Assembly: GCF_030013595.1 (NCBI RefSeq)
Contig: NZ_CP122768.1
DNA length: 64,000 bases
Source of the DNA: Escherichia coli
GTDB lineage: Bacteria; Pseudomonadota; Gammaproteobacteria; Enterobacterales; Enterobacteriaceae
Direction: 5' to 3' (one strand)
The translations under genes were made by a program, and so were the position numbers. Shown piece after piece: positions 1 to 64,000 of this stretch. Position 1 is the stretch's first letter. The number at the start of each line of letters is the position of its first letter. A model generated the notes under the pieces. That model did not search any database. It worked only from the letters and a program-made list of their open reading frames with translations, and had not been told where the DNA came from.

Positions 1-1
1 A

Positions 2-232
2 GCGGCGGCAAAGTGGCAGCAGCTACAACGCGGAGCCGCAGCGTTCTCCATCACATTGGCACGTGGACGCGCAGAACTCTACCCCGAAATGCATGGCACG
101 GTAACAGGCTTTAAAAGCGAGATTGATAATCAGGACTGGATTATTGCGAAAGCCGAGCACACCATTGATAACAGCGGCTTTACCACGCAGCTTGAGCTTG
201 AGGCAAAAATCCCGGAATGGATAGCAGAATGA
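2..232 (+). CDS. Phage tail protein D (P2 gpD / late control D family), C-terminal 76 codons; 5' end lies outside the window
   Basis: Frame 2 is open from the window edge to TGA at 230-232. The translation ...KWQQLQRGAAAFSITLARGRAELYPEMHGTVTGFKSEIDNQDWIIAKAEHTIDNSGFTTQLELEAKIPEWIAE resembles the gpD C-terminus as I remember it. ogr lies downstream on the same strand, as in P2. Confidence 0.75.
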   Translation, partial: AAAKWQQLQRGAAAFSITLARGRAELYPEMHGTVTGFKSEIDNQDWIIAKAEHTIDNSGFTTQLELEAKIPEWIAE

Positions 233-396
233 GACTCTTAAATGTATTAGTCCAGACACGTACTAGCGGGCTAAACGGCACAGTCTTATCTGACCATCTG
301 CCCCTGACACAGAGCAGACGGTCCTTGATCTTACCCACTAATAATGGACGCGCGACTAATATAATTTATTGCTTTTTATTTATACCTCACTGAGAT

Positions 397-1032
397 TTAG
401 CGAGCTAATATATTCAAAGAATTTAACAATTGAGTGTCGAGTGTTTCAGTTGCAGGAATCGGTAATCCATTCGCAATGCGGTAATTTTTCACAGACAGCC
501 TTGTGGATGGCCCCATTATGCCGTCAATATTTCCGTTATAAAATCCCCTGTCCAGCAATGCGAACTGAACTCGCATAATCAATCGCTTACGTTTCTCTGC
601 ATCAGAAGCAAGCCCATTACTCGTACGGTTAACCTCTGAAGTTCCAACAGAACTCGTGTTAGTGGTTCTATTATTATCGTTAGAACGAAGTGCACGCACC
701 GAGGAAGAGGACGATGAGGAACTTGCACCTGAACTTGAAGAACCAGATGAACTTGGTGAGCTGTATGTTTTTGGATAATAGGGGGTACTTCCACCATAGT
801 ATCCACCACCTGATGAGGATCTATGAGAGCTATGGCTCCTATGAGAACTATGGCTTCGATGCCCTGCGATATAAAATGGGACTTCCGTGTTAAGTGGAGC
901 TATCACTAAATCATGCTCATTAAGAGTCATACCAGGTAAATCACTCGCTCCTGTAGATGAATCGCTTGCCCATACAGAATTGTTGAGAGCCAAAAATCCC
1001 GGAAGTAGAGCAGCAAAATTAAACTTTTTCAT
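397..1032 (-). CDS. hxsA: HxsA-like His-Xaa-Ser repeat protein: signal peptide, 5 HxS repeats, Ser/Gly/Tyr-rich linker, C-terminal peptidoglycan-binding domain (211 aa)
   Basis: Start ATG at 1032 overlaps the hxsC stop (ATGA). N-terminus MKKFNFAALLPGFLALNNSVWA-SD looks like a Sec signal peptide. HRSHSSHRSHSSHRS is encoded at 817-861. The C-terminal LIMRVQFALLDRGFYNGNIDGIMGPSTRLSVKNYRIANGLP looks like PG_binding_1. Confidence 0.75.
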   Translation of the reverse strand: MKKFNFAALLPGFLALNNSVWASDSSTGASDLPGMTLNEHDLVIAPLNTEVPFYIAGHRSHSSHRSHSSHRSSSGGGYYGGSTPYYPKTYSSPSSSGSSSSGASSSSSSSSVRALRSNDNNRTTNTSSVGTSEVNRTSNGLASDAEKRKRLIMRVQFALLDRGFYNGNIDGIMGPSTRLSVKNYRIANGLPIPATETLDTQLLNSLNILAR

Positions 1033-2141
1033 AAAATTGGTCTCGGTGATTGATGAAAACGGCCTTTTGAGGAACTGAAATAGCCAGCACAGGAAGGCTT
1101 CTGAGTACATTCATCACATTCTTTTGGATAGTAATTTTTCCAATCAGAGATCGACTGAACAGCAAGCTCCCTAGCCCTTTCAGGAAGATAACACAAAGGA
1201 TAATTAAAAATTGTCAGAGGTATGCCTGACCTGTATGCAGCGTCTATGGCAGAGATTATTTTCTCACTATAACTACTGTGATCAATGAAGATGGTGGACC
1301 AGTTTTTTCGTGCCCAACCGATAGGCTCCAACCCCATAAGGGAAATCTGATTGATGTTGGAGAACACACGGCCAGCGAATTCTACGATATCATCCAATTC
1401 GGTATAGTTAGCCAGTGTAGGAATAACTCTAAGTTCGATATTAATCCCCAAGTTTCCTGCATTGATTAACCCTTTAACCGTTTCATTAAATGCGCCATCA
1501 CTCCCTACCAGATGATCATGCACAAGTGGTCTTGATGAGTAGAGCGGGATACCAAAGGTGATTTTGATCTTTTTGCTTCGCTTTGCCATTTCCTGTGTAA
1601 AGTTGGTATCAGCAAATTTGCGTCCGTTTGTTAAAACATGTAAAGCAGTATCTGGTGAATTCTCGATGATAAAATCAATGAAGTGAAGGAAGTCATCCCC
1701 ATATAGCAAAGGTTCACCACCGCTGACCCCAACAACTCCGTTCAAGCCAAATGAAGCTATAGCAAGAGCTGATTGGGTAAGTAGCCAGTCATCATTTATT
1801 TTCTTTGGTGGCTGCGAACAAAACAGACACAAGTTATTGCAGCGTTCCGTAACTAAGACAGTATTATGATTGGCTTTGCGTGACAGAATAACGCGTATCA
1901 TATTGCCATTGTTGATTATCCCAATATCTCCATCTTCAATTGACTCAAATAATTCAGTGCTAATAACAGAGAAATCAAAGCATGGTGGAATGGCATCATT
2001 ATTGCCTTCAGCAACTACTAGCAAATTGGGCAAAAAGAATAAAGGGTTCACTGGTTTTTGTTTGCATAACCGATAGAACCCCGTGGGCACGTTCTCTGTA
2101 GAAGCAAAATGAAAGATATCGTTCCTGATAACCTCAGACAT
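1029..2141 (-). CDS. hxsC: HxsC-like radical SAM maturase (370 aa)
   Basis: CX3CX2C motif CNNLCLFC. Second radical-SAM enzyme in a four-gene hxs-type operon. Overlaps hxsB by 8 nt and hxsA by 4 nt. Confidence 0.8.
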   Translation of the reverse strand: MSEVIRNDIFHFASTENVPTGFYRLCKQKPVNPLFFLPNLLVVAEGNNDAIPPCFDFSVISTELFESIEDGDIGIINNGNMIRVILSRKANHNTVLVTERCNNLCLFCSQPPKKINDDWLLTQSALAIASFGLNGVVGVSGGEPLLYGDDFLHFIDFIIENSPDTALHVLTNGRKFADTNFTQEMAKRSKKIKITFGIPLYSSRPLVHDHLVGSDGAFNETVKGLINAGNLGINIELRVIPTLANYTELDDIVEFAGRVFSNINQISLMGLEPIGWARKNWSTIFIDHSSYSEKIISAIDAAYRSGIPLTIFNYPLCYLPERARELAVQSISDWKNYYPKECDECTQKPSCAGYFSSSKGRFHQSPRPIL

Positions 2142-3522
2142 ATGCCCATCCTTTTAGCATCTCAGCCTTCGAACCACCCTCTGAGATGCAGTTCATCAGA
2201 TACCTGAACATCCCCTTGTGATATTGACAAAACGTTGAACGACTCCTATCACCGACAGGCTCACCCTGTACACTTATGTTCTGGCATGGATCTGAACCAC
2301 AAAATGGTTGATATGCACATGTATCACAACCTGGCAGAGCAAAATTGAACGATGAACTCAATACTGCGTTATAGTAAGGACTATCAGAAAATGATAGCGT
2401 CTTAACTTCACCCGCACTGAACTCCGTTTCAGGATTCACCTTCTGCAACATACGGCTCTCATCGCTACCATATACTCGACCGTCATAATTGAAAAGAATA
2501 CTGTTAAGCACGACTCCACTTGGAGACTTTAAATCCGCATAACCACTAAAACCGGGATTGAAGATCCTTTTCAGATGAATGGAGGCCGAATGTTCCACAA
2601 CCCTTATCCCTTCATTATTAATCTTAAGGATTTCATCTATCAACGAGGCATAGAAGCTGAAGTATTCGTCCATAGAAAAGGTGAAAGAAGCTTTTTGTGC
2701 AAACCCATAGGGACTAACAGGTCGGATAAACATGTCCTTGAGACCAAGAGACAAGTGAGCCTGAACAATCGATTCAGGACGTCTGATAAGCTCTTTAGTA
2801 ACTGTAGTAACCGTTGCAACGCGGCCAGCACCTAAAGAGTGTTTGATAGCCTCTACCCCTGACACTGTTCTACTGTACGCAAGCCCACGACCAAGAATTC
2901 GATTACTGTTGTGAACAACTTCCTCACCATCAAGCGACACAGAGAACGTTATGTTCCGGTCTCTCGACCATTCAATCATATCCTCATTCAAGACAGACAG
3001 ACTTGATGCCACCACCATCTCAAAATTGGTTCTTCCCAGCGTTTCAGCACATTGATCATAGATGCTCTGAATTAAATCAAACCGCAAGAGAGGCTCCCCA
3101 CCCTGTATCTCTATTTTGTAAGGTGGCGTTGATAGTTTTTTAATAGCCGAAATAATATCGGGGATGAGCTCAGGATTTAGGTCGTAACCTGAGGCATTAA
3201 CAGAAGCTCTACTAACCTGGCAATACTTGCATGTATGGTCACAACGTAATGTGGGTACAATCATGAAAATTGGCCTGACAGCCAGTTCATTCATCAATCG
3301 TTTTGCAAAAGCAGAACTTAAAGCATAGGGAGTTATAGCAGATGAGCTTTCACTGGTTATGAAAAGCTTACTTTCTAGCACGTTTGATTGCTCCGAACTA
3401 ATTCGCTCATCAGAAAGATCAATAAGGTCTTGCTCACCAATGAAATGATGAAAACCTGCAAGGTTGCTTATAAACACCTGTCCATTAGGCAATCTGTCAA
3501 AATTAAATGGCATCAATTCCAT
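2134..3522 (-). CDS. hxsB: HxsB-like radical SAM / SPASM-domain maturase (462 aa)
   Basis: CX3CX2C motif CDHTCKYC. C-terminal Cys cluster PGCDTCAYQPFCGSDPCQN...FCQYH is typical of SPASM/twitch auxiliary-cluster domains. Its start overlaps the hxsD stop (TAATG). Confidence 0.8.
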   Translation of the reverse strand: MELMPFNFDRLPNGQVFISNLAGFHHFIGEQDLIDLSDERISSEQSNVLESKLFITSESSSAITPYALSSAFAKRLMNELAVRPIFMIVPTLRCDHTCKYCQVSRASVNASGYDLNPELIPDIISAIKKLSTPPYKIEIQGGEPLLRFDLIQSIYDQCAETLGRTNFEMVVASSLSVLNEDMIEWSRDRNITFSVSLDGEEVVHNSNRILGRGLAYSRTVSGVEAIKHSLGAGRVATVTTVTKELIRRPESIVQAHLSLGLKDMFIRPVSPYGFAQKASFTFSMDEYFSFYASLIDEILKINNEGIRVVEHSASIHLKRIFNPGFSGYADLKSPSGVVLNSILFNYDGRVYGSDESRMLQKVNPETEFSAGEVKTLSFSDSPYYNAVLSSSFNFALPGCDTCAYQPFCGSDPCQNISVQGEPVGDRSRSTFCQYHKGMFRYLMNCISEGGSKAEMLKGWAYV

Positions 3523-3836
3523 TATGAAAGCCTCTCATCAACACTGCGAAGCACTTTATGGACAATAGAGTCTCTCAACGCCCCTGTTTTATGCTGTAGC
3601 TTTTCTCGCAAAGAGTAATCATTAAGCAGCCTATCGAATTCATAAAGGAATTTGGGATTATCGTTTTCAAAAGAGATTATCCAGTGGGAAACGTCTTCAT
3701 GGAGTTTCCATCGAGTAAGCGGAGTCATCCAATATAGACTATTGCGTATAACCCATTCAGAATATAGTTCTTTCTCAAACACTCTTTCGCTCATTGCAAT
3801 TATCTTCCAATACAAATATTCATGATCAGCAACCAC
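3522..3836 (-). CDS. hxsD: HxsD-like protein (LLNDYxLRE family), 104 aa from GTG 3836 (alternative ATG at 3794)
   Basis: Contains FDRLLNDYSLREKL, which matches the LLNDYxLRE signature that names the HxsD family (TIGRFAMs, from memory). First gene of the operon. AGGAAAAA lies 11 nt upstream of the GTG. Confidence 0.75.
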   Translation of the reverse strand: MVADHEYLYWKIIAMSERVFEKELYSEWVIRNSLYWMTPLTRWKLHEDVSHWIISFENDNPKFLYEFDRLLNDYSLREKLQHKTGALRDSIVHKVLRSVDERLS

Positions 3837-3866
3837 TTTAAAGCGGATTTTTCCTATGGCAACAAT

Positions 3867-3892
3867 AATATAACATATCCATAGATATGTTA
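3867..3892 (-). promoter_or_regulatory. Candidate hxs promoter (-10 TATATT at 3867-3872) with a 9+9 bp perfect palindrome TAACATATC-cata-GATATGTTA (3871-3892) in the spacer
   Basis: Read directly from the hxsD-ogr intergenic region. The palindrome position is operator-like. The -35 element is weak. Confidence 0.35.
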
Positions 3893-4046
3893 CAGATGCC
3901 TTGTTTCCCGTTGACTAATACATCACAACGTTAGTAATGGCTATCACAATTGTGAACTTCCACTTTTCACACAAGACAAGCTGTTAATTGGAATCTGTAT
4001 CAGTACAACTTAGAATATCGGAAGCACCACAGTAAGGGAGGTCGCT

Positions 4047-4307
4047 ATGTTCCGTTGTCCGCTTTGTGGCGCATCCGCCCGAATCCGCACCAGTCGTCCG
4101 GAAAATGATTCAAACACCGTGCGGCAAAAGTATTACCAATGTAACAACCTAGAATGCGGCGTATGCTTCTCAACACTGGAAGCTTTCCATAAATTCACAT
4201 CAAAACACGCCTCCGGCGCTCACTCTTCAGAAGGTATCCCGTGGCATGAACTGCCAGCTTCACACAAAGGAAACAATCAGATGAGTTTGCCCTTACCTCA
4301 AAATTAA
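4047..4307 (+). CDS. ogr: Ogr/Delta-family zinc-finger late transcription activator (86 aa)
   Basis: MFRCPLCGASARIRTSR...YYQCNNLECG gives the CX2C-N22-CX4C Ogr zinc motif. Strong RBS AAGGGAGG. Lies downstream of gpD as in P2. Confidence 0.8.
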   Translation: MFRCPLCGASARIRTSRPENDSNTVRQKYYQCNNLECGVCFSTLEAFHKFTSKHASGAHSSEGIPWHELPASHKGNNQMSLPLPQN

Positions 4308-4497
4308 CAGGCAGAATTGCCGGAGTAACAAAAAAGAGATAGATTACGCGCGGGTGCCTTTCGGCTGATGGTCGGAGGGAATACCCGAAGGCCAGATGTG
4401 GAAAGGCCCCGGAAAACATTTCTGTTTAACCGAGGCCCTAACCGCATTACCTTGACAAGTGAAAGGTTAGCGCCTCTCCGGAAAAGGAGCAAGTGCT

Positions 4498-4638
4498 ATG
4501 TCGCAAAAATCGCTTACGGCCATCATGTTCTGCGTGACGGCAATCCTCATCATCTGGATGTTGCACGGTTCGCTGTGCGAAATACGGATGAGATTCTGGG
4601 GAGCGGAGTTTGCGGCGTTCTTACAGTGTAAGCAGTAA
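4498..4638 (+). CDS. hok: Hok/Gef-family type I toxin (46 aa)
   Basis: MSQKSLTAIMFCVTAILIIWMLHGSLCEIRMRFWGAEFAAFLQCKQ has one TM helix plus the Hok-family SLCEIR motif. AAGGAG RBS. Too short for the ORF track. The overlapping 87-aa frame 4368-4631 is positioned like mok. A GACGGGGGA-gcaa-TCCCCCGTC hairpin follows at about 4650-4671. Confidence 0.75.
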   Translation: MSQKSLTAIMFCVTAILIIWMLHGSLCEIRMRFWGAEFAAFLQCKQ

Positions 4639-4726
4639 GGAAACCGCGACGGGGGAGCAATCCCCCGTCAATCGGTTGCCAGGGTAAGGTCGATAAGGCA
4701 CCCTATCTCACAGACATGAACAACAA

Positions 4727-4759
4727 ACCCGCAACGTAAAAACTGCGGGTTTTCTTTTT
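4727..4759 (+). terminator. Rho-independent terminator closing the ogr/hok side
   Basis: Stem ACCCGCA/TGCGGGT followed by TTTTCTTTTT. Confidence 0.6.
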
Positions 4760-4901
4760 GGTGTCCTTACTGACTTGAAACGGTGATCAGACTATAAGAC
4801 AAAGCCCACAATGTAGCGGGCTTACTCCCCTCTCCCTCCACTGAATGTGGACACATGGTGGAACGAAGATATATAAAACATTATAAATCAATCGGTTACT
4901 G

Positions 4902-4928
4902 AAAGAAAAAAGGCCGCAGAGCGGCCTT
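4902..4928 (-). terminator. Rho-independent terminator downstream of the 4949-5164 gene
   Basis: Stem AGGCCGC-aga-GCGGCCT followed by a T-run on the minus strand (A-run 4904-4910 on plus). Confidence 0.7.
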
Positions 4929-4948
4929 TATGGTTTATTGACAATTGA

Positions 4949-5164
4949 TTAAGACGTGTGGCACTTATTGGCACACCAATAGCAACCATTCACCCGGGAA
5001 TATCCTTTGGCCTTTGCCTCTGTTACCGCCGAAGAACAATCACTATAGTAACCAAGGTAATCGCGGTTAGCTACAGCAGGAAGATATGAACATTCCTCAG
5101 CATGCACCTCATGATCGCCATTGCTCTGAGCATTTTTGTTCACGTAATAGTGTTTAAAAACCAT
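4949..5164 (-). CDS. Small Cys/His-rich protein of unknown function (71 aa); self-contained cargo gene (moron)
   Basis: MVFKHYYVNKNAQSNGDHEVHAEECSY...NGCYWCANKCHTS. Has its own RBS GGAG, an upstream TTGAAA-17-TGTAAT promoter-like sequence and its own terminator. Confidence 0.55.
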   Translation of the reverse strand: MVFKHYYVNKNAQSNGDHEVHAEECSYLPAVANRDYLGYYSDCSSAVTEAKAKGYSRVNGCYWCANKCHTS

Positions 5165-5287
5165 TGTATAACTCCATGTTGACGCTGATATTCAGCATTA
5201 ACATGCTATATCACCAATTACACAAACATAAGCTTGTTATTTCAATTAGTTGATAACGATCACCACTGAACTTTGGCCTTGCGAAAT

Positions 5288-5497
5288 TCAAATGTTTTTC
5301 TGACTATTATTGGGCCGATAAACAGATATTATTTGAGCGTTTTGGTTCATTACATAAGCAATATCTCCATCTTTCAGAATGACTTTCCCATCCTTTCCCG
5401 ATACGGCAATACTCCGCTGCTCAGGATGATAGCCAATGCTACGCCCGCAATGGATCTCTTCCCCACCATTTTGAGACATGACTTTTACAGTTAACAT
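5288..5497 (-). CDS. Hypothetical small protein (69 aa; start uncertain)
   Basis: ORF only; I recognise no motif. Confidence 0.3.
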   Translation of the reverse strand: MLTVKVMSQNGGEEIHCGRSIGYHPEQRSIAVSGKDGKVILKDGDIAYVMNQNAQIISVYRPNNSQKNI

Positions 5498-5584
5498 TTT
5501 TCTGCTCCTATTTAGATGCCCTTTCCATCCGGGCCACTGTTCAAAGTAAATTTAGATTCAACAATATTCTGCTCTTACAGGCGA

Positions 5585-5767
5585 TCAGTTCTGCATACAC
5601 TGCCGAACACCGTCGACAATTTCACAGACCTGAGAAGCTGTATCGAAAAGCTGGCGCGCCTTATCCAGGCTGACGCATCCCACCAGGAAAAAAGGCACCA
5701 GTATCGCTACCAGTGCCCATTTCGCCGCCGTTCGCGGCATTCTGTGTGTCCAGTGTTTTCGCTTCAT
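5585..5767 (-). CDS. Putative small lipoprotein (60 aa)
   Basis: MKRKHWTHRMPRTAAKWALVAILVPFFLVGC has a lipobox (LVGC) after a hydrophobic stretch. Confidence 0.4.
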   Translation of the reverse strand: MKRKHWTHRMPRTAAKWALVAILVPFFLVGCVSLDKARQLFDTASQVCEIVDGVRQCMQN

Positions 5768-5771
5768 CTCA

Positions 5772-5906
5772 CTATCCACCAATCAATCCGGATAAGCTCA
5801 ATACTCGCCAGGCGGTGGAAATGAAAATGGCAACCAACATTGCTGAAAATGAAAGGCCAACAACCACACAGAGAATTCGCGCCAGTTTTATAATGCTATC
5901 TGACAT
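5772..5906 (-). CDS. Putative single-TM peptide (44 aa)
   Basis: MSDSIIKLARILCVVVGLSFSAMLVAIFISTAW... Start chosen at an internal ATG. Weak call. Confidence 0.25.
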   Translation of the reverse strand: MSDSIIKLARILCVVVGLSFSAMLVAIFISTAWRVLSLSGLIGG

Positions 5907-5923
5907 ATTTACCCCTGCCCCAC

Positions 5924-6106
5924 TTACGATTTCACAGCAATGAGCAATTTTGCCATCCCATACAGCATCGGAGACACAGCGATACCGACCGCCACCCACT
6001 TAATGGCAAAAGCCACCGCTCTGCTGATGTCATCAGTTACAGGCGCTTTCAATTCAAGGCCGTTTTTCATAGTCAACCTCAACAGAATTAGTTTATACTT
6101 CCTCAT
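5924..6106 (-). CDS. Putative small membrane protein (60 aa)
   Basis: C-terminal hydrophobic segment AFAIKWVAVGIAVSPMLYGMAKLLIAV. Start uncertain (6127, 6106 or 6070). Confidence 0.25.
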   Translation of the reverse strand: MRKYKLILLRLTMKNGLELKAPVTDDISRAVAFAIKWVAVGIAVSPMLYGMAKLLIAVKS

Positions 6107-6138
6107 GTTCTCCTTTGCCTTACCCAAGGCCAGAAACA

Positions 6139-6173
6139 GAAAACCCCGGACTGTTACCGCAGCCGGGGTTTTT
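6139..6173. terminator. Bidirectional hairpin terminator immediately downstream of the endolysin gene
   Basis: AAAA-CCCCGG-N13-CCGGGG-TTTTT, with T-runs on both strands. Confidence 0.6.
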
Positions 6174-6266
6174 GCTATCTGATGCTATGCCCCTTACTTT
6201 CGCTCATCGTAGCCCCAGAAAAGAGCCTGCATGAGTTGAGGGTGTTCAGCACTTCAGTGTCAGTTT

Positions 6267-6812
6267 TTAAACCACCACGCGCTCTTTCATCCAGCCATAG
6301 ACAAACGACTCATTGGCCTCGCGTTTCTCTGCCAGCTCCAGATAACGCTCGCCCTGCGTACAGTTCAGGGCTTTCACCAGTACCAGTTCACCATCCCTGC
6401 TGCGATTTTTCAGATATGCCCGTAATGCATTAAGAGTACGCGGCCCGATGCGTCCATCAGCATCCATATCCGGATAGAGTTTCCCGCGCAGGTTGAAAAC
6501 GTTCAGCCAGCGCTGAAGCATTCTGGACGCCACAGTTGGCCCCATGTTCACGCCCGTATCGCACAACTCTGCGGCAATATCCGGAGACAGGTCCTCAACC
6601 TGGTCGAATCGTGGTCCGTACCAGTAGTCCGCCTCGAGTATTTCCAGCGCCTGCCCACGCGTCAGGTCACGCATATCGCCCTGATAACCGTGTGCACGGG
6701 CAACTTTTTCAGTGATGCCCCATTTAGTCGGACCACCTTTATCATCCGGGTGATTGACGTAACCGCCCTCTTTTCCCAGAATTTCGTCAAAAATTTCATC
6801 TTTCGACTTCAT
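6267..6812 (-). CDS. Endolysin, glycoside hydrolase family 108 N-terminal domain plus PG_binding_3-like C-terminal domain (181 aa)
   Basis: MKSKDEIFDEILGKEGGYVNHPDDKGGPTKWGIT is the GH108 signature as I remember it. Follows two holin-like genes. Confidence 0.8.
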   Translation of the reverse strand: MKSKDEIFDEILGKEGGYVNHPDDKGGPTKWGITEKVARAHGYQGDMRDLTRGQALEILEADYWYGPRFDQVEDLSPDIAAELCDTGVNMGPTVASRMLQRWLNVFNLRGKLYPDMDADGRIGPRTLNALRAYLKNRSRDGELVLVKALNCTQGERYLELAEKREANESFVYGWMKERVVV

Positions 6813-6813
6813 A

Positions 6814-7092
6814 TCAGCGCCTTCGTAATACAAGGATTTTTGATACGTTCCCGCGTGCTCGTATCACCAGCACGCAGAACACCAGGTTAATCAGGACGAC
6901 CAGCCAGTTACCGGGAGGAAAGCGACCACACAGATAACAAAGCGGCGCAAAGGCATAAAGCAGCATCAGCAGCCAGGCCAGCCACGACATCAGCGGTTTA
7001 TGTCTCGACTCACCACGACGATAAAAAAAGAGCGTCAGCACGATAACCGTGCTTAACACCACATTCAGTAATCCGGGAAGGTTACTTAACAT
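6814..7092 (-). CDS. Holin-like small membrane protein (92 aa)
   Basis: Three hydrophobic segments and a basic C-terminus (KILVLRRR). Lies in the lysis cassette immediately upstream of the endolysin. Confidence 0.6.
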   Translation of the reverse strand: MLSNLPGLLNVVLSTVIVLTLFFYRRGESRHKPLMSWLAWLLMLLYAFAPLCYLCGRFPPGNWLVVLINLVFCVLVIRARGNVSKILVLRRR

Positions 7093-7471
7093 TACCGCCT
7101 CCACCCCGCAGACGGGAGAACAGCCCGGATACCAGCGATGCGATATCCTGCTGGTGGATGAATGAGAGAATCTTCACCGACACCACCGATACCAGTACCG
7201 CACAAAGCGCGTCGAGAGATGTGCTGTGGAGATTCAATTTTTCGACCAGCCAGGACGCAAGGACATCCGCCCCCAGCACGCCAACAATGAACGACACCAG
7301 AAAATGCGCCGCCACACGCCAGACAGAAATCACCTGTGGCATCGTGGCCACAAACAACGCCCCGGCAAACGCGCCAAACACAATCCCGAAATCCGTCCCG
7401 GTAAACAGCCCGAATACCGTCGCCCCGCCGAGCGCCACAGCAGTGCTGGAACCGGATAAGGGTTCAGACAT
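7082..7471 (-). CDS. Phage holin-family membrane protein (129 aa)
   Basis: MSEPLSGSS... has four Gly/Ala-rich hydrophobic segments. First gene of the lysis cassette. Start chosen at the internal ATG 7471. Confidence 0.55.
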   Translation of the reverse strand: MSEPLSGSSTAVALGGATVFGLFTGTDFGIVFGAFAGALFVATMPQVISVWRVAAHFLVSFIVGVLGADVLASWLVEKLNLHSTSLDALCAVLVSVVSVKILSFIHQQDIASLVSGLFSRLRGGGGNVK

Positions 7472-7670
7472 ATTTATTCTCCTGTAAATAAAAAGGACCA
7501 TCAGCGGCCCCGTAACTGACATTTTATTAACGTTTGAAGATATGGATATTTATCAGGGTTTACCGTTTTCTGAACCCTGGATATGTTAAGCATTCAGCCC
7601 GCCAGTGGTGGGACGCTGGCTCATCATAGAGAAAGAGGGATGGCTGATTACCTCTGATCAGGGAAATCAC

Positions 7671-7940
7671 ATGCAGTTTTTACATAAAAGAATGCATTTA
7701 AATGCAGGAGATACGGTAGTGGTTGACTGCTCTCATCAGTGCAATATTTTGCTGATGACAGATACAAACTTTAATAACTACCGCAACGCAAGAAGCTTTC
7801 ATCATCACGGTGGTGGCGGTTTTTTTCAGAGATTACCGGCCCACCTTCATGTACCGCATTCAGGTTACTGGAATATTACAATTGATTTAGGAGGCGGAAG
7901 TGCAGCTATTCGGCACTCCATTTCCGTCATCCCAGCATAG
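7671..7940 (+). CDS. DUF1883-like protein (89 aa)
   Basis: MQFLHKRMHLNAGDTVVVDCSHQCNILLMTDTNFNNYRNARSFHHHGGGG... recalls the DUF1883 family found in lambdoid/Stx prophages (from memory). Opposite strand to the late operon. Confidence 0.55.
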   Translation: MQFLHKRMHLNAGDTVVVDCSHQCNILLMTDTNFNNYRNARSFHHHGGGGFFQRLPAHLHVPHSGYWNITIDLGGGSAAIRHSISVIPA

Positions 7941-8252
7941 CAACTCGCCTTTAGCCTGAGTAAATGCGTCCTCAAGGACGGCAACGAGTCGCAGTTGCGT
8001 GCCGTCCTTTACACAGCGTGTGCAGGCAATACCTTCAGAACTTTCATTATGCCGAGCTCATACAATTTCACCATTTTGTTCAACTACAACGCTCATAATT
8101 TTCTTACACTTTTTTAATAAACCACACCAATAACAACCATCACCGATACCTTTTGTATGCTGTTATTTTGCATTACGGTGTAACGGCAAGAGCCCCCTCC
8201 CCGCCCTGAAAGGCTCTGTGTTTTTGATGTGCGCCTGATGTGGCTCAGATAC

Positions 8253-8275
8253 AAAAAAGCTCGCAGTAGCGAGCT
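8253..8275 (-). terminator. Rho-independent terminator downstream of the 8299-8577 gene
   Basis: Stem GCTCGC-agta-GCGAGC with a T6 run on the minus strand. Confidence 0.6.
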
Positions 8276-8298
8276 AACAGAAAATATGAAGCATGTTT

Positions 8299-8577
8299 TT
8301 ATCCACGAAGTATGACGTTGAATTCATCCATACCGACACGGCTGGCTATCTCGTTGTATTCCTCAACAAGAGCCAGCAATTCTGAATTAGCAGCCATGAA
8401 CTCTTCAAAAACCTTATGGATGGCATCACTGTTTAATAAAACAATGTTCTTTCCTGAAAGGCGATCAGGGGTAGAAAATATAACTGTCAAACGACTAAAG
8501 GCCCTGGCTCGTTCAGCATTAACATCCTCAATACGCTGCAACAAGCTGGAGCACCTGGAAATATCATCAATATTCAC
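8299..8577 (-). CDS. Hypothetical protein (92 aa)
   Basis: ORF with its own terminator; no recognisable motif. Confidence 0.4.
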   Translation of the reverse strand: MNIDDISRCSSLLQRIEDVNAERARAFSRLTVIFSTPDRLSGKNIVLLNSDAIHKVFEEFMAANSELLALVEEYNEIASRVGMDEFNVILRG

Positions 8578-9095
8578 TCTACTCCTGCCATCTGGATGAT
8601 AATCATTTCACGGAGAGAAGCACTCAGAAGTACCACTGAAGTATAGCTGGTGACCAGCTACTTACACATCTATTGCCATCCTGCTGATGATAAGTCGACA
8701 TTAGCCCTTCTGTCTATAAACGAAACAAAGGATAAGTTCAGGTTTTAAACACACTGCCAGGATAAAGTATTGTATACAGTATAGAAGAGCGTTATTGAAT
8801 GACATAAAAAACCAGACCTAATCCCTTATCCGGAAGATATATCAAATAAACGGGGAAAATGTATTAAGATGGCGTTCCTATTCTCTCCATCCCTGATGTC
8901 CACGTAACTCGTTATAGAATCAGAACGCCATCTGAATACACACAAAAAAGCTGACTTCACACCCTCCAGATGTGTGAACGCAGTGCCCGACCACGTGCTT
9001 TCGCAACCAGCACAAATCATTTTAAAGCATCGAAAAACGATCAGAATATATCAGAACTTCCTAGCATCCTGCTTGGCTTAGATATTAATCGAGGA

Positions 9096-10181
9096 TTAGC
9101 TCCTGTTCTTATCTAATTGTGCATTTCGCAATTTATCGTTCAGCACCAATATTTCACCAACTGTTTGTTCAAAACGCCCGGACTCAAGTTCAACCCCAAT
9201 CGTGCGACGCCCCAATCCCATTGCTGCTTTTATTGTTGCCCCCGATCCCATAAAAAAATCCGCAACCACATCCCCCGGACGACTGCTGGCAGAAATTATC
9301 TGACGCAACATATCCGCCGGTTTTTCGCAGGGATGCTTACCCGGATAATACTGCACGGGCTTATGCGTCCAGACGTCCGTATAAGGAACGGCGGCCGATA
9401 CAGAAAAATAACGCCGCAGAGATTTGTATTCCTCAAGCAGACTGGCATATTGCCGGTTCAGTTCACTGTATGTGCTGACCAGTTGCTGGTGTGGCGTTGC
9501 CAGCTCCCCACGCTGGTGCTTTTCTTCTGCAACACACGCGAACAGCGCCTGCAGTTTTCTGTAATCAGCTTCGTTCGGTAACTGCCACTGACAGGTACCA
9601 AACCAGTGCGACACCATGTTTTTCTTTCCGGTGGCTTCCGCTATCTGTTTGGACGTTATCCCCAGTGATTCACGCGCATCACGGAAGTAAGAAATCAGCG
9701 GGGCCATGACGTGTTGTTTAAGCTCGCGCTCCTTTGCCGCATAGCCATCATTTTTTGGCTGGTATGGCCCCTGATAATGTTCGGCAAACAGAATGCGCTC
9801 TGTTGCCGGGAAATACGCCCGCAGGCTTTCTTTGTTGCACCCGTTCCAGCGTCCGGATGGCTTCGCCCAGATAATGTGGTTCAGCACATTAAAGCGCTCA
9901 CGCATCATGATTTCGGTGTCAGATGCCAGGCGATGACCACAGAACAGGTAGAGACTTCCGGCAGGTTTCAGTACCCGCCAGAACTGAGCCAGACACTGAT
10001 CCAGCCATTTCAGGTAATCATCGTCGCCCTTCCACTGGTTATCCCAGCCCTCGGGCTTCACTTTAAAGTATGGCGGGTCTGTGACTATCAGATCGACAGA
10101 GTTTTCCGGTAAGGTCTGGATAAATTCCAGGCAATCAGCGTTGATTAACTCACAACTGGATATTTTTACAGTATCAACCAT
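9096..10181 (-). CDS. DNA methyltransferase (N6-adenine/N4-cytosine type, beta class), orphan (361 aa)
   Basis: Motif IV DPPY (VTDPPYF) is near the N-terminus and motif I FFMGSGAT near the C-terminus. No adjacent restriction-endonuclease-like ORF. Confidence 0.85.
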   Translation of the reverse strand: MVDTVKISSCELINADCLEFIQTLPENSVDLIVTDPPYFKVKPEGWDNQWKGDDDYLKWLDQCLAQFWRVLKPAGSLYLFCGHRLASDTEIMMRERFNVLNHIIWAKPSGRWNGCNKESLRAYFPATERILFAEHYQGPYQPKNDGYAAKERELKQHVMAPLISYFRDARESLGITSKQIAEATGKKNMVSHWFGTCQWQLPNEADYRKLQALFACVAEEKHQRGELATPHQQLVSTYSELNRQYASLLEEYKSLRRYFSVSAAVPYTDVWTHKPVQYYPGKHPCEKPADMLRQIISASSRPGDVVADFFMGSGATIKAAMGLGRRTIGVELESGRFEQTVGEILVLNDKLRNAQLDKNRS

Positions 10182-10331
10182 AGATCAATAAGCACTTCTC
10201 TGATAGGCTCATACCGCTTTTGCGCAAAGCAGATGGGCCTGAGGTTTGCTTGTGACCCTAACGCATGAGCAGATGGCTGGCAGGTGCCGCTAACACCCAC
10301 CAGCCGCCCATTACCACAAATGAAAAAACCT

Positions 10332-10529
10332 TCACTGCGGAAGGCGTCTGTAACAACCGAACTGATAATCTGCCAGACCCGCCATAACAAGCTGGGTCAG
10401 TATTAACTGACAGCGTTCGCGTGAAAGGTAAGTATTCTGCGCAATTTCCCCAACTGTTGCCGGTTCAGTGACGCTTAATTCATTAAACACCACTCTGGCT
10501 GTTTCGGTCATATCCTGCTGTTTTAGCAT
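10332..10529 (-). CDS. Small hypothetical protein, possible winged-helix (65 aa)
   Basis: ORF immediately upstream of the methyltransferase in the same direction. Segment TVGEIAQNTYLSRERCQLILTQL is HTH-like. Confidence 0.4.
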   Translation of the reverse strand: MLKQQDMTETARVVFNELSVTEPATVGEIAQNTYLSRERCQLILTQLVMAGLADYQFGCYRRLPQ

Positions 10530-10702
10530 GTCTTTTTCTCTTTATTGGTTAACGTGACATACCAATAACTCTTGTCGAAAAAGCCAGCAAGCTGAAAGAC
10601 CGGTATTAATAACCACCTGCACATTTTATGTACCGAACCATTTTTCTGGCATAAAAAACCTCTCAATGGCGGGCGGTAAAAATCTTTGTTACTCAAGAAA
10701 TT

Positions 10703-11416
10703 TTAACGCACTCTGACTGTATTAATTTCAAAATCATTAATATTTCCGCTATTAAATATAACGAATTTCTTACCCCCACTCCTGTATGATTTCGATAACA
10801 CCAGACGATCATCATAACGCGCAATAATGTAATACCATACATTCTCATAGTGGATCGCCTGATATTCCCTCTTAAACTGTGGTTTGTACCAACCGGCAAT
10901 AAGAGAGAATGCCCAGAAATAAATCATAAACCCAGCCATCATGAACTCAATTCGGTGATGACGAATAAAAGACATTTCCGAAAAACATTTGACTGAAACA
11001 AGTCTTCTTCCAAACCTGACAAAAAGCGTGATTGTAAAGGCAGCAAGAATGCAGAAAATCAGTACATCTGGCTCAACATGCTGATGGATTACCGAAAACT
11101 CCAGAACAGGTGGAATAAAAAGCAGCAATATCGCGAGAAAAAGCCGGATAAAACTCAAATTTTGTATATTGCGCTTTTGTTTTATGCCCAAAAAGAAAAC
11201 AATACCAACTCCCCATCCAATAAGGAATATAACGATAACTGTCACAGCATAAAACAAACTTCGTGCTACATCATCGACACCAGCCCCGACAACCCACCAT
11301 GGAAAGCCATAGTAAAATGAAGTACCCCATCCATAGAAATAAGCGCTTCCCCATCCTAGACAGCCCATATAAGCAACAAAAAGTGAAGAGTTTCTGAGCA
11401 GAGCACTGTCATCCAT
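10703..11416 (-). CDS. AT-rich multi-TM membrane protein with a soluble C-terminal domain, unknown function (237 aa)
   Basis: About 5 hydrophobic segments, then a C-terminal beta-rich region (YENVWYYIIARYDDRLVLSKSY...). About 33-35% GC in spot counts. First ORF downstream of pR'/tR'. Confidence 0.55.
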   Translation of the reverse strand: MDDSALLRNSSLFVAYMGCLGWGSAYFYGWGTSFYYGFPWWVVGAGVDDVARSLFYAVTVIVIFLIGWGVGIVFFLGIKQKRNIQNLSFIRLFLAILLLFIPPVLEFSVIHQHVEPDVLIFCILAAFTITLFVRFGRRLVSVKCFSEMSFIRHHRIEFMMAGFMIYFWAFSLIAGWYKPQFKREYQAIHYENVWYYIIARYDDRLVLSKSYRSGGKKFVIFNSGNINDFEINTVRVR

Positions 11417-11553
11417 AGTAACACCATTAACAACTCAAAAATATCAACACATATTACATAACAAATTGGATTCCATGCAGTCAAGGGGCGTCATTGATGG
11501 AGAAAGTATTGGCACAATCATCATCACGTTTAATGTCTATGCCATTTTTTTGG

Positions 11554-11585
11554 GGATAAAAAAACCCGCTCGGTCACGGGTTTTA
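11554..11585 (-). terminator. tR'-like intrinsic terminator downstream of the late promoter
   Basis: Minus strand reads AAACCCG-tgaccgag-CGGGTTT followed by TTTTTTT. Confidence 0.65.
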
Positions 11586-11634
11586 CTAGCTTTGCCATCA
11601 CGTATAAAAACGGCAAAATATCAGATTCACACGA

Positions 11635-11663
11635 AATATATGCCTTTTTATCTACTTTTGCAA
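11635..11663 (-). promoter_or_regulatory. pR'-like late promoter (TTGCAA-17 nt-TATATT)
   Basis: Near-consensus sigma70 hexamers with a 17-nt spacer, immediately downstream of the Q-like gene and about 50-70 nt upstream of the terminator. Confidence 0.5.
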
Positions 11664-11670
11664 TACTTTG

Positions 11671-12342
11671 CTATGAAAATGCCGCCTTTTGTTTTGAACG
11701 TGTTCCCTCCACCAACAATAAAGCTTCACCATCCAGCCGATGAAAAATGTGTTTCATTGCAACCCAGTGACCAGTAAATGTCTTGGACCAGTTTTTGGTT
11801 GTTACTCCCACCAGTAACGCCAGTTCCTGGTATTCGTAACCTTCCCCACCAAAAAGCTCAGCTTTTACCGCCTGCGCCGCCAACCAGATCAACGTCTTCA
11901 GGCGCACCAGAGTTTTTCCTGCAATTTTTCTGGTACCGGATTGAGCATTAAATTCAGTCCACGCCCACTGCGTTATCGCGATCTGATGCTCCCAGCAAAT
12001 GCTACCGCTGTAACACCACAGCAGCCAGGCTTTATGATGTTCTTCAAGAGACAGAACGGCGCGTCGCCATGATGATGTCGAAAACTCAACCGGACTGACC
12101 AGGGCAATTGATGAACCTTTCACCAGCGATTGCTTTCCCGGGATCGGTGGATTATCCAGCGTTACTATTTTTCCAGTGACCTTATCGCGGTACCGGATTT
12201 TTTTACGTCTGTAACGCCCTGTATTGAACATGGCATTCTCCTGCCAGGCTTCAAGCTGACCTTTTGTTGCTCCACTCAAATCAGCGGTGGCGATCATGAG
12301 CTGCTCACGCACAAACTGTAAATACTGGTTATTCATGCGCAC
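11671..12342 (-). CDS. Probable late antiterminator (Q-like), 223 aa
   Basis: Mainly positional: directly after rusA (10-nt overlap) and directly before a promoter-plus-terminator unit. I do not recognise the sequence with certainty. Confidence 0.55.
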   Translation of the reverse strand: MRMNNQYLQFVREQLMIATADLSGATKGQLEAWQENAMFNTGRYRRKKIRYRDKVTGKIVTLDNPPIPGKQSLVKGSSIALVSPVEFSTSSWRRAVLSLEEHHKAWLLWCYSGSICWEHQIAITQWAWTEFNAQSGTRKIAGKTLVRLKTLIWLAAQAVKAELFGGEGYEYQELALLVGVTTKNWSKTFTGHWVAMKHIFHRLDGEALLLVEGTRSKQKAAFS

Positions 12343-12692
12343 TCCAGTTCTGTGATTTTTATCCCCAGCCGACCACCGGGAACAACCTGACCGCGCATAA
12401 TATTAACTTCATCAAACTGCTCATCGTCGATAAGCAGTCCCGCATGTGTCAGCGCATCCAGTGGTGCCTTCAGGATATTGTCCAGGTCGCGGCGGCGCTT
12501 ATCCGGTGGCTCTGCAATAATTTTTATTGCCAGCCTTCCGGACAGGTTTAATTTCAGTCGCTGCTGGCGAACAATAAGCGCCACATCACGGCGATAACGC
12601 TCACCGGCTTTTGATACAAAATATGTGCTGCCACGACGTCGCCAGTAGGTGTTCACCGTTGGCGGGTAAGGCAAAACAAATTCTATCCCCAT
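12333..12692 (-). CDS. rusA: Holliday junction resolvase RusA (119 aa)
   Basis: MGIEFVLPYPPTVNTYWRRRG...RRDLDNILKAPLDALTHAGLLIDDEQ matches the RusA family signature. Confidence 0.85.
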   Translation of the reverse strand: MGIEFVLPYPPTVNTYWRRRGSTYFVSKAGERYRRDVALIVRQQRLKLNLSGRLAIKIIAEPPDKRRRDLDNILKAPLDALTHAGLLIDDEQFDEVNIMRGQVVPGGRLGIKITELECA

Positions 12693-12704
12693 CAGTAACC
12701 TCTT

Positions 12705-13754
12705 TTATCCGAGTACGCCTGTTGCAAAGGCGTGATCAAGAAAACGAAAAATTAAATCAACCTGAGAACCATGTTTTTCTTCGAATGCCTGCGGATCCGC
12801 ATGAAGCTCGTTGTGATGCTCCCGACACAGCGGCAACGTAAAAATATCGTGGGCCTTTGTTCCCATCCCTCCCTGACCGTGACCAATCAGGTGATGGGGA
12901 TCGTCGGCTGGCTTACCACAACACGCACACGGCTGTGTCTTCACCCAGCGTGTGTATTTCTCATTTACCCAACGGCGACGTTTAGGTCGCTTCATGAAAG
13001 ATTCCGGAGACTCAGGATCAACGGCAATGCTGACCACCGTCTTTTCCTGTGGTGTGTTCTGTTGCTGGTGGACGTGAGGCAACGGCGCAAGATTTTTTGT
13101 GCGCTGCTTCAGTATGCTGGTGGCGGTCTGCTCTCCCGGTACGATGTCGCTTTCGCGGTAAACCGTGCGGATTTTTTCCGCACGTAATCCCAGAGAACGA
13201 CGTAATACTGCCTCCGGTAGCGCGTCCGCCACCTGATTGCAGACCGCCCACCAGGATAATTCAGCCAGCGATAATTCCCGTTCCTGTGCACCACTTATTG
13301 CGTGACGTATGACGTCAATCATCCAGGCTGTCAGATTTTGTTGAGCAAGCTGCCCGAGTGATTCGGATGTCTGGTCGCGCAGCTGGTTGTCGCAGTGCCA
13401 GCACAACAACATTGCGCCGGTACCGTAACGATGTATGACGGTTTCACTGTGGTGATAGTCTCCATGAGGCCACTGGCAGGATTTAACATGACGCAGGAGC
13501 CAGTCAGACAGTGCGCCAGCGCCGCCAGCAGCACGAATCACACGCTCATCGCTGAAAAACGGCAGCAATGTTTTATCTTCCGCCAGCGGCTGGCGAACGG
13601 CAGGAACGACTCCGGACGGCATACCGCGCATGTTTTTCGGTTCCGGCTCCACCAGCACCCTGCCGTTATGGAATACCTGCATGGATTCACGCCCCGGCTT
13701 AAGGACCACCAGCCCGAGTTCCGGTACCGGAACAGGTCGAAGTAATACCCGCAC
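12705..13754 (-). CDS. DUF968-family phage protein with C-terminal HNH-like zinc motif (349 aa)
   Basis: C-terminal CACCGKPADDPHHLIGHGQGGMGTKAHDIFTLPLCREHHNELH is characteristic of the DUF968 (YdfU-like) family as I remember it. Confidence 0.7.
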   Translation of the reverse strand: MRVLLRPVPVPELGLVVLKPGRESMQVFHNGRVLVEPEPKNMRGMPSGVVPAVRQPLAEDKTLLPFFSDERVIRAAGGAGALSDWLLRHVKSCQWPHGDYHHSETVIHRYGTGAMLLCWHCDNQLRDQTSESLGQLAQQNLTAWMIDVIRHAISGAQERELSLAELSWWAVCNQVADALPEAVLRRSLGLRAEKIRTVYRESDIVPGEQTATSILKQRTKNLAPLPHVHQQQNTPQEKTVVSIAVDPESPESFMKRPKRRRWVNEKYTRWVKTQPCACCGKPADDPHHLIGHGQGGMGTKAHDIFTLPLCREHHNELHADPQAFEEKHGSQVDLIFRFLDHAFATGVLG

Positions 13755-13755
13755 G

Positions 13756-14082
13756 TTACCTCCAGATGCGTTGCTGGAATGTGCGGGACGGACGCGGCGG
13801 GCGTTCGGAATAAGGGAGCCTGACGTAGATTATCCAGTGATGGTAGTCGAGGCTAAGGGCTTTCTTAAACTCATACCCACGTCTGCGGTAGTTATGAATC
13901 AGCCATTCGGCCTGTTCTTCAGTGCAGGGATCGTGCTGATACCAGTCATATTTGAATGTGTGAGAACACCGCCCTTGCCTGCTGGCAGGGGCGGTATCAG
14001 AATTGTGATGTTTGGTATTGTGCGCCATCGGTTTTCTCTGCTGGCGCAGCAGGTGCCAGTTGTTCAAGCTGGCGTGCGGCAA
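13756..14082 (-). CDS. Hypothetical nin-region protein (108 aa; start may be ATG 14028)
   Basis: ORF abutting the DUF968 gene; no motif recognised. Confidence 0.4.
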   Translation of the reverse strand: MPHASLNNWHLLRQQRKPMAHNTKHHNSDTAPASRQGRCSHTFKYDWYQHDPCTEEQAEWLIHNYRRRGYEFKKALSLDYHHWIIYVRLPYSERPPRPSRTFQQRIWR

Positions 14083-14163
14083 TATTGTCTCTGATTTCTG
14101 TTGTCGTCAACAGGCAACGTGCTATCATCGAATGGTGTTCTATCCTACTCCGTGAGGTTTACC

Positions 14164-14421
14164 ATGCGTACAACCCAACAATTCAGCATTACATTAACTA
14201 ACGAAATGGCTGACATGGTGCGCGCCCGTGTGGCTTCCGGTGCCTATGCTTCAGAAAGCGAGGTCATTCGTGAAGGGCTTCGCGCACTGAATGAGCGCGA
14301 TAAAGCAATCGAAGCGTGGTTAACGCATTCAGCCGCCCCCTCTCTTGATTCTATCCGCGAAACCCCAAACAACGGACGCTCCATTTCACAGGTTCGCGCC
14401 GCGATTCGATCCGGGAAGTAA
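14164..14421 (+). CDS. parD: ParD-family (ribbon-helix-helix) antitoxin (85 aa)
   Basis: MRTTQQFSITLTNEMADMVRARVASGAYASESEVIREGLRALNERD is typical of ParD/CopG antitoxins. Lies 5 nt upstream of the parE-like gene. Confidence 0.8.
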   Translation: MRTTQQFSITLTNEMADMVRARVASGAYASESEVIREGLRALNERDKAIEAWLTHSAAPSLDSIRETPNNGRSISQVRAAIRSGK

Positions 14422-14426
14422 TCTGC

Positions 14427-14726
14427 ATGACATATGAAGTCATCATTACTCCTGAGGCCGAACAACAAATAATCAACCTGCACAGGTATATAACGGAGAA
14501 AGCAGGGAACGTCATTGCTGACAATTATGCCAATGCGCTTCTTGATTATCTTGATGGGTTTTCTACATTCCCGCATCGGGGCAATAAACGCGATGATATT
14601 CGCCAGGGGATGCGGGTAACTCATTTCCGCCACAGAACGATTATTGCTTTTGCCGTTGATAGCAGAAAAGTCTTTATTGTCGGTATCTATCATGGTGGGC
14701 AAAGTTATGAAACCGATTTCTTATAA
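14427..14726 (+). CDS. parE: ParE/RelE-family toxin (99 aa)
   Basis: MTYEVIITPEAEQQIINLHRYI...FPHRGNKRDDIRQGMRV...IFIVGIYHGGQ shows the ParE fold signature. Paired with parD. Confidence 0.8.
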   Translation: MTYEVIITPEAEQQIINLHRYITEKAGNVIADNYANALLDYLDGFSTFPHRGNKRDDIRQGMRVTHFRHRTIIAFAVDSRKVFIVGIYHGGQSYETDFL

Positions 14727-14807
14727 ACTTTTACCCACATCATTCCGGTGTTAGAATTAACCGTCCGCCCCCTCTCTTACTGGCGGATTCGTAGGCTATA
14801 TAAATCA

Positions 14808-14843
14808 AAGATCCCGGCTCATGTTTGTGTCGGGATCTTTTTT
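14808..14843 (+). terminator. Rho-independent terminator after parE
   Basis: Stem AAGATCCCG/CGGGATCTT followed by TTTTT. Confidence 0.7.
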
Positions 14844-14850
14844 CGGCGAT

Positions 14851-14934
14851 TTATCCCCAGCGGCAAATCGAATACACCACCAGCGCCACCGCCATCGCAA
14901 TTCCTACCGTTGTGAATGCTTCAGGCCAGGTCAT
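14851..14934 (-). CDS. Possible 27-aa hydrophobic peptide
   Basis: [27 protein letters not shown]. Its ATG overlaps the stop of the upstream gene (ATGA at 14931-14934). Too short for the ORF track. Confidence 0.3.
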
Positions 14935-15275
14935 CGTAAAATATCCTCCACGCTTATCAGTCCGTTCCGCTCCAGATAACTCATCGCCTTATCCGGTAAT
15001 TTGCAGTCTGGCTTCGCTTTCCTCAGTTGCCAGGTTAACTGCTTTACCAGCATGGTTAACTCATCGACCAGACGCTGATATCCCACTGGTTTGTATTCAT
15101 GCAATTTACCGGCTGGCTCTGCTGCCAGCGATACCAGTGCGATTTCCAGAACAGCAATATCCATCTTATATGTGCGGATGATGTCATGGTCGATTGTGCC
15201 CGGTATGCACAGTCTCTGTGCTTCAATAGTCTCCTCTGCGTGAGCTATTAACTGCTCTCTGGTAAAAGTCGTCAT
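14931..15275 (-). CDS. Hypothetical nin-region protein (114 aa)
   Basis: ORF coupled to the HNH gene (4-nt overlap). Confidence 0.45.
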
Positions 15276-15637
15276 GCCGTAGCCCCTTCTTGATATTTTT
15301 CAAACCAGAACACAACTGGGTCAGATTTCATTTCAACCAATCCCATACGAACCAGCGCTTTGCCTTTCCCGGACGCAAGGAATTCACGACGACCATCACT
15401 GATAATTCGCCGATAATCTTCCAGACTACTGCAATGCTTGTGCAGATTGCATGGGTGGCATGCCGGAACCATGTTGGATATATCGTCACGTTCCTGGTGA
15501 AGCATATTTCCATCAAAACGAATGACCGGTTTTACATGGTCTGCATGCCACTTTTCGCCAAGTTCGCAGCCGCAATAAGCACAGCGACCGCCGAACTTCA
15601 TGCGCAGCTCTGCACGTTGTTTTTTCGTCAGTGCCAT
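15272..15637 (-). CDS. HNH endonuclease (121 aa)
   Basis: [20 protein letters not shown]...[14 protein letters not shown] is an HNH motif. Start at ATG 15637 with an AAGGAA RBS. Confidence 0.8.
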
Positions 15638-15638
15638 A

Positions 15639-15857
15639 TCAGCTTTCCTTATACGGATTAATTTTATTGTGCAGTGTGTTGAACGACGCCCACACCACGT
15701 CGTTATACAATTCAATAACTGGCTCAATTATTTTCACGATAAACCAGACCAGTAATAGCGGGGATATCGGTATCATCAACACGATAAATATAATGAGAAA
15801 CAAAAATTCTGTCGCTCTACTTTTTCTCGGATATTCTTTTCTGAATAATGTAGTCAT
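15639..15857 (-). CDS. Small AT-rich membrane protein (72 aa)
   Basis: Central hydrophobic stretch FLFLIIFIVLMIPISPLLLVWFIV. Confidence 0.4.
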   Translation of the reverse strand: MTTLFRKEYPRKSRATEFLFLIIFIVLMIPISPLLLVWFIVKIIEPVIELYNDVVWASFNTLHNKINPYKES

Positions 15858-15889
15858 TTCTTACCGCCCTTTCGGGCGGCCTCCTGACA

Positions 15890-16102
15890 TTAATCATTGT
15901 GATAACTCATAGTTTCATTTGCAGCATCAACTGGATCAACATCCCACCAGCAATAATTTTGGTCGAGTCCTTCAGGTGTCCACGGCTCTAATTCATTTTT
16001 TACCGCATTCTCGTCACCAGTAATTTTAAAAATCTGCTCAGAAAATTTCCTCACCCACTCGTTATATTTTTCCGCATTAATGGTTTTCTGTGTATTTAAC
16101 AT
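15890..16102 (-). CDS. Small acidic hypothetical protein (70 aa)
   Basis: ORF only. Confidence 0.4.
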   Translation of the reverse strand: MLNTQKTINAEKYNEWVRKFSEQIFKITGDENAVKNELEPWTPEGLDQNYCWWDVDPVDAANETMSYHND

Positions 16103-16152
16103 AGATATGCCTCCAGTTAAGGATTTGATTTTATTTACAGTGCTAAATTTAA

Positions 16153-16509
16153 TTATTCAGTTCTGGATTTTGTCGCCCTGCGTATCCGCGCTTTCGCGTT
16201 ACGCTCAATCTGAATTAACTTTTCTATATTTTTCCGTCTTTCCTGTTCCTCCTGGCGCAATAGCCTTACATCATCTGCCAGTCTGGTTTCTCTTTTCGCC
16301 ACAGAGAGCATCCAGTCAAACGGCTCCACAACTGCACCGCAGATTTTACAGCGGACCTGACGCTCTTTTTCGTCAACCCGAACAGAGGCGTGATGACAAT
16401 ATGCTCTTTCCGATGGCTCATAAAGAAAATTAACCTGATTACGTGGGTCATCCTCTTTTACCGGAAATAAAACGATATTGCTTAACTCATCTTCTGGTTT
16501 TATTTCCAT
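16153..16509 (-). CDS. Hypothetical protein, possible zinc-binding plus coiled coil (118 aa)
   Basis: YCHH...CKICG motif followed by a charged helical tail. Start chosen at ATG 16509. Confidence 0.45.
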   Translation of the reverse strand: MEIKPEDELSNIVLFPVKEDDPRNQVNFLYEPSERAYCHHASVRVDEKERQVRCKICGAVVEPFDWMLSVAKRETRLADDVRLLRQEEQERRKNIEKLIQIERNAKARIRRATKSRTE

Positions 16510-16566
16510 GCTCTTCTCCTTTGATGTGAATGCCAGCGGTAATTGAAGCCTGATAGCTAATTTCAT

Positions 16567-16989
16567 TCACAGTATCGCCTCCTGAAATTTACCCTGATAG
16601 AAAGCCAGTACACGCTGCATAGCTGCGCTCTTCCGGCACTCGCTACAGATTATGTTCTGACGCCTGTCGTAGCGGCGTATTTCTCCGTCTGGTAATGACC
16701 AGATAAGGTCCGGATCAACCACAGATGTTTTCTTCAGATTTGCCCTTGAGAGTTTTTTGCGGGCATTTTGCCAGTCCTTACGCGCCTGCGCTGACGGGAA
16801 TAACCCGTAACCAGAGTTGTATACATCGCCGCTGGCAACCAGCTCTCTTGCGAGAACGCTCATCAGATATCTTGTTGCCCCAGTTTTAGCTTCCAGTTGT
16901 CGTAACGTCTCTCGCCCGCTCTGGCGTACGAGATCAACAATCTGCCCTTTAATTTTTTCCCGCTCTTCCTGTGTAAATACTTTTGCCAT
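16567..16989 (-). CDS. Hypothetical nin-region protein (140 aa)
   Basis: Start at ATG 16989 preceded by GGGGAGGG. MAKVFTQEEREKIKGQIVDL... Confidence 0.5.
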   Translation of the reverse strand: MAKVFTQEEREKIKGQIVDLVRQSGRETLRQLEAKTGATRYLMSVLARELVASGDVYNSGYGLFPSAQARKDWQNARKKLSRANLKKTSVVDPDLIWSLPDGEIRRYDRRQNIICSECRKSAAMQRVLAFYQGKFQEAIL

Positions 16990-17005
16990 AAGCCCTCCCC
17001 TGGAA

Positions 17006-17731
17006 TCACTTTTCCGACACAATACGACTGGAGGAATCAACAATCTGTCGGACAATATCCCGGTGCTTGTTCAGCTCCCGCAGCGCGGCGCAGACTCGCT
17101 CCCACTTCTGGACATGACTTTTCGCCCGGCGCAGTTCGCGGTTTGCCATATGCAGCGATGGTAAAATCAGGCCATTCGCTCGCGTTTCAGTGAACGATGG
17201 CAGTGACTGCACAAGGTCCGCCACAGTTTCTGTTTTAATTTCCTCCTGTGTTGCCGCTTCCTGTACTGGTAACGCAACACCGGCTGGCTGAGGAAAGGCT
17301 TTACCAGATGTTTTCGCTACCGATACAACTTTCGGCTCTGCTGGTAAATTACCGTCCGGCAGGCAGTAACGAAATTTACCGTTCTGATTTACGCGAATCA
17401 GACGACCTTTGCTGATGGCCATAGCCAGCGATGAGTTCACCCTGCGGGAAGTAATTCTGAATATCAGTGCAAGTTCATCAGCCGCTTTAGGGCCATGCTG
17501 TTCAATCGCCTCGATCAGCATTTGCGCTGTCACTTTAGAAGCCTGTGCCACAGATGCGTTTTCGTCGGTTTGAGTCAACCACCACATCGGGCCCTTGTTA
17601 TCAGCTTCCCCGCGACGCTTCAGTTTCCACAGCTCGTTAATCGCCTCATCCCGGGTCATTCCCAGACGTGCTGCCACTTCCTGGGAAGAGGCTTTTCCCA
17701 TTGCTTTCAGTGCGTCAAAAACGGTCTCCAT
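17006..17731 (-). CDS. DUF1627-like phage protein (241 aa)
   Basis: METVFDALKAMGKASSQEVAARLGMTRDEAINELWKLKRRGE... has a wHTH-like N-terminus. It recalls the DUF1627 proteins of Stx/lambdoid prophages (from memory). Confidence 0.5.
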   Translation of the reverse strand: METVFDALKAMGKASSQEVAARLGMTRDEAINELWKLKRRGEADNKGPMWWLTQTDENASVAQASKVTAQMLIEAIEQHGPKAADELALIFRITSRRVNSSLAMAISKGRLIRVNQNGKFRYCLPDGNLPAEPKVVSVAKTSGKAFPQPAGVALPVQEAATQEEIKTETVADLVQSLPSFTETRANGLILPSLHMANRELRRAKSHVQKWERVCAALRELNKHRDIVRQIVDSSSRIVSEK

Positions 17732-17765
17732 TAAAATTTCCTCCCGGTAAAAATTACTTCTCAAC

Positions 17766-18431
17766 TCAAACAAAACCAGCCGCTTTCCGGCGTTCATATT
17801 CCTGTTTCAGCAACTCAATTGGCGTTGGTCCCGACGGGTGTTTGGGTGCCGCCAGTTGTCGCCGGACTGGCGGAATGCTCAGGCCATTACCAACATGCTT
17901 TGCCCATTTCGTCAGTTGCCATTCTGCAAGCCGTTTTAACTCCCCTTCGGTCATCTGGCGCTCAATCCCCTTTGAACGCATCTCGAGGCAAATGTGATAC
18001 AGCACAGGCTGAGACCACGGGTACTTATCACTTCCGTCGTATCGCCAGGACTCATTGCGCCAGCGGCGGTACTCCTCCATCACAGCATCCACCGTCAGAC
18101 CAAATGGATTGGCTCCGCTTTCCGAAATCAGCGCCACAAACTCAGCCAGGTCCGGAGGCCATGTTTCACCCGCCCGGCAGCGGTCCATGCACTGGCGGCA
18201 GACCTGCCGGATTTGCTGCTCAGTCATCGCGCCAATCTGTGCAATCCAGAGCTTCGAAGGTGCGGCCCCGTTCTTCTGGGTCCAGCGGTTCGAATAAACC
18301 TCCCCCATGAGTTCCCACAGCTTCCAGGCCGTTTCCGTCGCTGATAAATCCGTTTTCACGTTCCCACTGCTCACGTGCTGCCCGAATTTCCTGAACTGCT
18401 CGTGATGCGGTGCCACCTGGTGCTGCTGCAT
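17766..18431 (-). CDS. Replication protein P-like (helicase loader), 221 aa
   Basis: Aligns by eye with lambda P (..GAMTEQQIRQV../..PPDLAEFVALI../..YPW..HICLEMR..). Follows the O-like gene. Confidence 0.7.
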   Translation of the reverse strand: MQQHQVAPHHEQFRKFGQHVSSGNVKTDLSATETAWKLWELMGEVYSNRWTQKNGAAPSKLWIAQIGAMTEQQIRQVCRQCMDRCRAGETWPPDLAEFVALISESGANPFGLTVDAVMEEYRRWRNESWRYDGSDKYPWSQPVLYHICLEMRSKGIERQMTEGELKRLAEWQLTKWAKHVGNGLSIPPVRRQLAAPKHPSGPTPIELLKQEYERRKAAGFV

Positions 18432-19245
18432 GGTTTACCCCCTTGCTGACTGGTTTAACCTGCGCCCTGACGTGATTTACGTGACGGGCGAATTTCTGCT
18501 CCCACTGAATCTGCGTGAACACTTTCCCCTCCGCTGCCCAGTAGTCCCGGAAGGCTGCAAATTCAGCTGGTGTAAATTCCGGCTCAGGCAGAGCCACTCC
18601 CCACAGAGCAGCCCGTCGTCGAAAATCCGGCGACGGATGCCAGCCATCGGTCATCGGAAATTTCCCGATGGGTTCGCTCATGCCGTCCAGATATTCGGGC
18701 TCCGGTGTCTGCGATGGCGTACCGTTCGACTCACTGGTCGTAGCTCTCTCGCGCACGCGCGCGTTATGTGTGGGGTTTAATTCTTTATCTGTATCTTTAT
18801 CTGTCGTGACTCGTCGTGACATGTCGTGACATATGCGTGACTCGTCGTGACACCCCTCATTCTGTTTTCGTAATTTTTCCCTCTCGCGCTGCGCTCTCTT
18901 GCGCTCTGCCGGGGATTTCGCGGTTTGTGAAACGTTGCCATTGTCCTCTTTCAGTACCTGGCGTTTTTCCCATCCAGTGATTAAATCACCATCAAGTACC
19001 CGCCCCTGCATCGTCTGCAAAATTGAATCAATTACCTCTTCTGTCACGTCGAGCGCACTTGCCAAATCTTCTGTCGTGACATCAATGTGACCTCGCGTGA
19101 CATTTCGTGACGCGCTCACCAGGAGGTGGATATACACTGCCATCACTGTTGCAATTGGCTGCCCTGACACCCTGGCAATTGTTCGCCACTTAGGGTCATT
19201 TGGCATGTCATGCCATAATCTGAGCCAAGCGTTAGCCATACTCAC
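18220..19245 (-). CDS. Replication initiator (O-like function) containing the origin iterons (341 aa)
   Basis: N-terminal wHTH-like region (MANAWLRLWHDMPNDPKWRTIARVSG...). Two clusters of CGTGAC iterons lie inside the gene. Sits between the ydaT-like and P-like genes. Its 3' 212 nt overlap the P-like ORF. Confidence 0.65.
   Translation of the reverse strand: MSMANAWLRLWHDMPNDPKWRTIARVSGQPIATVMAVYIHLLVSASRNVTRGHIDVTTEDLASALDVTEEVIDSILQTMQGRVLDGDLITGWEKRQVLKEDNGNVSQTAKSPAERKRAQREREKLRKQNEGCHDESRICHDMSRRVTTDKDTDKELNPTHNARVRERATTSESNGTPSQTPEPEYLDGMSEPIGKFPMTDGWHPSPDFRRRAALWGVALPEPEFTPAEFAAFRDYWAAEGKVFTQIQWEQKFARHVNHVRAQVKPVSKGVNHAAAPGGTASRAVQEIRAAREQWERENGFISDGNGLEAVGTHGGGLFEPLDPEERGRTFEALDCTDWRDD
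18801..18851. repeat. Origin iteron cluster 1: five tandem ~10-bp repeats NN(G)TCGTGAC, preceded by an AT-rich tandem TCTTTATCTGT x2
   Basis: ctgtcgtgac tcgtcgtgac atgtcgtgac atatgcgtgac tcgtcgtgac, read directly. Confidence 0.65.
19071..19111. repeat. Origin iteron cluster 2: four ~10-bp repeats ending in GTGAC
   Basis: ctgtcgtgac atcaatgtgac ctcgcgtgac atttcgtgac, plus an inverted copy (gtcacg) near 19044. Confidence 0.55.
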
Positions 19246-19310
19246 CTCTTCTGATACCGAATCTTTTTACTCACGAGTTGCCGGAAGTGATTCGATATGG
19301 CTATTGTCAG

Positions 19311-19736
19311 TCAATGTACTGCCACAGCATTTCCTGCCGGGCCACCACGGTTCATCTGATTGAAACCGGCGATTGCCACTGCGACAAAATCATCAGCGTC
19401 TCTCACCAGTCGCTCCCGCGTCTCCACCAGCTCCCGAAAATAAGCTGAACTGTGGCTGCGCATTCTGGCCACCAGCAAAGGTGGCATTGCCTTTTCGATC
19501 GCTGGTAACAACGTCTGAATTTTTTCAACTGCATCAGGGGTGTCTTTCTCTACCCAGCGGAAAATTTTCTGGGTATTGCGAGCCAGGGCTTCCGGATGGC
19601 TATCGTCATACAGTTCAGGAAACGTCATACCCAACTCAAAATAAGCCTGGGTTATTCCAGCTGCTGGAACTTTTTCGCCATCAGGACGCGCCCAGGCATT
19701 CATCGCCATGCGGATGTGTTCATGCTTGATTTTCAT
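19311..19736 (-). CDS. ydaT: YdaT-family (CII-like) protein (141 aa)
   Basis: MKIKHEHIRMAMNAWARPDGEK... is as I remember Rac YdaT. Positioned directly after the cro-like gene. Confidence 0.7.
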   Translation of the reverse strand: MKIKHEHIRMAMNAWARPDGEKVPAAGITQAYFELGMTFPELYDDSHPEALARNTQKIFRWVEKDTPDAVEKIQTLLPAIEKAMPPLLVARMRSHSSAYFRELVETRERLVRDADDFVAVAIAGFNQMNRGGPAGNAVAVH

Positions 19737-19758
19737 GAATCATTTGCCTCTTGATGTT

Positions 19759-20055
19759 TCAGGTATGATCAAATGAGGATTTGTTACTGTCATTTAGTTG
19801 CTTCACTGACATATTCTGCGAACAACATGCCGAACGTCGTAAATATGACCAGTCAATATCAGGACGAAGTTCTTCGCACAGAACCTCACCTCTTGTTGCA
19901 CGTTCAATTGCTGGACATCTCTCGGCAGGCAATTGACGTACCCCTTTGATCCATTGATTTACGCTTGGAGGTGATACACCTAAAAGCCTAGCCATTGCTG
20001 ATTGCCCACCGACAACAGCACAAGCTTGCTTGAATGAATAGTTCTCTTTTTTCAT
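19759..20055 (-). CDS. ydaS: Cro-like HTH regulator, YdaS family (98 aa)
   Basis: MKKENYSFKQACAVVGGQSAMARLLGVSPPSVNQWIKG contains an HTH. Divergent from the repressor gene across an operator-rich 123-bp region. Confidence 0.75.
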   Translation of the reverse strand: MKKENYSFKQACAVVGGQSAMARLLGVSPPSVNQWIKGVRQLPAERCPAIERATRGEVLCEELRPDIDWSYLRRSACCSQNMSVKQLNDSNKSSFDHT

Positions 20056-20081
20056 CGAATGAACTCCAAAAACACACAGAA

Positions 20082-20150
20082 ATATTAGGCGACGCCTAAC
20101 ACAAATGTCAATAGGCTGTGCCTAATGCGATAAAGGTAGGAATTGCCTAA
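20082..20150. promoter_or_regulatory. OR-like region: three operators TTAGGC-N3-GCCTAA (20085-20099, 20111-20125, 20136-20150) overlapping a minus-strand pR (TTGACA 20106-20111, TAATAT 20082-20087)
   Basis: Palindromic half-sites read directly. The promoter hexamers are near-consensus with an 18-nt spacer. Confidence 0.65.
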
Positions 20151-20178
20151 TACAATGAGCATAGGAGAATATTAAGCA

Positions 20179-20655
20179 ATGCTTAGTGGTAAAGACTTAG
20201 GCCGAGCGATAGAGCAGGCCATTAACAAAAAAATCGCATCGGGATCCGTCAAATCAAAGGCGGAGGTCGCACGCCACTTCAAAGTCCAACCACCATCAAT
20301 TTATGACTGGATTAAGAAAGGCTCTATAAGTAAAGATAAACTTCCAGAATTATGGCGTTTCTTTTCTGATGTTGTTGGTCCAGAGCATTGGGGGCTTAAC
20401 GAATACCCCATACCAACCCCCACCAATTCAGATACAAAAAGTGAACTTTTAGATATAAACAACCTTTATCAAGCAGCCTCTGATGAAATAAGAGCGATTG
20501 TAGCTTTCCTGTTATCTGGAAATGCTACAGAACCAGATTGGGTTGACCACGATGTTCGCGCCTACATAGCAGCGATGGAAATGAAAGTGGGTAAGTATCT
20601 GAAAGCTCTAGAATCTGAACGGAAAAGCCAGAACATCACAAAAACTGGAACTTAA
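20179..20655 (+). CDS. Prophage repressor, RacR-like HTH protein without a recognisable S24 peptidase domain (158 aa)
   Basis: HTH segment KSKAEVARHFKVQPPSIYDWIKKG. Divergent from the cro-like gene. RBS AGGAGA. AT-rich. Confidence 0.7.
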   Translation: MLSGKDLGRAIEQAINKKIASGSVKSKAEVARHFKVQPPSIYDWIKKGSISKDKLPELWRFFSDVVGPEHWGLNEYPIPTPTNSDTKSELLDINNLYQAASDEIRAIVAFLLSGNATEPDWVDHDVRAYIAAMEMKVGKYLKALESERKSQNITKTGT

Positions 20656-20750
20656 ACTTATATGGTCTGACGGAAAACTCCTGGATTCCGTTATTTAACC
20701 CCCCATCACTTTCTGCTGTCGCCATCACCTATTAGGTTACGATCAAAACA

Positions 20751-20793
20751 TTAGGCATAGCCTATTGACAATCAATTAGGCATTACCTATAGT
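20751..20793 (+). promoter_or_regulatory. OL/pL-like region: consensus promoter TTGACA (20765-20770)-17 nt-TATAGT (20788-20793) overlapped by two TTAGGC-N3-(G/A)CCTAT operators (20751-20765, 20776-20790)
   Basis: Read directly. Same half-site as the OR operators. Confidence 0.65.
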
Positions 20794-20970
20794 TCCAGCA
20801 TACCACCCACCCCGCCCCACAGAACGCAGGGCAATACTTCGAGTTACCAGGCAGTGGTCAGGGGTTAAGTAGCCAGCCCGAGGCGTAAGAACATGACGGC
20901 AGGGTTCAACTTTAACTATGCAGCAGGTTTTTGTTCCGCCACCCCGGCGTTAAGGGGAAATGAGGTCAGC

Positions 20971-21126
20971 ATGGATACTATCGATCTTGGCAACAGCGAA
21001 TCTCTGGTATGTGGCGTGTTCCCCAACCAGGACGGCACGTTCACTGCGATGACGTATACCAAAAGCAAAACGTTTAAAACCGAATCTGGCGCGCGTCGCT
21101 GGCTGGAAAGAAACTCAGGTGAGTGA
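20971..21126 (+). CDS. Small early-left protein (51 aa), YdaF-like by size and position
   Basis: MDTIDLGNSESLVCGVFPNQDGTFTAMTYTKSKTFKTESGARRWLERNSGE. RBS GAGG. First ORF after pL. Confidence 0.5.
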   Translation: MDTIDLGNSESLVCGVFPNQDGTFTAMTYTKSKTFKTESGARRWLERNSGE

Positions 21127-21127
21127 T

Positions 21128-21256
21128 ATGGATTTCGACACAATCATGGAAAAGGCTTACGAAGAATACTTCGAAGGCCTTGCCGAAGGCGAAGAAGCTC
21201 TCAGCTTCAGTGAGTTTAAACAGGCGCTTTCCAGCTCGGCAAAATCTAACGGCTGA
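21128..21256 (+). CDS. Small acidic early-left protein (42 aa)
   Basis: MDFDTIMEKAYEEYFEGLAEGEEALSFSEFKQALSSSAKSNG. Its ATG lies 1 nt after the previous stop (TGATATG). Too short for the ORF track. Confidence 0.4.
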   Translation: MDFDTIMEKAYEEYFEGLAEGEEALSFSEFKQALSSSAKSNG

Positions 21257-21285
21257 TAAGCGAAGCAGCACCGCGAGGAATCAGT

Positions 21286-21504
21286 ATGCAGAAACGAGAA
21301 CCCGTCATCATCGCGCCAGACTATACCGATGATGAACTTTATGAGTGGATGCGCCAGAAAATTAATGCAGCGCAGGATCTGAAATGGGCCAATGAAGCCA
21401 GGGCTAAGCAGGCTGAAAATCTGTCCGCTCTGGAGCAGGATATCACCAGGCTGGAAAAAGCAGCGGCATTAAGCATTGCCAGAATGATTTCATACCCGCG
21501 TTAA
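21286..21504 (+). CDS. Hypothetical early-left protein (72 aa)
   Basis: ORF with a coiled-coil-like sequence. Confidence 0.5.
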   Translation: MQKREPVIIAPDYTDDELYEWMRQKINAAQDLKWANEARAKQAENLSALEQDITRLEKAAALSIARMISYPR

Positions 21505-21639
21505 TAGCTAACCAACGAAGCTAAGGTTGGTAATTAAGGAGTTCTCCACGGGTCAGGTGGAGTGCGTGCGCCGGACACGGGTGAGCATCCGGTACGTTCT
21601 TTAAAAATCTGGATAGTCCCAACTTATTTAAACGGTTAA

Positions 21640-22071
21640 TTATCTTGAGTTCATCCAGAACTTATTATTGCAAGCGAGGCAAAAAGTACGAAAATGAGCA
21701 TCAAAGCGCATTATTTCCATTGGCTGAAGTACAGATATTACCTTTTTTCCAAAACATTGTGGGCAAAGATACACAGTTATCTCAGTATCGCCTATAAATT
21801 GCTTCTTGGAATATACAAGGGTTCCAGAATCAAGCTTGTTAAGCTTGTAACCTTCCGCCTGTCGCTGAAAATCTTCTGTCTCTGCAATTTTTGCTTTGAG
21901 ATGCATTATCTCTTCATCACGAAAGCGGATCGCATCGCAAAGAGAGAAGCATTCCGCCTGAAGCGTGATTAGTTTGTTCTGAAGTTCAATAGTTGCGGCT
22001 TTAACTTCTGCATCCGTTTTTGCGTCATTAATAACCTTAGCGAGACCAGCTGTCTCCTTTATCGCAGCCAT
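21640..22071 (-). CDS. Coiled-coil plus C-terminal zinc-ribbon protein of unknown function (143 aa), antisense to the early-left operon at the sieB-equivalent position
   Basis: MAAIKETAGLAKVINDAKTDAEVKAATIELQNKLITLQAE...CPQC...CLAC. About 35% GC in a spot count. Own TATAAT promoter. Start chosen at ATG 22071. Confidence 0.55.
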   Translation of the reverse strand: MAAIKETAGLAKVINDAKTDAEVKAATIELQNKLITLQAECFSLCDAIRFRDEEIMHLKAKIAETEDFQRQAEGYKLNKLDSGTLVYSKKQFIGDTEITVYLCPQCFGKKVISVLQPMEIMRFDAHFRTFCLACNNKFWMNSR

Positions 22072-22111
22072 AGCCGCTGACAGTTCTGCTATCACGTTGA
22101 GTACTCTTCTC

Positions 22112-22156
22112 GTTGTTGGGGATATCCGGATTATACAAATTTCTTGTTGTTGGGGA
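22112..22156 (-). promoter_or_regulatory. Candidate promoter of the 21640-22071 gene: -10 TATAAT (22130-22135) bracketed by two perfect 11-nt direct repeats TCCCCAACAAC (22112-22122 and 22146-22156)
   Basis: Read directly. The repeats sit at about +1 and -35, like operators. Confidence 0.45.
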
Positions 22157-22286
22157 ATAACAGGAACCACCTCGCCTGACGTGGTTAAAAGCAGGCACAC
22201 AACGCGAAAGCGTACGGCGAGGTAGCTGGTTCATAGATAGCCTGTCGTTAAATTTTCGTCGACCGTGCACTTCCGGTTGTGGCAAT

Positions 22287-22457
22287 CCGCGAAATGGCGC
22301 GGCGGTAAGTATGGCTGGGTTATCCTTACCCCATTAGTGGCACCGGGTTGTCAGGTTGACCATACGCTTAAGTGACAACCCCGCTGCAACAACCCATGTT
22401 GATTACCTTTTGGCGGGTATCCGTTTTTTGTTTTCCCTTGTGATACCCGCCCTTTTT
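22287..22457 (+). ncRNA. Candidate structured non-coding RNA or cis-acting RNA element: three consecutive hairpins plus an intrinsic terminator
   Basis: Hairpins CCGCG/CGCGG (22287-22302), GGTAAG/CTTACC (22304-22330) and GGGTTGTCA/TGACAACCC (22345-22381), then a 30-nt A/U-rich linker and the terminator at 22412-22457. No credible ORF. No promoter identified. Confidence 0.3.
22412..22457 (+). terminator. Intrinsic terminator within the early-left transcription unit
   Basis: 10-bp stem GGCGGGTATC/GATACCCGCC (20-nt loop) followed by CTTTTT. Confidence 0.6.
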
Positions 22458-22461
22458 AAAG

Positions 22462-22623
22462 TGAATTTTGTGATGCGGTGAATGCGGCTCAGCGCACGCG
22501 GAACAGTTAAAAAGGCCAGTTGACTTCCGTATTGGTTCTTATGGGTGGGTTCTCTGTATCCGGCGTTAATTATTAACTGGTTAACGTCACCTGGAGGCAC
22601 CAGGCACCGCATCACAAAATTCA
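22462..22623. repeat. Perfect 19-bp inverted repeat TGAATTTTGTGATGCGGTG (22462-22480 / 22605-22623) enclosing 124 bp
   Basis: Read directly. The right arm ends 5 nt before the GAGGA RBS of the 22641 gene. The interior contains the palindrome GTTAATTATTAAC and a CCTGG-N5-CCAGG hairpin. Confidence 0.7.
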
Positions 22624-22640
22624 TTGTTGAGGATGCGATA

Positions 22641-22823
22641 ATGGAAACGTTATTACCAAACGTCAATACGTCTGAAGGTTGTTTTGAAATTGGTGTCAGA
22701 ATCAGTAACCCTGTATTTACTGAAGATGCCATTAATAAGAGAAAACACGAACGGGAGCTATTAAATCAAATATGCATTGTTTCAATGCTGGCCCGTTTAC
22801 GCCTGATGCAAAAAGGACGATGA
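22641..22823 (+). CDS. Small early-left protein (60 aa)
   Basis: METLLPNVNTSEGCFEIGVRISNPVFTEDAINKRKHERELLNQICIVSMLARLRLMQKGR. RBS GAGGA. Recalls a conserved lambdoid/Rac-type early ORF, but I cannot name it. Confidence 0.5.
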   Translation: METLLPNVNTSEGCFEIGVRISNPVFTEDAINKRKHERELLNQICIVSMLARLRLMQKGR

Positions 22824-22825
22824 CA

Positions 22826-23029
22826 ATGAATACAGTATTTGCACTCGTTCTGACGGTTTTTCTTAATACAGGCGAGCCAGTCGATCTTGTTATTGGTATA
22901 CATGACTCAATGAAAGAATGCATGGCTGCCGCAGCGGAACAGAAAATTCCCGGCAACTGTTATCCGGTTGATAAAGTTATTCGCATGGACAATAACGAAA
23001 TCCCGGCAGGACTTAAAACAGCACCGTAA
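22826..23029 (+). CDS. DUF1482-like small protein (67 aa)
   Basis: MNTVFALVLTVFLNTGEPVDLVIGIHDSMKECMAAAAEQKIPGNCYPVD. This family sits upstream of ExoVIII-like genes in Rac-type prophages (from memory). Confidence 0.55.
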   Translation: MNTVFALVLTVFLNTGEPVDLVIGIHDSMKECMAAAAEQKIPGNCYPVDKVIRMDNNEIPAGLKTAP

Positions 23030-23109
23030 TTAATATCCGGTTTCATTTTTATATGCCAGCAATGGCAGGGATTTGTTCACCCTTAAATCTGTAATGAGGT
23101 TAAAACAAA

Positions 23110-25581
23110 ATGAGTAAAGTCTTTATTTGCGCCGCCATTCCGGACGAACAGGCAATAAAGGAAGAAGGTGCAGTCGCTGTAGCCACTGCCATTGAAGCCG
23201 GCGACGAACGCCGCGCCCGAGCCAAATTTACCTGGCAATTCCTGGAGCAATATCCGGCTGCTCAGGACTGCGCTTATAAATTTCTTGTTTGCGAGGATAA
23301 ACCCGGCATGCCCCGCCCTGCCATCGACTCCTGGGATACCGAATATATGCAGGAAAACTGCTGGGATGAGGAATCCGCTTCCTTTATTCCGGTCGAACCA
23401 GAATCCGATCCGATGAACGTCAATTTTGACAAGCTGTCCCCTGAAGTACAGAACGCGGTCCTGGTTAAGTTCGACACATGTGAAAACATCACCGTTGATA
23501 TGGTTATTAGCGCACAGGAATTGTTGCAGGAAGACATGGCAACATTCGACGGACATATCGTTGAAGCGTTGATGAAAATGCCAGAAGTTAACGCCATGTA
23601 TCCGGAGCTTAAGTTGCACGCCATTGGGTGGGTTAAGCATAAATGTATTCCTGGTGCTAAATGGCCCGAAATTCAGGCAGAGATGCGCATCTGGAAAAAA
23701 CGTCGCGAAGGTGAACGCAAGGAAACCGGAAAATACACGTCTGTTGTTGATCTCGCCCGCGCCAGAGCCAATCAACAGTACACTGACAATTCAACAGGAA
23801 AAATCAGCCCGGTCATTGCTGCCACTCATCGCGAATACAAGCAGACATGGAAAACACTGGATGACGAACTGGCCTACGCTCTCTGGCCTGGTGATGTGGA
23901 TGCCGGAAACATTGACGGCAGCATCCATCGCTGGGCAAAAAATGAAGTTATCGACAACGACCGCGAAGACTGGAAGCGTATCTCGGCATCAATGCGCAAA
24001 CAGCCTGATGCCCTTCGCTACGACCGCCAGACTATTTTTGGCCTTGTCCGTGAACGTCCGATCGACATTCACAAAGACCCTGTGGCACTGAACAAATACA
24101 TTACTGAATACCTGACTACAAAGGGCGTGTTTGAAGATGAAGGAAGAAATCAGAGCGCAACTGATACTCTCTCGTCGCCAGTACCAGAAACTGATGCAGT
24201 GGAAACGGCAATTCCGGACAACGAAAAAACCGAATGCAAAGTGGAAGTCGAACCATCTGTAGAGCGTGAGGGGCCGTTCTACTTCCTCTTCACCGACAAG
24301 GATGGCGAAAAATATGGTCGCGCAAACAAACTTTCTGGTCTGAATAAGGCGCTGACTGCAGGGGCTACTGAAATCACGAAAGAAGAATATTTTGCCCGTA
24401 AAAACGGTACATACTCAGGTTCACAACAAAATACTGGTGCATCTGACACGACCGCACAACCAGAGCCGGTAAAAGTTACCGCTGACGAAGTAAACAAAAT
24501 TATGCAGGCAGCCAATATCAGCCAGCCTGACGCCGATAAGTTGCTTGCTGTATCACGTGGTGAATTTGTTGCAGGGATTAGCGACCCGAATGATCCGAAA
24601 TGGGTGAAGGGGATTGAAACCCGCGATTCAGTGAATCAGAACCAGCAAGAAACGGAACAGAACGACCAGAAAGCGGAACAAAACAGCCCAAATGCGTTAC
24701 AAAACGAGCCAGAAACGAAACAACCTGAGCCAGTAGCGCAACAGGAAGCGGAAAAAGTCTGCACCGCCTGCGGTCAGACCGGCGGCGGCAACTGCCCTGA
24801 TTGTGGTGCGGTGATGGGCGACGCAACATACCAGGAAACATTCGATGACAAGAACCAGGTTGAAGTTCAGGAAGACGATTCGGAGAAAATGGAAGGCGCT
24901 GAACATCCACACAAAGAGAATGCTGGCAGCGCTCAGGATCACGCCAGCGATAGTGAAACTGGCGAGACGGCAGATCCCTTAATTACGGTGAACGGTCATC
25001 ACGTTATCACATCCACCAGCAGGACGTGTGACCATCTAATGATCGACCTTGAAACCATGGGAAAAAATCCTGATGCCCCGATTATCTCAATAGGTGCAAT
25101 ATTTTTCGATCCGCAAACCGGAGATATGGGACCGGAATTTAGTAAGACTATCGATCTGGAAACTGCTGGCGGAGTCATTGATCGGGACACCATTAAATGG
25201 TGGCTTAAGCAATCACGCGAAGCGCAATCTGCCATTATGACCGATGAAATCCCGTTAGATGATGCACTGTTACAATTGCGGGAATTTATCGACGAAAACT
25301 CCGGTGAATTTTTTGTTCAGGTCTGGGGAAATGGAGCCAACTTCGACAACACGATTTTGCGCCGTTCATACGAACGGCAGGGGATCCCCTGCCCGTGGCG
25401 TTACTACAACGATCGCGATGTACGCACAATCGTTGAGCTGGGGAAAGCCATAGACTTCGATGCCAGAACGGCTATTCCATTCGAAGGTGAGCGCCATAAT
25501 GCACTTGATGACGCCCGTTACCAGGCAAAATACGTTTCAGCAATCTGGCAAAAACTGATCCCGAATCCGGTTGATTTTTAA
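23110..25581 (+). CDS. Exodeoxyribonuclease VIII-like protein with a C-terminal DEDDh 3'-5' exonuclease domain (823 aa)
   Basis: N-terminus MSKVFICAAIPDE... matches the prophage 'exodeoxyribonuclease 8' annotation class as I remember it. Acidic/Gln-rich linker. Zinc ribbon CTACGQTGGGNCPDCG. C-terminal DLET...NGANFD...H..LDDA exonuclease motifs. Confidence 0.75.
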   Translation: MSKVFICAAIPDEQAIKEEGAVAVATAIEAGDERRARAKFTWQFLEQYPAAQDCAYKFLVCEDKPGMPRPAIDSWDTEYMQENCWDEESASFIPVEPESDPMNVNFDKLSPEVQNAVLVKFDTCENITVDMVISAQELLQEDMATFDGHIVEALMKMPEVNAMYPELKLHAIGWVKHKCIPGAKWPEIQAEMRIWKKRREGERKETGKYTSVVDLARARANQQYTDNSTGKISPVIAATHREYKQTWKTLDDELAYALWPGDVDAGNIDGSIHRWAKNEVIDNDREDWKRISASMRKQPDALRYDRQTIFGLVRERPIDIHKDPVALNKYITEYLTTKGVFEDEGRNQSATDTLSSPVPETDAVETAIPDNEKTECKVEVEPSVEREGPFYFLFTDKDGEKYGRANKLSGLNKALTAGATEITKEEYFARKNGTYSGSQQNTGASDTTAQPEPVKVTADEVNKIMQAANISQPDADKLLAVSRGEFVAGISDPNDPKWVKGIETRDSVNQNQQETEQNDQKAEQNSPNALQNEPETKQPEPVAQQEAEKVCTACGQTGGGNCPDCGAVMGDATYQETFDDKNQVEVQEDDSEKMEGAEHPHKENAGSAQDHASDSETGETADPLITVNGHHVITSTSRTCDHLMIDLETMGKNPDAPIISIGAIFFDPQTGDMGPEFSKTIDLETAGGVIDRDTIKWWLKQSREAQSAIMTDEIPLDDALLQLREFIDENSGEFFVQVWGNGANFDNTILRRSYERQGIPCPWRYYNDRDVRTIVELGKAIDFDARTAIPFEGERHNALDDARYQAKYVSAIWQKLIPNPVDF

Positions 25582-25647
25582 TGTTCAACCCTGATCGCCG
25601 TCCCCGAATTATATTGGCGGCGGTCATGCTGTAAGGCACGTGACCAC

Positions 25648-25899
25648 ATGTACGAATTAACTCTATCGCCAGCAGAGATTCAAGAGATCACGAAATACGA
25701 GCGATACACAAAACAGCAACACCAGTTAAGGCTGCACGGTATCCCATTTGTAATCGGTCCTAAAAACGAACCAATAGTTCTTCGCAGGGATATTCCACAC
25801 GGACTGACTACGATGCCAAAAGCACCTGAACTGGTTTCCGCTGAACCCGATTTTGAGGCGCTGAACAATGGGAAGACCAAGAAAAAACAAAAAAGATAA
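25648..25899 (+). CDS. xis: Excisionase-like protein (83 aa)
   Basis: Small basic protein immediately upstream of int and overlapping it by 32 nt. The call is positional. Confidence 0.55.
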   Translation: MYELTLSPAEIQEITKYERYTKQQHQLRLHGIPFVIGPKNEPIVLRRDIPHGLTTMPKAPELVSAEPDFEALNNGKTKKKQKR

Positions 25900-26887
25900 T
25901 GCACTACCACCGCGTGTTAGATCGAATGGTTACAGTTACGTATGGAAACCCGAAGGAAGCACAAGAACTATAGGGCTCGGAAGAGTGCGGGAAACCAGCG
26001 TAGCTAAAGTCTGGCAAAATTATGAGCTGGAAAAAGCAAAACTCCACAACATAATGACAGTAGCTAAATTATGGCACATGTTTATGGACTCCCCTGCATT
26101 TACAGAACTGGCCCCCCGAACCCAAAAAGATTATCGGCAACATCAAAGGGCATTGTTGGCAGTATTCGGAAAAGTGCTTGCTGATAATGTAAAAATTGAA
26201 CAGGTAAGAATTTTCATGGATAAGCGAGGACTTGAGAGCAAGACCCAAGCAAACCATGAACTGGCAAGTCTGAGCCGTGTATACGGATGGGGATATGAGC
26301 GTGGGTATGTGAAAAATAATCCATGCAAAGGAGTCAGAAAATTCACACTTAAAGCCCGTACTGTTTACATCACCGATGAACAGTATGCTGCAATATATGC
26401 GGAAGCAATTCCACAGTTACGTATTGCAATGGAGATATCCTATCTTTGTGCGGCAAGGCTCGGTGATGTACTCGAGCTGAAATGGCAGGATATTATGGAG
26501 AAAGGGATTTACATTGAGCAAAACAAGACCGGCACTAAACAAATCAAGGAATGGTCTCCGCGATTACGTACGGCGATCCAGTTAGCCCGAAATGTATCTT
26601 CCGGCACATGCGAGTATGTGATCAACACAACCAAAGGCGGGAAGGTAATAGCCAAGACGCTGAACAACTGGTGGAATCAGGCTAAACGTGCAGCCGAGCA
26701 AAAAGCCGGCGTTCCGTTTGGGTGCAACTTCCATGACATAAAAGCCAAAGGGATTTCAGATTACGAAGGCAGCAGTCGCGACAAACAAATTTTCAGTGGA
26801 CACAAAACAGAAAATCAGGTGTTGATTTACGATCGTAAAACCAAAATAACACCAACACTGGATTTGCCGCTTGTGGTCAGTAAGTAG
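25868..26887 (+). CDS. int: Tyrosine-recombinase integrase (339 aa)
   Basis: Catalytic-domain landmarks ...CAARLGDVLELKW..., ...FHDIKAKG..., ...SGHKTENQVLIYDR. Its 3' end is 140 bp from the tRNA att fragment. Confidence 0.9.
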   Translation: MGRPRKNKKDNALPPRVRSNGYSYVWKPEGSTRTIGLGRVRETSVAKVWQNYELEKAKLHNIMTVAKLWHMFMDSPAFTELAPRTQKDYRQHQRALLAVFGKVLADNVKIEQVRIFMDKRGLESKTQANHELASLSRVYGWGYERGYVKNNPCKGVRKFTLKARTVYITDEQYAAIYAEAIPQLRIAMEISYLCAARLGDVLELKWQDIMEKGIYIEQNKTGTKQIKEWSPRLRTAIQLARNVSSGTCEYVINTTKGGKVIAKTLNNWWNQAKRAAEQKAGVPFGCNFHDIKAKGISDYEGSSRDKQIFSGHKTENQVLIYDRKTKITPTLDLPLVVSK

Positions 26888-26953
26888 GCAATACAGAAAA
26901 TTTTCTGGCAAAAAGACTTGGTATATTAACTCTGAATAACTCCCTAATATATT

Positions 26954-27029
26954 GATTTTTCTTGGTGTCAAGTCTGATTAACTTTTCGGATATTTTCCGT
27001 ATTATACTGATTTTTCTTTATTTTTCTTC
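26954..27029 (+). repeat. Three direct copies of (G)ATTTTTCTT between int and the att core; possible integrase arm-type sites
   Basis: GATTTTTCTT at 26954-26963 and 27009-27018; ATTTTTCTTC at 27020-27029. Confidence 0.3.
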
Positions 27030-27088
27030 GGTCTTGAAAACCGGCGACCCGAAAGGGTTCCAGAGTTCGAATCTCTGCGCTTCCGCCA
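27029..27088 (+). tRNA. serT: 3'-terminal 60 nt of tRNA-Ser(UGA) serT (anticodon loop to CCA). This is the att core at the prophage right junction and is not a complete gene.
   Basis: cggtcttgaaaaccggcgacccgaaagggttccagagttcgaatctctgcgcttccgcca matches serT from the anticodon stem onward (from memory). The 5' acceptor/D-arm portion is replaced by AT-rich phage DNA. Confidence 0.85.
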
Positions 27089-27098
27089 AATAAGATAA

Positions 27099-27130
27099 GG
27101 GGTTAGCTAAATGCTACCCCCTTTTTCTTT
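27099..27130 (+). terminator. serT terminator
   Basis: Stem GGGGT(T)AGC/GCTACCCC followed by TTTTTCTTTT. Confidence 0.7.
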
Positions 27131-27294
27131 TGCCTGTCGAAATTCTCAGGGCGTTATATTTGCTTAATGACCTGATAATCCGCTGTTAAACCTGTTCCAG
27201 ATCAAATGCGTAAAGATGGGTAAAACTTCTGGGTGCCCTTACGCATTATCATTATGCTGCTTAATTAATTACATCTGTCATAGAGAGTGACTCA

Positions 27295-27954
27295 ATGGAT
27301 CGTATTGTTAGTTCTTCACATGACCGTACATCGCTGCTTAGCACCCATAAGGTGCTGCGTAATACCTATTTTCTGCTGAGCCTGACGCTGGCCTTTTCTG
27401 CGATTACCGCAACTGCCAGTACGGTGCTGATGCTGCCATCTCCGGGTCTGATTCTGACGCTGGTGGGTATGTATGGTTTGATGTTCCTGACCTATAAAAC
27501 GGCGAATAAGCCGACCGGGATTATCTCCGCATTCGCCTTTACCGGTTTTCTGGGTTATATCCTCGGACCAATTCTGAATACCTATCTGTCTGCCGGAATG
27601 GGTGACGTAATCGCTATGGCACTGGGCGGAACGGCGTTAGTGTTCTTCTGCTGCTCTGCATATGTGCTGACCACCCGCAAAGATATGTCGTTCCTCGGCG
27701 GTATGCTGATGGCGGGTATTGTGGTGGTGCTGATTGGTATGGTTGCTAATATCTTCCTGCAACTGCCTGCTCTGCATCTGGCGATCAGCGCGGTCTTCAT
27801 TCTGATCTCCTCTGGCGCTATTTTGTTTGAAACCAGCAACATCATTCATGGCGGTGAAACGAACTATATTCGTGCCACGGTTAGCCTGTATGTTTCGCTG
27901 TACAACATCTTCGTCAGCCTGCTGAGCATTCTGGGCTTCGCCAGCCGCGATTAA
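27295..27954 (+). CDS. yccA: YccA, BI-1-family inner membrane protein / FtsH modulator (219 aa)
   Basis: [30 protein letters not shown]..., multi-TM. Lies 207 bp after serT, as in K-12. Confidence 0.95.
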
Positions 27955-28044
27955 TCTCGCCCAGGGTTACTTACCGAGCCTCGCTTTATGCGGGGCTTTG
28001 TTTTTTGTTACACTGCCGCCAGTCTGATTAAGGTAGTAATAATT

Positions 28045-28374
28045 ATGCTGATCTTCGAAGGTAAAGAGATAGAAACGGATACCGAAGGCTATCTCAAAGA
28101 AAGCAGCCAGTGGAGTGAGCCGCTGGCGGTGGTGATTGCAGAGAACGAAGGGATTACGCTGTCGCCAGAACACTGGGAAGTGGTGCGTTTTGTGCGTGAT
28201 TTCTATCTGGAATTCAATACTTCTCCGGCGATTCGTATGCTGGTAAAAGCGATGGCGAATAAATTTGGCGAAGAAAAAGGTAACAGCCGCTATTTATACC
28301 GACTGTTTCCGAAAGGTCCGGCTAAGCAAGCCACCAAAATTGCTGGCCTGCCAAAACCGGTAAAATGTATTTAA
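28045..28374 (+). CDS. tusE: Sulfurtransferase TusE (109 aa)
   Basis: [23 protein letters not shown]...KPVKCI. The upstream in-frame extension in the ORF track is rejected. Confidence 0.9.
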
Positions 28375-28649
28375 CGGATACGAAAATCGGTTAATTCCCC
28401 CGAGGGATGATGCGGCTCGCTGAGCACCCGTTCTACACGCGCAGAACGCGGGCCGCCACTCTTTAACCACTGCATTAATTTTTCTACCTGCCCTTCTTCA
28501 CCGCAGGCAACCACTTCCACGCTGCCATCGTCAAGATTTTTGGCGTACCCGGCTAATCCCAGTTTTTTCGCTTCGTACTGCGTGGTATAGCGAAATCCAA
28601 CGCCCTGAACTCGCCCGTAAACCCAGGCAATTATGCAGACTTTCGACAT
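28371..28649 (-). CDS. yccX: Acylphosphatase (92 aa)
   Basis: [23 protein letters not shown]... is the acylphosphatase signature. Start at ATG 28649. Confidence 0.9.
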
Positions 28650-28743
28650 TGCTGCTCTCCTTATCCTTAATGGACGCGTTGCAAATCCATGGAAAACTCC
28701 GGACAATGACGCCCATTTCTTTGCATCGACAGAAAAGTAAATT

Positions 28744-29934
28744 ATGAGTGTACGTTTAGTGTTAGCCAAAGGGCGCGAAAAATCATTACTTCGTCGCCAT
28801 CCGTGGATCTTTTCCGGGGCCGTTGCCCGCATGGAAGGTAAAGCCAGCCTCGGTGAAACCATCGATATTGTTGATCATCAGGGAAAATGGTTAGCACGCG
28901 GCGCTTATTCGCCAGCTTCGCAAATCCGGGCGCGCGTCTGGACGTTTGACCCGAATGAATCTATCGACATTGCTTTTTTTTCCCGCCGTTTGCAACAAGC
29001 ACAAAAATGGCGTGACTGGCTGGCGCAAAAAGATGGCCTCGACAGTTATCGTTTAATCGCCGGAGAATCTGATGGCCTGCCGGGTATTACTATCGATCGT
29101 TTCGGTAATTTTCTGGTGCTGCAACTACTGAGTGCTGGCGCAGAATATCAGCGCGCGGCATTAATTAGCGCCCTGCAAACGCTGTACCCGGAATGTGCGA
29201 TTTACGATCGCAGCGATGTTGCGGTACGTAAAAAAGAAGGGATGGAGCTGACCCAGGGCCCCGTCACCGGCGAGTTGCCGCCTGCCCTGCTGCCGATTGA
29301 AGAACACGGCATGAAGCTGCTGGTGGATATTCAACACGGACACAAAACGGGCTACTACTTGGATCAGCGTGATAGCCGCCTGGCTACCCGCCGCTACGTT
29401 GAAAATAAACGCGTACTGAACTGTTTCTCCTATACCGGTGGTTTCGCCGTATCGGCACTGATGGGCGGTTGCAGCCAGGTTGTCAGCGTTGATACCTCCC
29501 AGGAAGCCCTGGATATTGCACGGCAGAACGTTGAGCTGAACAAACTGGATCTGAGCAAGGCTGAGTTTGTCCGTGATGATGTCTTTAAATTGCTGCGTAC
29601 CTATCGCGATCGCGGTGAAAAATTTGACGTTATCGTGATGGACCCGCCGAAGTTTGTTGAGAATAAAAGCCAGTTGATGGGCGCGTGTCGTGGTTATAAA
29701 GACATCAACATGCTGGCGATTCAGTTGCTGAATGAAGGCGGTATTCTCCTGACTTTCTCCTGTTCCGGTCTGATGACCAGCGATTTATTTCAGAAAATCA
29801 TCGCGGATGCCGCAATTGATGCCGGTCGTGATGTACAATTTATAGAGCAGTTCCGTCAGGCAGCCGATCATCCGGTGATCGCTACCTATCCGGAAGGGCT
29901 ATATCTGAAAGGGTTTGCCTGTCGCGTCATGTAA
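28744..29934 (+). CDS. rlmI: 23S rRNA m5C1962 methyltransferase RlmI (396 aa)
   Basis: [27 protein letters not shown]...; K-12 synteny. Confidence 0.95.
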
Positions 29935-30309
<375 letters not shown>

Positions 30310-30320
30310 TCCCTGAACAA

Positions 30321-30355
30321 ATCCCCGGAAGGTTTTTGCCTTCCGGGGATTTTTT
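30321..30355. terminator. Bidirectional terminator between hspQ and yccU
   Basis: ATCCCCGGAAGG-tttttg-CCTTCCGGGGAT followed by TTTTT. Confidence 0.7.
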
Positions 30356-30767
30356 ATTTGGCCAGGCCCAGGCGAGGGATCTCAATAGCCGGGCAGCGAT
30401 CCATCACTACATTTAACCCGGCATCCCGTGCCAGTACTGCCGCTTGCTCATTAATCACCCCCAGTTGCATCCAGAGGGTTTTCGCGCCAATGGCAATAGC
30501 TTCCTGCGCTACGCCCCACGCCGCTTCTGAATTCCGGAAAACATCGACCATATCGACTTTTTCAGGAACTTCTGCCAGCGTGCCATACCCCTGCTGGCCC
30601 AGCAGTGTTTTGCCGGCAACTTTTGGCGAAACCGGAATGACGTGATACCCCTGGTCGAGTAGATATTTCATCACACGATAGCTGGGACGATCGGGTTTGT
30701 CGCTTGCCCCCACCAGCGCAATGGTGTGAGTGGACGTTAAAATGCCTGCAATATCGGTTTCTTTCAT
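30354..30767 (-). CDS. yccU: CoA-binding protein YccU (137 aa)
   Basis: [33 protein letters not shown]... Confidence 0.9.
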
Positions 30768-30939
30768 TATTTCCTCCAGACTGTTTAACAAAGTGTACGA
30801 CAAAGCCGACATGCCAACCATGCAGCTAATACGAATGAATGAGAGCAAAAGCGGGAAATATGTCTATATGTTAGTAAGTATGATTAAAGAAAAATTTTGA
30901 CACATTATTATTCGGGCGGTCTTTTGACAGGAGCTACCT

Positions 30940-31602
30940 ATGAAAACCGGCATCGTGACCACCTTGATTGCATTATGTTTGCCGGTATCCGTTTTTGCCA
31001 CCACGCTGCGGCTTTCAACCGATGTCGATCTTCTGGTACTCGACGGCAAGAAGGTTTCCAGCTCTCTGCTGCGCGGTGCGGACAGCATTGAACTGGATAA
31101 CGGACCGCATCAGTTAGTGTTTCGCGTTGAGAAGACGATTCATCTTTCCAATAGTGAAGAACGGCTGTATATCTCCCCACCGCTGGTGGTCAGTTTTAAT
31201 ACCCAGCTCATCAACCAGGTCAATTTTCGCCTGCCTCGCCTGGAGAATGAGCGGGAAGCTAACCATTTTGATGCCGCGCCGCGCCTTGAATTGTTGGATG
31301 GCGATGCGACGCCGATTCCGGTAAAGCTGGATATTCTCGCCATTACCTCAACGGCAAAAACGATTGATTATGAGGTCGAGGTTGAACGCTATAACAAATC
31401 CGCGAAACGCGCTTCACTACCGCAATTTGCCACGATGATGGCAGATGACAGTACGCTGCTTTCGGGTGTTTCCGAGCTGGATGCTATTCCACCGCAGTCT
31501 CAGGTGCTCACAGAACAACGGCTGAAGTATTGGTTTAAACTGGCTGACCCACAAACGCGAAATACTTTTCTGCAATGGGCGGAAAAACAACCATCTTCCT
31601 GA
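30940..31602 (+). CDS. yccT: Periplasmic protein YccT (220 aa)
   Basis: Signal peptide [20 protein letters not shown]; K-12 synteny. Confidence 0.9.
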
Positions 31603-31698
31603 GATTTTTGTGCCTGTGCGCAGGCTTTTTCGGTCTTTATCTTGCAGCGATAAGTGCTTACAGTAATCTGTAGGAAAGTTAACTACGGATGTAACATT

Positions 31699-32157
31699 AT
31701 GGAACTGACGACACGCACTTTACCTGCGCGGAAACATATTGCGCTGGTGGCACACGATCACTGCAAACAAATGCTGATGAGCTGGGTGGAACGACATCAA
31801 CCGTTACTGGAACAACACGTACTGTATGCAACAGGCACTACCGGTAACTTGATTTCCCGTGCAACCGGCATGAACGTCAACGCGATGTTGAGTGGCCCAA
31901 TGGGGGGTGACCAGCAGGTTGGCGCATTGATCTCAGAAGGGAAAATTGATGTATTGATTTTCTTCTGGGACCCACTAAATGCCGTTCCGCACGATCCTGA
32001 CGTGAAAGCCTTGCTGCGTCTGGCGACGGTATGGAACATTCCGGTTGCCACCAACGTGGCAACGGCAGACTTCATTATCCAGTCGCCGCATTTCAACGAC
32101 GCGGTCGATATTCTGATCCCCGATTATCAGCGTTATCTCGCGGACCGTCTGAAGTAA
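31699..32157 (+). CDS. mgsA: Methylglyoxal synthase (152 aa)
   Basis: [24 protein letters not shown]... Confidence 0.95.
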
Positions 32158-32163
32158 TATTGC

Positions 32164-32190
32164 ACAGGTGGCAAACGCCACCTGTTTCTT
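32164..32190. terminator. Bidirectional terminator between mgsA and helD
   Basis: ACAGGTGGC-aaac-GCCACCTGT followed by TTTCTT. Confidence 0.65.
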
Positions 32191-34243
32191 ACGGTTTTCT
32201 CGCCACCGGCACATCCAGATTTTTCAGTATTTCCACAAAGGGAGAGGGATTCTCTTTGTTAAACAGTGCCCATACCCGATGGCGTGCCCGGGTCAGCGCC
32301 ACGTACATTAACCGCCGTTCTTCAGCGTCCGGGAAATCCTCAACCGGTGGCAGTAGCGCCTCTTCCATAATCGACTCCCGCGCCGCAGCCGGAAAACCAT
32401 CACTCCCCTCCTGCAAGCCAACGATGATGACGTAATCCGCCTGTTGCCCTTTGCTGGCATGAATGGTCATAAAGTCGATTTGCAACTTCGGCCAGCGTGT
32501 TGCCGCTTTTTCCAGGCTGGCAGGCCTCATGTGATGGTAACGCGCCAGGATCAGAATGCGCTCTTCCGGTTTGGCATAACCAGAGAGCTTATCCAGCAAA
32601 GCGTCAAGATGGCTCTCATCCAATAACGTGACGGCTTTTTTGTCTCCATTGGTTAAGCTGTTTAGCGGCTTTTTCAGCTGGCCTGGGTTCTGCTGAATAA
32701 ACCGGTTTGCCACCTCACCGATACGACTGTTAAAACGGTAAGTCGTGTCTAAATCGCAGCGATCACCTTCACCAAAGTTTTCATGGAAAGCGGTGGTGAG
32801 CGACATTTGCGCACCGCTGAAGCGATAAATCGCCTGCCAGTCATCACCAACGGCGAACAACGTCGTCTGACTGTTTTGCTTGCGTAATGCCGCTAACAAC
32901 GCTGCGCGCTGCGGCGAGATATCCTGAAATTCATCAACCAGAATATGCTTCCACGGGCTGATAAAGCGACCTTTCTCCAGAATCACAATCGCCTGGTGAA
33001 TAAGGCCCGAAAAATCGACAGCGTTTTCTGCCTTCAGCGCACCTTTCCAGGCTTTTAATAACGGGGCCATCAACTTGATACGTTTACTGAACAGATCGCG
33101 AATCTCTTCGGGTGCACTGGCAATCATTTCTGCCTGTGCACCACCGTGCATCCGCATCAGACTTACCCAACGATCGAGGCGTGAGGCAAGACGACGCTGT
33201 AATTTTTCATCATCCCAGAAGTTACCTTCTGGCACTGACCACTGCATTTCTTCCGTCAGCCATTGCCGCCAGCCCTTCGCCTGCGCTTTCTTTTCGCTGC
33301 ATTGCTTGCGCCACTCAGCAATAAAGAGTTCATGACGGGCAGCGGTATCATTTTCCAGTTTGCTGACTATCGGAACTTTTTTGCTGCCCTGCTGAATAAT
33401 ATGCAGCGCCAGCGCATGAAACGTGCGTGCGGTAATGTCTTCGGTATGTAGCCGTTCGCGAATACGCTCGTCCATCTCTTCAGCGGCTTTGCGACCAAAC
33501 GCCAGCAATAAAATTTGCTCAGGGGACGCTTCACCACGCGCCAGCAACCAGCCTGCACGGGCCACCAGCACCGACGTTTTTCCGCTTCCTGCACCAGCCA
33601 GCACTAACAAAGAATGCTCGCCATTAACGACTGCCCGGGCCTGCGCCGGATTCAGCGGTGAAGACTCGACCTGGCGGAAAAAATCCGCATACTCGGTAAG
33701 CATGGCTTCGGTATACGCCTGATTATGCTGCAACCGAGCGCTTTCAATATCTTTCAACCAGGCCTGACATTTACGCCACGCCTCACGGCAGTTATCGAAT
33801 TCTTCCAGTCGGTTAACCGGCAACGGCAACGCCGACAAAGCCTGGCGGATTTGTTGCTGCACGCCAGAGGTTTGCTCACGCGTCAGCCATTTATTTTCTC
33901 CAGTACGCGTGGCAATCAAATCCAGTTGCTGGCGTAAAACACCAGACGCAATTTCGCTCATCTCGCCACTCCACCGCCGCCAGTGAGCATCAAGATGATG
34001 GTAAAAACGCTGCGTCTCGCCCCATTCGGTGCCGTGCAGACGCACCACTTTTTCGTCCGGCAGTACAAACTCCAGCTCGCCCCATACCAGACCGCGCTTA
34101 CAGTGAATCGCCAGTAATTGATTGAAAGGAATAAGGTATTCGTGGCGATCGCCGGAGACTTTAATCCCGGCATTGAGGATCACCGCCCGATCGTAAGGGT
34201 GCTGTGCCAGACGTTTTCCAAGCGTTGTCGCTTTCAGTTCCAT
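32189..34243 (-). CDS. helD: DNA helicase IV (684 aa)
   Basis: MELKATTLGKRLAQHPYDRAVILN...; Walker A AGAGSGKTS. Confidence 0.95.
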   Translation of the reverse strand: MELKATTLGKRLAQHPYDRAVILNAGIKVSGDRHEYLIPFNQLLAIHCKRGLVWGELEFVLPDEKVVRLHGTEWGETQRFYHHLDAHWRRWSGEMSEIASGVLRQQLDLIATRTGENKWLTREQTSGVQQQIRQALSALPLPVNRLEEFDNCREAWRKCQAWLKDIESARLQHNQAYTEAMLTEYADFFRQVESSPLNPAQARAVVNGEHSLLVLAGAGSGKTSVLVARAGWLLARGEASPEQILLLAFGRKAAEEMDERIRERLHTEDITARTFHALALHIIQQGSKKVPIVSKLENDTAARHELFIAEWRKQCSEKKAQAKGWRQWLTEEMQWSVPEGNFWDDEKLQRRLASRLDRWVSLMRMHGGAQAEMIASAPEEIRDLFSKRIKLMAPLLKAWKGALKAENAVDFSGLIHQAIVILEKGRFISPWKHILVDEFQDISPQRAALLAALRKQNSQTTLFAVGDDWQAIYRFSGAQMSLTTAFHENFGEGDRCDLDTTYRFNSRIGEVANRFIQQNPGQLKKPLNSLTNGDKKAVTLLDESHLDALLDKLSGYAKPEERILILARYHHMRPASLEKAATRWPKLQIDFMTIHASKGQQADYVIIVGLQEGSDGFPAAARESIMEEALLPPVEDFPDAEERRLMYVALTRARHRVWALFNKENPSPFVEILKNLDVPVARKP

Positions 34244-34365
34244 GACTCTGTAGATCCACACGAAATGATTTCTTATCAGTGTAACCGTCAGAGAAAACGT
34301 GCTCCAGCCCAAAAAAACGTTACAATTGCCGCCCATTACTGAAAACCACAGTAAAGCGAGGTTTT

Positions 34366-34812
34366 ATGCGTACCGTTTTGAACATTCTGAACTTTGTGCT
34401 TGGCGGATTTGCCACCACTCTGGGCTGGCTGTTGGCGACTCTGGTCAGTATTGTGCTGATTTTTACCTTACCGCTGACACGATCCTGCTGGGAGATCACT
34501 AAACTGTCTCTGGTGCCTTATGGCAATGAAGCTATTCATGTCGATGAACTGAACCCGGCTGGCAAAAATGTGCTGCTGAATACTGGCGGTACGGTATTGA
34601 ATATTTTCTGGCTGATTTTCTTTGGCTGGTGGTTATGCCTGATGCACATTGCAACGGGCATCGCACAATGTATTTCCATCATTGGCATTCCTGTCGGCAT
34701 TGCGAACTTTAAAATTGCCGCTATTGCACTATGGCCGGTCGGTCGTCGCGTGGTATCGGTAGAAACAGCGCAAGCTGCGCGTGAAGCCAATGCACGTCGT
34801 CGTTTTGAATAA
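34366..34812 (+). CDS. yccF: Inner membrane protein YccF (148 aa)
   Basis: MRTVLNILNFVLGGFATTLGWLLAT... Confidence 0.9.
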   Translation: MRTVLNILNFVLGGFATTLGWLLATLVSIVLIFTLPLTRSCWEITKLSLVPYGNEAIHVDELNPAGKNVLLNTGGTVLNIFWLIFFGWWLCLMHIATGIAQCISIIGIPVGIANFKIAAIALWPVGRRVVSVETAQAAREANARRRFE

Positions 34813-34830
34813 TCCACTAATATGGCCTTT

Positions 34831-36984
34831 ATGCTAAGTCCTTTGCTCAAACGCTATACCTGGAACAGCGCCTGGCTGTATTACGCGCGTATTTTTATTG
34901 CGCTTTGTGGAACCACAGCGTTTCCGTGGTGGCTGGGTGATGTAAAACTGACGATTCCGCTGACGCTGGGGATGGTGGCAGCGGCGCTGACCGATCTCGA
35001 TGACCGACTGGCGGGACGTTTGCGTAACCTCATCATTACGCTGTTCTGCTTTTTTATCGCCTCGGCCTCAGTAGAACTGCTGTTTCCCTGGCCCTGGCTA
35101 TTTGCGATTGGCTTAACGCTCTCAACCAGCGGCTTCATTTTGCTCGGCGGTCTGGGTCAACGCTATGCAACAATTGCCTTCGGTGCGTTACTGATCGCCA
35201 TTTACACTATGTTGGGGACGTCACTGTATGAGCACTGGTATCAGCAGCCGATGTATCTGCTGGCCGGTGCCGTCTGGTACAACGTCCTGACACTTATTGG
35301 TCATCTACTGTTCCCGGTCCGCCCGCTGCAGGACAACCTGGCGCGTTGCTATGAACAACTGGCGCGTTACCTTGAGCTCAAGTCGCGCATGTTTGATCCT
35401 GATATTGAAGATGAAAGCCAGGCACCGCTGTACGATTTGGCTCTCGCCAACGGTCAGCTGATGGCGACATTGAATCAGACGAAACTCTCGCTGCTGACCC
35501 GCTTACGTGGCGATCGTGGTCAACGGGGAACGCGTCGCACGCTGCATTATTACTTCGTCGCGCAGGATATTCACGAGCGTGCCAGCTCTTCTCATATTCA
35601 GTATCAAACATTGCGTGAACATTTTCGCCACAGCGACGTGCTGTTCCGTTTTCAGCGGCTGATGTCGATGCAGGGCCAGGCGTGCCAGCAACTGTCACGC
35701 TGTATTTTGTTGCGTCAGCCTTATCAACATGATCCGCATTTCGAGCGCGCTTTTACGCATATTGATGCTGCGCTGGAGCGGATGCGCGATAACGGCGCAC
35801 CTGCCGATTTACTCAAAACACTGGGATTTTTGCTGAACAATTTACGCGCCATTGATGCCCAACTGGCAACAATTGAATCAGAACAGGCCCAGGCACTGCC
35901 CCATAATAATGACGAAAATGAGCTCGCTGATGACAGCCCGCACGGATTGAGTGATATCTGGCTGCGTCTTAGCCGTCACTTCACGCCGGAATCCGCCCTC
36001 TTCCGTCATGCGGTAAGAATGTCGCTGGTGTTGTGCTTCGGCTACGCCATCATTCAGATAACCGGAATGCATCACGGGTATTGGATCTTGCTGACAAGTT
36101 TGTTTGTCTGCCAGCCAAACTATAACGCCACGCGCCACCGCCTGAAGTTAAGGATTATTGGTACGCTGGTAGGTATCGCCATTGGCATTCCTGTGCTGTG
36201 GTTTGTACCGTCACTGGAAGGGCAACTGGTGCTACTGGTTATTACCGGCGTGCTCTTTTTTGCCTTCCGTAACGTGCAATACGCCCATGCAACGATGTTC
36301 ATCACACTTTTGGTGCTACTTTGTTTTAACTTGCTGGGTGAAGGTTTTGAAGTGGCGTTACCTCGCGTAATCGATACGCTGATTGGTTGTGCCATTGCGT
36401 GGGCGGCGGTGAGCTACATCTGGCCTGACTGGAAGTTTCGCAATCTGCCGCGCATGCTCGAACGTGCCACCGAGGCCAACTGTCGCTATCTCGATGCCAT
36501 ACTGGAGCAATACCATCAGGGGCGTGATAACCGTCTGGCGTATCGTATTGCCCGCCGCGATGCACACAACCGTGATGCTGAACTGGCGTCGGTGGTATCA
36601 AATATGTCCAGCGAGCCGAACGTTACCCCGCAAATTCGCGAGGCCGCGTTTCGGTTGCTGTGCCTTAACCATACGTTTACCAGCTATATCTCAGCCCTCG
36701 GTGCTCACCGGGAGCAGTTAACTAATCCTGAAATTCTGGCGTTTCTTGATGACGCAGTTTGCTATGTTGATGACGCGCTACATCATCAACCTGCTGATGA
36801 AGAACGCGTCAATCAGGCATTAGCTGACCTGAAACAGCGGATGCAGCAACTTGAACCGCGGGCAGACAGCAAAGAACCTCTGGTCGTACAACAAGTCGGG
36901 TTATTGATTGCATTACTGCCAGAGATTGGTCGTCTGCAACGCCAGATTACTCAAGTTCCGCAGGAAACTCCTGTTTCGGCGTAA
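34831..36984 (+). CDS. yccS: Inner membrane protein YccS (717 aa; alternative ATG at 34822)
   Basis: MLSPLLKRYTWNSAWLYYARIF...; K-12 synteny. Confidence 0.9.
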   Translation: MLSPLLKRYTWNSAWLYYARIFIALCGTTAFPWWLGDVKLTIPLTLGMVAAALTDLDDRLAGRLRNLIITLFCFFIASASVELLFPWPWLFAIGLTLSTSGFILLGGLGQRYATIAFGALLIAIYTMLGTSLYEHWYQQPMYLLAGAVWYNVLTLIGHLLFPVRPLQDNLARCYEQLARYLELKSRMFDPDIEDESQAPLYDLALANGQLMATLNQTKLSLLTRLRGDRGQRGTRRTLHYYFVAQDIHERASSSHIQYQTLREHFRHSDVLFRFQRLMSMQGQACQQLSRCILLRQPYQHDPHFERAFTHIDAALERMRDNGAPADLLKTLGFLLNNLRAIDAQLATIESEQAQALPHNNDENELADDSPHGLSDIWLRLSRHFTPESALFRHAVRMSLVLCFGYAIIQITGMHHGYWILLTSLFVCQPNYNATRHRLKLRIIGTLVGIAIGIPVLWFVPSLEGQLVLLVITGVLFFAFRNVQYAHATMFITLLVLLCFNLLGEGFEVALPRVIDTLIGCAIAWAAVSYIWPDWKFRNLPRMLERATEANCRYLDAILEQYHQGRDNRLAYRIARRDAHNRDAELASVVSNMSSEPNVTPQIREAAFRLLCLNHTFTSYISALGAHREQLTNPEILAFLDDAVCYVDDALHHQPADEERVNQALADLKQRMQQLEPRADSKEPLVVQQVGLLIALLPEIGRLQRQITQVPQETPVSA

Positions 36985-37576
36985 GAGAGTCAGCCCATTC
37001 TGCAAGCTCCTGGCGGCGTGCCACCGGGAGCGCAGCTTCATGAATGCCGATAATGGCCCCTTCAAGCATAAACAGAATCTTTTCTGTCACCAGACTGTTT
37101 TGCTGCCGCAGTCGCAACCAACACATTTTTGCCCCAAGTATACGTAACGCCCGTACATCCTTAATCCCCACCTCCCCGAGAATCGCTTCCAGATGAAAAG
37201 ACATATTGGGCAAATCTTTCAGTCTTTCCCGGGTATTGCGCGTGCTTTTCTCTTTCAGCGCTGCATCGAGAGAATATTTCGACAGACGCACCAGCTTCAG
37301 TTGATTTCGCCATAGACTTTCATCAACCCGATAGTAATTGAGGGTAACGGATCGGCCACACTTTTTATATGTCAGCCAGACAGGCGGATGTTTTACACAG
37401 TACTGTGCACTTTGCTCACAAGCCCGAAGATACAACTCACCATCAGAAACCATCGCAAACACCGTGTCATCAACGGTCAGGCTGTAACTACCAAACAATG
37501 ATCGGTATTCAATTGTGCCCAACGTTGCCAGGTATTCTTGTGATTTATAGATCCGCTTATAGGAGAGGCTTTTCAT
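36947..37576 (-). CDS. sxy: Competence regulator Sxy/TfoX (209 aa)
   Basis: MKSLSYKRIYKSQEYLATLGTIEYRSLFGSY... Confidence 0.92.
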   Translation of the reverse strand: MKSLSYKRIYKSQEYLATLGTIEYRSLFGSYSLTVDDTVFAMVSDGELYLRACEQSAQYCVKHPPVWLTYKKCGRSVTLNYYRVDESLWRNQLKLVRLSKYSLDAALKEKSTRNTRERLKDLPNMSFHLEAILGEVGIKDVRALRILGAKMCWLRLRQQNSLVTEKILFMLEGAIIGIHEAALPVARRQELAEWADSLTPKQEFPAELE

Positions 37577-37752
37577 AAAATTCCTTTTAAAATCATAACA
37601 TAAAAGAATGATTCACATTAACGGATCCGTTAACTACGAAAATAGGCAACTTATTCTTAAGGGGCAAGATTAATTTATGTTTTCCCGTCACCAACGACAA
37701 AATTTGCGAGGCTCTTTCCGAAAATAGGGTTGATCTTTGTTGTCACTGGATG

Positions 37753-37772
37753 TACTGTACATCCATACAGTA
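37753..37772 (+). promoter_or_regulatory. LexA (SOS) box of sulA
   Basis: TACTGTACATCCATACAGTA fits the CTGT-N8-ACAG consensus, 23 nt upstream of the sulA start. Confidence 0.9.
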
Positions 37773-37794
37773 ACTCACAGGGGCTGGATTGATT

Positions 37795-38304
37795 ATGTAC
37801 ACTTCAGGCTATGCACATCGTTCTTCGTCGTTCTCATCCGCAGCAAGTAAAATTGCGCGTGTCTCTACGGAAAACACTACAGCCGGGCTTATCAGTGAAG
37901 TTGTCTATCGCGAAGATCAGCCCATGATGACGCAACTTCTACTGTTGCCATTGTTACAGCAACTCGGTCAGCAATCGCGCTGGCAACTCTGGTTAACACC
38001 GCAACAAAAACTGAGTCGCGAATGGGTTCAGGCATCTGGGCTACCCTTAACGAAAGTAATGCAGATTAGCCAGCTCTCCCCTTGCCACACCGTGGAGTCA
38101 ATGGTTCGCGCTTTACGCACGGGCAATTACAGCGTGGTGATCGGTTGGTTGGCAGATGATTTGACTGAAGAAGAGCATGCTGAACTTGTTGATGCGGCAA
38201 ATGAAGGTAACGCTATGGGGTTTATTATGCGTCCGGTAAGTGCATCCTCTCACGCCACGAGACAACTTTCCGGGCTAAAAATTCACTCTAATTTGTATCA
38301 TTAA
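37795..38304 (+). CDS. sulA: SOS cell division inhibitor SulA (169 aa)
   Basis: [38 protein letters not shown]... Confidence 0.95.
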
Positions 38305-38659
38305 GTAAATTTAGGATTAATCCTGGAACTTTTTTTGTCGCCCAGCCAATGCTTTCAGTCGTGACTAATTTTCCTTGCGGAGGCTTGTCTGAAGCGGTTT
38401 CCGCGATTTTCTTCTGTAAATTGTCGCTGACAAAAAAGATTAAACGTACCTTATACAAGACTTTTTTTTCATATGCCTGACGGAGTTCACACTTGTAAGT
38501 TTTCAACTACGTTGTAGACTTTACATCGCCAGGGGTGCTCGGCATAAGCCGAAGATATCGGTAGAGTTAATATTGAGCAGATCCCCGGTGAAGGATTTAA
38601 CCGTGTTATCTCGTTGGAGATATTCATGGCGTATTTTGGATGATAACGAGGCGCAAAAA

Positions 38660-39700
38660 ATGAAAAAGACAGCTATCGCGATTGCAGTGGCACTGGCTGG
38701 TTTCGCTACCGTAGCGCAGGCCGCTCCGAAAGATAACACCTGGTACACTGGTGCTAAACTGGGCTGGTCCCAGTACCATGACACTGGTTTCATCAACAAC
38801 AATGGTCCGACCCATGAAAACCAACTGGGCGCTGGTGCTTTTGGTGGTTACCAGGTTAACCCGTATGTTGGCTTTGAAATGGGTTATGACTGGTTAGGTC
38901 GTATGCCATACAAAGGCAGCGTTGAAAACGGTGCATATAAAGCTCAGGGCGTTCAGCTGACCGCTAAACTGGGTTACCCAATCACTGACGATCTGGACGT
39001 ATACACTCGTCTGGGTGGTATGGTATGGCGTGCAGACACTAAATCCAACTTTGATGGTAAAAACCACGATACCGGCGTTTCTCCGGTCTTCGCTGGCGGT
39101 GTTGAGTATGCGATCACTCCTGAAATCGCTACCCGTCTGGAATACCAGTGGACCAACAACATCGGTGACGCACACACCATCGGTACTCGTCCGGACAACG
39201 GCATGCTGAGCCTGGGTGTTTCCTACCGTTTCGGTCAGGGCGAAGCAGCTCCAGTAGTTGCTCCGGCTCCAGCTCCGGCACCGGAAGTACAGACCAAGCA
39301 CTTCACTCTGAAGTCTGACGTTCTGTTCACCTTCAACAAAGCAACCCTGAAACCGGAAGGTCAGGCTGCTCTGGATCAGCTGTACAGCCAGCTGAGCAAC
39401 CTGGATCCGAAAGACGGTTCCGTAGTTGTTCTGGGTTACACCGACCGCATCGGTTCTGACGCTTACAACCAGGGTCTGTCCGAGCGCCGTGCTCAGTCTG
39501 TTGTTGATTACCTGATCTCTAAAGGTATCCCGGCAGACAAAATCTCCGCACGTGGTATGGGCGAATCCAACCCGGTTACTGGCAACACCTGTGACAACGT
39601 GAAACAGCGTGCTGCACTGATCGACTGCCTGGCTCCGGATCGTCGCGTAGAGATCGAAGTTAAAGGTATCAAAGACGTTGTAACTCAGCCGCAGGCTTAA
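38660..39700 (+). CDS. ompA: Outer membrane protein A (346 aa)
   Basis: [36 protein letters not shown]...; [10 protein letters not shown] hinge; OmpA-like C-terminal domain. Confidence 0.97.
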
Positions 39701-39717
39701 GTTCTCGTCTGGTAAAA

Positions 39718-39743
39718 AACCCCGCAGCTGCGGGGTTTTTTTT
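39718..39743 (+). terminator. ompA terminator
   Basis: AACCCCGCAG/CTGCGGGGTT followed by a T-run. Confidence 0.85.
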
Positions 39744-39775
39744 CGCCTTTAGTAAATTGAAGTGACTTTTGACAG

Positions 39776-40228
39776 TTATTCCTTACCCAGCAATGCCTGC
39801 AGATCCTGCTTCAAAGAAGACATTTTATTCGCGTATTTCTCTTTGTTTTCCGCATCTTCAATCAGCTGAACAATCGTTTCAGAAAGCGTTTTACCGCGAC
39901 GCTGCGCAAGACCAGCCAGACGTTGCCAGACAATAAATTCCAGATCGATCGATTTTTTGCGCGTATGCTGGTGTTCCGCATTAAAATGGCGCTTCCGTCT
40001 GGCCCGAATGGTTTGCTTCATGCGATTGACCAGTTCCGGATTCATATGCTTGTCAATCCAGCCATTTACCAGCACGGGTTCATTTTCCAGCGAGAGCAAC
40101 ACATCGACGGCTTCCTGGGCGGCACTGGCTTCTATGTAACGGGTGATTAACTCCCCTTCGCGGTGCTTCTTCACCAGATACTTCCATTTCCAACCGCTTT
40201 CAAGATTTTCAAGTTGTTGATATTTCAT
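39776..40228 (-). CDS. matP: Ter macrodomain organizer MatP (150 aa)
   Basis: [33 protein letters not shown]... Confidence 0.93.
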
Positions 40229-40413
40229 AGCGATCTCAATGTTACCGTGTAACTCTTTACAGAATATCAGCTTTTTGGGCCAGTGAAGAAAAGAATCTCC
40301 ATCCTGTGAGCTTTAACGCCCATGCCAGGAGTATTGTCGGTGCTTTCTACGTGTGCTGTAGTGCCGGTTACGGTATAATCGCGGCTTTGACAACAGACTA
40401 AAAAACATCAACT

Positions 40414-42174
40414 TTGACCATTACGAAACTTGCATGGCGTGACCTGGTTCCTGATACCGATAGCTATCAGGAAATATTTGCTCAGCCACATTTGATTGAC
40501 GAAAACGATCCTTTATTCAGTGATACTCAACCGCGACTGCAATTTGCGCTGGAGCAGTTGCTGCATACGCGAGCATCCTCCTCTTTTATGCTGGCGAAGG
40601 CCCCGGAAGAGTCTGAGTATCTGAATCTTATTGCCGATGCCGCGCGTGCGCTACAAAGCGATGCAGGCCAACTGGTGGGCGGTCACTATGAGGTTTCCGG
40701 GCACACCATCCGCTTACGTAACGCAGTGAGTGCAGATGATAATTTTGCGACTTTAACGCAAGTTGTCGCTGCCGACTGGGTAGAAGCGGAACAACTCTTT
40801 GGCTGCCTGCGCCAGTTTAATGGCGACATTACCCTGCAGCCAGGTCTGGTGCATCAGGCAAATGGCGGTATTCTCATCATCTCTTTGCGTACACTGCTGG
40901 CGCAACCTCTGCTGTGGATGCGGCTGAAAAATATCGTTAACCGCGAGCGTTTTGACTGGGTTGCGTTTGATGAGTCGCGCCCTCTCCCCGTCTCTGTGCC
41001 TTCGATGCCATTGAAGCTGAAAGTCATTCTGGTAGGCGAACGCGAATCATTGGCTGATTTCCAGGAGATGGAGCCAGAGCTTTCAGAGCAGGCTATTTAT
41101 AGCGAATTTGAAGATACTCTGCAGATTGTCGATGCGGAGTCAGTAAGCCAGTGGTGTCGCTGGGTAACATTGACCGCCAGACATAATCACTTACCTGCAC
41201 CGGGAGCGGATGCCTGGCCGGTACTTATCCGCGAAGCAGCCCGCTACACCGGTGAACAAGAAACACTTCCGCTTAGCCCGCAGTGGATCCTCCGCCAGTG
41301 TAAAGAGGTCGCCTCCCTGTGCGATGGCGACACCTTCTCCGGCGAGCAGCTAAACTTAATGCTACAGCAGCGTGAATGGCGCGAAGGTTTCCTCGCTGAA
41401 CGCATGCAGGATGAGATTCTTCAGGAGCAAATCCTGATTGAAACCGAAGGCGAACGCATCGGGCAAATTAACGCCCTTTCGGTCATTGAATTTCCGGGTC
41501 ATCCACGCGCTTTTGGCGAACCTTCTCGCATTAGCTGCGTTGTGCATATTGGCGATGGTGAATTCACCGACATCGAACGCAAAGCGGAGCTTGGCGGCAA
41601 TATCCATGCGAAAGGGATGATGATCATGCAGGCGTTCCTGATGTCGGAACTACAGCTTGAGCAACAGATCCCCTTCTCAGCATCGCTGACATTTGAGCAG
41701 TCATACAGTGAAGTGGATGGCGATAGCGCCTCGATGGCTGAACTCTGCGCCCTGATAAGCGCCCTCGCCGATGTGCCGGTGAATCAGAGTATCGCTATCA
41801 CAGGTTCAGTCGATCAGTTCGGTCGTGCCCAGCCGGTCGGTGGTTTAAATGAGAAAATCGAAGGCTTCTTTGCTATTTGCCAGCAACGTGAGTTAACCGG
41901 GAAACAAGGTGTCATTATCCCCACTGCTAACATTCGCCATTTAAGTCTTCACAGTGAACTGGTGAAAGCGGTAGAAGAAGGCAAATTCACCATCTGGGCA
42001 GTAGACGATGTGACTGACGCACTGCCGTTATTATTAAATCTGGTGTGGGATGGCGAAGGCCAAACGACGCTGATGCAAACCATCCAGGAACGTATCGCGC
42101 AAGCATCGCAACAGGAAGGACGTCACCGTTTTCCATGGCCATTACGTTGGCTGAACTGGTTTATTCCGAACTGA
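40414..42174 (+). CDS. ycbZ: Lon-like protease homolog YcbZ (586 aa, TTG start)
   Basis: [22 protein letters not shown]...; C-terminal Lon protease-type domain (DGDSASMAE). Confidence 0.9.
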
Positions 42175-42242
42175 TCGGACTTGTTCAGCGTACACGTGTT
42201 AGCTATCCTGCGTGCTTCAATAAAATAAGGCTTACAGAGAAC

Positions 42243-42761
42243 ATGGTAGATAAACGCGAATCCTATACAAAAGAAGACCTTCTTGCCTCTGGTCGCGGTG
42301 AACTGTTTGGCGCTAAAGGCCCGCAATTGCCAGCACCGAACATGCTGATGATGGACCGTGTGGTCAAAATGACCGAAACGGGTGGTAACTTCGACAAAGG
42401 GTATGTTGAAGCAGAACTGGATATCAATCCGGATCTGTGGTTCTTCGGATGCCACTTCATTGGCGATCCGGTTATGCCAGGATGCCTGGGCCTGGACGCA
42501 ATGTGGCAGCTGGTAGGGTTCTACCTCGGCTGGCTGGGCGGCGAAGGTAAAGGCCGCGCGCTGGGCGTTGGCGAAGTGAAATTCACTGGTCAGGTACTGC
42601 CGACAGCGAAAAAAGTGACCTACCGTATTCACTTTAAACGCATTGTTAATCGTCGTCTGATTATGGGTCTGGCAGATGGCGAAGTGCTGGTTGATGGTCG
42701 TCTGATCTATACCGCCAGCGACCTGAAAGTCGGTCTGTTCCAGGATACGTCTGCCTTCTGA
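42243..42761 (+). CDS. fabA: 3-hydroxydecanoyl-ACP dehydratase/isomerase FabA (172 aa)
   Basis: [40 protein letters not shown]... The ORF-track extension to 42045 is read-through frame from ycbZ and is rejected. Confidence 0.97.
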
Positions 42762-42785
42762 TTATAATCAGACAGTGTATCAAAA

Positions 42786-42819
42786 GGCGAAACCTCCGCA
42801 ATGCGGAGGTTTCTTTTTA
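42786..42819. terminator. Bidirectional terminator between fabA and rmf
   Basis: AACCTCCGCA-atgc... read as AACCTCCGCAATGCGGAGGTT, flanked by an A-run and a T-run. Confidence 0.8.
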
Positions 42820-42830
42820 AAGAGACAGAA

Positions 42831-42998
42831 TCAGGCCATTACTACCCTGTCCGCCATGGCTTCTCGCCAGCCTCCCAGCCATTGTGACCTTTGATTCAGC
42901 GTCTGATAGGGACACATTTCTTTTGAGCGTCCGGCGATGCCGGCCTGATAACCACGTTGATGTGCCCGTTCCAGGCGATCTCGTTTTTGTCTCTTCAT
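42831..42998 (-). CDS. rmf: Ribosome modulation factor (55 aa)
   Basis: Minus-strand translation MKRQKRDRLERAHQRGYQAGIAGRSKEMCPYQTLNQRSQWLGGWREAMADRVVMA. Below the ORF-track length cutoff. Confidence 0.9.
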   Translation of the reverse strand: MKRQKRDRLERAHQRGYQAGIAGRSKEMCPYQTLNQRSQWLGGWREAMADRVVMA

Positions 42999-43253
42999 GC
43001 CTCGTTTCCCTCATACTGGTTTCTGGTGGAAAAGAAAACAGTGATTACTAAATGTGCAATCACAGTTAAGCAATACCGCGAATCATAACTGCCGTCAATG
43101 CGCAAAATTCACGCCACGGTCATATTTGTGAGCTACACGGGCATGTCGGTTGTACAAAAAATGTGAAGAGGAACAACTTTTTCCGCAAGTTAGAAACAAA
43201 AAAACCGCCTCAGGCAACATACCGGAGACGGTTATATTTACAAATCTTTATGA

Positions 43254-43817
43254 TTACGGTAGACGCTTTATCTCTTGCGCAATAGAAGCGGCTTCCTGAC
43301 TCCAGACACTGGCCAGCACTTTAACCATTTCATCGTAACCATCCTGAGTTTGCACCCCTTCCAGACGGAACGGACGTTTGATCAGTTGTCCCTGGTGGTT
43401 CAACAGCCACTCACCACTGACAATGACCTTGCCATCATATCGCCCGTTAAACTCCGTTACGGTAACATTGAGCGTGTCCTGGGCGCTTCCCAGAGGCTGG
43501 GATGCAACCACCCAGCCGGGCAGTTGCGTGCTCAGGTTGGCAACCAGAGTGTTGCGCAACTGTTGATCCAACGGGCTGGCCCACAAGTTGTTGTTGGCAA
43601 TCACATACTTCACATCACTGGTTTGATAAACCACACCATTTCCGGCCAGATAGTCAGGAACAGCGACCTGCTCTACCCATAACAGGCGATTACCCTGGCT
43701 GGCGGTACTTTGTGTACCGCTCTGCACCACAGGTAACTGGTAATAGTTTTTATTTATTTCGCCGGAGCTGCATCCGGCCAGCCACAGTGCTGCAATCGTC
43801 ACTAGCCACTTTTTCAT
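43254..43817 (-). CDS. pqiC: Lipoprotein PqiC (YmbA), 187 aa
   Basis: MKKWLVTIAALWLAGCSSG lipobox. Overlaps the pqiB stop by 4 nt. Confidence 0.92.
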   Translation of the reverse strand: MKKWLVTIAALWLAGCSSGEINKNYYQLPVVQSGTQSTASQGNRLLWVEQVAVPDYLAGNGVVYQTSDVKYVIANNNLWASPLDQQLRNTLVANLSTQLPGWVVASQPLGSAQDTLNVTVTEFNGRYDGKVIVSGEWLLNHQGQLIKRPFRLEGVQTQDGYDEMVKVLASVWSQEAASIAQEIKRLP

Positions 43818-45454
43818 TGTTTCGCCCTCTTCGGCTCTGGATCTTTTTTGTCCTTCGCTTCAAATACCAGCGCGTTACTCTTCTCATTGAGCGTTTTCAG
43901 CACCGGTTGCAGTTCTCGCAACACCTGATCAAGGCGCTGCATATCCGCCACCATCTTGTTGTAGGCTGCTGAGCCAGGCTGGAAGCCCTGCATACTGCGA
44001 TTCAATTCACGCAACGTTGACTGCATATCCGTCGGTAACTGCTGCATCGACTGGCTGGCGAGGATCTTGTTCATGCTATCCAGCGTCGTTTGCAGGTTTT
44101 TCATTGTGCGCTGACTTTCAGAAAGCGTACTGGTTGCCTGTTCAATCATCGGATTCAATGGCAGTTTGTTGATCTTATCCAACGCTTCCATCAGTCGTTG
44201 CTGGATTTGCGCCAGACCGCCGCTAACGGTCGGGATAATCTGATAACCATTAAATTCACGAATACCGGTTATTGCAGGCGTATTTGGATAGAAATCGAGA
44301 TCAACATACAGTGCGCCAGTGACCAGGTTTCCGGTTTTCAGCGATCCGCGTAAACCACGTTTCAACAATTCGCCAAGGTGCTCAACAACATCCGCATTTT
44401 CGCCAAGCTGCATTTTCAGCCGCTCTGGCTCGATACGAATCAGTACCGGAATACGGTAATCATCGTTAAATGTCTGACGCATATTCGGCGCAAAGAATGG
44501 CACTTTGCTTACGGTACCCAGGCGAATACCCCGGAATTCTACCGGAGCTCCCGGTTGCAGACCGCGTACCGAATCTTTAAAGAACATCAGATAATCAATG
44601 TGATCGGTGTACAACGAATCCTGAATGCTCTTCTGATCATCATACAAAACGAAAGCTGTTTTCGGTGCCACTGGCTGCCCTAAATCCAGACCTTCCGGCA
44701 CATCAAAGCTGACACCGCCACTAAGCAGCGTTGTCAATGAGCCCATCTCCACACGCATTCCCGCTGACGTCAAATCAACCGCAATGCCACTATCTTTCCA
44801 GAAGCGAACATTGCTGGTCACCAGACGGTCATAAGGTGCATTGATGAACAGTTGATAGCTGATATTGCGTTTTTGCGTATCGAAGGTGCTGGTTTCAACC
44901 GAACCTACCCGATAGCCACGGAACAGCACGGGATCTCCTGGCGAGAGCTGCCCGGCTTTTTTGCTATCGAGAATCACACGGATACCTTTCGCATCAGGCG
45001 GGGCCAACGGTGGCGAGTCCAGCAAATCGTATTTATCCATTTTGCTGCCTTTCGCGCCTGGCTGCAGTTCGATATAAACCCCAGACAGCAGCGTTCCCAG
45101 GCCGCTAATCCCTTCTCGACCAATCTGCGGTTTCACCACCCAAAAGACGGTATCTTTATGCAGCAATTTTTCCATACCGGAATTCAGCCGCGCTTTGATT
45201 TCAACGTGCGTCAAATCATCAGCCAGTGTGGCGCTTTCAACCACGCCGACGTCAACGCTACGGCTTTTAATGGTGGTTTTACCACCTTCTATTCCTTCCG
45301 CATTCGCGGTGATCAGGGTCACTTCCGGCCCCTGATGGCTGTAATGATAAAATAGAACCCAGGCCCCAATGAGCGCCGTGACGATAGGAAATATCCACAC
45401 GGGAGACCAGTTCTTCACTTTCTGGATTTTGGCTTCCCCATTATTAGATTCCAT
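43814..45454 (-). CDS. pqiB: MCE-domain intermembrane transport protein PqiB (546 aa)
   Basis: MESNNGEAKIQKVKNWSPVWIFPIVTALIGAW... Confidence 0.92.
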   Translation of the reverse strand: MESNNGEAKIQKVKNWSPVWIFPIVTALIGAWVLFYHYSHQGPEVTLITANAEGIEGGKTTIKSRSVDVGVVESATLADDLTHVEIKARLNSGMEKLLHKDTVFWVVKPQIGREGISGLGTLLSGVYIELQPGAKGSKMDKYDLLDSPPLAPPDAKGIRVILDSKKAGQLSPGDPVLFRGYRVGSVETSTFDTQKRNISYQLFINAPYDRLVTSNVRFWKDSGIAVDLTSAGMRVEMGSLTTLLSGGVSFDVPEGLDLGQPVAPKTAFVLYDDQKSIQDSLYTDHIDYLMFFKDSVRGLQPGAPVEFRGIRLGTVSKVPFFAPNMRQTFNDDYRIPVLIRIEPERLKMQLGENADVVEHLGELLKRGLRGSLKTGNLVTGALYVDLDFYPNTPAITGIREFNGYQIIPTVSGGLAQIQQRLMEALDKINKLPLNPMIEQATSTLSESQRTMKNLQTTLDSMNKILASQSMQQLPTDMQSTLRELNRSMQGFQPGSAAYNKMVADMQRLDQVLRELQPVLKTLNEKSNALVFEAKDKKDPEPKRAKQ

Positions 45455-45458
45455 ACTG

Positions 45459-46712
45459 TCAGGACTCCTCATGCTCTGATTCAGGTTGACGATCCCACGA
45501 CAAACGCGGGTCAAACGTCATAGCAGAAAACATTGTCATTATGACGACTAAAGCAAACATTAATGCACCCATTGCCGGATAAATACTCATTAAACCTCCC
45601 ATACGCACCAGCGCCGAGAGCACCGCGATAACGAAAACGTCAATCATCGACCAGCGGCCTACAAACTCAACAACTTCATAAATCAAATGCATTCTTTCAC
45701 TGTCGCGCTTGCCATGCCCTTTGGCATCCCAACACAGCCACGCGATGGCGATCATCTTTAACGTTGGCACCATAATACTGGCAAGAAAGATCACCGCAGC
45801 GACGGGATAAGAGCCTTCGCTCCATAACAGGATGACCCCAGCGAGAATCGTCGACGGCATCTTCGAGCCTAATAAATCCGTCACCATGATGGGCAAAATA
45901 TTAGCCGGAAGATACAGCATGATGGACGTAACAAGCAGCGCGAGTGTCCATTGCAGGCTGTTTCTACGTCGAACGTACCCTTTGGTACTACAGCGCGGGC
46001 ATACGGGTTCGTCAGCAGGAAGGATTGCCGTACAACAGGAGCACGAACGCAGCCCCTGACGTATCCCCGTGACGCCTGGTTTTAGCGGCTGGTGCAGTTC
46101 TGGCATCGGGGCGATATCGTCCCATAACCAGCGACGATCAACGCACTGAAAGGCGCGCAGTTGCAGGACACAAAATAAACACCAGGGGAGAAAGCTGCTG
46201 CCGACACCAATGCTGCCGTAGGCCATCAGTTTAACGAAACTGACCAGCACACCCGCGAGGAAAATCTCCGCCATTCCCCAGGTTTTGAGTTGAAAAAGCA
46301 CCCGTGCCAGTTGCTCTTTTAAACGGACCGGTAATTCCGCGCGATTCACCAGTAACAGAATGGTTATCAGACAAAACGCGGGAACCAGTTGCACAAACAA
46401 CAGGAAAAAGGTGCCGAGGCTGGCGTAGTCCTCAGAAAAAAGCACGCCGGGAATTTCCAGTAATGTAATTTCACTGGTGACTCCCGCAACGTTCATATTC
46501 ACAAAAGGAAACAAGTTGGACAGCAACAGCATGAACAGTGCAGCCAACGCATAGGCGGTGGGACGCTGCCGAGGGGCATCCCACGCCACGGTTAACGTTG
46601 TGCCACACCGGGGACATGCCGCTTTCTGACCATGCTCAAGGCGCGGTAACGCCACCAGCATGTCACACTGCGAGCACAGGATGTGCTTCGCGGCATGATG
46701 ATGTTCGCACAT
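45459..46712 (-). CDS. pqiA: Paraquat-inducible membrane protein PqiA (417 aa)
   Basis: MCEHHHAAKHILCSQCDMLVALPRLEHGQKAACPRCG... Confidence 0.92.
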   Translation of the reverse strand: MCEHHHAAKHILCSQCDMLVALPRLEHGQKAACPRCGTTLTVAWDAPRQRPTAYALAALFMLLLSNLFPFVNMNVAGVTSEITLLEIPGVLFSEDYASLGTFFLLFVQLVPAFCLITILLLVNRAELPVRLKEQLARVLFQLKTWGMAEIFLAGVLVSFVKLMAYGSIGVGSSFLPWCLFCVLQLRAFQCVDRRWLWDDIAPMPELHQPLKPGVTGIRQGLRSCSCCTAILPADEPVCPRCSTKGYVRRRNSLQWTLALLVTSIMLYLPANILPIMVTDLLGSKMPSTILAGVILLWSEGSYPVAAVIFLASIMVPTLKMIAIAWLCWDAKGHGKRDSERMHLIYEVVEFVGRWSMIDVFVIAVLSALVRMGGLMSIYPAMGALMFALVVIMTMFSAMTFDPRLSWDRQPESEHEES

Positions 46713-46841
46713 TGGTACTCCTTAATGATGCGCTATTTTACAGATGACGAACAAAGTGTTGGTTTTCATGCCTGATAAACCCAGTTCATCAGGCAATTTT
46801 ACCGTTGTCAGCTGTCTCTGTTTAAATCGACTATTTTGCGA

Positions 46842-48749
46842 TCAGCCACCATTTTTTAACGCTTCAAGATACTCCCAGCGTTCAAAGGCTTGCTCCAGCT
46901 CCTGCTCTGCAGCAGCCATATCGGCGAGCACTTTTTGCGTCTGCTCATGGGGCTGAGTGAAGAAGGAAGCATCCGCCACCTGCGTCTGTAGGGCTTCCAG
47001 CTTCGCCTCCAGATCTTCGAGCAATTGCGGTAGCTGCTCCAGTTCGCGCTGCAATTTATAGCTTAGTTTGCTACTGCTGCGTTTTACAGTTTCTGCTTTT
47101 GGCGCGGCGGCTTCTTCGATTTTTTTCACCGCAGGCTGTTTGAGCGCCACATACTGTTCTTGCTGACCACGGGCATCATGATAACCGCCGACATAACGAC
47201 CAATTTTTCCGCCGCCTTCGAAGATCCAGCATTCTGTAACGGTGTTATCGACAAACTGACGATCGTGGCTCACCAGCAATACCGTGCCCTGGTAGCTGTC
47301 GATCAGTTCTTCCAGCAGTTCCAGCGTTTCAACATCAAGATCGTTGGTCGGTTCGTCAAGAATCAATAAGTTGCTTGGTTTGAGGAACAAACGCGCCAAT
47401 AACAAGCGGTTACGCTCACCGCCAGAAAGCGCACGTACCGGCGTCATCGCCCGTTTCGGATGGAACAGGAAGTCCTGCAAATAGCCCAAAACATGGCGTG
47501 GCTTGCCGTTAACCATCACCTCTTGCTTACCTTCAGCAAGGTTATCCATCACCGTTTTATCGGGATCCAATTCCGCACGGTGCTGATCGAAATAAGCCAC
47601 TTCCAGTTTGGTGCCAACGTGAATACGCCCGCTGTCCGCCTGAAGCTGACCGAGCATCAGTTTCAGCAGCGTGGTTTTGCCGCATCCATTCGGACCAATC
47701 AGGGCAATTTTGTCGCCACGTAGAACCTGGGCAGAAAAATCTTTCACCAGTTGCTTACCGTCGACCTGGTAGCAAACGTCTTCCATTTCGAAAACGATCT
47801 TACCGGAGCGGCTGGCCTCTTCCACCTGCATCTTTGCGGTACCCATCACTTCGCGACGTTCGCCACGCTCGCGACGCATTGCTTTCAGGGCGCGTACGCG
47901 GCCTTCATTACGGGTACGGCGTGCTTTGATCCCCTGGCGGATCCACACCTCTTCCTGCGCCAGTTTGCGATCGAACTCGGCATTTTGTAGTTCTTCCACA
48001 CGCAGAGCTTCTTCTTTTTCCAGCAGGTACTGGTCGTAATTCCCTGGATAGGTCACAAGTTTGCCGCGATCGAGATCAACAATGCGCGTCGCCATATTGC
48101 GGATAAACGAACGGTCGTGGGAGATGAAAATTATCGTCCCATTGAAGGTTTTAAGGAATCCTTCCAGCCAGTCGATGGTTTCGATATCCAGGTGGTTAGT
48201 CGGTTCGTCGAGCAGCAATACGCGCGGATTGCTCACCAGCGCGCGTCCTAATGCCGCTTTACGCAACCAGCCGCCGGAAAGCGACGACAGCGCAACGTTA
48301 GGATCTAACCCCAGTTGCGCCAGCACTTCGTTAATGCGGTTTTCCAGCTGCCACAGGTTGTGGTGATCCAACTGTTCCTGAACCTTCGCCAGTTCGTTGA
48401 GATTTTTCTCGCTCGGGTCGTTCATCACCAGGCGCGAAATATCGTGATAGCGTTTCAGGTATTCCGCTTGTTCTTCAATGCCTTCGGCAACGAAATCATA
48501 AACACTCCCCTCAACGTTACGCGGCGGATCCTGTTGCAGACGAGCTACAATCAAATCTTGCTCGTAAATAATGCGACCGTCATCCAGCCCTTGTTCACGG
48601 TTGAGGATTTTCATTAACGTCGATTTGCCTGCGCCGTTGCGGCCCACCAGACAAACACGTTCGTTATCTTCGATATGCAGTTCTGCGTTATCGAGAAGCG
48701 GCGCGTCGCTGAACGACAGCCATGCGCCATGCATACTGATTAATGACAT
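46842..48749 (-). CDS. uup: ABC-F ATPase Uup (635 aa)
   Basis: MSLISMHGAWLSFSDAPLLDNAELHIEDNERVCLVGRNGAGKST. Two ABC cassettes plus a C-terminal coiled coil. Confidence 0.95.
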   Translation of the reverse strand: MSLISMHGAWLSFSDAPLLDNAELHIEDNERVCLVGRNGAGKSTLMKILNREQGLDDGRIIYEQDLIVARLQQDPPRNVEGSVYDFVAEGIEEQAEYLKRYHDISRLVMNDPSEKNLNELAKVQEQLDHHNLWQLENRINEVLAQLGLDPNVALSSLSGGWLRKAALGRALVSNPRVLLLDEPTNHLDIETIDWLEGFLKTFNGTIIFISHDRSFIRNMATRIVDLDRGKLVTYPGNYDQYLLEKEEALRVEELQNAEFDRKLAQEEVWIRQGIKARRTRNEGRVRALKAMRRERGERREVMGTAKMQVEEASRSGKIVFEMEDVCYQVDGKQLVKDFSAQVLRGDKIALIGPNGCGKTTLLKLMLGQLQADSGRIHVGTKLEVAYFDQHRAELDPDKTVMDNLAEGKQEVMVNGKPRHVLGYLQDFLFHPKRAMTPVRALSGGERNRLLLARLFLKPSNLLILDEPTNDLDVETLELLEELIDSYQGTVLLVSHDRQFVDNTVTECWIFEGGGKIGRYVGGYHDARGQQEQYVALKQPAVKKIEEAAAPKAETVKRSSSKLSYKLQRELEQLPQLLEDLEAKLEALQTQVADASFFTQPHEQTQKVLADMAAAEQELEQAFERWEYLEALKNGG

Positions 48750-48760
48750 TACTATTCCTT

Positions 48761-50869
48761 TCAGGCTGCGGTAATCAGCCAGCAGTTGTGGATCTGGCGG
48801 TTACGGGCGAAATCCTGGGAGAGCGTTTTTTGCGTAATTTCTTGTGCTTTCAGTCCCAGTTTTGCCAGGCCGTCGAGATCCATACGGAAGCCACGTTTGT
48901 TGTTCGAGAACATGATCGTCCCACCTGCACGCAGCAGACGTTTCAAATCTTTCATCAGCGCCAGATGATCGCGCTGAACATCAAACGCATCTTCCATTCG
49001 TTTTGAGTTAGAGAAGGTTGGCGGATCGATAAAGATCAGATCGAACTGTTCATTTGCCTCACGCAGCCACGCCAGGCAATCGGCTTGAATCAGGCGATGC
49101 GCACGCCCGGTTAGGCCATTCAGACGCAGGTTGCGTTCTGCCCACTCCAGATAAGTACGTGACATATCCACGGTGGTGGTGCTGCGTGCACCGCCTAATC
49201 CCGCATGCACGGTGGCGCTGCCGGTATAAGAGAACAGGTTGAGGAAATCTTTGCCTTTGCTCATCTGACCGAGCATACGACGGGCGATACGGTGATCGAG
49301 GAACAGACCGGTATCGAGGTAATCCGTCAGGTTCACCCACAAGTGAGCGTTATATTCGGTGACTTCGAGAAACTCGCCCTTCTCGCCCAGTTTCTGGTAC
49401 TGATTTTTGCCCTTCTGGCGTTCGCGGGTTTTCAGTACCAGTTTGTTTGGCGCAATCCCCAGTACCGAAATGGTTGCAGCGATAATATCGAACAGACGCT
49501 GACGCGCTTTGTGCGCATCAATAGTTTTTGGCGGCGCATACTCCTGCACCACCACCCAGTCGGCATAACGGTCAACTGCAACGTTGTATTCCGGTAGATC
49601 GGCGTCGTACAGGCGGTAGCATTCAATGCCTTCCTGACGCGCCCACTTCTCGAATTTTTTGAGGTTCTTACGCAGACGGTTGGCGTAGTCTTCTGCCACC
49701 ATTGCCGGTTTGCTGTCTGGTGTGCTTTCGGCAACGTGGTAATTTTTCTGCACGCAGTCTAATGGACCGTTTTTCGCTTTGTACTGTTTGTCTGCACGCA
49801 ACTGCAGGCAACTTAACAGATCCGGCGAGGCACTAAACAAAGAGAGATTCCAGCCACCGAACTGGTTTTTCATGATTCGGCCCAGCAGACTATGCAGCGC
49901 AATCAGCGCCGGTTCGCTGTCCAGACGTTCACCGTATGGCGGGTTGCTCAACACTGTACCGTACGGCCCTTTCGGCAGCGGATTGGTCAGTTGCGCGACA
50001 TCTTTCACCTCAAAGGTGATCAGTTCACCAATCCCCGCAAGACGGGCGTTAGTGCGCGCACGTTGAATCACCCGTGCGTCGCTGTCCGAACCGTAAAAAT
50101 GAGAGCTATACTCAGCCAGGCCTTTACGGGCGCGGGTTTGCGCTTCTGCTTTCACTTCCTGCCAGATGGCTTCATCATGCTGTGCCCAGCCGCTAAAGCC
50201 CCAACGTCCACGGTGCAAGCCTGGTGCGCGATCGGTCGCCAGCATCGCCGCTTCAATCAACAACGTACCGGAACCACACATCGGATCGAGCAGCGGTGTT
50301 CCTGGCTGCCAGCCGGATCGCATAACAATCGCGGCGGCCAGGGTTTCTTTGATCGGCGCAATACCAGCACGATCGCGATAGCCACGCAGATGTAAACCAT
50401 CACCACTGAGATCAAGGGCGATACTGGCGGTTTCTTTATGCAGCCAGACGTTAACGCGAATATCCGGCGCATCGCGATCAACATTTGGACGCGGCAGATT
50501 TTTCCGCGTGAAAGCATCGACAATCGCGTCTTTCACTTTCATCGCACCGTACTGACTGTTGCGGATGGTGTCATTCAAACCACTGAAGTGGACAGCGAAG
50601 GTCGCGCCAGGATTAAACATCTCTGTCCAGTTGATCGCCTGAACACCGAGATAGAGGTCTAAATCGCTGTAAACCTTACACTCGCCCAGCGGCAACATAA
50701 TACGCGAGGCCAGGCGGCTCCACATCAGGCTCTGGTAAACAAGCCGTGTGTCGCCCTTGAAATGGACCCCACCCTGAACCACCTGGCATTCAACGGCCTC
50801 CAGGTTTTCCAGTTCAGTTTTTAACAGCTCTTCCAGCCCACGGGCCGTACTGGCAAACAGAGAATTCAT
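48761..50869 (-). CDS. rlmL: Bifunctional 23S rRNA methyltransferase RlmKL (RlmL/YcbY), 702 aa
   Basis: [23 protein letters not shown]... Confidence 0.95.
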
Positions 50870-51112
50870 ATCGTCACTTTTACTCTAAGAGCCTACCGCA
50901 GTAGGCGTAATTGTTGCAGTCAGTCTGGACATGGACAGCGCGGAGAAACCGGAGCGTACACAAGTACGTGAGGATTTCGAGCACTTCCCTGGGCCAAACT
51001 GACAAATAAAATAGCCTAATGGGACAGGCGCTAAGAAAATTGTTGCGCATTATAGCTAATAAGCGCGTCATGTCATAAAGTTGAGGGCTTATTTTCATTT
51101 GAGGACCGCACC

Positions 51113-52222
51113 GTGGCGACATTAACCCGGCTTTTTATTCATCCTGTTAAATCGATGCGCGGCATTGGTCTTACACATGTTCTGGCAGATGTCAGTGGTC
51201 TGGCCTTCGATCGCATCTTTATGATCACGGAACCTGACGGTACGTTTATTACCGCTCGCCAGTTTCCCCAGATGGTACGGTTTACTCCTTCACCTGTGCA
51301 TGATGGCTTGCATCTCACCGCACCAGATGGCAGTAGCGCATATGTTCGTTTTGCTGATTTCGCCACACAAGACGCACCAACCGAAGTTTGGGGCACACAT
51401 TTTACCGCGCGAATTGCACCAGACGCGATCAACAAATGGCTAAGTGAATTTTTCTCCCGCGAAGTGCAGTTGCGCTGGGTGGGGCCACAAATGACGAGGC
51501 GCGTGAAACGCCACAACACTGTACCCCTGTCATTTGCTGATGGCTATCCTTACCTTCTTGCTAACGAAGCCTCGTTACGTGATCTCCAACAACGTTGTCC
51601 GGCCAGTGTAAAAATGGAGCAATTCCGCCCCAATCTGGTGGTTTCCGGCGCGTCAGCCTGGGAAGAAGATAGCTGGAAAGTGATTCGCATTGGTGATGTG
51701 GTATTTGATGTGGTTAAACCTTGTAGCCGCTGTATTTTCACCACCGTCAGCCCAGAAAAAGGGCAAAAACATCCGGCAGGCGAACCATTAAAAACATTGC
51801 AATCTTTCCGCACTGCCCAGGATAACGGCGATGTCGATTTTGGTCAGAATTTAATTGCCCGTAATAGCGGCGTAATTCGCGTTGGCGATGAGGTGGAAAT
51901 TCTGGCAACGGCTCCGGCTAAAATTTACGGCGCAGCCGCCGCTGATGATACCGTCAACATCACGCAACAACCGGACGCAAATGTAGATATTGACTGGCAG
52001 GGACAGGCATTTCGTGGAAATAACCAGCAGGTGTTGCTGGAGCAATTAGAAAATCAGGGAATTCGTATCCCTTATTCTTGCCGCGCGGGCATTTGTGGAA
52101 GTTGCCGTGTTCAGCTTTTAGAAGGCGAAGTCACGCCGCTGAAAAAATCAGCAATGGGCGATGATGGCACCATTCTTTGCTGTAGCTGTGTACCGAAGAC
52201 TGCGCTTAAGCTGACGCGTTAG
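51113..52222 (+). CDS. ycbX: MOSC-domain / 2Fe-2S ferredoxin protein YcbX (369 aa, GTG start)
   Basis: [20 protein letters not shown]...; C-terminal CRAGICGSC ferredoxin motif. Confidence 0.93.
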
Positions 52223-52761
52223 ACTGCCTGTTCGAGGCTGAAGCTGTCAACATTAACCTGCGGTTTCAGCCTGTCGTTCATGATTTTGATGGCGTCGCCC
52301 AGCTGCATCGCGCGACCCGCAATAACAACGCAGGGTTGTGCCAGCAGGCATAGTGCGGCATTTTCGCCAGATTCAACGACCAGCAAATTGACTTGCTCGT
52401 GAGTGTCGCTCAACCAAACGCAGGCCGCATCGCCCGGCATGGGCACCCACATTTCACCATGGGAAACAAAATGCCAGCTTTTCGGCATTTGCGGTTTGAG
52501 ATAACGAATTGCTACCAGCGCATTAAGCACCAGTTCGGCTTTTTGTTCTTTAGATAAATTAAAATCGCGGCATTTTTCTTCAAATGAGAAATAGAGCGCG
52601 GCGTCGTCAACGCAAAAGCCTGCGGGAGAAAAGGCATCTGGAGTCAACATTTTGCGCGCAAAACGTGAGCGAAATAGCATACCATTGGCTAAATCGAGCA
52701 TCATTCGATCGTGCTCTTCATCGTAATACCAACGCCAGTTATCGTCTGGTTTAATTCGCAT
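52219..52761 (-). CDS. zapC: Cell division protein ZapC (180 aa)
   Basis: [34 protein letters not shown]... Confidence 0.9.
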
Positions 52762-52880
52762 TTGCCTCCCCCCTACCCTATAAAACCGCAGCAACACAAT
52801 CCATTGTCGCTTCGCTTAATAACCTCAACAATAAAAGTACAAAATGTCTAAATAAGCAACAGCGATGAATATAAAACAAC

Positions 52881-52902
52881 CAGGGCTTAAAATAAAGCCC
52901 TG
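52881..52902 (-). terminator. pyrD terminator hairpin
   Basis: CAGGGCTT-aaaataa-AAGCCCTG, T-rich on the minus strand afterwards. Confidence 0.6.
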
Positions 52903-52934
52903 ATTATCTTATAAAGAGGAATTCGAAGAAATAA

Positions 52935-53945
52935 TTAGATATGGGTAACGATTTCTTTAATCAGCGGCGGACCTTTAAAAATAAAACCAGAATAAATTTG
53001 CACCAGTGAGGCCCCCGCAGCAATCTTTTCACGCGCAGCGATAACCGAGTCAATGCCGCCAACACCGATGATCGGTAAGCGACCGTTTAATTCCTGTGAC
53101 AAGCGGCGAATAATTTCTGTGCTTTTTAACTGAAGCGGACGACCACTTAAGCCACCGGTTTGATCACAATTTTTCATTCCCTGAACCAGAGAACGATCGA
53201 GCGTGGTATTGGTTGCAATAACGCCATCAATATTATGGCGAACTAAACTATCGGCAACCTGGATCAATTCTTCTTCAGAAAGATCCGGCGCGATCTTCAC
53301 TGCGATCGGCACATATTTATGGTGCATCGCTTGCAAATCATTTTGCTTATTTTTAATCGCGGTTAAGAGATCATCCAGCGCTTCGCCATATTGCAGTGTG
53401 CGTAGTCCTGGGGTATTCGGCGATGAAATATTGATGGCGATATATCCCGCATAAGCATAGATTTTTTCCATACAAATCAGATAGTCATCTTTACCCTGCT
53501 CCACCGGCGTATCTTTATTTTTGCCGATGTTAATACCCAGGACGCCATCATAATGGGCTTTTTTTACGTTCTCTACGAGGTTATCAACGCCAAGATTATT
53601 AAAGCCCATACGGTTGATCAAACCTTCGGCATCTACCAGACGAAAGAGACGCGGCTTGTCATTACCTGGCTGTGGACGTGGCGTGACGGTACCGATCTCG
53701 ATCGATCCAAATCCCATCGCGCCTAACGCGTCAATGCACTCCCCGTCTTTATCAAGACCGGCTGCCAGACCAAGCGGATTTTTAAACGTCAGGCCCATGC
53801 AGTTAACAGGTTTCGCAGGCACTTTCTGCCGCACCAGTGCTTCAAACGGCGTTCCTGTAATACGGCGTAATTGCTGAAAAGTAAACTCATGAGCACGCTC
53901 TGGATCGAGCTGGAAAAGGGCTTTACGAACGAAGGGGTAGTACAT
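52935..53945 (-). CDS. pyrD: Dihydroorotate dehydrogenase (quinone), 336 aa
   Basis: [34 protein letters not shown]... Confidence 0.95.
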
Positions 53946-54181
53946 GAACTCTCCTGGATTCCCGGTGTGCAAACCGGGGGCGTATTATGTGCGAGTTCGG
54001 ACCAAAAGGGAATTGACCTGTGGCAATAAATAGCAAACGTTTTCTTATTGCGCTTTTTTTATGCTTTTTTTGGCTTTTCTTCCTCAGATAAATCATTTCG
54101 ACTCGCGGACGCCCTCTGTCAGACTGACCGAATTGTTATCAATGTTAACAAAACAAGAACAATTGGTTATAAGGAGAGAGT

Positions 54182-54757
54182 ATGCGTGTCATCACCCTGG
54201 CGGGTAGTCCTCGCTTTCCTTCTCGTTCCAGCTCCTTGCTGGAATATGCGCGGGAAAAACTAAATGGCCTGGATGTAGAGGTTTATCACTGGAATCTGCA
54301 AAACTTCGCCCCGGAAGATCTACTTTATGCTCGTTTCGATAGTCCGGCACTCAAAACCTTCACCGAACAGCTGCAACAGGCCGATGGGCTGATTGTCGCC
54401 ACGCCTGTGTATAAAGCCGCCTATTCCGGTGCGCTGAAAACCCTGCTCGACCTACTGCCAGAACGTGCGTTGCAAGGCAAAGTGGTGCTACCGCTGGCGA
54501 CGGGCGGTACGGTGGCCCATCTGCTGGCGGTCGATTATGCCCTTAAGCCAGTTTTAAGTGCGCTGAAAGCCCAGGAGATCCTGCACGGCGTGTTTGCCGA
54601 TGACTCACAGGTGATTGATTACCACCACAAGCCGCAGTTCACGCCAAATCTGCAAACCCGTCTTGATACCGCGCTGGAAACTTTCTGGCAGGCGCTGCAC
54701 CGCCGCGATATTCAGGTTCCCGATCTTCTGTCTCTGCGAGGTAATGCCCATGCGTAA
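54182..54757 (+). CDS. ssuE: NADPH-dependent FMN reductase SsuE (191 aa)
   Basis: MRVITLAGSPRFPSRSSSLLEYAREKLNG... Confidence 0.93.
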   Translation: MRVITLAGSPRFPSRSSSLLEYAREKLNGLDVEVYHWNLQNFAPEDLLYARFDSPALKTFTEQLQQADGLIVATPVYKAAYSGALKTLLDLLPERALQGKVVLPLATGGTVAHLLAVDYALKPVLSALKAQEILHGVFADDSQVIDYHHKPQFTPNLQTRLDTALETFWQALHRRDIQVPDLLSLRGNAHA

Positions 54758-55708
54758 CATCATTCAACTGGCGCTGGCGGGATTACTTAGCGTCTCTACG
54801 ATTGCGGTTGCTGCAGAATCCTCTCCTGAAGCGTTACGTATAGGCTATCAGAAAGGCAGTATTGGTATGGTGCTGGCAAAAAGCCACCAGTTACTGGAAA
54901 AACGCTATCCGCAAACCAAAATCTCCTGGGTGGAGTTCCCGGCTGGCCCACAGATGCTGGAGGCGTTAAACGTTGGCAGTATTGATCTCGGCAGTACCGG
55001 GGATATTCCGCCAATCTTTGCCCAGGCTGCCGGGGCTGATTTGGTATACGTGGGCGTCGAGCCGCCGAAGCCCAAAGCCGAAGTGATTCTGGTGGCAGAT
55101 AACAGCCCGATCAAAACCGTAGCCGATCTTAAAGGTCACAAAGTTGCCTTTCAGAAAGGTTCCAGCTCGCACAATCTTTTACTACGCGCACTACGCCAGG
55201 CCGGGCTTAAATTCACGGATATCCAGCCCACTTACCTGACACCTGCCGATGCCCGCGCCGCGTTCCAGCAAGGTAACGTCGACGCCTGGGCTATCTGGGA
55301 TCCCTACTACTCCGCTGCATTATTACAGGGCGGCGTGCGGGTGCTAAAAGACGGCACCGATCTCAATCAGACCGGATCGTTTTATCTGGCTGCCCGTCCG
55401 TATGCAGAAAAAACGGCGCATTTATTCAGCGTGTGCTGGCAACCTTTAGTGAAGCCGATGCGTTAACCCGCAGCCAGCGCGAGCAAAGCATCGCTTTACT
55501 GGCAAAAACAATGGGCTTACCGGCACCGGTGATTGCCTCTTACTTAGATCATCGCCCTCCTACCACCATCAAACCGGTTAACGCCGAGGTTGCCGCCTTA
55601 CAGCAGCAAACGGCAGATCTGTTTTATGAAAACCGTCTGGTGCCGAAAAAAGTCGATATTCGCCAGCGCATCTGGCAGCCCACTCAACTGGAAGGAAAAC
55701 AATTATGA
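54750..55708 (+). pseudogene. ssuA: ssuA (aliphatic sulfonate periplasmic binding protein) interrupted by a -1 frameshift in an A-run at 55408-55413
   Basis: The N-terminal part (MRNIIQLALAGLL...AARPYAEK) is in one frame and ends at a premature stop at 55464-55466. The C-terminal part (..LATFSEADALTRSQ...EGKQL) continues in another frame to 55708. The total is 959 nt where 960 is expected. GAAAAAACGG has 6 A where restoring the frame needs 7. Confidence 0.85.
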
Positions 55709-56850
55709 GTCTGAATATGTTCTGGTTTTTACCGACCCACGGTGACGGGCACTATCTGGGAACGGAAGAAGGTTCACGTCCGGTTGATCACGGTTATCTG
55801 CAACAAATTGCGCAAGCGGCGGATCGTCTGGGCTATACCGGTGTGCTGATCCCAACGGGGCGATCGTGTGAAGATGCGTGGCTGGTGGCGGCGTCGATGA
55901 TCCCGGTGACGCAGCGGCTGAAGTTTCTTGTCGCCCTGCGCCCCAGCGTAACCTCACCTACCGTTGCCGCTCGCCAGGCCGCCACGCTTGACCGTCTCTC
56001 AAATGGTCGTGCGTTGTTTAATCTGGTCACAGGCAGCGATCCACAAGAGCTGGCAGGCGACGGCGTGTTCCTTGATCATAGCGAGCGCTACGAAGCCTCG
56101 GCGGAATTTACCCAGGTCTGGCGGCGCTTATTGCTGGGGGAAACCGTCGATTTCAACGGTAAACATATTCATGTGCGGGGAGCCAAACTGCTCTTCCCGC
56201 CGATTCAACAGCCGTATCCTCCGCTTTACTTTGGCGGATCGTCAGACGTCGCCCAGGAGCTGGCGGCAGAACAAGTTGATCTCTACCTCACCTGGGGCGA
56301 ACCGCCGGAACTGGTTAAAGAGAAAATCGAACAAGTGCGGGCGAAAGCTGCCGCGCATGGACGCAAAATTCGTTTCGGTATTCGCCTGCATGTGATTGTT
56401 CGTGAAACTAACGACGAAGCGTGGCAGGCCGCCGAGCGGTTAATCTCGCATCTTGATGATGAGACTATCGCCAAAGCACAGGCCGCATTCGCCCGGACGG
56501 ATTCCGTAGGACAACAGCGGATGGCGGCGTTACATAACGGCAAGCGCGACAATCTGGAGATTAGCCCCAATTTATGGGCGGGCGTTGGCTTAGTGCGCGG
56601 CGGTGCCGGGACGGCGCTGGTGGGCGATGGTCCGACGGTCGCCGCGCGAATCAACGAATACGCTGCACTTGGCATCGACAGTTTTGTGCTTTCGGGCTAC
56701 CCGCATCTGGAAGAAGCGTATCGGGTTGGCGAGTTGCTGTTTCCGCATCTGGATGTTGCCATCCCGGAAATACCCCAGCCACAACCGCTGAATCCGCAAG
56801 GCGAAGCGGTGGCGAATGATTTTATCCCCCGTAAGGTCGCGCAAAGCTAA
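55705..56850 (+). CDS. ssuD: FMNH2-dependent alkanesulfonate monooxygenase SsuD (381 aa)
   Basis: [40 protein letters not shown]... Confidence 0.95.
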
Positions 56851-56860
56851 GGAAGAAATA

Positions 56861-57652
56861 ATGGCAACGCCAGTGAAGAAGTGGTTATTGCGCGTTGCCC
56901 CCTGGTTTTTACCGGTGGGCATCGTGACGGTGTGGCAACTAGCCTCCTCAGTTGGCTGGCTGTCGACGCGTATTTTGCCCTCTCCGGAAGGAGTGGTGAC
57001 GGCGTTCTGGACGCTCTCCGCCAGCGGCGAATTGTGGCAGCATCTGGCGATCAGCTCCTGGCGGGCGTTGATTGGCTTTTCAATTGGCGGATCGCTGGGC
57101 TTGATTTTGGGACTGATTAGCGGGCTATCTCGCTGGGGAGAACGGCTGCTGGATACCTCCATTCAAATGTTGCGCAACGTGCCGCATCTGGCGCTGATCC
57201 CGCTGGTGATTTTGTGGTTTGGCATTGATGAATCCGCAAAAATCTTTCTGGTGGCGCTCGGCACGCTATTCCCCATTTATATCAACACCTGGCACGGCAT
57301 CCGTAATATCGATCGCGGTCTGGTGGAAATGGCGCGTAGCTATGGATTATCCGGCATACCGCTGTTTATCCATGTGATCCTGCCTGGTGCCCTGCCCTCC
57401 ATTATGGTCGGCGTGCGTTTTGCGTTGGGCCTGATGTGGCTGACGCTGATTGTTGCCGAAACCATTTCTGCCAATTCCGGCATTGGTTATCTGGCGATGA
57501 ATGCGCGGGAGTTTCTGCAAACGGACGTGGTGGTGGTCGCCATTATTCTTTACGCCCTGCTCGGCAAACTGGCTGACGTCAGCGCACAGCTGTTAGAGCG
57601 CCTCTGGTTGCGCTGGAACCCGGCTTATCATTTGAAGGAGGCCACGGTATGA
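56861..57652 (+). CDS. ssuC: Sulfonate ABC transporter permease SsuC (263 aa)
   Basis: [27 protein letters not shown]... Confidence 0.93.
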
Positions 57653-58416
57653 ATACTGCTCGTCTGAACCAGGGCACGCCATTGTTGCTCAATGCAGTAA
57701 GCAAACATTACGCGGAAAATATCGTTCTGAACCAACTGGATTTACATATTCCGGCTGGTCAGTTTGTGGCGGTGGTGGGCCGCAGCGGTGGTGGCAAAAG
57801 TACCCTGCTGCGCCTGCTGGCAGGTCTGGAAACGCCAACCGCTGGCGATGTGTTAGCGGGTTCCACACCGCTGGCTCAGATTCAGGAAGACACGCGAATG
57901 ATGTTTCAGGATGCGCGTCTGCTGCCGTGGAAATCGGTGATTGATAACGTTGGGTTAGGCCTTAAAGGCCAGTGGCGCGATGCCGCGCGTCGGGCGTTGG
58001 CTGCAGTAGGACTGGAGAATCGCGCAGGGGAATGGCCTGCCGCACTTTCAGGCGGGCAGAAACAGCGAGTGGCGCTGGCAAGAGCGTTGATTCATCGACC
58101 GGGTTTATTGTTGCTTGATGAACCGCTCGGGGCGCTGGACGCCTTAACGCGACTCGAGATGCAGGATTTGATTGTGTCACTTTGGCAGGAGCACGGCTTT
58201 ACCGTACTGTTGGTGACGCATGATGTTAGCGAAGCGGTGGCAATGGCTGACCGGGTGTTGTTAATTGAAGAGGGAAAAATTGGTCTGGATTTGACGGTGG
58301 ATATCCCCCGTCCGCGCCGGTTAGGGTCGGTGCGATTAGCGGAGCTGGAAGCGGAAGTGTTGCAACGGGTGATGCAGCGTGGTGAATCTGAAACTCGCCT
58401 GAGAAAACAGGGGTAA
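57649..58416 (+). CDS. ssuB: Sulfonate ABC transporter ATPase SsuB (255 aa)
   Basis: Walker [10 protein letters not shown]; signature LSGGQKQRV. Confidence 0.95.
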
Positions 58417-58420
58417 ATTC

Positions 58421-58458
58421 CCGAATGGCGGCGCTATTGCCGCCATTCGGTTATTTTT
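58421..58458. terminator. Bidirectional terminator between ssuB and pepN
   Basis: CCGAATGGCGGC-gctatt-GCCGCCATTCGG followed by TTATTTTTT. Confidence 0.8.
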
Positions 58459-61070
58459 TAAGCCAGTGCTTTGGTGATCTTCTCGTACAGATCGCCAGAG
58501 AGATTTTCCAGCCCTTTCAACTGCTCCAGCGCCGCGCGCATTTTCTCCTGACGTTTGGCATCGTAACGTTTCAGGCGAATCAGCGGTTCAATCAGACGTG
58601 AAGCCACCTGCGGGTTACGGCTGTTGAGGTCGGTAAGCATTTCCACCAGGAACTGGTAACCGCTGCCATCTTCAGCATGAAACGCTGCCGGGTTGCTGCC
58701 CGCAAATGCGCCAATCAACGAACGAATACGGTTCGGGTTGCTCATGGTAAATGAGCGATGCTGCAACAGGCCGCGCACCGTCTCCAGCACATTCGCCGCC
58801 GGGCTGGTGGCTTGCAGGATAAACCATTTATCCATCACCAGACCGTCCTGATGCCACTTGTCGTCGTACTCCTGCATCAGCGCGTCACGGCAAGGCAGCT
58901 GTGCGGCAACCGCCGCAGAAAGCGCCGCCAGCGCATCAGTCATATTGTTTGCTTCGTGGAACTGCTTGCTCACCAGCACATCAGCCAGATGCGTTTCACC
59001 AAAAGCGAGGAAGCGCAGGCAGGCATTTCGCAGAGTGCGTTTTGCAATATCGTCATGCTCAACACGGTACTCGCTCTGGTAATTCGCGTTGTAAATAGCC
59101 AGTAGCTCATCCGCCAGTTCAGTCGCCAGAGTACGAGTGAGTGCTTCGCGTACTTCAGCAATAGCAATCGGGTCGATGATATCGAACAGTTCTGCCATTT
59201 CATTGACGGAAGGCAGCGTCAGGATTTCTGCCGCCAGTGCCGGATCAATCTTCTCATCAAGCAGTACCGCGCGGAAAGCATCAGCCACATGCACCGGCAG
59301 AGACAGCGGCTGACCTTGCTGATGACGCGCGACGTTCAGCTTGATGTAGGTTGCCTGCAGGCTTTGCGCCGCATCCCAGCGGGAGAAATCATTACGCGCA
59401 TGGCGCATCAGGAAGGTCAGTTGCTGATCGCTCCACTTATATTCCAGTTTCACTGGCGCAGAGAATTCGCACAGCAGCGCAGGCACCGGCTGGAAGTAGA
59501 CATTATCAAAGACAAAGGTCTGTTCCGCCTGGGTGACGTTCAGCACCGAATTCACCGGGTGACCGCCTTTCTGCAACGGGATCACTTTGCCTTCGTTATC
59601 ATACAGTTCGATGGCAAACGGAATATGCAGCGGCTGTTTTTCTGCCTGATCCGGCGTAGCAGGCGTACGCTGGCTGATGGTCAGGGTGTACTGCTCGGTT
59701 TCCGGATTGTAGTCATCTTTGACGGTCACAACCGGCGTACCGGACTGGCTGTACCAACGGCGGAAATGGGAGAGATCGACATTTGACGCATCTTCCATTG
59801 CCTGAACAAAATCGTCGCAGGTTGCCGCGCTGCCATCATGGCGCTCGAAATAAAGCTGCATCCCTTTCTGGAAGTTTTCTTCGCCCAGCAGGGTGTGGAT
59901 CATGCGAATCACTTCCGCGCCCTTCTCGTAAACGGTCAGGGTGTAGAAGTTGTTCATCTCAATGACCATATCCGGGCGGATCGGGTGCGCCATCGGGCTG
60001 GCGTCTTCCGCAAACTGCAATCCGCGCATGGTGCGCACGTTGTTGATACGGTTTACCGCGCGGGAACCAAGGTCAGAGCTGAATTCCTGATCGCGGAAGA
60101 CGGTTAAACCTTCTTTCAGGCTGAGCTGGAACCAGTCGCGGCAGGTCACACGGTTACCGGTCCAGTTGTGGAAATATTCGTGACCAATAACACGCTCAAT
60201 ATCGAGGTAATCTTTATCGGTGGCGGTGTCGGTACGGGCCAGCACATATTTGGAGTTAAAGATATTCAGACCTTTATTCTCCATTGCGCCCATATTAAAG
60301 AAATCCACCGCGACGATCATATAGATGTCGAGGTCATACTCCAGGCCGAAGCGTTCTTCATCCCATTTCATGGAGTTTTTCAGCGAGGTCATCGCCCACG
60401 GCGCACGATCAAGGTTGCCGCGATCGACGTACAGCTCCAGCGCAACTTCGCGACCAGAACGCGTGGTGAAGGTGTCGCGCAGCACGTCGAAGTCGCCTGC
60501 CACCAGCGCAAACAGGTAGCACGGTTTAGGGAACGGGTCCTGCCACTGTACCCAGTGACGTCCGTTTTCCAGTTCGCCTTGCGCAACGCGGTTACCGTTG
60601 GAAAGAAGGAAGGGATATTTGGTTTTATCGGCAATAATTTTGGTGGTAAAACGCGCCAGCACGTCCGGGCGGTCGAGATAATACGTAATATGGCGGAAAC
60701 CTTCGGCTTCACACTGGGTGCAAAGCGCATCGCCTGACTGATAAAGCCCTTCCAGCGCGGTATTCGTCGCCGGGCTAATTTCATTAACGATCTTAAGCGT
60801 AAAACGCTCCGGCAAATTACTGATGACCAGTGCGCCCTCTTCTTCTTTCCAGGCGGTCCACGGCTCATCATTAATATGAACAGAAACCAGTTTAAGATCT
60901 TCGCCATCAAGACGAAGCGGAGCATCTGATGCACCATGACGGACAGCCTGGCTGACCGCGGTAACGACCGTCTTTTGCGCGTCCAGGTCAAAGGTCAAGT
61001 CAATATCAGTAATCTGGTAATCCGGCGCACGATAATCGTGACGGTATTTGGCTTGTGGCTGTTGAGTCAT
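58458..61070 (-). CDS. pepN: Aminopeptidase N (870 aa)
   Basis: MTQQPQAKYRHDYRAPDYQITDIDL...; zinc motif HEYFHNWTGNRVTCRDWFQLSLKEG. Confidence 0.97.
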   Translation of the reverse strand: MTQQPQAKYRHDYRAPDYQITDIDLTFDLDAQKTVVTAVSQAVRHGASDAPLRLDGEDLKLVSVHINDEPWTAWKEEEGALVISNLPERFTLKIVNEISPATNTALEGLYQSGDALCTQCEAEGFRHITYYLDRPDVLARFTTKIIADKTKYPFLLSNGNRVAQGELENGRHWVQWQDPFPKPCYLFALVAGDFDVLRDTFTTRSGREVALELYVDRGNLDRAPWAMTSLKNSMKWDEERFGLEYDLDIYMIVAVDFFNMGAMENKGLNIFNSKYVLARTDTATDKDYLDIERVIGHEYFHNWTGNRVTCRDWFQLSLKEGLTVFRDQEFSSDLGSRAVNRINNVRTMRGLQFAEDASPMAHPIRPDMVIEMNNFYTLTVYEKGAEVIRMIHTLLGEENFQKGMQLYFERHDGSAATCDDFVQAMEDASNVDLSHFRRWYSQSGTPVVTVKDDYNPETEQYTLTISQRTPATPDQAEKQPLHIPFAIELYDNEGKVIPLQKGGHPVNSVLNVTQAEQTFVFDNVYFQPVPALLCEFSAPVKLEYKWSDQQLTFLMRHARNDFSRWDAAQSLQATYIKLNVARHQQGQPLSLPVHVADAFRAVLLDEKIDPALAAEILTLPSVNEMAELFDIIDPIAIAEVREALTRTLATELADELLAIYNANYQSEYRVEHDDIAKRTLRNACLRFLAFGETHLADVLVSKQFHEANNMTDALAALSAAVAAQLPCRDALMQEYDDKWHQDGLVMDKWFILQATSPAANVLETVRGLLQHRSFTMSNPNRIRSLIGAFAGSNPAAFHAEDGSGYQFLVEMLTDLNSRNPQVASRLIEPLIRLKRYDAKRQEKMRAALEQLKGLENLSGDLYEKITKALA

Positions 61071-61335
61071 AAATAACCTTTAGCATCTTTTATAGAGTCT
61101 GGTGTTCAGTCTATTCCTGTTGCGTAAATCGCGCTATGCAGAATCTTCATCTTTTCAGGTACAAACGCCTTTATTGCTACATTTTTATAACATACACCGC
61201 GTAATGCCATCGACCAGAAAGGTGGCATATGGTGTGATCGGGGTTCAATAAATTGCGAAACAAGGTATACTCCAGCAGTTCCTGAAGATGTTTATTGTAC
61301 TAAACGCTCCTGTACGAGGACGCTACTGCGCACCT

Positions 61336-62538
61336 ATGACACAATTCGCTTCTCCTGTTCTGCACTCGTTGCTGGATACAGATGCTTATAAGTTGCATAT
61401 GCAGCAAGCCGTGTTTCATCACTATTACGATGTGCATGTCGCGGCGGAGTTTCGTTGCCGAGGTGACGATCTGCTGGGTATTTATGCCGATGCTATTCGT
61501 GAACAGGTTCAGGCGATGCAGCACCTGCGCCTGCAGGATGATGAATATCAATGGCTCTCAGCCCTGCCTTTCTTTAAGGCCGACTATCTTAACTGGCTAC
61601 GCGAGTTCCGCTTTAACCCGGAACAAGTCACCGTGTCCAACGATAATGGCAAGCTGGATATTCGTTTAAGCGGCCCGTGGCGTGAAGTCATCCTCTGGGA
61701 AGTTCCTTTGCTGGCGGTTATCAGTGAAATGGTACATCGCTATCGCTCACCGCAGGCCGACGTTGCGCAAGCCCTCGACACGCTGGAAAGCAAATTAGCC
61801 GATTTCTCGGCATTAACCGCCGGTCTTGATATGTCGCGCTTCCATCTGATGGATTTTGGCACCCGCCGACGTTTTTCTCGTGAAGTACAAGAAACCATCG
61901 TGAAACGTCTCCAACAGGAATCCTGGTTCGTGGGCACCAGCAACTACGATCTGGCGCGTCGGCTTTCCCTCACGCCGATGGGAACACAGGCACACGAATG
62001 GTTCCAGGCGCATCAGCAAATCAGCCCGGATCTAGCCAACAGCCAGCGAGCTGCACTTGCTGCCTGGCTGGAAGAATATCCCGACCAACTTGGCATTGCA
62101 TTAACCGACTGCATCACTATGGATGCTTTCCTGCGTGATTTCGGTATCGAGTTCGCCAGTCGCTATCAGGGCCTGCGTCATGACTCCGGCGACCCGGTTG
62201 AATGGGGTGAAAAAGCCATTGCACATTATGAGAAGCTGGGAATTGATCCACAGAGTAAAACGCTGGTTTTCTCTGACAATCTGGATTTACGCAAAGCGGT
62301 TGAGCTATACCGCCATTTCTCTTCCCGCGTGCAATTAAGTTTTGGTATTGGGACTCGCCTGACCTGCGATATCCCCCAGGTAAAACCCCTGAATATTGTC
62401 ATTAAGTTGGTTGAGTGTAACGGTAAACCGGTGGCGAAACTTTCTGACAGCCCTGGCAAAACTATCTGCCACGATAAAGCGTTTGTTCGGGCGCTGCGTA
62501 AAGCGTTCGACCTTCCGCATATTAAAAAAGCCAGTTAA
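61336..62538 (+). CDS. pncB: Nicotinate phosphoribosyltransferase (400 aa)
   Basis: [32 protein letters not shown]... Confidence 0.95.
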
Positions 62539-62546
62539 TATCATCA

Positions 62547-62571
62547 GGGAGCTAATCGGCTCCCTTTTTTT
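62547..62571 (+). terminator. pncB terminator
   Basis: GGGAGC-taatcg-GCTCCC followed by TTTTTTT. Confidence 0.8.
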
Positions 62572-62707
62572 ACCTTTAATTCCGAAATCTTTCGCTGCAT
62601 TTGCGAATTCTGCTTGTCTGATTGCAGATGCCAGGTAACATAGGTATCCCCCCCATTTACGGGTGGACAAGTGTTTATTTTTTCCGACTATTAACAGAGA
62701 GAATATT

Positions 62708-64000
62708 ATGAGCGTTGTGCCTGTAGCCGACGTACTCCAGGGCCGCGTAGCCGTTGACAGCGAAGTCACCGTACGCGGATGGGTACGTACCCGCCGAGAT
62801 TCAAAAGCTGGCATCTCCTTCCTCGCCGTTTATGACGGTTCCTGCTTTGATCCTGTACAGGCTGTCATCAATAATTCTCTGCCCAATTACAATGAAGACG
62901 TCTTGCGTCTGACCACCGGTTGCTCGGTCATTGTGACGGGTAAAGTCGTGGCATCGCCGGGCCAGGGGCAACAATTTGAAATTCAGGCCAGCAAGGTTGA
63001 AGTTGCTGGTTGGGTTGAAGATCCAGACACTTACCCGATGGCGGCAAAACGCCACAGCATTGAGTATCTGCGTGAAGTCGCTCACCTGCGTCCGCGCACA
63101 AACCTGATTGGTGCCGTCGCGCGCGTTCGCCATACGCTGGCGCAGGCGCTGCATCGCTTCTTTAACGAGCAGGGATTCTTCTGGGTTTCAACGCCACTGA
63201 TTACTGCGTCTGATACCGAAGGGGCTGGCGAAATGTTCCGCGTTTCTACGCTGGATCTGGAAAACCTGCCGCGTAACGATCAGGGCAAAGTGGATTTCGA
63301 CAAAGACTTCTTTGGTAAAGAGTCTTTCCTGACCGTATCTGGCCAGTTGAACGGCGAAACCTACGCTTGCGCATTGTCCAAAATTTATACCTTCGGCCCG
63401 ACTTTCCGTGCTGAAAACTCCAACACCAGCCGTCACCTGGCGGAATTCTGGATGCTGGAGCCGGAAGTGGCGTTTGCTAACCTGAACGATATCGCGGGTC
63501 TGGCTGAAGCCATGCTGAAATATGTCTTCAAAGCGGTTCTCGAAGAACGCGCTGACGACATGAAATTCTTCGCTGAACGCGTAGATAAAGATGCCGTTTC
63601 ACGTCTGGAACGCTTCATTGAAGCCGATTTTGCGCAGGTGGATTACACCGACGCAGTGACTATTCTCGAAAACTGCGGCAGGAAGTTTGAAAACCCAGTT
63701 TACTGGGGCGTTGATCTCTCTTCTGAGCATGAGCGTTATCTGGCGGAAGAACACTTTAAAGCACCGGTAGTGGTTAAAAACTATCCGAAAGATATTAAAG
63801 CGTTCTATATGCGCCTTAACGAAGACGGTAAAACCGTTGCGGCTATGGACGTTCTGGCTCCGGGCATCGGTGAGATCATTGGTGGCTCCCAGCGTGAAGA
63901 ACGTCTGGACGTGCTGGACGAGCGTATGCTGGAAATGGGCCTGAATAAAGAAGATTACTGGTGGTATCGCGATCTGCGTCGCTACGGTACTGTTCCGCAT
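62708..64000 (+). CDS. asnS: Asparaginyl-tRNA synthetase, first 431 codons (3' end beyond the window)
   Basis: [45 protein letters not shown]... is open to the window edge. It is absent from the ORF track because it has no stop codon in the window. Confidence 0.95.

Follow-up and report, generated by a model that had tools for sequence, protein, structure and literature searches.

A probably horizontally acquired HXS defence cassette in the D–ogr hotspot of a P88-like Escherichia coli prophage

In P2, as an initial annotation made from the sequence alone had noted, ogr follows tail gene D almost directly. In the stretch of E. coli DNA analysed here (64,000 nucleotides of contig NZ_CP122768.1, hereafter the window), ~3.8 kb lie between the two genes, which raises the question of whether this segment is conserved core of the phage or exchangeable cargo, how such cargo might turn over, and what it may do in the lysogen. 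We conclude that positions 233–4046 very probably represent an HXS defence cassette that was acquired horizontally and occupies a hotspot for accessory genes in a P88-like prophage (Peduoviridae).

The hxs operon and its prophage context

The 3′ end of tail gene D (gpD; plus strand, 1–232, TGA stop codon at 230–232) is 94–97% identical to that of the P88-like phages PhiR44_2, P88 and 500465-2, and a near-identical O26:H11 locus has an uninterrupted, full-length D frame. On the same strand, ogr (4047–4307) encodes an 86-aa zinc-finger late activator of the Ogr/Delta type (RefSeq annotation; Pfam PF04606, Ogr_Delta, E = 5e-14) and is followed, outside the cassette, by a sok/hok-type toxin-antitoxin module at the prophage end (plus strand, 4352–4638), identified from a Hok/Gef annotation and an Rfam sok match of 49 bits (E = 4e-9) that lies under the gathering score. 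Phage homology (to PhiR44_2) stops at ~4713, and a second, lambdoid prophage adjoins the P88-like one in the window. The earlier assignment to a P2-like phage holds at the family level and can be made more precise: the prophage is P88-like (Xuanwuvirus/Gemsvirus), a lineage in which the FI–U tail block has the opposite orientation to that of P2, with D and ogr as a separate rightward unit.

The antisense 3.8-kb insert seen at the outset proved to be an intact hxsD-B-C-A operon, its four minus-strand genes lying between the D stop codon and the ogr ATG and each scoring above the curated NCBIfam equivalog cut-off. These are hxsD (3522–3794 with the RefSeq start, the longest ORF extending to 3836), for a small accessory protein of the LLNDYxLRE family (TIGR03976, 91 bits; cut-off 50); hxsB (2134–3522), for a radical SAM/SPASM maturase with a CDHTCKYC motif (TIGR03978, 559 bits over a full-length match; cut-off 370); hxsC (1029–2141), for a radical SAM maturase with a CNNLCLFC motif (Pfam Radical_SAM; TIGR03977, 398 bits; cut-off 268); and hxsA (397–1032, start from RefSeq), for the effector precursor (TIGR03979, 161 bits; cut-off 122). 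HxsA carries a signal peptide at its N terminus (MKKFNFAALLPGFLALNNSVWA) and five His-Xaa-Ser repeats (HRSHSSHRSHSSHRS), with a peptidoglycan-binding domain at its C terminus (PG_binding_1 match of 22.0 bits against a cut-off of 23), which is the domain layout of published HXS (PMC13128918). PADLOC-DB 2023, which is without an HXS model, gave just weak viperin-like matches at the operon. HXS (TIGR03976–03979) was reportedly first defined bioinformatically by Haft and Basu in 2011.

Computed GC content bore out the low values suggested earlier by spot counts, at 0.415 for 230–4046 against ~0.51 in the flanks (0.51 in the first 300 nt and 0.50–0.53 across 4201–4800), a difference that argues for a foreign origin of the insert. 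The divergent spacer between hxsD and ogr is AT-rich as described (GC 0.35–0.36), but with the RefSeq hxsD start at 3794 it measures 252 bp, not 210 bp.

The D–ogr junction is a site of cargo exchange

To ask what occupies this position elsewhere, D–ogr junctions were aligned across P2-like prophages, the sample comprising 79 IMG/VR loci whose Ogr is 97–100% identical to that of the window. Empty sites, insertion boundaries and alternative cargos were all recovered, and they show that D–ogr is a true swap-in/swap-out cargo site of P88-like prophages. Thirty-four junctions (43%) are empty, with 51 nt in place of a cassette, as is also the case in PhiR44_2 and P88, while 45 hold one of 17 unrelated low-GC cassettes (GC 0.33–0.43). 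The hxs operon occupies only two of these 45, and hence two of the 79 junctions, so that it is not part of a core shared by most phages at this position. Among the other cargos are Shedu SduA (E = 1e-208), a PifA-like KAP NTPase (E = 2e-64), and PDC-S31/DUF2971, GmrSD_N+HNH, PIN_4, PIN_12, HEPN and HetE-N proteins. Moreover, different contents were found between flanks that differ at just 16 of 1580 positions (99% identical). The proposal of a cargo hotspot, and of a further variable locus beside Z/fun and tin/old, is thus upheld by empty sites, by unrelated cargos and by their turnover on near-identical backbones.

The junction is compact in P2 and in Wadgaonvirus, Dagavirus and Symbiopectobacterium relatives: the D stop and ogr start are 81 nt apart in P2, in agreement with the gene order given at first, 68–70 nt in two other genera and ~38 nt in a relative whose D is 74% identical. 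Because these distant relatives have compact junctions, the empty state is probably ancestral, with cargo gained and replaced on nearly identical backbones.

Within E. coli, 151 genomes were hxs-positive. Of the 5426 complete genomes, 45 carry the window allele (≥99% identity), and every copy stands at the D–ogr site. Four further hxs loci that we looked at belong to islands, integrase-bearing or of cryptic-prophage type, found at ssrA and at the tRNA-Thr gene beside proA; their alleles share ~72–91% DNA identity with that of the window. Homology extends over 317–3954 for the copy in a CP4-6-like island (L093) and over ~394–3898 for the ssrA-island copies. The hxs module proper, comprising operon, promoter region and 3′ tail (minus strand, 317–3954), therefore fills exactly the gap between two boundary blocks.

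Boundary blocks and routes of cargo turnover

Alignments delimit the cargo by a conserved left block (~90–95 nt) and right block (~60–70 nt), bordered by a 9-bp direct repeat. The left block (233–325), defined from the 17 unrelated cassettes and 22 left ends in five genomic contexts, includes a degenerate repeat copy at ~234–242 (CTTAAA at 237–242 against the consensus CAACTTAGA), an end motif TGTATTAGTCCAGAC at 243–257 and a hairpin in which 292–301 pair with 314–323. Folded as the minus strand, the block reaches −51 kcal/mol (z = −5.7); a search for covariation support for its hairpins found none. This strong structure lies where D and hxsA converge and may have a role there. The right block (3960–4014), which likewise recurs in other contexts, ends in the repeat copy CAACTTAGA at 4006–4014 and overlaps a promoter-like site facing ogr (plus strand; TTGGAA at 3988–3993, 17 nt, TAGAAT at 4011–4016). 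Since cargo separates ogr from transcription together with D, a promoter for ogr may come from the right block. Both blocks also flank cargo at the P2 Z/fun hotspot (G–FI) of P2-like prophages and two different cargos at a lambdoid site, between a glycosyltransferase gene and the tail-fibre assembly gene. A CPS-53-like prophage and the region downstream of nanQ in BL21 contain partial copies; identity among copies is ~70–90%.

Two routes of turnover were weighed against these data. There is close to an even chance that turnover is purely homologous recombination between related phages, via D and ogr or with the blocks as portable homology arms, in which case both repeats, the direct one and the short inverted one, would be relics without present function. 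The P2/P4 hotspot literature favours recombination and reports almost no transposable elements (PMC13586616). The D and ogr flanks are, moreover, 94–99% identical among phages carrying different cargo, and the blocks have diverged as would be expected of passively inherited spacers. However, recombination within D and ogr leaves unexplained why the same blocks occur in unrelated backbones (lambdoid, P2 Z/fun) and why different repeat sequences stand exactly at the block borders of two sites, and arms of 60–95 nt at 70–90% identity are poor RecA substrates.

We consider more tentatively that a mobile cassette without a transposase (MITE/MIC-like), whose ends are the blocks, was inserted at D–ogr with target-site duplication, the pad element or its cargo being moved between prophage hotspots by an enzyme acting in trans; such a mechanism would add to, and not replace, the interpretation of 233–4046 as a horizontally acquired cassette. 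It would account for identical blocks around unrelated cargo at P88 D–ogr, Z/fun and the lambdoid site, for site-specific direct repeats exactly at the outer borders (CAACTTAGA at D–ogr, AATTAATG(TG) at the lambdoid site) with a single copy in the empty D–ogr site, and for a terminal inverted repeat, the consensus ends being TGTATTAGCTCAGAC ... GTCTGAGCYAGTACA and the reverse complement of the S88 right end matching the consensus left end. A cargo-less 225-nt form with left and right blocks adjacent, found in 37 genomes, and the ancestral empty state suggested by the compact junctions point the same way. Nonetheless, no cassette was found to have a transposase within it or nearby, just ~6 of the 17 D–ogr cassettes show a significant pairwise terminal inverted repeat and that of the window shows none, Z/fun has no clean direct repeat, and a search for an empty site in the lambdoid context found none. 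Elsewhere, the hxs module occurs without BLAST-detected blocks and the SMEK module with short block matches alone; copies number at most six per genome, and many matches appear to be one fixed chromosomal locus.

Expression of hxs and comparison with known systems

A consensus scan predicts a sigma-70 promoter for hxs on the minus strand (3865–3893; −35 GTAACA at 3893–3888, 17 nt, −10 TATTAT at 3870–3865). The −10 candidate noted previously, TATATT on the minus strand at 3867–3872, is present and forms part of an alternative, TG-extended −10 (TGtTATATT, 3875–3867), but the scan favours the overlapping GTAACA–TATTAT pair, whose −35 and −10 positions are shared by five hxs alleles. The region is not enriched in promoter-like sites (12, against 9.3 ± 2.5 in shuffles). 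The perfect 9+9 palindrome TAACATATC-CATA-GATATGTTA was found exactly at 3871–3892, spanning the −35 to −10 spacer of the predicted promoter; when the 252-nt spacer was randomised under a Markov-1 model, a perfect 9+9 with a loop of ≤10 nt arose in only 1.3% of cases. The description of it as operator-like is upheld only in part: the dyad is real and overlaps the predicted promoter, with partial conservation. That it is the operator of a dimeric host or prophage repressor controlling hxs, and possibly divergent ogr, seems unlikely to us, despite its position and rarity and despite the closest allele (L093) retaining 7 of 8 pairs at 10% divergence. The dyad is absent from two of five alleles (ssrA-island L090 and L091), its outer TAACA/TGTTA (5+5) being kept in three of five and its inner part just in L093. 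The outer halves, moreover, fall on the −35 hexamer and the TG-extended −10, and these promoter elements could by themselves account for the halves being conserved. Finally, the palindrome lies ~155 nt from the ogr ATG, outside the ogr-proximal block, and the cassette has no DNA-binding or regulator gene, HxsD being reported to act in HxsA maturation (PMC13128918).

Six of the 45 carriers have insertion sequences within window positions 150–4320, which interrupt hxsC in at least two of them, so that the system would seem dispensable or costly in some backgrounds. It is nevertheless highly improbable that the operon is a decaying, functionless passenger of a defective prophage, for all that these interruptions and the adjoining lambdoid prophage might suggest it, since its four ORFs are intact with full-length equivalog scores, D and ogr are intact, and 39 of the 45 copies are uninterrupted and ≥99.4% identical in strains from pig, cattle, human and bird.

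As a hotspot, D–ogr most resembles the P2 loci tin/old, between A and Q, and Z/fun, between G and FI (Odegrip, 2006; Nilsson, 2004; Rousset et al., 2022, PMC9122126; Moura de Sousa et al., 2026, PMC13586616). All are small (1–4 kb) loci between two conserved phage genes with fast turnover of low-GC, defence-rich cargo on near-identical backbones, and Z/fun in P2-like prophages shares the boundary blocks. D–ogr differs in its position and lineage (P88-like, P2 proper being compact there) and in being empty in 43% of junctions, a state reported not to occur at the main P2 hotspots (PMC13586616). The literature that we searched holds no explicit description of D–ogr as a hotspot. One published hotspot, defined just by its flanking conserved genes, may include the site, given that no tail gene comes after D ahead of ogr–att–int–C, but it was presented without the junction, boundary sequences, ogr or HXS.

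MICs and MITEs are IS-derived, transposase-less elements with terminal inverted repeats and target-site duplications that sometimes carry passenger genes. The D–ogr cassettes share with them conserved ends around variable passengers, a short terminal inverted repeat, site-specific 8–10 bp direct repeats, a cargo-less form of ~225 nt and a single-repeat empty target, but differ in that no cognate insertion sequence or transposase was found, many copies have a weak inverted repeat or none, and copies are few and confined to hotspots. Integron gene cassettes and attC sites, including the defence cassettes of chromosomal integrons, offer another parallel, as self-promoted or promoter-less single-function units swapped at a fixed site and bounded by structured sequences; the D–ogr cassettes have two different boundary blocks per cargo in place of one attC, without GTTRRRY/RYYYAAC core sites at the borders, an integron integrase or attI.

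The cargo itself matches HXS, published in 2026 as an anti-phage system preventing phage DNA from entering the cell (Li et al., Nat Commun 2026, PMC13128918). There, HxsB, HxsC and HxsD mature the HxsA precursor; once exported to the periplasm, the mature protein binds peptidoglycan and stops incoming phage DNA from entering; all four genes are needed, 110 of 113 coliphages were restricted, and the order D-B-C-A holds in 99.6% of systems (PMC13128918). The window operon has the same gene set and order, two CxxxCxxC radical SAM enzymes and an HxsA with signal peptide, five HxS repeats and peptidoglycan-binding domain, but is unmistakable prophage cargo, the operon tested experimentally being that of strain MEM (PMC13128918). 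By analogy, the window allele may be a working defence system. It would have a weak promoter of its own, with transcription running antisense to the late genes, and expression in the lysogen would therefore be independent of Ogr; HXS could then form a broad superinfection barrier of benefit to both host and resident prophage. In this it recalls phage morons and superinfection exclusion systems (T4 Imm/Sp, P2 Tin/Old/Fun), likewise autonomously transcribed low-GC inserts between phage genes through which a prophage protects against other phages at an early step, except that T4 Imm/Sp are narrow, whereas published HXS is broad-spectrum and relies on a radical-SAM-matured periplasmic protein.

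The hxs operon and its prophage

The window begins within tail gene D, whose stop codon lies at 230-232, and ogr starts at 4047 (Pfam Ogr_Delta, E = 5e-14). Between the two, all on the minus strand and overlapping or abutting, we found four ORFs that each score above their own NCBIfam equivalog cut-off: hxsA (397-1032; TIGR03979, 161 bits, cut-off 122), hxsC (1029-2141; TIGR03977, 398 bits, cut-off 268), hxsB (2134-3522; TIGR03978, 559 bits, cut-off 370) and hxsD (3522-3794; TIGR03976, 91 bits, cut-off 50). Their order is that of 99.6% of HXS systems. HxsB and HxsC contain CxxxCxxC motifs (CDHTCKYC and CNNLCLFC respectively) and both match Pfam Radical_SAM. In HxsA, an N-terminal signal peptide read by eye (MKKFNFAALLPGFLALNNSVWA), five His-Xaa-Ser repeats (HRSHSSHRSHSSHRS) and a peptidoglycan-binding domain (PG_binding_1, 22.0 bits, slightly below the gathering score of 23) reproduce the layout described in the HXS paper (PMC13128918). 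PADLOC (2023), which is without an HXS model, was uninformative for hxs, returning weak viperin-like radical-SAM matches only. The limits of the insert in the initial annotation, 233-4046, were correct, as was its lower GC content, which is 0.415 over 230-4046 and falls to 0.35-0.36 in the hxsD-ogr spacer, compared with ~0.51 in the flanks.

The HXS anti-phage defence was described in March 2026 (PMC13128918). When the operon of strain MEM was cloned, it restricted 110 of the 113 coliphages; all four genes were necessary and adsorption was unchanged, and the mutations that let T7 escape affected gp15 and gp16, both ejectosome proteins (PMC13128918). HxsA is processed and acquires a +8 Da modification that needs HxsB, HxsC and HxsD; it works in the periplasm, stopping DNA entry, and native hxs expression is very low (PMC13128918). 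By analogy with the strain MEM operon, the window allele would likewise block DNA entry; strain MEM itself was not found in the E. coli genome collection.

The flanks belong to a P88-like member of Peduoviridae, being 92-97% identical to Xuanwuvirus and Gemsvirus (P88, PhiR44_2, 500465-2, 520873), a lineage in which D and ogr run rightward as a pair and FI-FII-E-T-U lie on the other strand. The same prophage, 99.6% identical across window 1-4700, adjoins ihfA in E. coli O26:H11 11368 (L001). Gene D of that strain (L001 11123-12232) is given in RefSeq as a 265-aa 'VgrG/Pvc8 family' protein and an upstream pseudogene fragment; a defective D, suspected from this short PGAP annotation, was rejected on finding the full 367-codon frame open, so that the short call is an annotation artefact and the gene is unbroken. 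Between ogr and the prophage end lies a sok/hok-type toxin-antitoxin module (4352-4638; sok at 49 bits in Rfam, under the gathering score of 59, plus a 46-aa Hok/Gef ORF), which is kept in P88-like phages and is ~80% identical to modules of Stx-converting phages. Phage homology stops at about 4713, followed by host sequence matching the ihfA-proximal terminator at 4909-4929, and from ~4930 the window departs from O26:H11 into a second, lambdoid prophage with a Q antiterminator, a GH108 endolysin (6267-6833), a holin and a DNA methyltransferase. The two prophages are thus effectively in tandem, an exact junction that occurs in no genome of the E. coli collection.

Alternative contents of the D-ogr interval

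To see what relatives carry at this position, we compared the stretch between the end of D and the ogr ATG among IMG/VR loci with Ogr 97-100% identical to that of the window, taking the best 80 of 211 matches, among which redundant isolates are possible; both genes were present in 79. Among these 79 loci (from the best 80 of 211), the interval was empty (51 nt) in 34 and filled in 45, with 17 unrelated cassettes of 1.0-3.8 kb and GC 0.33-0.43, hxs accounting for two of the 45. Gaps are similarly short in P2 (81 nt, with its own annotated promoter), in Wadgaonvirus and Dagavirus (68-70 nt) and in a Symbiopectobacterium relative with D 74% identical (~38 nt). Over 88 loci the flanking genes are conserved, at 89-100% DNA identity for the D end and 91-99% for ogr, and different contents were found between flanks differing at just 16 of 1580 positions (~1%). 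Rather than most relatives having the same genes between D and ogr, their contents differ, and the cargo hotspot proposed in the initial annotation therefore stands, with 17 cargo types and an empty state in the 79 loci drawn from the best 80 of 211.

The cargo is rich in anti-phage genes. HXS, Shedu (SduA, E = 1e-208), a PifA-like KAP NTPase and PDC-S31/DUF2971 are clear cases, and weaker candidates are a GmrSD_N+HNH protein, PIN_4 and PIN_12 proteins, a HEPN protein, a HetE-N protein beside a 930-aa protein, and a PRTase related to PsyrT; in the full list the PRTases are a pair, and an alpha/beta hydrolase is present as well. PADLOC and Pfam gave zero matches for seven of the 17 types, comprising 9 of the 19 alternative-cargo proteins, and these are therefore cheap candidates for new defence genes. 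Matches to the D-ogr junction were present in 1271 of 5426 complete E. coli genomes, ~106 of them via a non-prophage hxs copy alone, which makes this precisely defined prophage hotspot an extra site for mining. Two P88-like D-ogr loci of E. coli-level identity, L085 and L087, are assigned to 'Vagococcus sp.' and to a 'Planococcaceae' MAG and are probably contaminating or mis-binned enterobacterial contigs.

hxs alleles and their promoter region in E. coli

We found hxs in 151 of 5426 complete E. coli genomes. All 45 copies at least 99% identical to the window hxs lie between D and ogr, and ~30% of E. coli hxs operons are in this one prophage hotspot. The three other allele groups inspected (L090, L091, L092) occupy integrase- and relaxase-bearing islands at ssrA, and one further copy (L093) is in a CP4-6-like element with insertion sequences on its flanks; all four of these loci are thus in integrase-bearing or cryptic-prophage islands. 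Because ~30% of the operons are in one prophage hotspot and the others inspected are in islands, HXS spreads on mobile elements and would in part be a prophage-encoded superinfection barrier. The published account sets HXS apart from phage-encoded exclusion as an intrinsic defence of the bacterium, and its authors place 77% of E. coli hxs operons outside geNomad prophage calls (PMC13128918). Our data alter this picture, since a system presented as an intrinsic chromosomal defence is nonetheless mobile-element-borne and, in the window, is prophage cargo.

A DUF6119/TIGR04141 gene is the immediate downstream neighbour of hxsA in each of the ssrA islands (L090-L092, at 7-9 kb and 12-17 kb) and is missing beside the prophage copy; two of the three islands carry ABC-three-component systems, and two have a truncated integrase gene close to hxs. 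Among the 45 carriers of the window allele, six (TD225-C4, B1S11, 13KWH46, 7_12_30A, ETEC4068 and ETEC4075) have an insertion sequence (IS2, IS3-family, IS600 or ISVsa5) inside the equivalent of window 150-4320, with hxsC truncated in TD225-C4 (L154 1280-2508) and split in B1S11, which suggests that HXS is costly or dispensable in some hosts.

The operator-like palindrome of the initial annotation is indeed at 3871-3892, with the TATATT hexamer where it had been placed. Its two 9-nt arms pair perfectly around a 4-nt loop, an arrangement with a ~1.3% probability of arising by chance in the hxsD-ogr spacer, and the palindrome fills the gap between the −35 (GTAACA) and TG-extended −10 (TGtTATATT) elements of the best hxs promoter candidate. 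The window allele has the full 9+9 dyad, the CP4-6-like copy (L093, 90% identical) retains 7 of 8 dyad pairs, L092 (72% identical over the module) retains TAACA-N12-TGTTA alone, and the dyad is lost in L090 and L091. Its outer 5+5 is thus retained in three of five alleles, and the conserved parts coincide with promoter elements. By eye, the palindrome fails the CTGT-N8-ACAG pattern of a LexA-type operator. With the dyad lost from two alleles and no DNA-binding protein or regulator encoded in the cassette or nearby, we consider a putative operator here unlikely, even though the perfect dyad and its position at the promoter candidate held.

Boundary blocks and their possible mobility

Alignment of filled and empty sites resolved the cassette borders. 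The empty site reads ...GAGTGAG-CAACTTAGA-ATAGCGG...ATG(ogr), and filled sites read ...GAG-CAACTTAGA-TGTATTAGCTCAGAC...cargo...CTGTCAGTTGGAGTCTGAGCCAGTA-CAACTTAGA-ATAGCGG; from these alignments, CAACTTAGA is a 9-bp direct repeat at both borders that is single copy when the site is empty. Inside the repeat, every one of the 17 unrelated cargos is bounded by a left block of ~95 nt and a right block of ~70 nt, which are ~70-90% identical between cassettes. The blocks of the window map to 233-325 and ~3960-4014, with a degenerate left repeat copy and D two codons shorter. The hxs module common to other islands spans window 317-3954 and therefore exactly fills the space between the blocks. Right block and repeat together contain a promoter-like site directed toward ogr (TTGGAA-17 nt-TAGAAT, 3988-4016), of which the empty site retains just the −10. 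This arrangement fits ogr needing a promoter of its own once co-transcription with D is broken, for which the right block would supply a candidate.

The left block has a strong minus-strand hairpin (z = −5.7). RNAalifold gave no consensus structure for it, however, and in two hand-specified hairpin models pairing was 65% versus 63% and 78% versus 78% in column shuffles; since pairing was no better than in the shuffles, we do not claim a selected RNA structure, for which covariation support was absent. Neither block matched Rfam, the sole match in the region being the sok RNA downstream of ogr.

Pattern scans and BLAST revealed that the left and right blocks recur elsewhere with their order kept. 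In a lambdoid-type prophage of another enterobacterium they flank cargo between a glycosyltransferase gene and a tail-fibre assembly gene, with two alternative contents (a GNAT protein, or SMEK plus a methyltransferase) and a flanking repeat, AATTAATG(TG), that differs from the one at D-ogr. They also flank cargo at Z/fun, the G-FI accessory hotspot of P2-like prophages, and P2 itself keeps the right block upstream of the promoter of the F operon (the late FI-D tail operon). To judge by the title of Nilsson et al. 2004, conserved flanks and site-specific recombination at Z/fun may already have been described. In a small sample, no cargo was common to the D-ogr and Z/fun loci. The 64-kb window and the G-U site of its prophage hold no further block copy. 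In O26:H11 11368 the prophage has a further small cargo gene on the minus strand, which encodes a serine acetyltransferase (L001 4657-5229) and is placed between gpU and the tail-fibre assembly gene, the positional equivalent of Z/fun; the blocks are absent from that site.

Partial block copies were found in a CPS-53-like prophage and, in BL21, downstream of nanQ. The latter (L147 5001-5072), a 72-nt part of the left block at 82% identity, directly follows nanQ; it also occurs in many E. coli genomes. Its neighbours are a small transposase gene and a pseudogene of DUF1016 (yhcG-like nuclease), and it resembles a hotspot boundary that has become fixed in the chromosome. A query of left plus right block gave 4395 matches in 2354 of 5426 E. 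coli genomes (at most six per genome), and many of these matches seem to represent a single conserved locus of the chromosome. In 37 genomes both blocks lie within 225 nt, gene-free in between. In E. coli S88, a cargo-less unit of ~240 nt (L152 3486-3727) consists of a left and a right block, followed by a second cargo, and its right end, when reverse-complemented, is identical to the consensus left end TGTATTAGCTCAGAC. That second cargo, at the Z/fun locus, includes a 194-aa tyrosine recombinase (L152 4854-5438), which is a candidate for the enzyme that would move or invert cassettes at the hotspots.

One reading of these recurrences, to which we give less than even odds, is a family of boundary elements, new or at least uncatalogued, that holds the D-ogr cargo and marks hotspots of unrelated prophages (P88 D-ogr, P2 Z/fun, lambdoid) and may mark a chromosomal site as well. 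Its members would have a left block of ~95 nt, a right block of ~70 nt, short inverted termini, site-specific duplications and a cargo-less form of ~225 nt, and could be portable landing pads or ends mobilised in trans. Whether the blocks go further and provide a dedicated mobility or landing-pad mechanism, as in a MITE/MIC-like transposable cassette, is a conjecture to which we give rather less than even weight. The consensus ends are inverted copies (TGTATTAGCTCAGAC), matching exactly at the S88 right end, and the duplications differ by site, CAACTTAGA at D-ogr, with one copy when empty, and AATTAATG(TG) at the lambdoid site. Nevertheless, terminal inverted repeats beat shuffles (pairwise, p < 0.07) in just six of 17 D-ogr cassettes, and those of the window failed. 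Moreover, clean duplication was not seen at Z/fun, and IMG/VR scans found no empty lambdoid site. Also against a dedicated mechanism, the cargo proteins include no transposase or recombinase, the S88 tyrosine recombinase being the sole lead. In addition, hxs is present at other sites where no blocks were detected, and the SMEK module at others with short block matches only. An integron cassette was rejected, as RYYYAAC/GTTRRRY attC cores are absent from the aligned borders and an intI-like gene is absent from the loci.

According to a 2026 P2/P4 study, it is not known how unrelated mobile elements exchange such cargo, and transposable elements were not seen in the hotspots (PMC13586616). If the boundary-element reading is true, these elements would be a physical mechanism by which defence cassettes move between unrelated mobile elements, and the shared blocks, a concrete and testable lead on such exchange among unrelated prophages, are the part of the finding worth pursuing. 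As to the locus itself, D-ogr shares with the hotspots of Rousset et al. 2022 two conserved bounding genes, many unrelated contents and defence-rich cargo, and is thus a new, precisely delimited hotspot of a known class, whose cargo in the window is a known, recently described defence system.

Follow-up and report, generated by a model that had tools for sequence, protein, structure and literature searches.

An HXS anti-phage operon carried between gpD and ogr of a P88-like prophage in Escherichia coli

Near the left end of the 64,000-nt stretch of Escherichia coli contig NZ_CP122768.1 analysed here (the window), four minus-strand genes are encoded between two genes of a prophage, which raises the question of what this cluster is and what it does for its carrier. 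The segment 397-3794 is very probably an intact HXS anti-phage operon that travels as cargo between gpD and ogr of a P88-like prophage, with a mechanism that can be transferred by homology from the system of Li et al. (Nat Commun 2026, PMC13128918). Gene identity, integrity, the prophage context and the presence of all residues essential in that study are established by the present analysis. According to the initial annotation, no chemistry, product or phenotype had been published for Hxs. This has been overtaken by Li et al., whose study covers phenotype, mechanism and localisation, a modification seen by mass spectrometry and a survey of prophages. A characterised function in the literature was the finding that the annotation itself had named as speaking against it, and the literature check returned one (PMC13128918). 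Its guess of anti-phage defence or superinfection exclusion, in turn, is the role now experimentally demonstrated for the allele of strain MEM. Given that publication, the prophage find holds but has lost its novelty: the cluster is real, was correctly read and is already known, and it belongs among the correctly annotated, published defence systems rather than among the open leads.

The genes are arranged as hxsD-hxsB-hxsC-hxsA on one strand (-), with four open reading frames from 3794 or 3836, depending on the hxsD start, down to 397. The D-B-C-A order is found in 99.6% of systems (PMC13128918). Membership was judged by the cut-offs of the curated NCBIfam equivalog HMMs (TIGR03976-03979). 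All four proteins score above them, so that the match of the operon lies far beyond chance and the proposed complete cluster is confirmed. The coupled junctions and motifs were likewise all found again in the sequence: the hxsD stop overlaps the hxsB start in TAATG (3520-3524), hxsB and hxsC share the 8-nt overlap ATGTCTGA (2134-2141), and the hxsC stop overlaps the hxsA start in ATGA (1029-1032).

The two central genes encode the radical SAM enzymes that had been read from their CDHTCKYC and CNNLCLFC motifs, and both HMMs and motifs support this reading. HxsB (2134-3522, minus strand) is a 462-aa radical SAM/SPASM-like maturase (TIGR03978, 558.9 bits, cut-off 370) with the CxxxCxxC motif CDHTCKYC (C94/C98/C101) and C-terminal cysteines at C399/C402/C408/C413/C432/C445; among solved structures, none comes closer than CteB (5wgg, E 8e-6). 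HxsC (1029-2141, minus strand) is a 370-aa radical SAM maturase (TIGR03977, 398.4 bits, cut-off 267.9; Pfam Radical_SAM match) with CNNLCLFC (C101/C105/C108) and a C-terminal cluster of C317/C342/C345/C351. C98, C101, C399 and C402 of HxsB and C105, C108, C342 and C345 of HxsC carry the same numbers as the loss-of-function mutants in Li et al. 2026. Membership in the prokaryotic viperins (pVip) was rejected, the matches being partial (23-29 bits) and confined to the generic radical SAM core; HxsC scores 21.2 bits against the NCBIfam viperin model (cut-off 180).

The accessory protein HxsD (3522-3794, minus strand; TIGR03976, 90.6 bits, cut-off 50) most likely starts at ATG 3794, giving 90 aa, and not at GTG 3836, which would give 104 aa. 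The ATG is the start annotated by RefSeq in O26:H11 strain 11368, the first 19 residues of the 104-aa form lie outside the TIGR03976 match, and the GTG is GCG in two other lineages and lost within diverged upstream sequence in the rest; together these make the GTG start unlikely. Family and motif of the protein originally described thus stand, with LYW (residues 20-22) and LLNDYSLRE (residues 56-64) in 90-aa numbering, while its length of 104 aa should probably be corrected.

The last gene, hxsA (397-1032, minus strand), encodes the 211-aa effector and substrate (TIGR03979, 161.1 bits, cut-off 121.65). Its real start is ATG 1032; the mechanical open reading frame extends to 1110. In the protein, a predicted signal peptide (1-22) and the HxS repeats are followed by a linker rich in Gly/Tyr and Ser and by a peptidoglycan-binding domain at the C-terminus. 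The N-terminus MKKFNFAALLPGFLALNNSVWA, which precedes the repeats, is signal-peptide-like; residues 1-22 agree in length and position with the signal peptide defined in the paper and are identical across the four main E. coli lineages. The five repeats HRS-HSS-HRS-HSS-HRS occupy residues 58-72 and SHRSS residues 69-73, in line with the secreted repeat protein of the initial annotation. That annotation presumed HxsA to be a substrate, which is right but half the story, since it is also the effector (Li et al. 2026). The match to Pfam PG_binding_1 is marginal (22.0 bits, slightly below the gathering score of 23), and the assignment of the C-terminal domain is backed by matches to the peptidoglycan-binding domain of SleB (6tci, E 0.0018). 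Residues 1-101 match those of lineages L002 and L016 exactly, although 31-39 synonymous changes separate the coding sequences, and show a single difference from L004 alongside 40 synonymous changes, which points to strong purifying selection on hxsA.

Much is known about the system from the experiments of Li et al. (PMC13128918). HXS delays DNA entry and thereby blocks 110 of 113 coliphages, with a drop in plating of at least 1000-fold for most phages; entry of T7 DNA is extended from ~8-12 min to 30-50 min, and escape mutations map to the ejectosome proteins gp15/gp16. Defence needs all four genes. HxsB, HxsC and HxsD mature HxsA by N-terminal processing and by a modification of +8 Da on SHRSS, within peptide 48-78, and mature HxsA is a periplasmic effector with a peptidoglycan-binding domain, whose HxS repeats, signal peptide (1-22) and peptidoglycan-binding domain are all required. 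The authors regard HXS as the first bacterial defence that stops phage DNA entry; its effector is described as the first protein effector matured by radical SAM enzymes (PMC13128918).

The copy in the window and HXS of strain MEM (CP012378) share the same four families, D-B-C-A order and coupling, a 462-aa HxsB and a 370-aa HxsC with all mutated cysteines at identical positions, and an HxsA with identical signal peptide, 23-47 segment, five HxS repeats and SHRSS site. They differ in the length of HxsA (214 aa in MEM, 211 aa here) and in the numbering of HxsD (+2). Strain 1218KP (L016), picked by numbering clues, served as the best-matching proxy for the MEM allele. Relative to this likely tested allele, HxsA is 86%, HxsC 80%, HxsB 74% and HxsD 63% identical; at 63-86% identity, the prophage allele forms a lineage of its own. 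The copy of 1218KP and all non-prophage E. coli copies examined lie on an integrative mobilisable island beside a DUF6119/TIGR04141 gene, a neighbor that the prophage copy lacks. Since phenotype and mechanism are known for a different allele, we infer that the prophage allele is probably active and expressed from the prophage.

HXS works in part like the RiPP maturase systems, without being a member of them. Like the radical SAM/SPASM peptide maturases PapB, CteB (5wgg), anSME and CcpM, it combines an N-terminal CxxxCxxC core and C-terminal auxiliary cysteine clusters with a genetically linked, ribosomally made substrate. In contrast to these, the substrate is an exported 211-aa protein with a folded peptidoglycan-binding domain rather than a short leader-core peptide, maturation needs HxsD as well as both of the paralogous radical SAM enzymes, and the product is shifted by +8 Da. 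Membership was rejected, as scores against these families stay well short of their cut-offs; the best non-Hxs match, PapB, reaches 70.4 bits against a cut-off of 340.

That hxs resides in a temperate phage, as originally proposed, here a P2-family prophage of the Peduoviridae, is borne out by its position between gpD and ogr, antisense to both flanks, and by an att-bounded 35.7-kb element in O26:H11. The flanks are also those described at the outset. On the left lies the 3' end of the P2-family tail gene D (gpD, 1-232, plus strand), which through position 229 shares 96% identity with phages P88 and 500465-2; RefSeq annotates its homolog in O26:H11 as a contractile injection system protein of the VgrG/Pvc8 family. 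On the right follows ogr (4047-4307, plus strand), an Ogr/Delta-like zinc-finger late-gene activator, named after the RefSeq annotation of the O26:H11 locus (99.5% identical). Relatives of ogr are encoded on 211 IMG/VR stretches, and the best 80 of these 211 are 97-100% identical. In a blastn comparison with the P88 locus (L007), 1-229 corresponds to 3001-3229 and 4007-4759 to 3241-3993; the cargo insertion (230-4006) is clean and amounts to 3.78 kb relative to P88, which has 11 bp between the same flanks. The GC content of the cargo is 0.39-0.44, compared to ~0.50 across most of the remaining window.

The right end of the prophage carries a hok/sok-type toxin-antitoxin module (4352-4638, plus strand) with a sok-like RNA (4352-4511; Rfam RF01794, 49.4 bits, below the gathering score of 59, E 4.8e-9) and a hok CDS (4498-4638; a Hok/Gef CDS is annotated in O26:H11). 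The hxs-carrying element ends at the attR core of the P88-like prophage (4901-4926, GAAAGAAAAAAGGCCGCAGAGCGGCC), with lambdoid-prophage DNA taking over from 4907 onwards. In O26:H11, an exact direct repeat of 25 bp that lies within this core encloses the 35.7-kb prophage between btuC and ihfA. Strains differ in which of two att sites the carrier occupies, and this argues for recent mobility. IMG/VR viral contigs of 35-36 kb carry the operon at 99.5-99.6% nucleotide identity.

Upstream of hxsD, a promoter-like block on the minus strand (3865-3893; consensus scan match 3893-3865) travels with the module. It consists of a -35-like GTAACA (3893-3888) and an extended -10-like TGTTATATT (3875-3867). 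GTAACAT and TG.T.TAT are unchanged in all six aligned lineages, some of them only 72% identical overall, and sequence homology with island-borne copies reaches 3895. The block is kept wherever the module occurs and may act as the promoter of hxs, consistent at motif level with the promoter of its own that had been claimed for the cluster. According to Li et al., their hxs clone uses the endogenous promoter (PMC13128918). A hairpin with a 13-bp stem (292-323) lies in the convergent spacer between the gpD and hxsA stops, and the fold of 225-400 (minus strand) reaches -54.7 kcal/mol (z = -4.47 versus shuffles). The hairpin possibly functions as a bidirectional terminator; it has no U-tract, and the consensus terminator scan gave no call there.

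The gpD-ogr junction is a defence-cargo hotspot. In P88 and several other sequenced relatives, both flanks lie side by side without hxs, and phage 500465-2 has another antisense gene (340 aa) at this position. Among 79 loci surveyed in IMG/VR, 34 are empty and 45 occupied, with at least 17 cargo types and hxs in 2. Cargo of sister phages includes Shedu, a PifA-like protein, PDC-S31 and about a dozen unrecognised types. The location of hxs between core genes of an att-bounded prophage, with relatives that lack it and carry other cargo instead, is that of an accessory-cargo (moron) gene. P2-family accessory-gene hotspots have been described (Rousset 2022, PMC9122126; NAR 2026, PMC13586616; iLund4u preprint 10.1101/2024.10.15.618418) and share with this slot the low-GC, swappable defence cargo amid core genes that is replaced in sister phages; the classical loci (old/tin by cos, Z/fun in the tail genes) differ from the gpD-ogr position. 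In the NAR 2026 text, a search for the terms Hxs, radical SAM and ogr gave no match, and 'radical' and 'gpD' are absent from the text of Rousset 2022.

A survey of hxs in prophages had been suggested at the outset and was carried out: 45 of 155 E. coli operons (29%) are prophage-borne; the published estimate is ~23% (PMC13128918; preprint 10.64898/2026.01.06.697848). Among 5,426 complete E. coli genomes, 45 harbour the prophage lineage, EHEC O26:H11 and many porcine ETEC among them, each time with an allele at least 99% identical in the same gpD-ogr slot and with genes already named in RefSeq. All E. coli hxs contexts examined are mobile elements (prophage or mobilisable island), most with other defence genes, which nuances the paper's statement of a typically chromosomal location for HXS. 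The value left to the locus is contextual and lies in a documented phage-carried HXS lineage, its mobile contexts and the gpD-ogr slot, where further defence genes may be sought in P88-like phages.

By homology to the system of Li et al. 2026, a promoter of its own would drive the operon's transcription, antisense to the late genes of the phage, and HxsB and HxsC, with HxsD bound to HxsC, would mature the HxsA precursor by N-terminal processing and by +8 Da in the last HxS repeat (SHRSS, 69-73). Mature HxsA would accumulate in the periplasm, its C-terminal anchoring to peptidoglycan being the paper's model, and the five basic HxS repeats would stall incoming phage DNA, leaving adsorption unaffected and causing no abortive infection. 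Electrostatic DNA capture by HxsA is a model in Li et al. too (PMC13128918). In a lysogen, host and resident prophage alike may then profit from the operon as a module of broad superinfection exclusion or defence.

In an improbable alternative, a defective prophage would carry the operon as a decaying or silent passenger, intact only through recent acquisition and giving the lysogen no defence. In several genomes the cluster contains or adjoins insertion sequences (IS2, IS3, IS600, ISVsa5 or ISCro1), a hint at cost or decay, gpD of O26:H11 strain 11368 is annotated with 795 bp (1101 bp in P88) and a pseudogene fragment upstream, and hxs was found in no isolated Peduoviridae phage of the collection searched. 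The four full-length reading frames with equivalog-level scores, the near-identical allele in one slot of 45 complete genomes, the recent mobility implied by two att sites, the purifying selection on hxsA and the conserved promoter-like block argue against a passenger.

Histidine-rich repeats can bind metals, HxsB resembles the SPASM peptide maturases PapB, CteB and anSME, and the C-terminal domain of HxsA resembles peptidoglycan-binding domains of lytic enzymes such as SleB. HxsA might accordingly be matured for periplasmic metal binding, cell-wall remodelling or as a secreted RiPP-like product, with phage resistance as a side effect. This is very improbable in view of the published phenotype, which is strong and broad and needs every gene as well as the repeats, signal peptide and peptidoglycan-binding domain of HxsA; the mobile contexts, mostly shared with other defence genes, and the known defence genes in the same slot of sister phages also favor defence as the primary role.

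P22 SieA and HK97 gp15 are phage superinfection exclusion (Sie) proteins that block DNA entry. T4 Imm/Sp do so as well (cited in PMC13128918), and Li et al. set HXS apart from Sie as 'an intrinsic bacterial defense system'. HXS has no sequence relationship to any of these Sie systems, its effector is matured by two radical SAM enzymes, and its range of 110 of 113 phages contrasts with Sie systems restricted to relatives of the carrier phage. A prophage-borne lineage blurs the contrast that Li et al. draw between HXS and Sie. There is about an even chance that prophage HXS represents phage-encoded, broad superinfection exclusion and the gpD-ogr slot a rich, little-noticed defence hotspot. If so, this would contradict the published framing of HXS as intrinsically bacterial and distinct from phage-encoded Sie, and P88-like phages would be naturally HxsA-insensitive, like P1 and T4, or accept self-exclusion. 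The unrecognised gpD-ogr cargoes, for example those of 930, 500, 478, 384 and 340 aa, would then be candidate new defence systems in a little-studied slot.

The hxs (His-Xaa-Ser, HXS) operon is located on the minus strand and flanked by two plus-strand genes: a P2-type tail gene D, whose 3' end reaches 232, and, at 4047-4307, a zinc-finger gene of the ogr/Delta type. The operon comprises hxsD (3836..3522; 104 aa with the GTG start, 90 aa with ATG 3794), hxsB (3522..2134; 462 aa), hxsC (2141..1029; 370 aa) and hxsA (1110..397; 237 aa, or 211 aa from ATG 1032). The coupled junctions reported in the initial annotation (TAATG at 3520-3524, the 8-nt overlap ATGTCTGA at 2134-2141, ATGA at 1029-1032) and the motifs it quoted (LLNDYSLRE, CDHTCKYC, CNNLCLFC, HRS-HSS-HRS-HSS-HRS) are all present in the raw sequence. 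Scored against NCBIfam release 20, as that annotation had proposed, the four proteins exceed the curated equivalog cut-offs: HxsD with 90.6 bits (TIGR03976, cut-off 50), HxsB with 558.9 bits (TIGR03978, 370), HxsC with 398.4 bits (TIGR03977, 267.9) and HxsA with 161.1 bits (TIGR03979, 121.65). In Pfam, Radical_SAM is matched by both HxsB and HxsC, and the C-terminus of HxsA shows a PG_binding_1 match near threshold. PADLOC v2.0.0 (2023), which is without Hxs models, gave weak, generic radical-SAM matches to viperin (pVip), and membership in that family was rejected. Since all four proteins exceed their cut-offs and the pVip matches are weak and generic, the identification as hxsDBCA is correct.

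For HxsD, the family assignment holds, while the length of 104 aa gives way to the 90-aa form, with translation probably starting at ATG 3794. This start is the one annotated by RefSeq in E. coli O26:H11 strain 11368. In two other lineages the GTG is replaced by GCG, and in the remaining ones it is lost within diverged upstream sequence; the HMM match of the 104-aa form begins only at residue 20. The start of HxsA is ATG 1032.

The system itself is already known: it was published in 2026 (Li et al., Nat Commun; PMC13128918), and these very genes, hxsA-D, are named by RefSeq in strain 11368. The view of an uncharacterised cluster is thus superseded by a report that provides a phenotype, a working mechanism and a partial prophage association, and it falls by the initial annotation's own reckoning, in which an existing functional characterisation counted against it. 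Its guess at an anti-phage role, in turn, is borne out by the published phenotype. When cloned together with the endogenous promoter, hxsDBCA from E. coli strain MEM acted against 110 of 113 coliphages, with inhibition of at least 1000-fold for most of them; T4, one other Tequatrovirus and P1 were insensitive (PMC13128918). Defence requires all four genes, adsorption is normal and no abortive-infection behaviour is seen. Mutations by which T7 escapes lie in the ejectosome proteins gp15 and gp16, and a delay in DNA entry, to 30-50 min in place of ~8-12 min, was shown by DpnI/Southern assays and electron microscopy. Both the cleavage of HxsA and its accumulation in the periplasm depend on intact HxsB, HxsC and HxsD, as examined with mutations in HxsB (C98A/C101A, C399A/C402A), HxsC (C105A/C108A, C342A/C345A) and HxsD (Y23A, D61A/R65A). 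LC-HRMS revealed a +8 Da change on SHRSS in HxsA peptide 48-78, and changing any single HxS repeat to AAA abolishes defence. Periplasmic HxsA binds DNA, and HxsC pulls down HxsD (all PMC13128918).

In the window, all cysteines of HxsB and HxsC that were mutated in that work are present at the same residue numbers. The window HxsA has a 22-residue signal peptide, five repeats at residues 58-72 and SHRSS at 69-73, inside the chymotryptic 48-78 peptide. Proxies and numbering clues were used to bound how closely the window allele matches the tested one (strain MEM, CP012378). The tested HxsA ends at residue 214 and the published HxsD numbering is shifted by +2 relative to the 90-aa form (PMC13128918). 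The allele of strain 1218KP, borne on an island (L016), encodes a 214-aa HxsA, and ATG GCG directly precedes its annotated hxsD start in frame; its identity to the window is 86% (HxsA), 80% (HxsC), 74% (HxsB) and 63% (HxsD). The lineage at ~91% identity has the +2 hxsD start, but its HxsA is 211 aa long. Judged from these numbering clues and identities, the window allele is a relative of the tested allele and not the same allele. It is nevertheless strongly predicted to be active.

Constraint on hxsA provides a sign of function that is independent of the published work. Over codons 1-101 (730-1032), comparison with three island-borne loci (L002, L004, L016) yields 31-40 synonymous and 0-1 non-synonymous differences; residues 1-101 are identical in two divergent lineages and one residue differs in the third. 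The same comparisons give 25-119 non-synonymous differences in hxsB, and the enzymes are only 74-95% identical. Recent recombination as the cause of the identical N-terminus was rejected in view of the 31-40 synonymous differences. As the constrained codons span the signal peptide, the 23-57 segment and the HxS repeats, along with a Gly/Tyr/Ser-rich stretch, this pattern suggests that the maturation/export machinery recognises the whole N-terminal half of HxsA.

The description of the cluster as cargo of a prophage, lying antisense to its late genes, is supported by its context in O26:H11, a comparison with phage P88 and viral contigs from IMG/VR. The first 4,935 bases of the window are 99.5% identical to O26:H11 strain 11368, where the carrier is a complete-looking P2-family prophage between btuC and ihfA. 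Integrase, repressor and replication genes are followed by portal, terminase, capsid, lysis and tail genes and then by gpD, hxs, ogr and hok, and an exact 25-bp direct repeat within the core GAAAGAAAAAAGGCCGCAGAGCGGCC flanks the element, its two copies ~35.7 kb apart. Positions 230-4006 of the window stand in place of the 11-bp gpD-ogr spacer of phage P88 (Xuanwuvirus, Peduoviridae); phage 500465-2 has a different antisense gene of 340 aa at the same spot. P2-sized IMG/VR contigs (35-36 kb) show 99.5-99.6% nucleotide identity across the operon, which lies near one contig end. The opposite strand of the upstream tail genes in O26:H11 could have been an inversion artefact; P88 and 500465-2 have the same layout, and this explanation was rejected. 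Among isolated phage genomes, hxs was found in none of the Peduoviridae, and the only relatives were in Leptospira phage LE1 (30.5%) and one faecal contig (27.5%). In the part of the O26:H11 prophage that lies upstream of the window (L001 12657-13229 and 19385-20232), a serine acetyltransferase gene occupies the Z/fun-equivalent position. In the same prophage gpD is annotated at 795 bp only with a pseudogene fragment in front, and this copy may therefore be tail-defective.

In the source genome, the surroundings of the carrier differ from those in O26:H11. The P88-like att core GAAAGAAAAAAGGCCGCAGAGCGGCC (4901-4926) runs directly into lambdoid DNA and not into ihfA. From 4907 to ~27000 the window holds a Rac-like lambdoid prophage whose integrase adjoins yccA and which carries holin/lysis, methylase, Q, RusA, DUF968, ParDE, replication, racR/ydaS/ydaT, dicB and exonuclease genes. 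At the junction (4901-4935), the lambdoid DNA has its own near-identical terminator hairpin AAAAAGGCCGCAGAGCGGCCTTT, so that the hxs prophage appears to sit within another prophage, at a secondary att-like site. The junction suggests recent mobility of the carrier phage; the complete E. coli genomes that match best do not show it. The window contains no tRNA genes, and the prophages here are thus not tRNA-integrated.

Hxs genes occur in 155 of 5,426 complete E. coli genomes: 45 at ≥99% identity to the window, 46 at ~90-91% and 64 at ~72%. Exactly 45 records at ≥99% also cover ≥80% of a 4.7-kb query with both flanks; for this reason the two counts are taken to be the same genomes, sharing the gpD-ogr context. 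The resulting prophage share (45/155, 29%) roughly agrees with the ~23% of the published survey, in which 77% of operons from 4,541 E. coli genomes did not overlap geNomad-predicted prophages (PMC13128918). To that share a nuance is added, as every non-prophage copy examined also lies on a mobile element. All five contexts opened are integrative mobilisable islands, three at ssrA, one adjoining paoD and the fifth with its insertion site beyond the region covered. Integrase or recombinase genes are present in them, an annotated relaxase occurs in four of the five, and there are other defence-type genes (ABC-three-component systems, Abi/TOPRIM).

In all five islands, the immediate neighbour of hxsA, on the same strand, is a gene for a DUF6119/TIGR04141 'sporadically distributed protein' (L002 7289-8932; L003 7120-8932; L004 7375-8982; L016 6284-7933; L017 6376-7980). 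This gene is absent from the prophage-borne copy and occurs at about a quarter of 32 loci from other species. It may serve as a linked accessory, or it may be a defence gene in its own right; the four-gene HXS clone works with no mention of it (PMC13128918). In the 32 other species (one genome each), every locus preserves the D-B-C-A order for those genes that were detected. Relaxase, recombinase-ParB, DUF6119 or integrase markers accompany roughly half of the loci, and no tested marker was found near the remainder. gpD, ogr and the sheath gene were not found within 8 kb of hxs in any of them. Given this lack of a prophage context, the prophage-borne lineage looks like an E. coli-specific capture.

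The part common to non-prophage copies is 397-3895, i.e. the genes and ~100 bp upstream. Upstream of the genes, six lineages agree without exception in GTAACAT (3893-3887) and TG.T.TAT (3875-3868), which fits a putative sigma-70 promoter with extended -10 that would travel with the module. A perfect 9-bp inverted repeat, TAACATATC-TATG-GATATGTTA (3867-3893, minus strand), spans the -35-like and extended -10-like elements. Of the five other aligned lineages, three retain the outer halves TAACA/TGTTA and the rest have TGGTG or TGTTG; the repeat may be an operator for a regulator, or a coincidence. At the other end, folding predicts a stable hairpin without a U-tract between the converging gpD and hxsA genes (292-323), and a consensus terminator scan of this interval returned no terminator.

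The gpD-ogr slot, a hotspot for cargo, was surveyed in 79 IMG/VR loci with ogr ≥97% identical, drawn from the best 80 of 211 relatives. The slot is empty in 34 (a 42-bp spacer) and filled in 45 with 1.0-3.8 kb of low-GC cargo (0.33-0.43) from at least 17 unrelated clusters; hxs accounts for only two of the filled slots. PADLOC recognised Shedu SduA (691 bits, L018), a PifA-like protein/NTPase (216 bits, L022) and a candidate PDC-S31 (93 bits, L029), and gave a weak PsyrT-like PRTase match. About a dozen cargo types in these loci had no PADLOC recognition and are candidate defence genes. They include a 930-aa protein with a 120-aa partner (L095) and proteins of 527 (L030), 500 (L028), 478 (L090), 384 (L064), 356 (L025), 340 (L043), 321 (L038), 274 (L050) and 229 aa (L026), the 340-aa one matching gp34 of phage 500465-2 in size, strand and slot. 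The sections of the P2 hotspot literature covered here describe cos-proximal old/tin, Z/fun, int-att and int-primase loci and make no mention of Hxs (PMC9122126; PMC13586616; 10.1101/2024.10.15.618418). We give even chances to a reading in which HXS serves as a phage-encoded, broad-spectrum Sie system and the slot supplies new defence genes. If the Sie reading is true, the question arises of how the phage handles the gatekeeper it carries.

Two further observations concern the prophage regions. IS2, IS3, IS600, ISVsa5 and ISCro1 lie within or beside hxs in many prophage-region copies (genomes H1-H3, H19-H30 and H61), and hxsC or hxsB is split in some of these E. coli genomes. These insertions point to recurrent HXS inactivation, and the system may carry a fitness cost. 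A hok/sok-type toxin-antitoxin module is located between ogr and the att site (4352-4638). Its sok scores 49.4 bits in Rfam, below the gathering score of 59, and a Hok/Gef CDS is annotated in O26:H11. Copies of the module that are ~80% identical occur in many Stx-converting lambdoid phages.

Follow-up and report, generated by a model that had tools for sequence, protein, structure and literature searches.

The junction at 4902–4926 of the window, by which we mean the whole analysed stretch of 64,000 nucleotides of Escherichia coli DNA (GCF_030013595.1, NZ_CP122768.1), is very probably (about 85%) the attR' of a nested prophage, in which a P2-like phage has entered a lambdoid prophage via site-specific recombination. 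The arrangement is a clear new case of the "prophage-in-prophage" type known from earlier work, and no hybrid phage.

A P2-like prophage end with an hxs cargo

Judged by its sequence, window 1–4926 is the right end of a P2-like prophage of the P88/Xuanwuvirus type, comprising the gpD carboxy-terminus, an hxsACBD cargo, ogr, hok, the right arm and a 25-bp att core:

1–232, plus strand: gpD (P2-type tail protein), C-terminal end (PF05954 Phage_GPD in L016)
397–3794, minus strand: hxsA-C-B-D cassette, His-Xaa-Ser radical-SAM (RefSeq annotation of identical DNA; Pfam marks)
397–1032, minus strand: hxsA (RefSeq annotation of identical DNA)
1029–2141, minus strand: hxsC (RefSeq annotation of identical DNA)
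2134–3522, minus strand: hxsB (RefSeq annotation of identical DNA)
3522–3794, minus strand: hxsD (RefSeq annotation of identical DNA)
4047–4307, plus strand: ogr, P2-type late-gene activator, Ogr/Delta zinc finger (PF04606, 52 bits)
4352–4638, plus strand: hok/sok-type toxin module (RF01794 and hok ORF)
4498–4638, plus strand: hok ORF (PF01848, phrog_251)
4639–4901: right attachment arm of the P2-like prophage (99.5% identical to the ihfA-adjoining arm in other strains)
4902–4926: 25-bp att core AAAGAAAAAAGGCCGCAGAGCGGCC (attR'; att-site alignment)

The first-pass annotation had described a P2-type D–ogr end. Both genes are present and run on the plus strand, but they are not adjacent, as the 3.8-kb hxs cassette lies between them as cargo. 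The D–ogr gap of these P2-like phages can be flagged as a variable cargo slot, here holding hxsABCD, which the sequenced P88-type phages do not have between D and ogr. The sok/hok leader-like RNA match (4352–4511, plus strand; RF01794) scores 49.4 bits, under the gathering score of 59.

The first letters of the window already lie within gpD. This gene is full length (367 aa) in contig L016 of the same lineage, which shows a single base difference from the window over 14.6 kb and reaches 5.5 kb further left, with intact D, FI, FII, E, E' and T; over at least 11 kb the guest is intact there. With the Pfam families Phage_GPD, sheath, tube, GpE and tape-measure found in L016 and Ogr_Delta in the window, the two together hold a P2-like contractile-tail set (gpD, Ogr, FI, FII, E, E', T). 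The D–ogr–hok end exhibits 94–97% DNA identity to P88-type phages, and relatives of the guest have a full P2-type head, tail, lysis and replication set. A GH108 endolysin of their own is also found in these relatives.

A lambdoid prophage integrated at serT

The stretch from 4927 to about 27093 is a lambdoid prophage with serT as its integration site, and has the following features:

4949–5164, minus strand: small conserved ORF, 71 aa, phrog_4298, in the first lambdoid DNA past the junction (4927–5497)
5288–5497, minus strand: small conserved ORF, 69 aa, phrog_3909
5585–5767, minus strand: 60-aa lipoprotein, lipobox LVGC, phiP27 o-spanin homologue (57/60 residues identical)
5772–5906, minus strand: small membrane-protein ORF, 44 aa, phrog_4906
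5924–6106, minus strand: small membrane-protein ORF, 60 aa, phrog_1115
6139–6172: strong hairpin, A-run before and T-run after, just downstream of the endolysin gene (folding)
6267–6812, minus strand: GH108 endolysin (phiP27-type lysis cassette, 6267–7471)
6814–7092, minus strand: holin (lysis cassette)
7082–7471, minus strand: holin (lysis cassette)
11671–12336, minus strand: antiterminator Q, lambdoid (PF06323)
27029–27093: int-proximal att of the lambdoid prophage, 65-nt duplicate of the serT 3' part

Q is the source of the late transcription heading leftwards into the junction, the lambdoid int lies at about 25868, and the serT duplicate is the outer right boundary of the composite. The two holins and the endolysin had been recognized in the first-pass annotation, as had the hairpin, which folds at −27.5 kcal/mol (z = −4.8) and was missed by a simple terminator scan because its loop comprises 11 nt. 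The reported lack of a terminase holds for the whole window, where there is no lambda-type cos either; the lambdoid set in the window consists of Q, the lysis genes, int and the serT att, and the cos-to-tail genes are present only in uninterrupted relatives. The interval 4308–6266 proved not to be empty, holding hok, the P2 right arm, the att core and the five conserved small lambdoid ORFs.

One of these ORFs also contradicts the claim that spanin genes are missing, as 5585–5767 encodes an Rz1-sized lipoprotein closely matching the protein listed as the o-spanin of phiP27, a phage with a minimal separated spanin pair (Kongari et al. 2018, PMC6139136). The ORFs at 5772–5906 and 5924–6106 are candidates for the lipoprotein's partner; both encode membrane proteins from PHROG families without an assigned function, whose periplasmic parts look very short. 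No counterpart of the i-spanin listed for phiP27 was identified, and as the ORFs from endolysin to lipoprotein differ from those of phiP27, we assigned no i-spanin partner. The order of two holins, then small ORFs, then cos and terminase is shared with phiP27 (PMC6139136), whereas the GH108 endolysin differs from the phiP27 enzyme.

Each half occurs separately

The closest genome, HCP5S3_I2, is 99.9–100% identical over window 4907–64000 and holds one contiguous prophage, comprising serT, tail, head, terminase, nu1, cos, small ORFs, endolysin, holins, Q and int; P2 DNA is absent from this lambdoid prophage. The layout recurs in EC42405, where a lambda-type cosN is located some 420 bp to the left of the core. 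The hairpin at 6139–6172, previously taken as the end of the late unit, is kept at the same position in the uninterrupted relatives, whose small ORFs, cos and terminase continue past it on the same strand. For the guest, the right end is found in at least 45 complete genomes, all inspected ones having ihfA alongside, and the identical hok variant also occurs at ihfA.

Attachment sites and crossover

The 25-bp att core at 4902–4926 lies in the interval 4308–6266, where the first-pass annotation had proposed looking for att-core duplications. The guest's usual target is the ihfA terminator hairpin, between btuC and ihfA. The core agrees with PP_SE11-4 of E. coli SE11, for which a 25-nt duplication "between btuC and ihfA" was described (PMC2608844); attachment site and duplication are alike, but PP_SE11-4 resides at btuC/ihfA and the guest here at a secondary site inside another prophage. 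The attP of P88 (Xuanwuvirus) differs and is 14 bp long, and an ihfA-type attP is absent from sequenced phage records.

The secondary site (attB') in the lambdoid phage is a 20–23 nt copy of the ihfA hairpin. It sits some 420 bp from cos, with the last of the small ORFs that follow the lysis cassette on one side and cos–nu1 on the other. Contiguous matches of attB' span 20 nt of the 25-bp core and 23 nt of the ihfA terminator, and the likeness of the site to the ihfA locus is confined to 29 nt (27/29). An empty attB' is common, being present in 23 IMG/VR viral contigs, identical across the roughly 85 nt compared around the core, and is thus the same in 23/23 lambdoid contigs examined. The sites are as follows:

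attL at btuC: gtgaAAAGAAAAAAGGCCGCAGAGCGGCCataaacac
attR at ihfA: ttgAAAGAAAAAAGGCCGCAGAGCGGCCtttttagtt
attB' in the lambdoid phage: aacatgAAAAAGGCCGCAGAGCGGCCtttatggtt
window junction (attR'): ctgAAAGAAAAAAGGCCGCAGAGCGGCCtttatggtt
predicted attL', linking nu1/cos to the P2 int arm: ttaacatgAAAAAGGCCGCAGAGCGGCCataaacac

The match of uninterrupted lambdoid strains to the window begins at 4907 and extends to the right (99.9–100%), and that of strains with the P2-like prophage at ihfA covers 1 to 4935, the two matches overlapping on the hairpin at the att core (4909–4929), a bidirectional terminator. As the 20 nt at 4907–4926 are common to the att core and the lambdoid attB', the crossover lies inside this interval.

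The reciprocal junction in an independent genome

The sequence of attL' was predicted before it was searched for. The predicted 34-mer, consisting of lambdoid left flank, core and P2 int arm, is present in IMG/VR contig 2737471845_000015, flanked on its left by two minus-strand genes, one for a gpA-type terminase and one of the DUF1441 family occupying the place of the small terminase, and on its right by a P2-like integrase, repressor and early region. The same genome also holds attR'. At attR' the left portion of the core is of the phage type and at attL' of the lambdoid type, the pattern expected of a genuine reciprocal exchange. With a P2 arm 93.9% identical to that of the window and a lambdoid flank at 99.1%, this genome represents, as far as sequences tell, a second, independent integration event, attB' having been used at least twice.

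In the uninterrupted phage the two lambdoid flanks abut with a 20-bp overlap, the attR' flank of the window corresponding to L001 from 12001 onwards and the attL' flank in L021 to L001 11580–12020. The outer flanks of the guest attL and attR are contiguous in the uninterrupted host prophage (with attL' from the independent genome), the core match is carried by the host prophage, and the guest sits at the chromosomal attB in other strains.

The window junction was found in about 20 draft assemblies (NCBI) and 2 IMG genomes, and in none of 5,426 complete E. coli genomes; neither junction sequence is present in the genome and metagenome collections searched. The hok variant of the window is at the junction in 20/24 contigs read, and about 20 assemblies show stable inheritance of one nested lineage.

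Of the two readings offered by the first-pass annotation, the reciprocal junction in the independent genome supports a P2-like prophage inside a lambdoid one with displaced structural genes. attL' was seen in this independent genome only, and the same-lineage draft contigs all end inside P2-like DNA. For the window's own lineage we therefore infer displacement over deletion by analogy: the lambdoid structural genes have most likely been displaced and not deleted, the int/C/cox side of the guest is presumably intact and the lambdoid left half should be present. The int–C–cox switch, replication gene A, cos and the capsid module of the guest all fall beyond the window and were observed in relatives.

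Alternative explanations

The same junction could have arisen by integration with later loss or rearrangement. The P2-like prophage would then abut a truncated lambdoid one with the cos-to-tail genes deleted, or recombination of attB' with a P2-like prophage at ihfA, through Int or through homology, would have inverted or translocated a segment of the chromosome, the structural genes lying elsewhere or being gone. Such a history fits the same-lineage contigs found, which all stop inside P2-like DNA and leave the left flank unobserved, as well as the absence of the junction from complete genomes (0/5,426); moreover, the published host prophages are all defective and inversions between prophages have been seen (PMC8112680). 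We nevertheless regard it as unlikely, because the exact reciprocal attL' lies beside lambdoid terminase genes in the independent genome, the right half of the lambdoid prophage in the window agrees without a break, at 99.9% identity, with a prophage that appears complete, and the guest is intact for at least 11 kb in L016. Two events would be needed, whereas simple insertion needs one.

A single mosaic phage, with a P2-type virion module under Ogr and lambdoid regulation and lysis packaged as one genome, was the other reading of the first-pass annotation. The adjacency itself speaks for it, and the GH108 endolysin in P2-like relatives points to some module sharing between phage groups. The parts, however, join exactly at the guest att core, each occurs alone in many genomes, and the gene order is in no sequenced phage record, 0/50,697 records covering both sides. 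The composite would moreover hold integrases, lysis systems and packaging systems in duplicate, and its estimated 80–85 kb would be more than either the lambda or the P2 capsid is known to package. This reading is highly improbable. A false assembly join over the common 23-nt hairpin is conceivable in that both sequences hold an exact 20–23 nt repeat, but its probability is close to negligible given the junction in about 20 independent NCBI draft assemblies and 2 IMG genomes, the existence of the reciprocal junction, and the switch of the left core part between attR' and attL'.

Proposed mechanism and predicted consequences

In the nested arrangement, Int of the P2-like phage would have recombined with attB' inside the serT-integrated lambdoid prophage, splitting it between the lysis and packaging genes. 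Beyond about 35–39 kb of P2-like DNA, the window's lineage would retain lambdoid cos, terminase, head and tail genes in intact form. Q-dependent late transcription would now enter the guest, reading hok, ogr and D in antisense and hxsDBCA and the FI–T tail operon in sense. The cos-to-cos unit would grow from about 45 kb to about 80–85 kb, above lambda-type head capacity, so that infectious lambdoid particles would be expected only after guest excision; the guest itself would have to excise for packaging. Read-through, oversize and dependence on guest excision are predictions drawn from lambda and P2 biology.

The locus can be annotated as two prophages, one within the other, instead of a hybrid or a truncated remnant; without this, prophage-calling tools would fuse the two or misplace their boundaries. 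The predicted dependence of host particle production on guest excision bears on the choice of phage released in polylysogens.

The look-alike of the ihfA terminator near cos might even be a maintained landing pad within a two-phage hierarchy, beyond an accidental secondary site. The 23/23 identity of attB', its at least two independent uses and the nested lineage in about 20 assemblies allow this reading, which we consider unlikely. If true, about 35 kb would separate the lambdoid late promoter from the packaging and morphogenesis genes, and lambdoid particles would depend on prior guest excision; such a lock could be reversed and would resemble helper-embedded satellites or regulated gene integrity. 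Induction of the host prophage would at the same time lead to amplification and transcription of the guest and of its hxs cargo, which is oriented in line with host late transcription.

Comparison with known systems

Prophage-in-prophage integration was described in STEC/EPEC by Nakamura et al. 2021 (PLoS Pathog; PMC8112680). As here, those cases in E. coli involve the phage's own integrase, a copy of the chromosomal attB within a resident prophage, nested attL/attR and a guest type also found at the chromosomal site. The guest here is a P2-like myovirus and not a lambdoid/Stx phage, the paper making no mention of P2-like phages. Whereas their attB-in-PP sites have 100–309 bp of flanking chromosomal homology and lie near a prophage end or an effector locus, attB' is a 20–23 nt terminator hairpin with no such homology, in the mid-late region from the lysis genes to cos. 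In contrast to their defective host prophages, the host here looks complete in uninterrupted relatives. Prophage-in-prophage is thus widened from lambdoid-in-lambdoid to a P2-like guest, and the attB copy to a terminator hairpin alone in the mid-late region of the host phage.

HE-PICI (PMC10111431) likewise are mobile elements embedded in the late region of a lambdoid prophage; in both, the guest should passively receive late transcription and replication from the host, and host particles should wait on guest excision. HE-PICI are satellites inserted inside a late gene, whereas the guest here carries its own tail genes (L016), its relatives having a full P2-type set, sits in an intergenic terminator and, unlike HE-PICI, is mostly not co-oriented with host late transcription (D, ogr and hok opposed). 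Its own tail genes, the intergenic site and the opposed D/ogr/hok rule it out as a helper-embedded satellite, and no helper relationship is known or implied for it.

Barreiro and Haggard-Ljungquist reportedly found that phage P2 uses secondary attachment (loc) sites. As with those sites, a P2-family integrase here accepts partial identity to the core; in contrast to them, the secondary site is carried by another phage, is identical in 23/23 contigs and was used at least twice.

A joint at a look-alike of the ihfA terminator

Comparison of window positions 1-12000 with 5,426 complete E. coli genomes yielded two sets of strains, one matching 4907-12000 at 99.9-100% and the other matching 1-4935 at about 99.5%, with a GC-rich hairpin forming the overlap of the two. 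No genome among the 5,426 matched both sides of the junction, and a junction-centred query of 561 nt gave 0 matches in the same collection. In strains of the second set (TD225-C4, ETEC1730) a P2-like prophage resides between btuC and ihfA. The 25-bp core common to its attL and attR is the ihfA transcription terminator, in agreement with the 25-nt duplication reported for PP_SE11-4, a 35.8-kb P2-like prophage "between btuC and ihfA" (PMC2608844). The sites compare as follows:

attL at btuC: cgacagtgaAAAGAAAAAAGGCCGCAGAGCGGCCataaacac
attR at ihfA: ggttattgAAAGAAAAAAGGCCGCAGAGCGGCCtttttagtt
attB' in the uninterrupted lambdoid phage: ttaacatgAAAAAGGCCGCAGAGCGGCCtttatggtt
attR' in the window: ggttactgAAAGAAAAAAGGCCGCAGAGCGGCCtttatggtt

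The uninterrupted lambdoid phage shares 20 contiguous nt with the core and 23 contiguous nt with the ihfA site, and at the window junction the core is phage-type in its left part and continues into the lambdoid right flank. Over the terminator hairpin, attB' and the chromosomal ihfA site are identical at 27 of 29 nt; as the homology stops at 29 nt, a capture of attB' from the chromosome cannot be claimed. A search for a second copy of the core returned the single one at the junction. The first-pass annotation had reported no terminase, which held for the window, where neither a terminase nor a lambda-type cos was found. No record carrying the reconstructed ihfA-type attP was found among sequenced phages; P88, a named relative recovered after mitomycin C treatment, has an attP that differs from the ihfA type.

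The reciprocal junction

Integration of a P2-like phage at attB' requires a reciprocal junction composed of the lambdoid left flank, the core and the P2 int arm, which we predicted as AACATGAAAAAGGCCGCAGAGCGGCCATAAACAC and, in the form joining the lambdoid nu1/cos side to the P2 int arm, as ttaacatgAAAAAGGCCGCAGAGCGGCCataaacac. Searches for the exact attR' and the predicted attL' gave 0 matches in genome and metagenome collections; the predicted attL' was found in IMG/VR contig 2737471845_000015. Left of the core, the minus strand of this contig encodes a large terminase of gpA type and, at the place of the small terminase, a DUF1441 protein; 440 bp on this side are homologous to the region near the lambdoid cos. 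To the right follow a P2-like integrase, an HTH repressor and an early region up to the replication gene. The same IMG genome contains attR' on contig _000016, and in the uninterrupted phage its two lambdoid flanks directly adjoin each other, overlapping by 20 bp. On its left side the core is of lambdoid type (catgAAAAA) at attL' and of phage type (AAAGAAAAAA) at attR', exactly as expected if a reciprocal exchange took place inside the 20 nt common to both partners. Relative to the window, the guest arm of this genome is 93.9% identical and the lambdoid flank 99.1%; as the guest arm is the less alike of the two, this genome derives from a separate insertion event, the second at attB'.

The uninterrupted lambdoid phage

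Strains without the P2-like DNA carry the lambdoid phage in one piece. In HCP5S3_I2, which is 99.9-100% identical to window 4907-64000, the prophage is contiguous over ~45 kb: from serT onwards it has genes for tail fibre, J, tail, head, portal and terminase, then nu1, and ~1 kb further on the small ORFs known from the window, with endolysin, holins, Q, replication/immunity genes and int behind them. EC42405 has the same layout, with an exact lambda-type cosN (AGGTCGCCGCCC, this strand) ~420 bp left of attB'. In the window, a 65-nt duplicate of the 3' part of serT (27029-27093) marks the right end of the lambdoid part. Within IMG/VR, two genomes have attB' occupied and 23 viral contigs have it empty; the ~85 nt compared about the core do not differ among these contigs. 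Beside cos, the segment bearing attB' occurs in combination with at least two distinct terminase modules (1-4138 of the attL' contig versus 10873-11580 of the uninterrupted reference phage) and accompanied by the cosN variants AGGTCGCCGCCC and ACGCTCCCGCCC (this strand), indicating that the target hairpin travels in a mosaic module among lambdoid phages.

Origin of the joint and its lineage

The anatomy of the joint most likely reflects integrase-mediated recombination between the attP of the guest and a secondary attB in the lambdoid prophage. A single hybrid phage, one of the readings offered by the first-pass annotation for the meeting of a lambdoid lysis cassette with a P2 D-ogr end, was considered and rejected, and the same applies to an artefact of assembly, a wrong join at the shared hairpin.

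The Hok of the window is a rare variant (45 index blocks versus 6,700 for Ogr), and in the 24 contigs read from a look-up of this variant, 20 carried exactly the junction of the window and 4 the phage at ihfA; the variant marks the nested lineage. An exact look-up of Ogr gave ihfA contexts and one other site among the 24 longest-contig matches listed. The contig L016, from the window's own lineage, differs from it by one base in 14.6 kb and reaches 5.5 kb further left. The extra DNA completes D and adds genes for sheath, tube, E, E' and tape measure on the other strand; the guest thus comprises more than the D-ogr end alone. Across the junction, the window and a second IMG genome (2778261251) are 99.97% identical. 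Junction contigs of this lineage all stop inside the guest; we infer its left junction, the state of the int/C/cox/cos side of the guest and the lambdoid left half.

Gene content on both sides of the joint

1-232, plus strand: last 77 codons of a P2-type gpD
between D and ogr, minus strand: hxsA-C-B-D cassette, 3.8 kb
4047-4307, plus strand: ogr (PF04606)
4352-4638: hok/sok-type module, with hok at 4498-4638
6139-6172: hairpin just past the endolysin, aaaaaCCCCGG-11 nt-CCGGGGtttt
6267-6812, minus strand: GH108/PG_binding_3 endolysin
6814-7092, minus strand: Phage_holin_3_7 holin
7082-7471, minus strand: Phage_holin_8 holin
11671-12336: lambdoid Q gene, with the lysis genes downstream of it

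The cassette of two holins and a GH108 endolysin on the minus strand is real, as is the hairpin at 6139-6172, whose folding energy is -27.5 kcal/mol compared with -13.2 ± 3.0 for shuffled sequences and which a consensus terminator scan passes over because of its long loop. Its earlier interpretation as the stop of the late unit does not stand. The sequenced phiP27 virion genome has the same kind of cassette, leading from two holins and an endolysin through small ORFs to cos and terminase, and since the uninterrupted strains keep this order too, a late operon of this type normally contains both the hairpin and the small ORFs within it. The interval 4308-6266 is not devoid of genes and holds the hok/sok-type module and five small conserved ORFs, for which Pfam and PHROG searches gave families of unknown function only.

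Three of these, tightly packed behind the endolysin hairpin at 5585-6106, encode small membrane proteins or lipoproteins (phrog_1115, 4906, 7528). For phiP27, a minimal separated spanin pair, the shortest two-component spanin of the study, has been described, with the o-spanin at 20706-20861 of the phage record (Kongari et al. 2018). This o-spanin has the lipobox LVGC and a mature part of 30 residues, and the ORF at 5585-5767 is its homologue, with 57 of 60 residues identical. The membrane-protein ORFs directly upstream of the lipoprotein (5772-5906 and 5924-6106), both in PHROG families of unknown function, are candidate i-spanin partners and differ from the i-spanin listed for phiP27. The cassette, described before as lacking spanins, is thus not demonstrably spanin-less. 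Between the holins and the methyltransferase (7600-9100), where phiP27 has stx2e and two tRNA genes, the window carries a DUF1883 ORF (7671-7940, plus strand) and a 92-aa ORF; no tRNA gene was found anywhere in the window.

Predicted consequences of nesting

Established lambda and P2 biology allows several predictions. Late transcription from pR' under Q would run leftwards via the lysis genes and small ORFs and enter the guest at 4926, where read-through would have the antisense orientation for hok, ogr and D and the sense orientation for hxsDBCA and the FI-T tail operon. It would have to traverse ~35-39 kb before reaching cos-nu1-A, as estimated from PP_SE11-4, with 35.8 kb, and from the copy in ETEC1730, which is ~39 kb long with its two IS elements. 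The cos-to-cos unit would grow to about 80-85 kb. A lambda-type head accepts far less, so infectious lambdoid particles should form only after the guest has excised, an event expected to regenerate attB' exactly (aacatgAAAAAGGCCGCAGAGCGGCCtttatgg). The guest would likewise have to excise for packaging from its own cos.

Relation to known nested elements

We class the finding as prophage-in-prophage integration, a known kind. In STEC/EPEC strains, lambdoid or Stx phages have integrated via attB copies inside prophages; these copies are homologous to chromosomal loci over 100-309 bp and are located close to the ends of the prophages, and the host prophages are all defective (PMC8112680). In contrast, the guest here is P2-like, and the resemblance to the chromosomal site is confined to a terminator hairpin (27 of 29 nt). 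This site has the lysis genes on one side and cos on the other, and the host prophage looks complete in its uninterrupted relatives. P2-like phages are not mentioned in that study, and no paper pairing prophage-in-prophage integration with P2-like phages was found in the literature searched. Helper-embedded PICIs (PMC10111431) are similarly embedded in a lambdoid late region; here, however, the guest is a full phage at an intergenic site and therefore does not belong to that class.

Cargo and organization of the guest

Both D and ogr of the P2-type end are confirmed, whereas their supposed adjacency is not, as the hxsA-C-B-D cassette separates them. The guest carries the hok/sok-type module, whose sok-like Rfam match (49.4 bits) is below the gathering score, at its far right end beside the att arm. 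The gap between D and ogr is a variable cargo slot of these P2-like prophages (compared at window 233-4046, L008 8787-9809 and L009 6688-9806, the latter two being contigs with relatives of the guest). It holds hxsA-C-B-D in the window and at least 45 complete genomes, a 340-aa ORF in the copy near flk/fabB, and a 930-aa ORF with a HetE-N protein in another copy; in sequenced P88-type phages D and ogr lie ~1 kb apart without cargo. The hxs cassette is often struck by IS elements. In PADLOC, HxsB and HxsC showed weak, generic radical-SAM (pVip) similarity only, which permits no claim of a defence role.

The FI-FII-E-E'-T(-U) tail operon, gpD and V-W-J-I-H-G are all co-oriented in P2 and 186. 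In the guest lineage this operon is opposite in strand to gpD and V-W-J-I-H-G, with a divergent region separating FI from D (L016 1-5735; 10684-16259 of L004, a contig with a guest relative). Relatives of the guest also have their own holin and GH108 endolysin (L004 3978-4901), the latter with ~81% DNA identity across 533 nt to the endolysin gene of the lambdoid phage. Two related lysis enzymes would thus be encoded in the composite, and guest and host might recombine homologously there. In P2, tin and old occupy the interval from the replication gene to the portal gene; in the ETEC1730 relative this region encodes ParM and a partition/stability protein (L005 3696-4971) and is another cargo position.

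Follow-up and report, generated by a model that had tools for sequence, protein, structure and literature searches.

Phased GTCACG hexamers inside the replication initiator gene of an Escherichia coli prophage as predicted iterons of a replication origin

Does the gene for a prophage replication initiator carry, within its own codons, the sites on which the initiator acts? The question is raised by a locus in the stretch of E. coli DNA analysed here (64,000 nt of contig NZ_CP122768.1, assembly GCF_030013595.1; hereafter the window), for which an earlier note, made from the letters alone, had described two groups of repeats inside a presumed initiator gene and read them as a candidate origin. 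The elements of the locus are given below; the downstream cluster, counted along the gene, is cluster 1 of the earlier note, and the upstream cluster is its cluster 2.

17766-18431, minus strand: lambda-P-like helicase loader gene (Pfam PF06992; PHROG 109)
18220-19239, minus strand: replication initiator gene (ORF list, PGAP, PHROG, Pfam), 339 aa from the ATG at 19239
18940-19239, minus strand: region encoding about aa 1-100, the N-terminal winged-helix DNA-binding domain
18460-18660, minus strand: coding region of the DnaT-like C-terminal domain (Pfam PF17948; partial match to NCBIfam DnaT)
19075-19111, minus strand: upstream cluster of predicted iterons, three GTCACG and one GTCACA
19043-19048, plus strand: single inverted core GTCACG, encoding D-V-T in the turn of the helix-turn-helix
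18805-18851, minus strand: downstream cluster of predicted iterons, five GTCACG cores in the part that encodes a non-conserved protein linker
18776-18804, minus strand: purine-rich AT tract, candidate DNA unwinding element (DUE), sense strand ACAGATAAAGATACAGATAAAGAATTAAA, least stable 30-mer of the gene
18750-18763, no strand assigned: GC-rich alternating quasi-palindrome CGCGCACGCGCGCG, just beyond the AT tract

The location of the repeats inside a replication initiator gene is borne out by the PHROG, Pfam and PGAP annotation. The ORF extends to a GTG at 19245, but the start codon is most likely the ATG at 19239, as called by PGAP in a strain identical over the gene, where the product is named 'DnaT-like ssDNA-binding domain-containing protein'. 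The protein matches two PHROG 'replication initiation protein' families (1408 and 3729) and consists of a winged-helix N-terminal domain, a linker and a DnaT-like C-terminal domain. Pfam DnaT (PF17948, matching aa 196-262 of the 341-aa ORF; score 62.9 bits, cutoff 25) is the only Pfam domain found in it, with PF09524 absent, and the NCBIfam DnaT equivalog scores 95 bits, below its cutoff of 201, so the initiator is not DnaT itself. The N-terminal domain is harder to place by sequence. PF04492 (Phage_rep_O) gave no match, either in hmmscan of the whole protein (E<=0.01) or with the N-domain and 41 relatives (E<=1); PF07120 (DUF1376), which is present in K-12 YdaU, gave none in the window initiator; and PF09681 matches the N-domain over its full length, with a score of 15.2 bits that lies under the 23.3-bit cutoff. 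The domain also resembles PHROG replisome-organizer families at sub-threshold level, and its relatives carry the NCBI name 'phage replisome organizer'. A search of PDB sequences with the N-domain profile returned no match at E<=1; the structural model of the domain is a winged helix, and fold comparison identified the N-terminal domain of DnaD (DnaD-NTD) as closest in shape.

The gene that follows the initiator encodes a helicase loader, residues 18-220 of which are matched by PHROG 109, 'P-like helicase loader'. Its long ORF overlaps the 3' end of the initiator gene by 212 nt, PGAP calling only 17766-18227. Upstream of the initiator lie YdaT/CII-like, YdaS/Cro-like and RacR-like genes. Since RacR/YdaS/YdaT-like genes and a P-like loader surround the initiator, the replication module is the early-right module of a Rac-like (RacR/YdaS/YdaT-type) lambdoid E. 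coli prophage. The initiator gene is 100% identical in porcine ETEC strains; ETEC1732 is one example of an ETEC strain with the identical gene. A search of a plasmid collection gave 11 matches, mostly E. coli records of large size (two have the length of a chromosome) and including two Pseudomonas records of roughly 51 kb and one from Azospirillum; none is evidence for autonomous plasmid replication. There are no DnaA boxes near the initiator gene, and a promoter and terminator scan of the arrays returned nothing but a weak GC stem at 18750-18763, at which position relatives often have a short inverted repeat capable of forming a hairpin, or CCCCC runs.

Sites of the form KCGTGAC occur 22 times in the 64-kb window, and 8 of these fall within 310 bp. 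In the downstream cluster the GTCACG cores start at 18851, 18841, 18830, 18820 and 18810, i.e. with spacings of 10, 11, 10 and 10 bp in gene order, and the consensus of the unit is (T/a)GTCACG(C/A)nnn. The five units of about 10 bp that had been described here are thus borne out by CGTGAC five times in 18805-18851 and by the 10-bp array that Tandem Repeats Finder reports at 18803-18851, and so is the adjoining AT-rich tandem of two, found as 1.9 copies of the 12-bp unit TCTTTATCTGTA at 18782-18804. The upstream cluster has GTCACG at 19111, 19101 and 19080, with spacings in gene order of 10, 10 and 11 bp. Viewed on the plus strand, its four sites are three exact copies of KCGTGAC (19074-19080, 19095-19101 and 19105-19111) and one variant, TGTGAC, at 19085-19090 (in gene orientation GTCACA at 19091), which agrees with the number claimed earlier. 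This cluster codes for aa 43-55, the end of a helix, a loop and a strand of the winged-helix domain. The inverted copy that had been noticed near 19044 is the plus-strand GTCACG at 19043-19048. Spacing of the sites by one helical turn was likewise confirmed, the means being 10.25 and 10.33 bp in the two clusters, which in the window gene lie 260 bp apart, start to start.

Arrays of this kind are not expected by chance. Apart from the five-member phased chain, no hexamer in the 64-kb window forms a chain of more than three, and among 200 first-order Markov simulations of 64 kb, 185 had no chain of three or more and the remaining 15 had a chain of exactly three. The initiator gene therefore holds direct-repeat arrays (five plus four phased hexamers) that go beyond chance. 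The unit that is conserved is the hexamer with one semi-conserved base; the spacers are not conserved.

The earlier note had also stated that the repeats impose a repetitive SRHD/VTT peptide on the protein. This does not hold as a true repeat: the length of the unit, 10-11 bp, is not a multiple of 3, so that successive hexamers fall in different frames, and the unit is read in all three of them (tgt cac gac / gag tca cgc / gtc acg aca, giving CHD / SR / VT). In the linker the encoded peptide varies among relatives, and the hexamers are conserved, in three to five copies. For the upstream cluster, which lies in DNA encoding a folded domain, codon usage was compared in 22 relatives (from Escherichia, Aeromonas, Pseudomonas, Bordetella, Serratia and others; median nucleotide identity 69%) over a gapless alignment of the first 110 codons, motif codons being defined as conserved codons with the third base inside a hexamer. 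The fraction of the top codon is 0.95 at the 10 motif codons (within aa 43-55 and 64-65) vs 0.53 at 51 other conserved codons (Mann-Whitney p=1e-6, a descriptive value because the sequences are related, with a phylogeny common to both codon classes). In these 22 relatives the choice among synonymous codons is frozen nowhere but in the codons that spell the hexamer. At the inverted site all 19 of the 19 sequences use GTG for Val, and the Asp codon is less constrained. By these codon patterns, the repeats are under selection at the level of DNA, not of the peptide.

Relatives of the N-domain were taken from phage records, IMG/VR and one genome per species, and their genes were scanned without a preset motif for arrays of at least three copies at 9-12-bp spacing in two regions, about nt 100-250 and 300-600 from the start. 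Of the 62 loci, 45 have phased arrays in both regions, each detected independently of the other, at about nt 130-165 and 340-450 from the ATG and with 10-11-bp phasing; nine loci have the downstream array alone and eight have neither, and a relative from a Microcystis phage (L006) and about 8 other distant loci show no clear array. The core word differs by clade (GTCACG, GTAACG, GTGACG, GCAACG, CGAACG(C) or GGAACG), and under a strict comparison 37 of the 45 loci have the same word upstream and downstream, against a mean of 14.3 and a maximum of 23 under random pairing (n=2000); where they disagree, the cause is mostly a register shift of one 7-8-mer. The word agrees with a tree computed from the residues that are not encoded by the iterons, i.e. 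it is specific to the clade of the DNA-binding domain and co-evolves with it. C-domains, neighbouring genes, upstream regulators and helicase loaders all vary among the loci that have GTCACG in common, which leaves the N-domain as the only constant partner of the sites. The hosts of the family range from Escherichia to Pseudomonas, Bordetella and Sphingomonas. In Ralstonia phage Hennie the layout is almost base-for-base that of the window gene, with GCAACG at nt 130, 140, 151 and 161, again at 401-431, and in inverted copies at nt 165 and 195. The inverted copy occupies the same gene position (nt 192) in many relatives of the GTCACG class, and has the form CGTTGC in the GCAACG class.

The number of iterons shifts among close relatives in frame-preserving steps of 21 bp. 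In at least 16 loci among them a 21-bp insertion of two units within the upstream cluster brings the direct copies to six (one degenerate, GTCACT) and adds seven residues, TCHGVSL, to the protein. Conserved helical phasing between the two clusters was considered and rejected: their distance ranges from about 219 to 247 bp within the GTCACG class, and being so variable it makes a rigid looping geometry unlikely.

The last downstream iteron is followed directly by the purine-rich AT tract. It is short (about 29 bp) and easily melted, with a dG of -31.2 kcal/mol vs a gene mean of -42.6 (sd 3.0, a departure of 3.8 sd), which places it in the top 0.1% of the replication-immunity region (17000-20700) and in the top 0.2% of the window. 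Whatever the core word, all clades have an equivalent tract rich in purines, (GATAAA)n or (AGAGAAG)n, after the downstream cluster. The 12-bp unit is present in two to four copies. The tract is also the place where the gene is joined from two sources. For the part at 18782-19245 the match, of about 94%, is to phages Evi, Tritos and others, the part at 18220-18802 matches Rac-SA53 and PPompW-type phages, and both halves end within 18782-18802, inside the AT tract beside the downstream cluster. Because both halves end there, the tract also serves as a patch of homology at which modules of N-domain plus iterons are swapped against C-terminal modules. The idea that it is a specific ssDNA target of the DnaT-like C-domain was not supported, because the tract is also found in relatives without a DnaT match and in genes of the DUF1376 type.

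Origins within initiator genes are known, among them that of phage lambda and the Stx-phage variants; the lambda origin lies in the middle of O and has four (or six) iterons that are much longer than a hexamer, with the N-domain and iterons travelling together as a specificity module (PMC7466680). As in the window, the lambda origin lies in the initiator gene between the regions for the DNA-binding and the partner-binding domain, direct repeats bound by the N-domain are followed by an AT-rich tract, and a P-type loader gene comes directly downstream. The contrast that the earlier note had drawn with the four lambda iterons is correct (PMC7466680): the sites in the window are 6-bp cores at 10-11-bp spacing. 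The window gene differs from lambda further in having a second array and an inverted copy inside the DNA that encodes the binding domain, and its C-domain is DnaT-like, not lambda-O-like. The initiator falls outside the lambda O family, since two defining features, PF04492 and the four or six long iterons, are both missing from it. When the pair was called O and P, the second letter was apt, the partner being P-like; the first stands for an analogy, as the initiator has no homology to lambda O (no PF04492).

In Bacillus phage SPP1, oriL lies in gene 38 and comprises iterons (AB boxes) bound by the replisome organizer G38P and an adjacent AT-rich DUE; G38P binds also a second discrete region, oriR (PMC5737612). 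SPP1 oriL and the predicted origin of the window share their place inside the gene of the initiator, with iterons and an adjacent AT-rich tract. They differ in host, in partners (a P-like loader and host DnaB for the window) and in the presence of both window arrays in one gene, and the C-domain of the window protein is DnaT-like instead of PF09524, while PF09681 stays below its cutoff. The Rac prophage has an experimentally active origin, oriJ (PMC3945230), and oriJ plasmids are referred to in PMC11014345; we found no sequence-level map of oriJ in the searchable literature. Rac has the same gene order as the window (racR-ydaS-ydaT-initiator-loader), and K-12 ydaU has the same purine tract, AATAAAGATACAGATAAAGAT, after repeats of its own (TGTTCA at nt 149, then at 360, 393 and 426). 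The C-terminal half and the purine tract are all that ydaU and the window gene have in common: the N-domain of YdaU is DUF1376, its repeats differ in sequence and are spaced by 33 bp, and in place of a P-like loader it has the ATP-binding protein YdaV as its partner. The domesticated DopC/DopE system of the Cellvibrionales combines an O-like N-terminal HTH and a DnaT-like C-domain with a P-like partner gene, and according to the authors dopC has neither iteron-like sequences nor an origin function (PMC5509034). The window gene, unlike dopC, has clear iterons and a prophage setting. In Gilvimarinus, also of the Cellvibrionales, a locus of the window initiator family has GTCACG arrays in a YdaT/P-like, prophage-type context.

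Taken together, we consider it probable (roughly 0.8) that both arrays are iterons for the winged-helix domain of the initiator and form, with the AT tract, the replication origin of the prophage. The iteron and candidate-origin reading of the earlier note is supported by the selection at DNA level, the match of core words between the clusters, their co-variation with the domain and the low-stability tract; binding, unwinding, helicase recruitment and origin activity are predicted by analogy with the lambda origin (PMC7466680) and with SPP1 oriL and G38P (PMC5737612). Points against this reading are the shortness of the AT tract, the lack of DnaA boxes and promoter-like sites beside it, the variable distance between the clusters, and the survival of the upstream cluster in chimeric genes that have lost the other parts. 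On that model, derepression would lead to rightward transcription and production of the initiator, whose winged-helix domains would occupy the hexamers head-to-tail, one per helical turn and on a single face of the DNA. The protein-DNA filament on the five downstream sites could then distort the DNA and open the low-stability tract at 18776-18804, whereupon the DnaT-like C-terminal domain, along with the P-like protein from the next gene, would bring in host DnaB. The roles of the two clusters may differ, and that of the upstream one is less certain. With its four direct and one inverted sites it could be an auxiliary initiator-binding array, acting by looping cooperation with the downstream array or on initiator dosage via autoregulation.

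A stronger version of the last point would make the arrays operator-like sites for autoregulation or a transcriptional roadblock, which control the dosage of the initiator, and would put the true origin elsewhere. We regard this as unlikely. It accounts well for the position of the upstream cluster early in the coding region and for its retention in chimeric genes that join the winged-helix domain to an HNH nuclease and lack the downstream cluster and the AT tract; kept there without the rest of the origin, the upstream array should have a role that does not need the rest in cis. However, the downstream cluster always adjoins the conserved low-stability purine tract, in the classic layout of iterons plus DUE, no promoter-like site was found in or near the arrays, and the 64-kb window contains no other phased array to serve as the origin. 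Moreover, autoregulation and origin function can coexist and are not mutually exclusive.

We give considerably less weight to the proposal that the sites belong to another factor, either a host protein or a CII/Cro-like phage regulator, or that they are a mere recombination linker at a module boundary. The core word co-varies with the clade of the N-domain, and regulators, C-domains and loaders vary within the same word; a single host factor is unlikely because the hosts span Escherichia, Pseudomonas, Bordetella and Sphingomonas. A linker would be suggested by the mosaic joint at the border of the AT tract and the downstream cluster and by the purine tract being common to initiators with an unrelated N-domain, e.g. 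K-12 YdaU, but it would need neither 10-bp phasing nor a second array inside domain-coding DNA. Finally, the proposals that a repetitive peptide was selected and the DNA repeat merely came with it, or that the repeat is an artefact of chance or slippage, are effectively excluded, even though low-complexity peptides are encoded (CHD/SR/VT, TDKD) and copy number varies as if by slippage: the unit passes through three reading frames, no synonymous positions outside the hexamers are frozen, the linker keeps its hexamers and not its peptide, and no phased chain of such length arose in the 200 simulations. The origin, with iterons read by the N-domain, remains the preferred reading.

The predicted arrangement is of a known kind, an origin in an initiator gene, here in a little-studied initiator family and with an unusual short repeat format. 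No description of GTCACG-type one-turn iterons, or of an array within domain-coding DNA, was found in the searchable literature, subscription papers lying outside it, and none of the inspected records annotates a replication-origin feature within the stretch examined. A bolder proposal, which we put forward only tentatively and hold to be rather doubtful as a whole, is that the family represents an undescribed and widespread class of origins of proteobacterial temperate phages, with specificity set by a hexamer code, and that the HNH fusions are origin-directed nucleases used against rival phages. If this were true, the specificity code would consist of GNNACG-type cores at one-turn spacing, and an array written in the codons of the domain that reads it would make specificity and target inseparable by recombination; with nucleases directed at origins, the diversification of the hexamer code would be driven by an arms race. 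Apart from that proposal, the predicted origin would supply the missing cis element for the replication modules of many phages and prophages, a large class with hardly any annotation, which go under labels such as 'DnaT-like', 'primosomal protein I', 'replisome organizer' or 'hypothetical' (in Pseudomonas phage phi1 the gene is unannotated). As a sequence rule, the phased hexamer in the initiator gene could be used to predict replicon specificity, cross-talk and incompatibility of co-resident prophages, including those of ETEC and STEC. The frozen synonymous codons offer an experimental handle, as the upstream array can be destroyed by recoding with the protein left unchanged.

The HNH fusions form a small group of their own. 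Eight short proteins (178-193 aa) combine a winged-helix domain of the initiator family with an HNH nuclease. In at least three independent contexts (L148, L149/L150 and L155) the chimeric gene lies directly upstream of an initiator gene of the DUF1376/YdaU type, and in these it has kept the upstream cluster of its own class and has no downstream cluster or AT tract; in a fourth context (L151) an unclassified gene follows and the chimera has no array. One chimera lineage shows 72% nucleotide identity to the closest sampled initiator, with near-saturated synonymous divergence and a third-position identity of 0.42 outside the motifs. That chimeras recode the hexamers in order to avoid self-targeting was considered and rejected, as they keep them. 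The chimeras resemble Odn, the origin-directed nuclease of phage ICP1 that acts against PLE (PMC8263062), and suggest that such nucleases may be commoner than the single ICP1/PLE case; they could instead be the trace of the insertion of an HNH cassette. The DUF1376 genes beside the chimeras have different repeats of their own, in the same two-cluster layout.

DUF1376/YdaU-type initiator genes carry repeats of their own in a two-cluster layout comparable to that of the initiator family represented in the window, with an (ACAGAT/GATAAA)n tract of the same kind as in the window family located 3' of the repeats. Such genes are found at the following positions in the loci of relatives (L-numbers):

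L146:1820-2677, DUF1376/YdaU-type initiator gene, ydaU of E. coli K-12
L149:2660-3487, DUF1376/YdaU-type initiator gene
L155:935-1639, DUF1376/YdaU-type initiator gene

The repeats of K-12 ydaU comprise the word TGTTCA at nt 149 and then at nt 360, 393 and 426, and the tract is followed by CCCCCCCtaaatCCCCCCCGGGGG; the repeats of the L155 gene are three copies of GGACGTTCAAC. The combination of repeats, tract and CCCCCCCtaaatCCCCCCCGGGGG in K-12 ydaU may correspond to the sequence-level anatomy of the Rac oriJ.

The winged-helix domain of the initiator family, the putative reader of the iterons, was also identified as a fusion with an HNH nuclease (proteins P0037, P0058, P0059, P0072, P0090, P0096, P0102 and P0120). 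The chimeric genes include:

L148:5001-5546, winged-helix-HNH chimera, DUF1376-type initiator gene directly downstream
L149:2100-2660 (context L149/L150), winged-helix-HNH chimera, DUF1376-type initiator gene directly downstream
L155:399-935, winged-helix-HNH chimera, DUF1376-type initiator gene directly downstream
L151:3786-4322, winged-helix-HNH chimera, next gene downstream unclassified

The chimeras in L148, L149/L150 and L155 retain an upstream iteron cluster of their own class and lack the downstream cluster and the AT tract, and no array was found in the L151 chimera. By analogy with Odn of phage ICP1 (PMC8263062), these proteins may act as origin-directed nucleases against rival phages. 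Or perhaps the chimeric genes could be leftovers of a cassette insertion?

Past the purine tract, on its 3' side, many lineages exhibit either short inverted repeats capable of forming hairpins (TGAC/TAAC loops) or paired CCCCC runs (e.g. L003, L142, L129, L104, L089 and L119), in place of which the window possesses a GC-rich alternating quasi-palindrome, CGCGCACGCGCGCG, at 18750-18763.

Pseudomonas phage phi1 (KT887557) possesses a 299-aa initiator gene (L003:2501-3400) with both GTCACG arrays, for which no CDS is annotated in the deposited record, next to a 'replication protein P' of 609 aa. A 434-aa variant of the initiator from Pantoea sp. BAV 3049 (L136:2001-3305) contains an insertion of ~150 aa following the winged-helix domain, which has no match in Pfam and is flanked by phased ACTACG words in direct and inverted orientation.

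On the minus strand of the window, the ORF of the P-like loader (17766-18431) and the 3'-terminal part of the initiator gene (18220-19239) share ~200 nt in different frames, and the same arrangement (~200 nt, different frame) is present in a distant Gilvimarinus locus, L100 (loader 2776-3522, initiator 2001-2966). The match to PHROG 109 starts at residue 18 of the long window ORF, in place of which PGAP annotates a P protein of 153 aa with a start beyond the overlap; PHROG 15931 (482 positions) covers the initiator and the P-like loader proteins together. In both Gilvimarinus loci (L099 and L100), an initiator gene of the window family carries GTCACG arrays and is accompanied by a P-like partner. 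Gilvimarinus belongs to Cellvibrionales, the order from which DopC/DopE have been reported as domesticated and devoid of iterons (PMC5509034). Because the context of the L100 initiator, with a YdaT-like gene upstream, looks prophage-like, L100 is probably a locus different from dopCE.

The sole other phased chain of three words in the window, GCTTTT at 54052-54078 (9-12 bp phasing), may be due to chance, as chains of three appeared in 15 of 200 simulations. ARAGORN identified no tRNA genes in the whole window, while the prophage of strain ETEC1732, whose initiator gene is 100% identical to that of the window, carries four upstream of Q; the two prophages therefore differ outside the replication module.
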